DNA of 22,489 bases from Candidatus Bathyarchaeia archaeon (GTDB lineage: Archaea > Thermoproteota > Bathyarchaeia > Bathyarchaeales > Bathycorpusculaceae): positions 1 to 22,489 of the forward strand of contig JAVZNT010000015.1 in NCBI GenBank assembly GCA_038882655.1, in the 5' to 3' direction. The number at the start of each line of letters is the position of its first letter. Positions within the stretch are counted from its first letter, which is position 1. The position numbers and the translations under genes were made by a program. A model generated the notes under the pieces. It did no database searches. It saw only the letters and a list, made by a program, of their open reading frames with translations, and was not told where the DNA came from. Shown in pieces: positions 1-22,489 of the stretch.

Positions 1-17
1 ACGCATTTTAACACTGG

Positions 18-81
18 GTAGAAGCTATCAGCCCTCGCGCACAAAGAAGCGAGGGCGGTTAAAGGCGAGCTTCATCGCCTT
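18..81 (-). ncRNA. Fluoride riboswitch (crcB motif)
   Basis: Minus strand reads AAGGCGAUGAAGCUCGCCUUUAACC-GCCCUCGC-UUCUUUGUGC-GCGAGGGC-UGAUAGCUUCUAC. It shows P1 (GGCG/CGCC) with the GAUG loop, an 8-bp P2, pseudoknot GAAGCU/AGCUUC and the terminal UGAU...CUAC, matching the known fluoride aptamer architecture. Confidence 0.9.
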
Positions 82-105
82 GGAAACTGGTAAAAGTCGA
101 AAATG

Positions 106-122
106 AATATAAAGGTTTTTCG
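106..122 (-). promoter_or_regulatory. Archaeal BRE + TATA promoter for the riboswitch-led transcript
   Basis: Minus strand CGAAAAACC-TTTATATT lies about 25 nt upstream of the aptamer 5' end. Confidence 0.7.
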
Positions 123-206
123 GTGAGGCTTTAAGGCTTAAAGATGGTTCTTTTAAGCGTGTTTTTGTTGGAGATCTCTCCATAAAATCAAGGCATTAAT
201 GATAGG

Positions 207-581
207 CTACGTCTTCTTCTTTCTAATATTTCGCGTTTTCTGCGCTTTTCTGTTGAGTTTTCGTTTCTTTCCAAAGGCTTCTGGATATCTCCTTACGTCA
301 TCATGTATTGGTCTCGGAATGTTAGTCCTTGGGAAATAGACGTCCGTTCGTCCCTCCGGCGGCGCAAGAGGGTATTTGGCTTTCGCCTTTTTATAGACGA
401 ATTGATAGTTTAGATAGCAGAACATTAGAAACCAAGCCACGTGCATAGCTGCGAAAACAAATAGCTTAGTTAGTACCGAAACGATGAAAAATGGTGTGAA
501 AATGACTGTTCCAAAGAAAGAATAAATCCAGAACTTTGTCTTTCTTTTCATGCGCACGTCTCTCTTTGTTTCTTTATCCAA
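207..581 (-). CDS. Hypothetical membrane protein (about two TM helices, very basic C-terminus)
   Basis: 124-aa ORF with TTG start; hydrophobic stretch at about aa 17-62; K/R-rich tail. No family recognised, and the start may lie a few codons downstream. Confidence 0.6.
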   Translation of the reverse strand: MDKETKRDVRMKRKTKFWIYSFFGTVIFTPFFIVSVLTKLFVFAAMHVAWFLMFCYLNYQFVYKKAKAKYPLAPPEGRTDVYFPRTNIPRPIHDDVRRYPEAFGKKRKLNRKAQKTRNIRKKKT

Positions 582-726
582 TTAAAGTTTTTTGGCGGTA
601 ATAATATTCTCCTTTTGGACTCTTGATTAAGCTGTCATGAGAAATGTAATTTTCCAAGCAAAAGCTGCATATATTCTAAATACTGATTGCCTCTACATAT
701 TCTAGCAAACTGAAGGTGTTTGAGTT

Positions 727-2295
727 ATGGTGGAGATTAGGGAGCCAACTGTTGAGGAGAAGATTAGGCGTTTACGCGAAATGCGGGAACAAGCCAAACT
801 TGGCGGCGGGCTTAAACGCATAGAAGAGCAGCACGCCAAAGGCAAGCTGACCGCCAGAGAACGCATAGACCTCCTCCTAGACCCAGGAAGCTTCAACGAG
901 CTTGACCAGTTTGTGGTTCACCAGTGCACAGACTTCGGCATGGCGGAGCGCAAATATTTGGGCGACGGCGTCGTGACAGGCTACGGAACAATAAACGGAA
1001 GACTCGTCTACGTTTTCTCGCAAGATTTCACGGTTTTCGGCGGCTCGCTGGGTGAAATGTTCGCGAGAAAAGTCTGCAAACTCATGGACTTGGCGATGAA
1101 AACTGGCGCGCCGGTCATAGGCTTAAACGATTCTGGCGGAGCGCGCATTCAAGAAGGTGTTGCGAGCCTTGCGGGTTATGGCGACATATTCTTCCGCAAT
1201 GTAATGGCTTCTGGCGTAATTCCCCAAATATCCGCCATAATGGGACCCTGTGCGGGCGGAGCCGTTTACTCGCCAGCTCTCACAGACTTCATCATAATGG
1301 TGGACAAGACAAGCTACATGTTTATCACGGGACCAGATGTTGTCAAAACAGTTCTGGGGCAAGAAGTAACTTTTGAAGAGCTTGGCGGAGCCATGGTTCA
1401 CAGCCAAACCAGCGGTGTAGCCCACTTCATAGCCAAAGACGAGGAGCACTGCATCCAAATAATTAAGAGGCTTTTGAGCTATTTGCCAAGCAACTACCTT
1501 GAAGACCCGCCCTATGTGGAAACGGGCGACGACCCAAACCGCACAGACGAGGAACTGGCTCGCATAATGCCGGATGACCCAGACAAGCCTTACGACGTTA
1601 AAGAGGTCATCCAACGCGTGGTAGACAACGGCGAATTCTTCGAAGTTCAGCCTTTATGGGCGCCAAATATAGTTATAGGCTTCGCAAGGCTGAATGGGCA
1701 CCCAATTGGCATGGTGGCAAACCAACCCGCCTATTATGCTGGAGCTCTAGACATAAACTCGTCTACAAAAGCCGGAAGATTTGTGCGGTTCTGCGACTGC
1801 TTCAACATACCAATAATAACTTTCGTAGATGTGCCAGGCTTCCTGCCAGGCATAGAGCAGGAGCACGGAGGCATAATACGCCATGGCTCAAAACTGCTTT
1901 ATGCCTACTGCGAAGCCACAGTTCCAAAAATAACGGTTATACTGCGCAAGGCTTACGGCGGAGCCTACGACGTTATGGGAAGCAAGCATTCTGGCGGAGA
2001 TATAAACTATGCTTGGCCAACAGCTGAAATAGCCGTCATGGGACCTCAAGGCGCCATAAACATAATCTTCCGGAAGGAGATTGCTGAAGCTCCAGAGCCT
2101 GAGCAGAAACGCTTAAAACTTGTTAGTGACTACCGGCGGAAGTTTGCTAACCCCTATGTAGTTGCCCAGAAGGGCTACGTTGATGAAGTTATTGAGCCTG
2201 CTGAAACGAGACCAAAGCTGATTAGCGCTCTTGAAATGCTTATGACAAAACGCGAGGCTAGGCCATCAAAAAAACATGCAAACATTCCATTATAG
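727..2295 (+). CDS. Acyl-CoA carboxyltransferase (PccB/MmdA/transcarboxylase 12S-type)
   Basis: 522 aa with motifs [59 protein letters not shown] and C-terminal KKHANIPL; GGTG SD upstream. Confidence 0.93.
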
Positions 2296-2351
2296 ATAAA
2301 TAAGTGCGTTTCCCAAGTTTCCCTTCTATTACCCCTTCGAAGTGAATAAGT

Positions 2352-3896
2352 TTGAGCACCAAACCAGTTAAGATTACGGATACAACGTTTCGAGACGCCC
2401 ACCAGTCGCTTATGGCGACCAGAATGCGCACGGAATCCATGCTTCCAATAGCTGAGAAAATGGACAGTGTAGGCTTCTTCTCCATGGAGGTTTGGGGAGG
2501 CGCCACCTTCGACGTTTGCATACGCTATCTAGCGGAAGACCCTTGGGATAGAATCCGCAAACTTAAGAGGCATATTAGGCACACGCCACTGCAGATGCTT
2601 TTGAGGGGACAGAATGTTGTTGGTTACAGGAACTATCCAGACGATGTTGTCATAAAATTTGTTGAAAAAGCCGCTGAAAACGGCATAGACATATTCCGTG
2701 TTTTCGACGCCTTAAACGATGTCCGTAACATGGAAATCGCCATAAAAACCGTCAAGCGAGTGGGAAGACACGCGCAGGGCACGATGTGCTATACCATAAG
2801 CCCAGTCCACACAATAGGCTATTATGTGGATGTCGCCAAAAAGTTGGCTGAGCTTGGCTGCAACTCCATATGCATAAAGGACATGGCTGGGATGTTGGCA
2901 CCCCAACCAGCCTACGAACTTATAACAGCTCTAAAAAGGGAGGTGGGCTTGCCGGTGCACCTGCATTGTCACTGCACCAGCGGAATGGCTATGATGACCT
3001 ATCTGCGGGCATGCGAAGCCGGAGTAGACATAATAGACACGGCTTTTTCGCCGCTGGCATGGGGCACATCCCAACCGCCAGTAGAATCCATAGTCGCAGC
3101 CCTGAAAGGGACGCCCTACGACCCCGTACTTAACATGGAGCTTTTACAGGAGATTGCCGAATACTTTAGAGGGCTCAGAGAGAAATACTATGACCCGTTG
3201 GGGCTCATAGACCCAAAAGCTGAAAAAGTCGACCCTTCTATAATGATTCACCAGATTCCGGGCGGGATGTTCTCCAACCTCCTCGAGCAGTTGAGGGAGC
3301 AGAACGCTGTGCACAGGCTTAAGGAGGTTCTTGAAGAAGTTCCAAGGGTTAGAAGGGAGCTTGGCTATCCGCCGCTTGTTACGCCTACAAGCCAGCTTGT
3401 GGGCATCCAAGCTGTACTCAATGTTTTGTCTGGAAAACGCTACAGTATAGTGCCAAAGGAAATAAAGGACTATGTTAAAGGGTTTTATGGGCGACCTTCA
3501 GCCCCAATAGATGAGGAAGTTAAGAAGCTCATAGTTGGTGATGAGGAGCCCATAACTTGCCGTCCAGCAGACCTTCTTGAACCAGCTCTATACAAGATTC
3601 CGGAGGATGTTAAACCCTACATTGAAAGCGAGGAGGACATGCTCACATACGCCTTGTTTCCAACCATAGCCCCAGAATTCTTCAAGAAACGGAAAGCAAA
3701 ACAGGAGGAAGCCAAAAAAGGCATATTATCCGAAAAAATGGCGGAACTGGAGCAGGTGGCAGCTGTTTCCGCAGCTGTCGCTGCCTACATGGTAAGCCTA
3801 GGCGAGGTGAAAGCCCTAACCCTCCAAAGAGCTAGGCGTGGAATGTCGCCTTGGGTTCTTTCTGGAAGACAAAGCCTAGCAGAGCATGGTGTTTAA
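2352..3896 (+). CDS. Pyruvate/oxaloacetate carboxyltransferase (transcarboxylase 5S/OadA/PycB-type) without a biotinyl domain
   Basis: 514 aa, TTG start; motifs RDAHQS, EVWGGATFD, LQMLLRGQN, IKDMAG (carbamylated Lys), HCH metal ligands and GYPPLVTPTSQ. No MKM biotin motif. Confidence 0.92.
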   Translation: MSTKPVKITDTTFRDAHQSLMATRMRTESMLPIAEKMDSVGFFSMEVWGGATFDVCIRYLAEDPWDRIRKLKRHIRHTPLQMLLRGQNVVGYRNYPDDVVIKFVEKAAENGIDIFRVFDALNDVRNMEIAIKTVKRVGRHAQGTMCYTISPVHTIGYYVDVAKKLAELGCNSICIKDMAGMLAPQPAYELITALKREVGLPVHLHCHCTSGMAMMTYLRACEAGVDIIDTAFSPLAWGTSQPPVESIVAALKGTPYDPVLNMELLQEIAEYFRGLREKYYDPLGLIDPKAEKVDPSIMIHQIPGGMFSNLLEQLREQNAVHRLKEVLEEVPRVRRELGYPPLVTPTSQLVGIQAVLNVLSGKRYSIVPKEIKDYVKGFYGRPSAPIDEEVKKLIVGDEEPITCRPADLLEPALYKIPEDVKPYIESEEDMLTYALFPTIAPEFFKKRKAKQEEAKKGILSEKMAELEQVAAVSAAVAAYMVSLGEVKALTLQRARRGMSPWVLSGRQSLAEHGV

Positions 3897-4458
3897 AGTG
3901 CCAACTTACGAGATTTTCATAAACGGAAAACCATGGCGAATTGAAATTTCAAAAACTGGCGAAAAGACTTTCTCAGTCAAGCTTGGAGACAAATCCCTCA
4001 ACGTGGAAATTCCAGACGATAAGTTTCAGCCTAAAAAACAGTTCCAAATAAAAATGGGCGATAAGGCATATGCTGTGGCTTTCCAGGGAGTTAGCAAGAT
4101 AAAACCTTTCACGATTAGGGTTGAAGAGGCATCCTTCAAGGCGGAACTGAAAACTCCCACACTGGCGCGACTGGCTGTTTCACCATCCATGAAGCAAGCA
4201 CTACAGGCACCTATATTAAAAACAGTAAAGCCTAAACAAGTGATTTCTGGAACTGTTACGGCTCCTATGACTGGCAAAATAGTATCCATAAAAGTTGGGA
4301 GGGGCGAACAGGTTAAGGCTGGACAAGTGTTATGCATTTTGGAAGCCATGAAGATGGAAAATGAGATTACGGCGCCGGTGGCTGGAACGATCCGTGAAAT
4401 TCTAGTTTCCGAAGGCGCCTCTGTGAGTGACGGGGACCCCCTATTTGTTATAGGCTAA
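3886..4458 (+). CDS. Biotin carboxyl carrier protein
   Basis: C-terminal biotinyl domain VTAPMTGKI...LEAMKMENEI.AP..G; start overlaps the upstream stop by 11 nt. Confidence 0.92.
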   Translation: MVFKVPTYEIFINGKPWRIEISKTGEKTFSVKLGDKSLNVEIPDDKFQPKKQFQIKMGDKAYAVAFQGVSKIKPFTIRVEEASFKAELKTPTLARLAVSPSMKQALQAPILKTVKPKQVISGTVTAPMTGKIVSIKVGRGEQVKAGQVLCILEAMKMENEITAPVAGTIREILVSEGASVSDGDPLFVIG

Positions 4459-4460
4459 GG

Positions 4461-6140
4461 CTAGAATATGGATGGAGGCTTGTATTCTCCGAAAACTTGG
4501 CGGAGGGTGTCGCATATTTCACCAAGCGTGGCGTATTCTTTAACAGCCTGAATTATGAAAGGCATTAGGTTTACATCTTCATTCTCTGCAGCGTTCTGCA
4601 AACTGTCTAAGGCTTCCTTAACTTTTGTGTTATTTCTTTGGCGTTTCACCTCCTTTAAGCGTTTTATCAACGTTTTTTCAATTTCCGGGTCTATCCGCAA
4701 AATTTTGATTGGCGTTTTCTCTTTGCTTGTGAACTCATTGACGCCGACAACTATGCGCTTTTTGCTTTCTATCTCCTTCTGGTAGCGGTAGGCACTTTCC
4801 ATTATTTCCCTCTGCATGAAGCCTTTTTCTATGGCGGCAACAGCCCCGCCCATCTCATCTATCTGCTCAATGTATTTTGCTGCTTTCTCCTCAATCTGGC
4901 TTGTCAAGTACTCTACATAATAGGAGCCGCCAAGCGGGTCAATGGTATCTGCTACTTCGCTTTCGTAAGCTATTATCTGCTGAGTTCTAAGTGCAATTGT
5001 GACCGCCTGCTCACTTGGCAAGGCATACGCCTCGTCAAAAGAGTTTGTGTGTAATGACTGGGTTCCGCCGAGGACGGCGGCTAAGGCCTGAATTGTTGTG
5101 CGGACAATGTTGTTTAGGGGCTGCTGAGCTGTAAGCGAAACCCCAGAAGTTTGCGTGTGAAAGCGCAGCATCCAAGAGGCTGGATTTTTGGCGCCGAAGC
5201 GCTTCCGCGTAATATGTGCCCACAAGCGTCTGGCAGCTCTAAACTTTGCAACTTCCTCGAAAAGGTTATTATGCGCTGCAAAAAAGAAGGAAAGTCTACC
5301 AGCGAATTTGTCAACATCTAAGCCTCTTTCAATCGCGGCTTGCACATAGGCTATGGCATTAGCAAAGGTGAAGGCTACTTCTTGAACCGCCGTGGCGCCA
5401 GCCTCTCGAATGTGATAGCCGCTTATGCTTATGGTGTTCCACTTCGGCACATTTTTGGCGCAGTACTCGAAAATGTCTGTGACTAGACGCATGGAAGGCT
5501 TCGGCGGAAAAATATACATGCCTCTGGCAACATACTCTTTCAAAATGTCGTTCTGAACAGTGCCATCAAGCACGTTTTGCGGAACACCCTGCTTCTCGCC
5601 CACAACAATGTACATGGCAAGCAAAACAGCCGCAGGGGCATTAATCGTCATAGACGTTGTAATCTTATCCAATGGTATGTCATCAAAAACAATTTCCATA
5701 TCTCGCAAAGTGCTTACGCTTACGCCAGCCTTGCCCACTTCTCCTCTCGCCATGGGATGGTCACAGTCATAGCCCACCTGAGTGGGAAAGTCAAAAGCCA
5801 CGCTCAACCCGGTCTGCCCTTGACTTAACAAGTATTTGAAACGCTGGTTCGTCTGCTCAGCAGTGCCAAAGCCAGCATACTGCCTCATAGTCCAAAAACG
5901 AGCCCGATACATTGTGGGGTAAACGCCGCGTGTAAAGGGATACTCACCAGGAAAACCTAAATTCCCAAAATAGTTGAGGTTAGCGATGTCTTCTGGCGTG
6001 TAAAGGCGTTTCACTGGTATGTCTGAACTTGTGGAAAACTCACCCCGTTCTGGAAGCCTCTCAATACTTTTAGCTACAGTCTCCCTTTCCCAACGCTCCT
6101 TTTCACGTTTAATTTTTCCCAGCTGTTCCTTGTCAAACAA
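4461..6140 (-). CDS. mcmA1: Methylmalonyl-CoA mutase, large (substrate-binding) subunit
   Basis: 559 aa; [19 protein letters not shown] (Tyr specificity residue), [15 protein letters not shown] (Arg), [25 protein letters not shown]. No DxHxxG B12-binding domain, so this is the split enzyme form. Confidence 0.93.
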
Positions 6141-6259
6141 AGCGGGTGCACCAAAGACTACATTGATGGAAAGAATATAAATGGTTATTTCGAAGAGGTT
6201 GCAAGAAACAAATATAAGAAATTCTAACTCATTTAATCTTGAAGGTGGGGCTAACGAAA

Positions 6260-6553
6260 TTGAAGGTTAAAGTTGAATACATTGGGCACATTAAAGAGAT
6301 AATCCGCAGCGGTAGAGAAGAAGAGCTTGAGATCTCTGAAGGCGCTTCACTTGCAGATTTGCTTTCTATGCTTGCTGAAAAATATGGCGAGCCCTTCCAT
6401 AAAGCAGTCTACGAACCAGGCGGATCAGATATTAAGCAAAGCTTCATAATAACAGTTAATGGCTACCTCCTTAACCAGCTGAGCGGCGGTGTGGAAACAA
6501 AACTTAAACATGGAGACCACGTAATCCTTATGTCAATTGTTAGCGGTGGCTAA
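6260..6553 (+). CDS. Ubiquitin-like MoaD/ThiS/SAMP family protein
   Basis: Beta-grasp pattern (KVKVEY..., [14 protein letters not shown]) ending in di-glycine VSGG. TTG start at 6260 chosen because of the GGTGGGG SD; ORF track starts at 6239. Confidence 0.85.
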
Positions 6554-6636
6554 AAGTTCTTAGTTTAAATCTCAAATTACGGAACATTTTATAAGCCAAA
6601 CACACAGCACATATTCTCTTCAAAAGGTGAAAAGCT

Positions 6637-7698
6637 TTGAAAAGAATGGACGCCTTAAAACAGAAAGCCTTTGAAGAGAAGGGTTTTGATGGCTTCCTAA
6701 TAACAAACGAGGCAAACATGCTCTATTTTGCCGGCTTCCCAGGAGCCGCATGCCTCCTATTCCCAAAAAATGGCGAGAACTTGCTTTATGTCTATGGCGT
6801 GAATTATGAGCAGGCAAAAGCCGAGGGAAAAGGGTTCAAGGTTGAGCTTGTAAAACGCGACGAAAACCTAGCGGCAAGGGTTGCCGCCCAAATAAAGGGT
6901 TTAAGCATTAAAAAACTCGCCTTCGACACATTAACATTTGAAAATTATCGCGGTTTCACAAAGTTTCTTCGGGGTAAGGCTAAACTTAAGCCTCAAGGCA
7001 AGCTTGTCTGGGAACTCCGCAAAGTGAAAGACGCTGAAGAGCTGGAGCTGATGCGCAAAGCCGGAGAGCTCACATGTGAGGGAATGAAGGCAGCCTACGA
7101 AGTTATACGTCCTGGCATACGCGAATACGAGGCTGCAGCCGAAATAGAATACGCCATGAGAAATAAAGGCTCATGGGGAACAGCCTTCGACACCATAGTG
7201 GCTTCTGGCGTGCGCTCCGCTTTTCCTCATGGAGGATGCACAGACAGGGAAATTCGCGAAGGCGACTTGGTTGTTGTGGACATAGGCGCATCTTATCGCT
7301 ATTACCGCTCAGACATGACAAGGACGATGGTGGCTGGAAAGCCTTCAGAAAAACAGAAACGCCTATACGAAATCGTGAAAATCGCCCAACAGAAGGCTAT
7401 TCAAGCCTTAAAGGCGAAGGCGAAAGCGAAAGACATAGACGCGGTGGCAAGAAAAGTTATCGAAGAAACTGGATACGGCGAATACTTTGTTCACAGCTTA
7501 GGCCACGGCGTAGGCCTAGAAGTGCATGAACCCCCAATTGTTGGCCCTCAAAGCAGGGATAAATTAGTGGTAGGAAATGTTGTGACCATCGAGCCTGGCA
7601 TATACATTGTGGAGTTTGGAGGCATCCGCGTAGAAGACACGGTACTCGTGAAGACGCAGTGTGGAGAAAAATTGACTAATGGATGGTATACTCTATAA
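6637..7698 (+). CDS. pepQ: Xaa-Pro aminopeptidase/prolidase (M24B)
   Basis: Motifs LRKVKD.EEL, PHG, VVVDIG...YRSDMTRT, HSLGHGVGLEVHEPP, TIEPGIY, GIRVED; GGTGA SD followed by TTG. Confidence 0.9.
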   Translation: MKRMDALKQKAFEEKGFDGFLITNEANMLYFAGFPGAACLLFPKNGENLLYVYGVNYEQAKAEGKGFKVELVKRDENLAARVAAQIKGLSIKKLAFDTLTFENYRGFTKFLRGKAKLKPQGKLVWELRKVKDAEELELMRKAGELTCEGMKAAYEVIRPGIREYEAAAEIEYAMRNKGSWGTAFDTIVASGVRSAFPHGGCTDREIREGDLVVVDIGASYRYYRSDMTRTMVAGKPSEKQKRLYEIVKIAQQKAIQALKAKAKAKDIDAVARKVIEETGYGEYFVHSLGHGVGLEVHEPPIVGPQSRDKLVVGNVVTIEPGIYIVEFGGIRVEDTVLVKTQCGEKLTNGWYTL

Positions 7699-7723
7699 GC
7701 CATAAAAATTGAGTAGAGGATGC

Positions 7724-8092
7724 TTACCGATTTGCCATACTAGAGACGGCCTTTAAAACTTTGAGGATTTCTGTCGCGTCTTCGTACTTTTTACCATCAA
7801 TTATAACTATAGGCGTTTTCTTAACCCCTTTCTTCAAAGCCTTTAGTTTGTCGGCTAAACGGGAAACATCATAAACCAGCAATTCATCGTCAGTTTCTTT
7901 CACCATTCGCAAAGCCTGCTCCAAAACTATGTAGTCCTCCTGTCGTAATATGCGCCCTTTAAATTTGGATGCTAAATCCCGGTAAGCCCAGTTAACCATT
8001 TCAGGTCCGCAAAACGTATGCTGTGACATTTCTCTGTAAAAGCCTATGTCCACGGATGGTGAAGCTGAGCGAACAAAAACTTCAATTAGCAT
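7724..8092 (-). CDS. Hypothetical protein with a thioredoxin/glutaredoxin-like C-terminal half
   Basis: GVKKTPIVIIDGKKY resembles the cis-Pro loop of Trx/Grx folds; no CxxC. ATG at 8092 follows a GGTGG SD. Confidence 0.6.
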   Translation of the reverse strand: MLIEVFVRSASPSVDIGFYREMSQHTFCGPEMVNWAYRDLASKFKGRILRQEDYIVLEQALRMVKETDDELLVYDVSRLADKLKALKKGVKKTPIVIIDGKKYEDATEILKVLKAVSSMANR

Positions 8093-8268
8093 TACTACCA
8101 CCGATAATTTAATCAAAAATTGAAATATTTAATTTTGCCGAACGCCACATGCTAAACGAGCTTCAATCGTTGAAGATGAATAGGTGCATATATTATGCCT
8201 AGCAGTTTTGTTACAAAATCTTTAGAAAGAGAAAATGATAAAGCTATAACTAGTGAGAAGTGTTAGGT

Positions 8269-8862
8269 ATGTCGGAGAGAATGTGTGTTATAATAATTGA
8301 TATGCTTAATGATTTTATCACTGGCGATTTGAGGTGTGAAAGAGCCCAGCACATAATCCCAAATCTTAAGAGGCTTGTTGAGGCAGCCCGCAAATATGGC
8401 ATTCCCGTAATTTACAGCAATGATGCACATTATCCCAACGACCCCGAGGTTGTCCACCGTTGGGGGAAACACGCCATAAAAGGCACGAAGGGCGCTGAGG
8501 TTATACCAGAGCTTAAGCCCACCGATAAGGACTTTGTTGTAGAGAAGAGAACCTACAGCGGCTTTTATGAGACTGGTTTGGATCCGCTTTTGAGAAGCCT
8601 ATACAATGGCGAAGGTGTAAAAACTGTTGTTTTAGGCGGTTTGCACACGCACATATGTGTTAGGCACACGGCTGCAGACGCCTTCTTCAGAGGCTACAAA
8701 ATAATTGTGGCAAAGGATGGCGTGGAATCTTTCACGCAAGAGGATCACGAGCAAGGTTTGAAGTATTTAGAATATGTTTACAATGCAAAAATAATGAATG
8801 TTGACGAGATTATAAGGGAGATGGCGAAGAGCAGAAGGCAAGGCAAAAGCCATGCAAAATAA
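8269..8862 (+). CDS. Isochorismatase/nicotinamidase-family cysteine hydrolase
   Basis: Catalytic triad motifs IIDMLNDF (Asp), EKRTYSGF (Lys) and HICVRHT (Cys); DAH...WGKH metal-binding region. Alternative GTG start at 8260. Confidence 0.88.
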   Translation: MSERMCVIIIDMLNDFITGDLRCERAQHIIPNLKRLVEAARKYGIPVIYSNDAHYPNDPEVVHRWGKHAIKGTKGAEVIPELKPTDKDFVVEKRTYSGFYETGLDPLLRSLYNGEGVKTVVLGGLHTHICVRHTAADAFFRGYKIIVAKDGVESFTQEDHEQGLKYLEYVYNAKIMNVDEIIREMAKSRRQGKSHAK

Positions 8863-9655
8863 AATGGGAGTTGAAGATCTTCAAGATTTAAACATAGACG
8901 ACGTTATTTATGTCTGCTCTTCAAAGAGGTTCGGCGATCCTATTCATCAAGAGGGTGTTAGGCTTAAGAGGCTTTGGCTTAAGGAGATGCTTGACAATTA
9001 TGGTTCTTGTGCAAAAGTCGCCTACCACAATGGCAAACCAGCAGCCCAAATCTTATACTATCCAGAGGTGGCTGACAAAGCCAAGGCGTTTAGACGTGAA
9101 GGTGTCCTCGTTTTAAACTGCATTTATAATCCAACACCGGAGGCGCAGAAACTCGGGCTGGGTAAGATGTTGTTGCAAAGCGTGATTCAAGACGCTAGAC
9201 AGAGAAAATCATGTTTGGGCAATAAACCATGTAAATTCATTTTGGCAAATGCCTTCAACACAGGTGAGCTTCTCCCAATGCCTGACTTTTACAAGAAATA
9301 TGGTTTTATTTCCACGGGCGAAGGGAGCACAATGTATCTTCCAATAGAGGGCAAATACGAGCCCGTTCCCAAAGCGAAGTATGAACCGCTGGAAGAAGAT
9401 GCTGATAAAGCAGTAATATTTTATGGTCAAAAGTGTCAGTATTCTTATCCGTTTGCGAAAAAGATTGAAGCCATGATAAGGGAGACGCTGCCCAACATAA
9501 AAATAGAAATGATAAACGAGTGGGAAAAGCCGGAAGAATCGATAAAGCGGGGAAACTGGTGGCTTGTTGTGAACGCTAAGCCGATCCATACCTTCTTCAT
9601 GGATGCGGAAAGGTTTAAGGCTGAAATAAGACAAGCAGCATCTGGGATCTTTTAA
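8852..9655 (+). CDS. GNAT-family acetyltransferase, YoaP-like
   Basis: LKRLWLKE; QILYYPE; acetyl-CoA motif QKLGLGKMLL; FYKKYGF; C-terminal thioredoxin-like domain (IFYGQKCQY). Overlaps the upstream gene by 11 nt. Confidence 0.7.
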   Translation: MQNKMGVEDLQDLNIDDVIYVCSSKRFGDPIHQEGVRLKRLWLKEMLDNYGSCAKVAYHNGKPAAQILYYPEVADKAKAFRREGVLVLNCIYNPTPEAQKLGLGKMLLQSVIQDARQRKSCLGNKPCKFILANAFNTGELLPMPDFYKKYGFISTGEGSTMYLPIEGKYEPVPKAKYEPLEEDADKAVIFYGQKCQYSYPFAKKIEAMIRETLPNIKIEMINEWEKPEESIKRGNWWLVVNAKPIHTFFMDAERFKAEIRQAASGIF

Positions 9656-9682
9656 GTGAAAGGGTTTAATCCGAAATGGAAG

Positions 9683-9696
9683 GAAAAGTTTAAAAG
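9683..9696 (+). promoter_or_regulatory. Candidate BRE + TATA for an intergenic RNA
   Basis: GAAAAG-TTTAAAAG, predicting a start site at about 9718-9721, just before the long hairpin. Confidence 0.5.
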
Positions 9697-9718
9697 CAAC
9701 GTCAGAGATACGCATGAA

Positions 9719-9816
9719 GGATGTTGGAGAGAATGGTGGGGTTCTGATTTTCTCCCTTCTCTCCTTTCTCCCCTCTAAAAAGGCTCCACCATTCTCCCCA
9801 GAAATTAACATACTTT
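9719..9816 (+). ncRNA. Candidate small RNA: 20-bp hairpin with a CU-rich loop
   Basis: Arms 9724-9743 and 9782-9801 pair with 15 Watson-Crick pairs, 4 G-U pairs and 1 mismatch on the + strand. The 38-nt loop is mostly pyrimidine and a TATA box lies upstream. Ends are approximate. Confidence 0.45.
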
Positions 9817-9945
9817 AGCTTCTTATAGCTTGTGGAAGAATCTTCTATTTGCCACGCCAGCTACTCAAAGCCCGTTGAAAAGGGGCAAAATTTAAAGCTG
9901 ACGCCTTTTCAAATGAGAGTTTGCATGGTTGGATGGTGTCGTTGT

Positions 9946-10425
9946 ATGGCGAAAATCTTTATTGTTTATGACTCCAAAACCGGGAACACTGAGAAAATGG
10001 CTTTCGCTGTGGCTGATGGCGCAAGACAAGTGGAAGGCGTCGAGGTAACCGTTAAGAAAGTTGACCAGACAAGCCTTGAAGACTTGTTGACGGCAGATGG
10101 TATCATAATGGGCTCTCCAACATATTATGGGCAAATGTCCGCTAAGCTTAAGGCGTTAATAGATGAATCTGTGAAAATTCATGGGAAACTTGAAGGGAAG
10201 GCAGGTGCAGCCTTCACAAGTTCTGGCGGAACAGCCACCGGAGCGGAAACAACACTTTTGTCCATACTAAACGCCATGCTAATTCATGGAATGATAGTTC
10301 AAGGAAGAGCAGACGACAAACATTATGGTGCGGCTGCTGTGGAAAAACCCGACAAAAAAGAGCTTGAATATTGCCGCGAACTTGGAAAAAGAACCGCAAC
10401 TCTGGTCAAACGGCTGAAGACTTAA
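9946..10425 (+). CDS. Flavodoxin/WrbA-like NAD(P)H:quinone oxidoreductase
   Basis: FMN-binding loop IVYDSKTGNTEKMA, ADGIIMGSPTYYG and GKAGAAFTSSG. ATG at 9946 follows GGTG; the ORF-track extension from 9832 looks non-coding. Confidence 0.88.
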   Translation: MAKIFIVYDSKTGNTEKMAFAVADGARQVEGVEVTVKKVDQTSLEDLLTADGIIMGSPTYYGQMSAKLKALIDESVKIHGKLEGKAGAAFTSSGGTATGAETTLLSILNAMLIHGMIVQGRADDKHYGAAAVEKPDKKELEYCRELGKRTATLVKRLKT

Positions 10426-10442
10426 ATTTTGCCAGTATAAAA

Positions 10443-10536
10443 TGGTGGGCCCGGCCGGATTTGAACCGGCGACCAACAGGTCTCTCAGTCATCAGGTTAT
10501 GAGCCTGTCGCTCTAACCTAGCTGAGCTACGGGCCC
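10443..10536 (-). tRNA. tRNA-Ile2(CAU) with a 16-nt intron at 37/38 (10482-10497); CCA encoded
   Basis: GGGCCCG acceptor stem, GCUC/GAGC D-stem, ACAGG/CCUGU anticodon stem, CAU anticodon, GCCGG-UUCAAAU-CCGGC T arm and ACCA end. BHB central helix CUCA/UGAG. The GGGCCCG acceptor is typical of archaeal Ile tRNAs (agmatidine-modified C34), so the Ile rather than Met identity is inferred. Confidence 0.88.
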
Positions 10537-10642
10537 AACATTAAGCCTACTTAGTATTCGTTTAGGCCATTCGATTTAAGCATTTCCAGTTTATTGGTTT
10601 ATCAAAACAATTTTAAAGATGTTGTGCTGGTAATTTAGGATT

Positions 10643-10963
10643 ATGGATGAATTTGGCGTTAAGGCTCTAGAACTTAAAGTTTTCACGATGCCGACATGCT
10701 CAAGCTGCTCGGCAGCGAAACAAATAGCCTTTGAAGTGGCAAAAAAACTCGGCTTGGCATACCGGGAAGTTGATATGAACACGAGGGAGGGCCTAGCCGA
10801 GGGACTTGCCCACCAAATTATTAGCGCTCCGAGTATAACGTTAGGCGATGAAGTCATTGTGGTTGGGCATCTCATCTCCAAGGAGAAACTTGAGGAGGAA
10901 GTGCGGAGAAGACTTGAGAAGTGGCGTGCTAGAGCCTCTTTAGAAACTCCAAAAGAGAGATGA
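10643..10963 (+). CDS. Thioredoxin/glutaredoxin-family protein
   Basis: VFTMPTCSSC (CxxC) and ISAPSITLGD cis-Pro loop. Confidence 0.82.
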   Translation: MDEFGVKALELKVFTMPTCSSCSAAKQIAFEVAKKLGLAYREVDMNTREGLAEGLAHQIISAPSITLGDEVIVVGHLISKEKLEEEVRRRLEKWRARASLETPKER

Positions 10964-11331
10964 AAATCTTGGAGGATGTTAAAAAAGCAGTAGTCGTCTT
11001 CAACTATGCGGAGAAGATTAAGACAAACCTCATCATGGCTTCAAGTCTCCTAGAGTTTTTAGGCGGGATAAAAGAGGAAGCAGAAATGGCGGGCGCGGAA
11101 AAGCTTTTGGCGGCATACCTTAACGCCTTAATTGGCGAGGTTAACATTGCGGCTAATACGTCCCAAGTTGAGGGTTTTAGAGATATAACCTCAAAACTTC
11201 AAAAAGCTGTCGAACAAGTGAGACAGCACAACTACACCATTGTTCAAAGATTCATTTCAGAAGCTATATCTATGGCTACAACCCATGGAAATTGGGCTGT
11301 GCAAATCCTTAAAGAGAAAAACCTAATTTAG
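10960..11331 (+). CDS. Hypothetical all-helical protein, translationally coupled to the thioredoxin
   Basis: ATGA overlap with the upstream stop; 123 aa with amphipathic helical composition. Confidence 0.7.
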   Translation: MKILEDVKKAVVVFNYAEKIKTNLIMASSLLEFLGGIKEEAEMAGAEKLLAAYLNALIGEVNIAANTSQVEGFRDITSKLQKAVEQVRQHNYTIVQRFISEAISMATTHGNWAVQILKEKNLI

Positions 11332-12219
11332 CTAGCTTGTGGTTTGCCTCGCCGTCACCCTTTCAAAGTGGAATAGGTATTCTTGGGCATAACCAGCGTA
11401 GACGCCGAAATAACTCCGCCCAAAGGAGCTTAGCCTTTCATAATTCGCCCTTGTTAACGATTTTTCACGTGAAATTTTTCTGATAAACTCTTCTTCGAAG
11501 TAGTTTGCATAATGCCTTGCAATTGCCCGTTTCATCCAAACGTCCACTGGAAAAGCTTCCAGCTTTCCTAGGGAGAAAAGTGCCACGCAGTCTGCCACTT
11601 TCAAACCTACACCTTTCAAGGTCAGCAGATTTTCTCTCGCTCTTTCATAGCCTTCCTTTTTCAACTCTTCAATTTCAAGCTTGCCGCTGGCGACTCTTTT
11701 GGCGGCTTCATAAACGTATTTGGCTCTATAGCCTAAACCACACTCAGCTAATTGTTGCGGACTTGCTTTTACCAGTTTTTCGGCTGTGGGGAAAACGTAA
11801 AGAATGTAGCCTTCTAGCGCTGTTTTCTCTCCGAAACGCTTGGAAATGTTGTGGAGTATCCTTTTTATGGCCGGTATGTTTTTGTAGGTGGCACATATGT
11901 AGGAAATAAGGCACTCCCAAGGGTCTTGGCGTAGAATCCGCAAACCTTTAAGGGTTTTAACAGCTTCTTCAACATGCTTGTCCTTTGCTATTTCTGATAG
12001 GATTAATGGCAGGTCGTCGCCGAGCCCAAAATAGTTTTTGACAAGGCAAGAGTTGGCATTCTCAAATTCGAGCACATTGCTAATCTGCCTAATCTTTAGG
12101 GGCGTATCCTTAACTACGCCATACCACCATTTGCCAAATTTTTCCCATCTGAAGGCTTGACCACAACACAATGTTAAATCCAGGTTGAAAGGCTGCGAGG
12201 GCTCCAAAACAATCTTCAT
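11332..12219 (-). CDS. 8-oxoguanine DNA glycosylase/AP lyase (OGG1-type HhH-GPD)
   Basis: N-terminal TLCCGQAFRW, LRILRQDPWECLISYI, GLGYRAKY, HhH LKGVGLKVADC (catalytic Lys), FPVDVW (catalytic Asp) and YAGYAQEYLF. Confidence 0.9.
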   Translation of the reverse strand: MKIVLEPSQPFNLDLTLCCGQAFRWEKFGKWWYGVVKDTPLKIRQISNVLEFENANSCLVKNYFGLGDDLPLILSEIAKDKHVEEAVKTLKGLRILRQDPWECLISYICATYKNIPAIKRILHNISKRFGEKTALEGYILYVFPTAEKLVKASPQQLAECGLGYRAKYVYEAAKRVASGKLEIEELKKEGYERARENLLTLKGVGLKVADCVALFSLGKLEAFPVDVWMKRAIARHYANYFEEEFIRKISREKSLTRANYERLSSFGRSYFGVYAGYAQEYLFHFERVTARQTTS

Positions 12220-12243
12220 CCAACTTCACTTCTCATAAGCGCT

Positions 12244-14454
12244 TTACTCTTCGTCTATAAACATGTCTGGTGTTGGCTTCTCTTGAGGCAATCCTTTCCT
12301 TTCGCGTATCCAACTAATAACTTCTGAAGCTATGTTTTCCGGAACTTTCTCCCAATGGTCGAAGGTGCACTGCCAAAAGGCATGTCCAGAAGTAGCGGAA
12401 CGCATTTCAGCCGACAAGCCGAAAGTCTCAGCCACTGGAATATAGCCAGTAATCATTGTTAGAATGCCCCTCTGCTCCGAAGCCAGTATCCTCCCTCCTT
12501 TTCGTGTTATTATGCTTATGCAATCCCCGACCCATTGAGCTGGAACAGAAACCCCAATCTTATAAACGGGTTCAAGAAGCACCGGTTTAGCCGTCAAAAA
12601 AGACCCAAAAATTGCGCGGCGAATCGCCGGCAGAATCTGGGCTGGTCCGCGGTGAACCGGATCCTCGTGAAGCTGGGCGTCTATAAGCTTAACTTTCACT
12701 CCTCGGAAGGGCTCCTCGCACAGTGGTCCAGCCCTACAAGCCCACCTAAAACCAGCAATGATCATTTCCCTTGCTTCTCGCAAGTATTGGACACCCTTAG
12801 TCGCATCTACAAGTATGTTGCGGTGCTCATCTATAGCCAAAATGTTCCGCACTTCTTCAGCCGGCCATTCAGCCTCTTTGAAGAGAACATTGCCAATCTG
12901 TTTTTTCCCCATTTCTTCGGCGATTTCACTTGCTTCTACTAGGTTTATGATCTTCTCCTCTAACGGTTCGACTTGAACCCAGAATCTATTGTGCGTATTG
13001 GGGCTTTTAGCCATGGTTATTACACCTTTGCCAGCGACGCTTTCCCTATAAACCACTATTGGCGTGGAAGTTATGATTTCCAATCCGCCGCCATAATCCC
13101 GAAGGAATTTCACGGCAATTTCAAGGTGGAGTTCACCCATGCCGCTCAGCAAGTATTCGCCTGTCTCCTTGTTTATAATGGTTACAAGGTTTGGGTCTTC
13201 AATGGAAAGTCTGTTCATGGCGTCTACTAGACGTGGCAAATCTTGGGGGTGTTTTGGTTCAAGGGCTATTGTTATGACGGGTTCTGAAAGGTACCTTATC
13301 CGTTCAAAGGGAACCATCACGTCTTTGTGGGCTAAATCTACAAGGGTTTCTCCAGCCCTAGCCAAATCTAAGCCCAAAAGCGCCGCAATATTTCCAGCCG
13401 TTATCTTGTCAACAACTTCTCTGAAGGCACTCATATACATGGAAACCTGCTGGACGCGGTAATCTTTGCGTGCACCCACAAGGTAAACCTGGTCGCCTTC
13501 CTTAACAGAGCCTGAGAAAAGCCTTCCGGTCGCCACTAAACCCGCGTGGGGATCCATCTGTGCCATTGTTATACACATCACTGTTGGTCCGTTGTCGTCG
13601 CAGTTCAGCATGGCTTGCCCAATCTCAGATGCCAAGTCGCCTTTCCATATTCTCGGTAATCTATACTTTTGGGCTTCTATAGGGTTTGAAATGTTTTTCA
13701 CCACCATGTCTAGAATGGCGTTGTGAAGCGGAATCAACCGGGCAAGTTTTTGATGCTCGCCTCGAGTGTAAGCCTCTATTATGTCGCTGAATTTGACTCC
13801 TTTCTCTTGGGCGATTTTTAGGGTGAAGCCCCAACGGTGCAGCGCAGAACCAAAAGCCACAGTCTCCCTATGGGGGTCAACCTTCCACTTGTCCTTGAAT
13901 TCCTGCTCCCCATAAAGCTCTACTAAATTGTTGAAGTCTCTGATAATACGCATAAACTTGTCTTGGATCTCGCTTGGAGTAAGTCTCAACTCCTTTACTA
14001 ATCGGTCAACCTTATTAATGAATAAGACGGGGCGCACCCTTTCTTCTAGGGCTTGGCGAGTCACGGTTTCTGTTTGAACCATGACCTCCTCAACAGCGTC
14101 TACAACTACCACTGCGCCGTCAATAGCCCTCAAAGCCCTTGTAACCTTACCCGTAAAGTCCACATGCCCAGGCGTGTCAACCAAGTTTATGACGTAAGGG
14201 CGACCGCCAATCTCGTGTAAAAGTGAAATATTGGCAGTTTTAATTGTTATTCCGCGTTTCTGTTCCTCCTCTAAATAGTCCAGAGCTCGAGCCTCCCCGG
14301 CTATTCTAGGCGAAAGCAAACCAGCCTCAGCCAAAAGAGAATCAGTCATGGTTGTTTTTCCATGGTCTATGTGGGCTATTATGCCAATATTGCGAATATT
14401 CTCCTTCCTATGCATCAGCTTTAGAATTTCTGCGGTTTGCCTAAACTTTGGCAA
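12244..14454 (-). CDS. fusA: Translation elongation factor 2, copy with canonical switch I
   Basis: 736 aa; G1 AHIDHGKTT, G2 RGITI, G3 DTPGHVDF, G4 NKVD, GSA, GMGELHLE and diphthamide loop HEDPVHRGPAQ. GGTGA SD followed by TTG. Confidence 0.93.
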   Translation of the reverse strand: MPKFRQTAEILKLMHRKENIRNIGIIAHIDHGKTTMTDSLLAEAGLLSPRIAGEARALDYLEEEQKRGITIKTANISLLHEIGGRPYVINLVDTPGHVDFTGKVTRALRAIDGAVVVVDAVEEVMVQTETVTRQALEERVRPVLFINKVDRLVKELRLTPSEIQDKFMRIIRDFNNLVELYGEQEFKDKWKVDPHRETVAFGSALHRWGFTLKIAQEKGVKFSDIIEAYTRGEHQKLARLIPLHNAILDMVVKNISNPIEAQKYRLPRIWKGDLASEIGQAMLNCDDNGPTVMCITMAQMDPHAGLVATGRLFSGSVKEGDQVYLVGARKDYRVQQVSMYMSAFREVVDKITAGNIAALLGLDLARAGETLVDLAHKDVMVPFERIRYLSEPVITIALEPKHPQDLPRLVDAMNRLSIEDPNLVTIINKETGEYLLSGMGELHLEIAVKFLRDYGGGLEIITSTPIVVYRESVAGKGVITMAKSPNTHNRFWVQVEPLEEKIINLVEASEIAEEMGKKQIGNVLFKEAEWPAEEVRNILAIDEHRNILVDATKGVQYLREAREMIIAGFRWACRAGPLCEEPFRGVKVKLIDAQLHEDPVHRGPAQILPAIRRAIFGSFLTAKPVLLEPVYKIGVSVPAQWVGDCISIITRKGGRILASEQRGILTMITGYIPVAETFGLSAEMRSATSGHAFWQCTFDHWEKVPENIASEVISWIRERKGLPQEKPTPDMFIDEE

Positions 14455-14675
14455 GGGGGAGAATCACCAAGCACTGTTTTACGATACTTTATAAGTTAAG
14501 AGACAAGGTTTTGTGTAATCTTAAAAGTCTTGTGGATTACGTGCAAAAAGTTAATATGGTTCATTTTTCACTTCCATGTAGCCTAGCCTAGCAAGTGAAA
14601 CCATTATGCTTGCAAGGAAACAGCATAAAACTATTCGATCTTTAAACGTTTTGTTAGCGTGGGGTATGTTTAACC

Positions 14676-16895
14676 ATGGGTCGTTATAGGCAAATAGAGG
14701 ATATAGTTAAACTGATGAATAACACTGAAAGGATAAGGAACACAAGCATAATTGCTCATGTTGACCATGGCAAGACAACGCTTTCAGACAGCCTCTTGGC
14801 TGCTGCTGGCATAATCAGCGAGCAAGTGGCTGGACAGAAGCTTTTCCTAGACTCTTGGGAGCTTGAGCAGAAGAGACAGATGACGGTTTTCGCTTCCAAC
14901 ATTAGCTTAGTCCACACTTTCAACGGCGCGGACTACCTCATAAACCTCATAGACACGCCGGGACATATAGACTTTAGCGGAAACGTAACCAGAAGTTTAA
15001 GAGCTGTTGACGGCGCCTTGGTGGTGGTTGACGCTGTTGAAGGCCCCATGACCCAGACTGAAACCGTTTTGATGCAAGCCCTCCGCGAACGAGTAAAACC
15101 CATACTCTTCATTAATAAGGTTGACCGTTTAATCCGAGAGTTGAAGCTAACTCCAGAAGAGATGCAGAAGAAGTTTGCAAGAATAATCACGAGGATAAAC
15201 AGCATCATTGAGAAGTATGCGCCGCCAGAGCACAAGAAGGACTGGCAGGTTAAAGTCGAAGACGGACGTGTTGCTTTCGGCTCTGCCCTTCATAAATGGG
15301 GCTTAAACCTACCCCACATGAAGGCTAAAGGCATAACCTTCAAAGACATTATTGATGCTTACACCGGCGAGCCTGAAGAAATTAGGCAGAAGGTTGAAGC
15401 CCTAAGCAAACGCATACCCCTCTACGAGCCAGTTCTGGACATGTTCTGTGAGCATTTACCAAACCCGTTAGAGGCGCAGCATTATAGGCAGAGCCAAATC
15501 TGGCCGGGAGACCCAAACAGTCCCGTTGGCAAGGCTATGGCTAAGGTTGACCCAAATGGGCCGCTTCTGATGTGCATAACCTTTATTGAGGTTGACCCTC
15601 ACAGCGGTGTTGTAGCCATAGGCAGGGTTTTCAGCGGCACTGTTGAGAAGGGTAAAACTGTTCGCCTTGTGACAAGCCGCCAGAAGGGGAGCATACAGCA
15701 GGTTTACATGAGTATGGCAACGGACAGAGTCATAGTGGAAAAGATTCCGGCTGGGAACATTGCAGCACTTTCAGGCTTGCCATCTATCCACGTGGGCGAA
15801 ACAATAGCGGAGGAAGGCGTTGAAACAGCACCCTTCGAAGCCTTAAAGTATGTTTCAGACCCCGTTGTCACAGTAGCTGTTGAACCAGAAGATGTTAAAG
15901 ACCTGCCACTTTTCGATAAGGTTATTCATAAGCTAACCCTTGAAGACCCGAATCTCCACTTTAAGATAGACAAGGAAAGTGGGCAATACCTGCTCAGCGG
16001 TATGGGCGAACTCCACTTGGAGGTTACAGCCTACCGCATGCAGGAAGCCGGCTTAAAAGTTAGAATGAGCAAACCCATAGTGATTTACCGGGAAACAATA
16101 AGTCGCGACTACAAAGGACCAGCAGTGATGGGTAAGAGTCCCAACAAGCATAATAAGCTTTGGGTAACCGTTGAAAGACTGCAGTCAGAAGTTATAGAAG
16201 CTATTAAGACGGGAAAGATTAATGAAATGCAAACTCGTGATGAACGCCAGAAAATCCTGATGAAGGAGTTCAGCTGGTCCACCGAAGATGCGCGCAACGT
16301 AATTGCCATAGAAGGCACAAGCATCCTTGTCAACAGGATTAAGGGTAGGCAGTACGTGGAAGAAGTTTTGGACCATGTTAGGTCAGGCTTTAGAGACGCC
16401 GTTGCCACGGGTGTTTTGGCAAAGGAACCCATGTACGGGCTTAAAGTAAACCTTGAAGACATCCTCATTCACGAGGATCCGGTTCACCGCGGACCAGCCC
16501 AAATTTTACCCATGACTTGGCGTCCCATTTGGGGCTCCTTCCTCCTAAGCGAACCAAAACTTCTGGAGCCAATTCTAAGCTTTGAATGTAAGGTTCCCAA
16601 CGACTTTGTAAGTCCGGTCATTACGCTTTTGCAGAAGCGAAGAGGCAGAATCCTAGACATGGTTAACGAGGAAGACATGGTCATTGTGAAAGCGGAACTG
16701 CCGGTGGCGGAATCCTTCGGAATAGCCGACGAACTGCGCTCTTCAACACAGGGAAGAGCCTTCTGGGCAACCCAGTTCAGCCGTTGGGCACCGGTGCCAG
16801 AATCAATGCAAGCAGAAGTCATAAAACAGATACGCGAAAGAAAAGGCTTGCCACCAACACCACCGAGACCAGAAGAATTCTGCGAAGAAGAGTAA
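14676..16895 (+). CDS. Translation elongation factor 2 paralog with deviant switch I
   Basis: 739 aa; AHVDHGKTT, G2 altered to RQMTV, DTPGHIDF, NKVD, GMGELHLE and HEDPVHRGPAQ. Confidence 0.92.
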   Translation: MGRYRQIEDIVKLMNNTERIRNTSIIAHVDHGKTTLSDSLLAAAGIISEQVAGQKLFLDSWELEQKRQMTVFASNISLVHTFNGADYLINLIDTPGHIDFSGNVTRSLRAVDGALVVVDAVEGPMTQTETVLMQALRERVKPILFINKVDRLIRELKLTPEEMQKKFARIITRINSIIEKYAPPEHKKDWQVKVEDGRVAFGSALHKWGLNLPHMKAKGITFKDIIDAYTGEPEEIRQKVEALSKRIPLYEPVLDMFCEHLPNPLEAQHYRQSQIWPGDPNSPVGKAMAKVDPNGPLLMCITFIEVDPHSGVVAIGRVFSGTVEKGKTVRLVTSRQKGSIQQVYMSMATDRVIVEKIPAGNIAALSGLPSIHVGETIAEEGVETAPFEALKYVSDPVVTVAVEPEDVKDLPLFDKVIHKLTLEDPNLHFKIDKESGQYLLSGMGELHLEVTAYRMQEAGLKVRMSKPIVIYRETISRDYKGPAVMGKSPNKHNKLWVTVERLQSEVIEAIKTGKINEMQTRDERQKILMKEFSWSTEDARNVIAIEGTSILVNRIKGRQYVEEVLDHVRSGFRDAVATGVLAKEPMYGLKVNLEDILIHEDPVHRGPAQILPMTWRPIWGSFLLSEPKLLEPILSFECKVPNDFVSPVITLLQKRRGRILDMVNEEDMVIVKAELPVAESFGIADELRSSTQGRAFWATQFSRWAPVPESMQAEVIKQIRERKGLPPTPPRPEEFCEEE

Positions 16896-16902
16896 CGCTG
16901 CT

Positions 16903-16928
16903 ATTCTTCTTCTCTTTTCTAACTTTTC
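16903..16928 (+). terminator. Pyrimidine/T-rich putative archaeal terminator
   Basis: ATTCTTCTTCTCTTTTCTAACTTTTC immediately after the EF-2 paralog stop. Confidence 0.4.
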
Positions 16929-16972
16929 AGCATAGTCTTTTAAGCACTAAACTTAACATTTTAAGGGTGAAA

Positions 16973-17734
16973 ATGGAAACCGAAAGCCTAAAGGTCTTTC
17001 TCACACGTCTCCATGAGGAACCATTCGCCTCAGTGCTATGCTATCCAAAACCAGCCAAAGCTGAGCTTGGAAAACGCATAAAAGAGCTAGAAAAATTAGG
17101 AGTAACAGCACTGGAATTCTGCGGAGAAAAACAAGTTTCAAACTTGAAAGTCTTAGGCAAGGGATGCGTCGGCATAGTTGTAAAAGCTTATAGAGGCGGC
17201 GAGGCAATAGCCCTAAAAATCCGAAGGGTGGATGCAGATCGTGTCACAATGTTGCATGAGGCTGAAATGATTAAGATAGCCAACTCCGTTAATGTTGGAC
17301 CAAGGCTTTTAGACGTGAGCAAAAACTTTTTGCTGATGCAGTTTGTAAAAGGCGATTTACTTCCAGAATGGCTAGAAAAACGCCCTAGCAAAACACGCCT
17401 AAAAAATGTTTTGAGAGATGTTCTAGAGCAGTGTTGGCGTCTTGACAAGATCGGATTGGACCATGGCGAGTTGAGCCACGCTCCAAAGCACATAATTGTA
17501 GATAGCCAAGACAAGCCCTTCATATTGGACTTTGAAACCGCCAGCACAAATCGTAAACCATCAAATGTTACTTCGATTACGCAGTTCCTCTTCATAAGCG
17601 GCAAAGTAGCCGAAAAAATAGCCAAAAAACTTGGTGAAAGAGATAAAAAAACCATTATTGAGGCTTTAAGGCGGTATAAGGCTGATGGAAGCCGCCAAAA
17701 CTTTGAGGCACTATTGTCGGTTTGCGTTCTCTAG
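16973..17734 (+). CDS. Atypical archaeal Ser/Thr protein kinase (RIO/Bud32-like fold)
   Basis: LGKGCVGIV glycine loop, ALKIRR, HEAE, catalytic loop DHGELS and ILDFE. ATG at 16973 follows GGTGA; the ORF-track start at 16784 overlaps EF-2. Confidence 0.8.
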   Translation: METESLKVFLTRLHEEPFASVLCYPKPAKAELGKRIKELEKLGVTALEFCGEKQVSNLKVLGKGCVGIVVKAYRGGEAIALKIRRVDADRVTMLHEAEMIKIANSVNVGPRLLDVSKNFLLMQFVKGDLLPEWLEKRPSKTRLKNVLRDVLEQCWRLDKIGLDHGELSHAPKHIIVDSQDKPFILDFETASTNRKPSNVTSITQFLFISGKVAEKIAKKLGERDKKTIIEALRRYKADGSRQNFEALLSVCVL

Positions 17735-17928
17735 GCAACATAGTCAATTTTAGCTTTTACGTTAGCATTTTGCCCGATGTTTCTGTTGTCAACTAATTCA
17801 AGTTTTAACTCGTTTAAAAGTTGGGTTAAATCCAACCAAGTCTCCACTTGAAGTTGTCTAGCAACCCGCCTCTTCTCATAAAGAAGCGGAACAAAGTCAA
17901 CAAAAAGCCAGCCATATGCCTCAGCCAA
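17731..17928 (-). CDS. Small hypothetical protein (65 aa)
   Basis: TTG start follows a purine-rich leader (GAGAAAGGGGAGAAGGGAGAGAAAGCC) with TATA-like TATTAAAT at about 17979-17986. It fills the intergenic gap and its stop overlaps the kinase stop. Confidence 0.55.
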   Translation of the reverse strand: MAEAYGWLFVDFVPLLYEKRRVARQLQVETWLDLTQLLNELKLELVDNRNIGQNANVKAKIDYVA

Positions 17929-18092
17929 AGGCTTTCTCTCCCTTCTCCCCTTTCTCAATTGAGAAGAGAAGGCTAACCATTTAATAACCATGTATGGAAG
18001 AATCTTCTAGAAGAAAAGGTGCATGAACAGTTTTAACGGTCTTGTTGAAAAGGTTTAAAACCGGCTTTCTGGAATTTAGCCACGGTGTTCAG

Positions 18093-19526
18093 ATGGTTAT
18101 AAGCAGAGAGGAAATGCAGGAAATAGCCAAAAAATACAAAGAACCCATGGGACTGAATTTGGGCTCCCACTCGGCTTTAGACGCATGGCAGGGACAACGC
18201 AACTACGGTTTAAGAAGCATAATATATACAACGCCTGGAAGGGCGCGTATATATCTCCAAAATCCAATGGTTGGGAAACCCGACGAGCTTATTGAGGACT
18301 TGCCAAGTCTTGTGAGGCGGGACGTCCGCGTGGTAAACGATCCGAAGGACATTAAGAAGGACGGTGATTGGAAGAGTGTAATCTTAATTCTTGACCGCTA
18401 CTCTGACATTGTTAAGTATGTTGATGAGCTTGTTGATTTGGAGTGTTTGCAAATTCCGAATCGGGCTTTCTCGGTTTATGTTGGTGGCGACGAATACTGC
18501 AGCGTGATTGAAAACCAGTTCGCCGTCCCAATTGTTGGCTCAAGAACCCTTCTAAAAATTGAGAACCGTGGTGAGATTAAGAAGGACTATTACTGGTTTG
18601 CGGAGCAGGCTGGCATTCCCTATCCAAAATCCTATAATTTTGAGATTCGAAAGGGCGGAATACGGTTTAAAGAGTTTATTGACGAGCCAATGCTTTTGAA
18701 GGCTGAACACGCCCACAGAAAATTCGAAAGAGAATTCATATTCGCGGCGGACTCAAAGGATTTGGAGGAAAAAATCGAAAAAGAGGTTAAAGCTGGAAAC
18801 CTAGATGAGGAGTCTTTACGCAATGCACGCGTAGAGCAAATAGTCCTCGGACCTCACGCCAACTTTAACTTCTATTTCTCGCCGCTGGACGCGAAAAGCG
18901 ATTGGGGCGACGTGGAAGACTGGTTCTCCAAACTTTACAACGTAACCATCGAAGAGGCTAGAATATGCCTAGCCAACCAATTCTTATCCATAGACGAGCG
19001 GAGAGAAACAATCCTAGACGGTTTAAAGAGACTTCCATTGGAAGTTCAGCAGAAGCTTAAGCGTGTTCCATCCTTCGAGGTTACAGCCCACGCCATGCTA
19101 AGCCTAAGAGAATCACTGCTGAAGGATGTGCAACGCTACGCAGACCGCTTTTTGTTGGCGTGCAGAGAACACGAACCACCAGGCATAATTGGCGCATGGT
19201 GCTTGCAGACGCTAATCACTTGGGACCGCGTGTCAAAATACGAGCTGAAACCAATGGTTAAGCTGGACTACACAAGCGGCATAGAAGCCAAAACAGCCGC
19301 AGACTATGGCTTATACGATGCACCAGAAGCCCGAGACCCATACATGCACATACCAGTGACGCAGGATGTGGCGCTACGCCATGGAGGAGGAACAAATGTC
19401 CACATGGGCTTAGGCTCCCAATACGCCAACGCCAAGTACAAGAAGCCCATGAGCACAGGAGACCGCATAGCCCTAGAAATTAGGCGTGCATTGAAAACAA
19501 AACAACTTCACGAAATAGTAACATAA
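18093..19526 (+). CDS. purP: PurP-family ATP-grasp protein (FAICAR synthetase-like, DUF1246/DUF1297), long variant
   Basis: LGSHSALD, IPNRAFSVYVG, PPGIIGAWCLQ, ALRHGGGTN and MSTGDRIALEIRRA...EIVT; ATG at 18093 follows GGTG; purC and purE lie nearby. The family also contains PurT-like members, so the exact step is uncertain. Confidence 0.8.
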   Translation: MVISREEMQEIAKKYKEPMGLNLGSHSALDAWQGQRNYGLRSIIYTTPGRARIYLQNPMVGKPDELIEDLPSLVRRDVRVVNDPKDIKKDGDWKSVILILDRYSDIVKYVDELVDLECLQIPNRAFSVYVGGDEYCSVIENQFAVPIVGSRTLLKIENRGEIKKDYYWFAEQAGIPYPKSYNFEIRKGGIRFKEFIDEPMLLKAEHAHRKFEREFIFAADSKDLEEKIEKEVKAGNLDEESLRNARVEQIVLGPHANFNFYFSPLDAKSDWGDVEDWFSKLYNVTIEEARICLANQFLSIDERRETILDGLKRLPLEVQQKLKRVPSFEVTAHAMLSLRESLLKDVQRYADRFLLACREHEPPGIIGAWCLQTLITWDRVSKYELKPMVKLDYTSGIEAKTAADYGLYDAPEARDPYMHIPVTQDVALRHGGGTNVHMGLGSQYANAKYKKPMSTGDRIALEIRRALKTKQLHEIVT

Positions 19527-19596
19527 ACAACTGTGATACATCCCATTTTTTACAACGGTTTTAAGCGTTTTAACAACTCGAAATTATTTTGACATT

Positions 19597-20064
19597 TTAC
19601 GCAGTTTCTAGTTGCTGTTGCCTTTTCTTTATTTCGTTATAGAGATATTCAAACCACTCTGCATATTGTGGATAATTAAGCTGTTTTCTAGCATCTTCAA
19701 TAAAAGGTTTGCAAGCTTCCCAATATCTTATTATCATGCCGCTGAAGAGGTCGTCCACCAAACCTATGTCAATAAGTTTTCTGTGCAAAAGGACTCCAAG
19801 TCCTTCAAAGAATAAGCCTGACTCTGGCGCTATTGCGCCATATTTTTTGGCTAATTCAGCGAATGTGCTTCCTATTTGGCAGTCGTTCATGATTTGCTGC
19901 ATCTCTTGCTGAAACTTCTTTTTTGAGAATGTGGAGTACAACCTCATAACAAGGTCTATGTCTCTACTTCTTCTTTGATGCCTAACCTGGAAAACATAGT
20001 AGATGGCGGCAATCATGACACTCGTGGAAGCAACAACCACAGAAACCGTCTGTACATCAACCAC
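19597..20064 (-). CDS. Hypothetical protein with an N-terminal TM anchor (DUF4760-like)
   Basis: Hydrophobic aa 5-25; FFEGLGVLLHRKLIDI.LVDDLF and EWFEYLYNE patterns, recalled from memory as a family common in Bathyarchaeia. Confidence 0.65.
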   Translation of the reverse strand: MVDVQTVSVVVASTSVMIAAIYYVFQVRHQRRSRDIDLVMRLYSTFSKKKFQQEMQQIMNDCQIGSTFAELAKKYGAIAPESGLFFEGLGVLLHRKLIDIGLVDDLFSGMIIRYWEACKPFIEDARKQLNYPQYAEWFEYLYNEIKKRQQQLETA

Positions 20065-20142
20065 TATTTAAACACCAACATAGAATTAGCAAAGACCATT
20101 TTAAAGTTAACCATGCTTACTGGTTGCTTGGGCTCCCACTCT

Positions 20143-21192
20143 CTACAAGTTGACGCTTTCAAATTCCTTAACTATATATGCTAGTTTTGGGACGTCAAAC
20201 ATTTTTTTCCCAGTCATCTCGTTTGCCGCCGCCATGTACATTTGGCTTATTAACAATTTCAGTTTTGGTTCCAGGTTTGGGGGTTTCGCTTTAACAATTG
20301 TTCGCCAGTTCTTTATGCCCTGTTCTTTTGCTTTTTGCTTTACTTGTTCCACTTCCTTTGCCCATTCCGTCTGCCTATAGTATATGCGGGCTACTTCCTT
20401 GCTTACATGTAAGCCTTGGTAGGTGAATCTGCACTCGTCCAACGTGCCAACCACGTCTGCCACCATAAGCCTCCTTTTATCGTCGAAGGCTAACTCTATT
20501 TTTCCATCTTCGTTTACCAAGTTGGCTTTGGCAGCCATCTCCGTAATTGTCTCGTCAGCTTTTAAGAGTGTAGCTTTAACCTCTTCCAGTTCACTGTCTG
20601 TTAAGCCTGTCAGTTGCTGGGCTTCCCGCCATGTTATGTAGCGGTCACTCTCCTCAAACTTTGTGCTAACATCAAAGATTGGTTTGGCTAGCCTCTCACC
20701 GGGCTTTGGATAATGGTCTAAGCCTAAATCTTCAAGCGTCACTAAGCCTTGCTCAAGCCTTTTAAAAACTGATGAGCCTTCTGGCAAGCCATTGCGGTAT
20801 ATAATTTCCAATGGGATTAGGAAGTTCCGGAGCTTGGGCGTGTAAAAGCTATAATCGTATTTTAGTTTTCCCCCTTCCACGTAGGCTTTCGGCTTGTAAA
20901 CGTTCACTAGATGAAACTCCATGATATTTGTTGGCTTTTTCAACTCGTTGAAACGCACAACTTTGCCCTTCTCGTCTACTACTCCGCAGTAGTGGGTTCT
21001 GATGCCTTTATCTTCAAGCCTTTCGAAGCAGTAAGCCCCCATTAGGCATAGGGCTGCGCCCTTTCCTTCAATGTGATCTGGCATTTCACCCCAATCAAAA
21101 ACTGAGTAACGGTCTGAAAAGTGGAATCTGCCAACGCCCATCCGCGTTTTCGTCGGCTTTTTCACCACCTCAAGGTCTTTAACGCTGCCCAT
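20143..21192 (-). CDS. purC: Phosphoribosylaminoimidazole-succinocarboxamide (SAICAR) synthase
   Basis: GSVKDL, FSDRYSVFD, IPLEIIYRN, STK, DGKIELA, DVVGTLDECRF and SKE; directly downstream of purE. Confidence 0.9.
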   Translation of the reverse strand: MGSVKDLEVVKKPTKTRMGVGRFHFSDRYSVFDWGEMPDHIEGKGAALCLMGAYCFERLEDKGIRTHYCGVVDEKGKVVRFNELKKPTNIMEFHLVNVYKPKAYVEGGKLKYDYSFYTPKLRNFLIPLEIIYRNGLPEGSSVFKRLEQGLVTLEDLGLDHYPKPGERLAKPIFDVSTKFEESDRYITWREAQQLTGLTDSELEEVKATLLKADETITEMAAKANLVNEDGKIELAFDDKRRLMVADVVGTLDECRFTYQGLHVSKEVARIYYRQTEWAKEVEQVKQKAKEQGIKNWRTIVKAKPPNLEPKLKLLISQMYMAAANEMTGKKMFDVPKLAYIVKEFESVNL

Positions 21193-21204
21193 AAAGGCAC
21201 ACGC

Positions 21205-21687
21205 CTATACCTTCAATTTTTTAACAGACTCGTCCGCCTTTTCAACTTCTCCCCTTTTTTCTTTTTGATAAGCTCTTATACGCTCTTCAAGCCTCTTATC
21301 CTCTAAGGCTAAGATTTTTGCTGCGGCTATGGCAGCACCTTCAGGCTCGATTGTCACAACGGAACCTATGCCACTTGGAACCCTAAGCGAAGAGAAAATA
21401 TCTACGCCGGCAAACTTTTCCGAGTAGGGTGGACAGGCAATAACGGGTTTTATGGTGTTGGCGTCCACAAAGGCGCTTAGAGCGTTTGACCTTCCAGCCA
21501 CAGTTATGTAAACAACATTTTCATTTTCATACTCCCTTAGAATTTCAAGGACTTTTTTAGGAGTTTTGTGGGCTGAAGCCGCTCGAAGCTTAAACTCCAA
21601 ACCGAAAGCCTTCAAATGTTTGGCTGTTTCCTTAGCGAATTCCAAGTCCCGTTCAGAACCCATAATTATGACGACTTTCCCCGCCAT
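21205..21687 (-). CDS. purE: AIR carboxylase PurE, class II-like
   Basis: IIMGSERD, SAHKTP, VAGRSNAL, PVIACPP and SSLRVPSG. Confidence 0.9.
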   Translation of the reverse strand: MAGKVVIIMGSERDLEFAKETAKHLKAFGLEFKLRAASAHKTPKKVLEILREYENENVVYITVAGRSNALSAFVDANTIKPVIACPPYSEKFAGVDIFSSLRVPSGIGSVVTIEPEGAAIAAAKILALEDKRLEERIRAYQKEKRGEVEKADESVKKLKV

Positions 21688-21784
21688 CTTCCTCTTCCGC
21701 CTTACAAGCCCCTAAATGGCCAAAGTGGCTAATTAAATTTTTAAGCCACTGCCATCATGTTTTCATTTTGAAGGTGAAGCCCTT

Positions 21785-22105
21785 ATGGCGTCTGAGAAAA
21801 GGCGTAGGGAAAGCATAATAGACGAGTTATTCGGATGCTCCCTATTCGACAAAATAGATGAGCTTTTCAAAGAGTTTCCAGAAGGCGAAACCGCCAGCGG
21901 CTACTCGATAAGTGTAACTCAAACACCAGAAGGCACAAAGGTTAAGGCGAAAGTAGGAAAAGACGTGGATGTAAACACGCTTAGAAAAAGACTTCAACAG
22001 CAGTATCCGGGAGCACAGATAGAAATAGAAGGTGGCAAGCAAAAACCATTGATAAGAGAAATTTCCACAAAACCAGTTGACGAAGAAAAGGAAAAAGGCG
22101 ATTAA
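21785..22105 (+). CDS. Hypothetical protein resembling the N-terminal region of archaeal small heat-shock proteins
   Basis: GGTGA SD followed by ATG; IIDELFG..LFDKIDELF and GYSISVTQTPEG segments; no alpha-crystallin domain recognised. Confidence 0.65.
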   Translation: MASEKRRRESIIDELFGCSLFDKIDELFKEFPEGETASGYSISVTQTPEGTKVKAKVGKDVDVNTLRKRLQQQYPGAQIEIEGGKQKPLIREISTKPVDEEKEKGD

Positions 22106-22147
22106 GATTAAGTTAAGTCTTCATAGACGCGCTTAACCTCGTAAAAG

Positions 22148-22255
22148 TGGTGCCGGGGGCGGGATTCGAGCCCGCGACTTCTGGCGTTGGGCGCTTAGCC
22201 CCATTCGACTCCAGATTATGAGTCTGGCGCCCATTCCAGGCTAGGCTACCCCGGC
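22148..22255 (-). tRNA. Elongator tRNA-Met(CAU) with a 30-nt intron at 45/46 (22179-22208); CCA encoded
   Basis: GCCGGGG/CCCCGGC acceptor, GCCU/GGGC D stem, CCAGA-CUCAUAA-UCUGG anticodon arm, GCGGG-CUCGAAU-CCCGC T arm and ACCA end. Removing the intron restores the standard AGGUC variable loop. Confidence 0.88.
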
Positions 22256-22489
22256 TACTTTTTGGATTACCCAGATACATTTCTGTATTTTATTTTCGCT
22301 TCCTAAAAAACATTAAGTCGTTCTTATTAACAAACATGTTTAAATCTGTACGGTATATGAAATACTTGCACGCCTAATAAAAGTCTGCTTTTTCCTCATG
22401 TAAACAAAAGTTTACCTATCACCTCTTAAGAAAACACTCTAGCTTAGAGTGTGCTGGAATGGGCAAAAACGCCAAGCCTAACAAAAACA

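Follow-up and report, generated by a model that had tools for sequence, protein, structure and literature searches.

The window analysed here, that is, the whole stretch of 22,489 nucleotides, is contig C15 of a 1.02-Mb assembly in 27 contigs, with a completeness rating of 84%. The homologues retrieved for it carry Bathyarchaeia source names, and the related sequencing runs are labelled as hot-spring metagenomes. Two loci of the window are of interest, a hairpin at 9.7 kb and a small protein gene at 17.9 kb. Upstream of the hairpin lie an isochorismatase-family gene and a weak GNAT-like open reading frame (ORF). Directly downstream, a flavodoxin/WrbA-like gene (9913-10425, + strand), identified through Pfam and NCBIfam, possesses its own TATA-like box at about 9886-9898. 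The small ORF is surrounded by a convergent RIO/Bud32-like kinase gene and a divergent purP-type gene with DUF1246/DUF1297.

The candidate small RNA extends from 9712 to 9809 on the + strand, where it matches a covariance model named R1, trained on 13 orthologues, with 109.6 bits. Structurally, it is a hairpin with arms of 14 bp (9726-9739 and 9786-9799), in which this genome has a single A-C mismatch as read on the + strand; the loop measures about 46 nt. The loop contains a CU-rich tract (9748-9776, + strand), the proposed seed, whose core CTCTCCTTTCTCCCC is nearly invariant family-wide. The tract is unpaired in the minimum-free-energy fold, in agreement with the earlier sequence-only reading, which had placed it in the loop of a 9.7-kb hairpin. 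A BRE/TATA-like promoter, GGAAAAG TTTAAAAG C (9682-9697, + strand), is conserved across genera in the alignment and resembles other promoters of this genome; the start of transcription is predicted at about 9717-9721. Among 41 aligned matches, one of them a reverse-strand hit, both sides change in 10 of the 17 stem pairs, and 94.4% of the stem cells are paired, versus 38-60% when the partner is slid. The covariation score was reached by none of 500 shuffles. A near-invariant, unpaired loop upon a covarying stem is the conserved seed that characterizes small RNAs (sRNAs) directed against the ribosome-binding site (RBS).

The distribution of this element is broad, yet restricted in its strong scores. 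Within one Bathyarchaeia family, R1 finds matches in 107 of 151 genomes, mostly with 2-4 copies per genome, and in an order-level sample in 23 of 121 genomes, the strong scores being confined to the same family. A DNA search of 41 related genomes yielded matches in 15, and outside the genus these cover the non-coding stretch only, with the flanking genes left uncovered. Rfam 15, searched with the whole window at gathering scores, returned only two tRNAs and a fluoride riboswitch, and no match for the hairpin. With E up to 10, the region 9500-10000 gave sub-threshold noise only (best 21 bits against a cut-off of 90), with no snoRNA family over threshold in the hairpin region, and three paralogue loci together with a site on contig C18 gave zero matches with E up to 1. 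ARAGORN detected no tRNA at the paralogue loci. The RNA family is thus absent from Rfam while occurring in 56 of the 70 genera of one Bathyarchaeia family. Guide RNAs are recognized by a C box (RUGAUGA) and a D box (CUGA), or by an ACA box with a pseudouridylation pocket and K-turn. A C/D-box or H/ACA guide RNA was considered here and rejected, the GAUGAUG and CUGA of the genus being replaced in other genera upon inspection of the alignment. As read from its sequence, the 9.7-kb hairpin is a conserved, unannotated and multi-copy structured RNA gene, with predicted transcription.

Four members of R1 are present in this genome, with 109.6, 34.4 and 26.7 bits and a marginal fourth at 16 bits (E = 1.3). 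Similarity and pattern searches revealed further copies of the CT tract on contigs C7 (33663-33687, a 25/25 match), C12 (29545-29572) and C2 (139275-139296, opposite strand), each within the large loop of a 10-14-bp hairpin. The CT motif is therefore a family, consisting of at least four hairpin copies and the leader of the small gene, even though R1 itself has no match at the 17.9-kb locus.

The copies differ in their surroundings. The C12 copy (C12:29499-29593), along with loci L105, L109, L113, L115 and L116, is found a few tens of nt past a stop codon, and the gene before these C12-type copies is conserved and co-oriented, encoding 361 aa with a product that ends in ...RWFEAFKAL. A C12-type copy may represent a 3'-UTR-derived small RNA. 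The C2 copy (C2:139242-139330, - strand) holds in its loop the tRNA T-loop-like GTTCGAATCC and adjoins an 11-bp GC-rich stem and two T6 runs.

The second locus is a conserved gene for a 65-aa protein (17731-17928, - strand, stop codon included). The TTG at 17928-17926 is likely its start codon, being aligned with the ATG of other genera. An 86-aa reading from the ATG at 17991, in which the tract would be coding, was rejected, as it meets an internal TGA in three same-genus genomes and the homologues begin with MAE(S/A)YGW. The sequence-only reading had considered this a small orphan gene, which is wrong. There are 180 homologues of 54-103 aa, mostly 61-66, all of them nameless and all from Bathyarchaeia. 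The protein is detected in 104 of the 151 family genomes, which answers the question of ORF conservation that the same reading had raised, and, with E up to 1, in 23 of 41 relatives, among them members of other families in the order. The protein alignment (A2) contains an invariant PLL...ARQ.Q.E.WLDL core (PLLYEKRRVARQLQVETWLDL), and the gene is single-copy and syntenic, with the RIO-like neighbour in 39/39. Pfam and NCBIfam hold no family for the protein, and the ESM Atlas gave no usable match. The AlphaFold model is one long helix of low confidence (mean pLDDT 57.8), and the N-terminal region includes a hydrophobic stretch, YGWLFVDFVPLLY.

Directly before the TTG lies the proposed target site, a GA-rich 5' UTR (17929-17958, - strand) that includes the purine tract 17932-17956 and contains Shine-Dalgarno (SD)-like GGAG repeats; the purine-rich leader noted earlier is thus, as predicted from the promoter, an SD-containing 5' UTR. 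The promoter region of the small gene (17980-18009, - strand) consists of a TATA-like TTATTAAA (17987-17980) preceded by TAGAAGATTCTTCCA (18009-17995). From the TATA-like box at 17980-17987 we infer an mRNA start near 17957, so that the GA tract would represent almost the entire 5' UTR. For comparison, a set of 40 genomes was assembled, each holding the two features within 20 kb of one another on a single contig; four genomes noticed to carry them on separate contigs or at a distance of over 20 kb were set aside. The 40 genomes have a common layout upstream of the small gene, namely a TAGAA...TTCTA-type palindrome followed by a TTTTTACATAC-like piece, TTATAAG, a spacing of about 25-30 nt, and a GA-rich tract extending to the start codon. 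The same promoter architecture exists in 18 further genomes without an RNA match.

The link between the two loci is the CT tract. Its two copies, TCTCCCTTCTCTCCTTTCTC (9751-9770) and TCTCCCTTCTCCCCTTTCTC (17937-17956), agree at 19/20 positions, and with extension (9748-9770 versus 17934-17956) the identity is 21/23. Both mismatches have T in the 9.7-kb copy and C in the 17.9-kb copy, so a + strand RNA from 9.7 kb and a - strand RNA from 17.9 kb could pair without a break through 21 Watson-Crick and 2 G-U pairs. The identity, the uninterrupted 23-nt pairing and the wobble compatibility of both differences were all claimed by the sequence-only reading and were reproduced, coordinates included. 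Its caution about low complexity is equally well founded, as the genome contains 71 pure purine or pyrimidine runs of at least 18 nt. The likeness of the loci does not end with the tract. They also share AAGGCT..ACCATT and an exact 15-mer, TGGAAGAATCTTCTA, which occurs exactly twice in the genome (9833 and 17995, both + strand) and is positioned 58-82 nt 3' of the CT tracts at both loci.

A genome-wide duplex scan was performed with the loop, and the leader ranks fourth at -43.6 kcal/mol, behind the antisense of the loop itself, of C7 and of C12. Below the leader come the antisense of C2 (-38.3 kcal/mol) and the next unrelated site (-37.3 kcal/mol), which is within a coding frame. In the reverse scan with the leader, the 9.7-kb loop is first after the leader's own antisense with -43.3 kcal/mol, and the next site has -37.9 kcal/mol; the C12, C7 and C2 loops rank third, fourth and eleventh, again after the leader's own antisense. 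Once the antisense of the hairpin copies is set aside, loop and leader are reciprocal best partners genome-wide. Other CT tracts had been named as the threat to this pairing, and equally good unrelated matches were not found among them, loop and leader being about 5-6 kcal/mol ahead of the next unrelated site.

The complementarity persists beyond this genome. RNA and small gene lie on opposite strands, 3.2-13.4 kb apart, in 40/40 genomes. The leader is the top site for the loop within the fetched locus of 4-22 kb in 29 of the 40, and has rank 2-5 in the other 11. Compared with 300 shuffles (at most 15/300), it passes in 36/40 by energy and 33/40 by longest perfect match, a lenient control given that shuffling also destroys the purine run. 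The longest perfect match between loop and leader has a median of 10 nt and a maximum of 17 nt over the 40 genomes, and several genera contain perfect matches of 13-17 nt. The half of the loop that is matched, TCTCCCTTCTC or CTCTCCTTTCTCCCC, varies by lineage. Complementarity of the seed to the SD or start codon is conserved across species, as is characteristic of anti-RBS sRNAs.

Among the 151 family genomes, both features occur in 86, the RNA only in 21, the protein only in 18 and neither in 26. The co-occurrence of hairpin and ORF, which had been proposed as a check, is thus present, with an odds ratio of 5.9 that takes neither phylogeny nor incompleteness into account. Where only the protein occurs (18 genomes), the energy between leader and loop has a median of -19.5 versus -27.1 kcal/mol, and the purine run of the leader a median of 11 versus 15; these genomes cluster in few genera, and the leader contrasts stand without phylogenetic correction. 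Their leader retains a short GGGAGAAGG SD. The RNA is found without a detected protein in 21 genomes, one of which is rated 100% complete (G069), so the protein is not the sole role of the RNA.

At the hairpin, the CT strand is likely the transcribed one, judging from the G-U bias and the promoter position. In the 40 orthologues, 41 stem cells are G-U on the CT strand versus 9 A-C cells, which would be G-U if the other strand were read, and 21 sequences prefer the CT strand with none for the opposite. The other 42 copies give 31 (CT strand) versus 16. A canonical TATA-like hexamer is situated upstream on the CT strand in 39/40 orthologues and 31/42 other copies, versus 7/40 and 7/42 for the mirror position, and its median distance to the 5' arm is 40 nt (31 parsed of the 40 orthologues). 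In 6/6 observed cases a C12-type copy comes after the stop codon of a gene with the same orientation, and the two T6 runs of the C2 copy lie 3' of the hairpin. Only 18 of the 31 parsed orthologues (of 40) have a T run of at least 4 past the hairpin.

On the far side of the hairpin there is a conserved block, CTTATAGCTTGTGGAAGAATCTTCTAT (9822-9848, without assigned strand), in 35/40 orthologues and 10/42 other copies, its median distance from the 3' arm being 29 nt. Read on the - strand, it is an operator-like palindrome followed by a TATA-like CTATAAG aimed at the hairpin, like the promoter of the small protein. The block could be a convergent antisense promoter, an upstream site for the flavodoxin-like gene, or a relic of duplication. 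As operator and TATA stand at the right distance, the GA strand is perhaps transcribed too, or instead. The presence of the same operator-like block at both loci suggests one regulon. It makes the loci related beyond the tract and would favour co-regulation, yet the likeness may be inherited. The generic pattern TAGAA-N4-7-TTCTA has no clear enrichment (14 matches versus 8.2 in shuffles). Clusters of TAGAAC/GTTCTA-type palindromes are seen upstream of some RNA copies (loci L088, L094 and L102 of other genomes) and at a few intergenic sites, those in this genome (G000) being C12:14700-14762 and C18:15430-15460; they may represent further sites of the same regulator.

The explanation we favour, tentatively and with slightly less than half of our confidence, is a trans-acting sRNA that masks the ribosome-binding site of the small-protein mRNA. 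Its foundation is observed, namely the structure, the conservation, and the complementarity together with its persistence. A promoter belonging to the hairpin itself would give rise to a + strand RNA of about 100 nt, in which a covarying stem of 14-17 bp would present a loop of about 45 nt with a near-invariant CU-rich core. This loop would pair with the 5' UTR of the small gene up to the start codon, through 23 contiguous pairs and with about -43 kcal/mol. Such pairing would block 30S binding and thereby repress translation, and might also alter mRNA stability. The C7, C12 and C2 copies, which bear the same motif, could target the same leader. Which strand is transcribed, where the RNA begins and ends, its very expression and any influence on the target are predictions in this mechanism. 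The sequence-only reading had offered a translational repressor among its options, and this option emerges as the best-supported one through the structured RNA gene, the SD leader and the complementarity in about 40 genomes, the opposite-sense transcription that it presupposes being predicted rather than observed. Speaking against an sRNA are the promiscuity of CU/GA pairing and the 11 of 40 leaders that are not top-ranked. Additionally, the loci share extra sequence, and the likeness of the tracts could have arisen by descent or gene conversion, without selection for pairing.

It is possible, albeit rather unlikely, that both loci belong to the same regulon or motif without any RNA-RNA pairing, and that the CU loop serves a pyrimidine-tract protein or acts as an anti-SD mimic. 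The leader would then be an extended strong SD, and its likeness to the loop would come from a GGAG/CUCC theme and the common descent of the loci, a proposition to which we give the same rather low weight. The 3' end of the 16S rRNA is GGAUCACCUCCU, hence the CUCC repeats are anti-SD-like, and other GA-rich leaders or sites reach -30 to -37 kcal/mol. The occurrence of the RNA without the protein in 21/151 genomes, the GGGAGAAGG SD retained in protein-only genomes, and the flanking sequence common to both loci all agree with this explanation. However, loop and leader are mutual best partners, about 5-6 kcal/mol above the next unrelated site with the hairpin-copy antisense excluded, stretches of 13-17 nt match perfectly in several genera, and the leader tract is longer in genomes with the RNA, all of which favour the masking sRNA. 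A shared motif family had also been suggested by the sequence-only reading. This is correct insofar as the CT motif recurs in four hairpins and a further promoter- or operator-like block is common to both loci; as an account of the match, the sRNA and target are better supported.

Less probable still, and in our judgement unlikely, is an arrangement in which paralogous operator-plus-TATA promoters drive both tracts in one and the same sense (GA), which would yield RNAs unable to pair. The 9.7-kb locus would in that case be a duplicated promoter-leader module without an ORF, an origin that we consider equally unlikely. The - strand of both loci does read as TAGAAGATTCTTCCA, a few nt, a TATA-like box, about 22-30 nt, and GA-rich sequence, and at the RNA locus the block is found in 35/40 orthologues at a median of 29 nt from the hairpin. 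Against this stand the G-U bias to the CT strand (41 versus 9 cells) and the CT-side promoter, present in 39/40 orthologues; among the other copies, the promoter occurs in 31/42 and the block in only 10/42. The C12-type copies, which lie in the 3' UTR sense of the upstream gene, and the oligo-T past the CT-strand hairpin in the C2 copy are likewise on the side of the CT strand.

A coherent feed-forward switch, which we regard as doubtful, would comprise sibling anti-SD sRNAs, one transcription factor acting on a TAGAAGATTCTTCCA-type operator, and an antisense GA-loop RNA. The sibling sRNAs would repress the micro-protein, and the transcription factor would activate both the micro-protein promoter and the convergent one directed at the sRNA gene. 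From the latter would come the antisense GA-loop RNA, by which the sRNA would be neutralised, the whole switch having been built from a duplicated promoter-leader module.

It is improbable that the hairpin acts in cis on the flavodoxin/WrbA-like gene, as a leader, attenuator or riboswitch-like element, and matches the leader of the small gene only incidentally. The flavodoxin-like gene does adjoin the RNA on the same strand in 35/39 other genomes. Yet the TATA-like box about 22 nt before its ATG suggests a leaderless flavodoxin mRNA with its own promoter, C7 and C12 lie between convergent genes with no sense gene downstream, and no cis-regulatory family of Rfam matches the hairpin.

A type I toxin-antitoxin-like pair, in which the translation of a small hydrophobic toxin is blocked by an antisense-type RNA, is very improbable. 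The protein is indeed small, with its hydrophobic N-terminal stretch YGWLFVDFVPLLY and one long predicted helix, and an RNA complementary to the RBS of its gene exists. However, such systems have a small membrane-active toxin, an adjacent or overlapping antisense RNA and a patchy, often multi-copy distribution, whereas here the gene is single-copy and syntenic in 104/151 genomes with many invariant residues, and the RNA is 3.2-13.4 kb distant in 40/40 and occurs in several copies; Pfam and NCBIfam yield nothing for the protein. The antitoxin-like option of the sequence-only reading is unsupported on the same grounds, namely a highly conserved, single-copy, syntenic protein and a distant multi-copy RNA. 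Finally, a chance match of two low-complexity CT tracts, for which the 71 purine or pyrimidine runs of at least 18 nt could be cited, is ruled against by the mutual best partnership of loop and leader in a 1.02-Mb genome (antisense of hairpin copies excluded), by the second exact 15-mer near both tracts and unique to the two loci, and by the complementarity that persists in other genera, and is close to refuted.

The masking sRNA has precedents in other organisms. In bacteria, RsaE/RoxS and the hairpins of RNAIII pair through C-rich loops with G-rich SD regions, and Qrr1-4 are sibling sRNAs in which near-identical seeds come from paralogous genes. These bacterial sRNAs use Hfq or other chaperones. 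The Bathyarchaeia RNA is like them in its unpaired, pyrimidine-rich, SD-targeting seed and in the existence of several near-identical seeds in paralogous genes, but their motifs are short and C-rich, whereas the Bathyarchaeia tract is a CU tract of 25-30 nt and not homologous. There is also a likeness to the class of 3'-UTR-derived sRNAs, since C12-type copies come directly after a co-oriented stop codon in 6/6 cases; unlike that class, the 9.7-kb copy and the C7 type have promoter-like boxes of their own.

Within archaea, the closest counterparts are sRNA154 (loop 2) and sRNA41 of Methanosarcina mazei, trans-acting sRNAs described as masking ribosome-binding sites in a review (PMC5867862). 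They too are intergenic archaeal RNAs, and their exposed loop of anti-RBS sequence binds the RBS of an mRNA and represses the initiation of translation, which in the present case is predicted from sequence alone. Unlike them, the Bathyarchaeia hairpin belongs to another phylum and has no sequence or Rfam relation to either; it has a long covarying stem topped by one large loop of about 45 nt, with several copies per genome, and its target would be a 65-aa protein without assigned function. Known archaeal sRNA-target pairs are very few, and the examples in the same review are from cultured methanogens and haloarchaea (PMC5867862). Full-text literature, supplementary files aside, returned nothing on small or non-coding RNAs of Bathyarchaeia, and for the loop motif gave Methanosarcina and Haloferax work only, in which the motif itself was not found. 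If the favoured explanation is true, a lineage that only metagenomes have revealed would possess a widespread family of RNAs directed at a specific, testable target, which would add a new Rfam-type family and a regulon (sRNA, micro-protein and flavodoxin-like gene) to the annotation of Bathyarchaeia.

A few further observations were made at the RNA locus and elsewhere in the window. A 32-nt direct repeat of 72% identity connects 8252-8283, at the start of the isochorismatase gene, with 9704-9735 at the 5' arm of the hairpin, and ends in GGAGAGAATG; through it the stem arm resembles an SD-plus-ATG start region. A 200-aa ORF (9209-9811, - strand), antisense to the GNAT-like gene and starting within the RNA locus, is probably spurious, its ATG not being conserved in the alignment and no Pfam family being assigned. 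At 9670-9856, short contigs over the RNA and the block have 10-25x the depth of the flanking genes (two runs kept as contigs, probably DNA). Several strains may have collapsed onto the conserved sequence there or, should the libraries really be RNA, expression may be high. The only raw-read RNA run gave no matching read in about 12% of its reads. The fluoride riboswitch (crcB motif) is located at 12-88 on the - strand, with 49.4 bits against a gathering score of 34. The two tRNA matches are long (91-105 nt) and both on the - strand, at 10443-10536, called tRNA-Met (CAT) by ARAGORN, and at 22151-22255, which ARAGORN missed; this pattern suggests intron-containing archaeal tRNAs. Lastly, two divergent ORFs of 736-739 aa (12244-14454, - strand, and 14676-16895, + strand) have 70-73% DNA likeness over long inverted repeats. 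One of them was scanned and is an EF-2/EF-G-type GTPase, and the two look like a pair of EF-2 paralogues.
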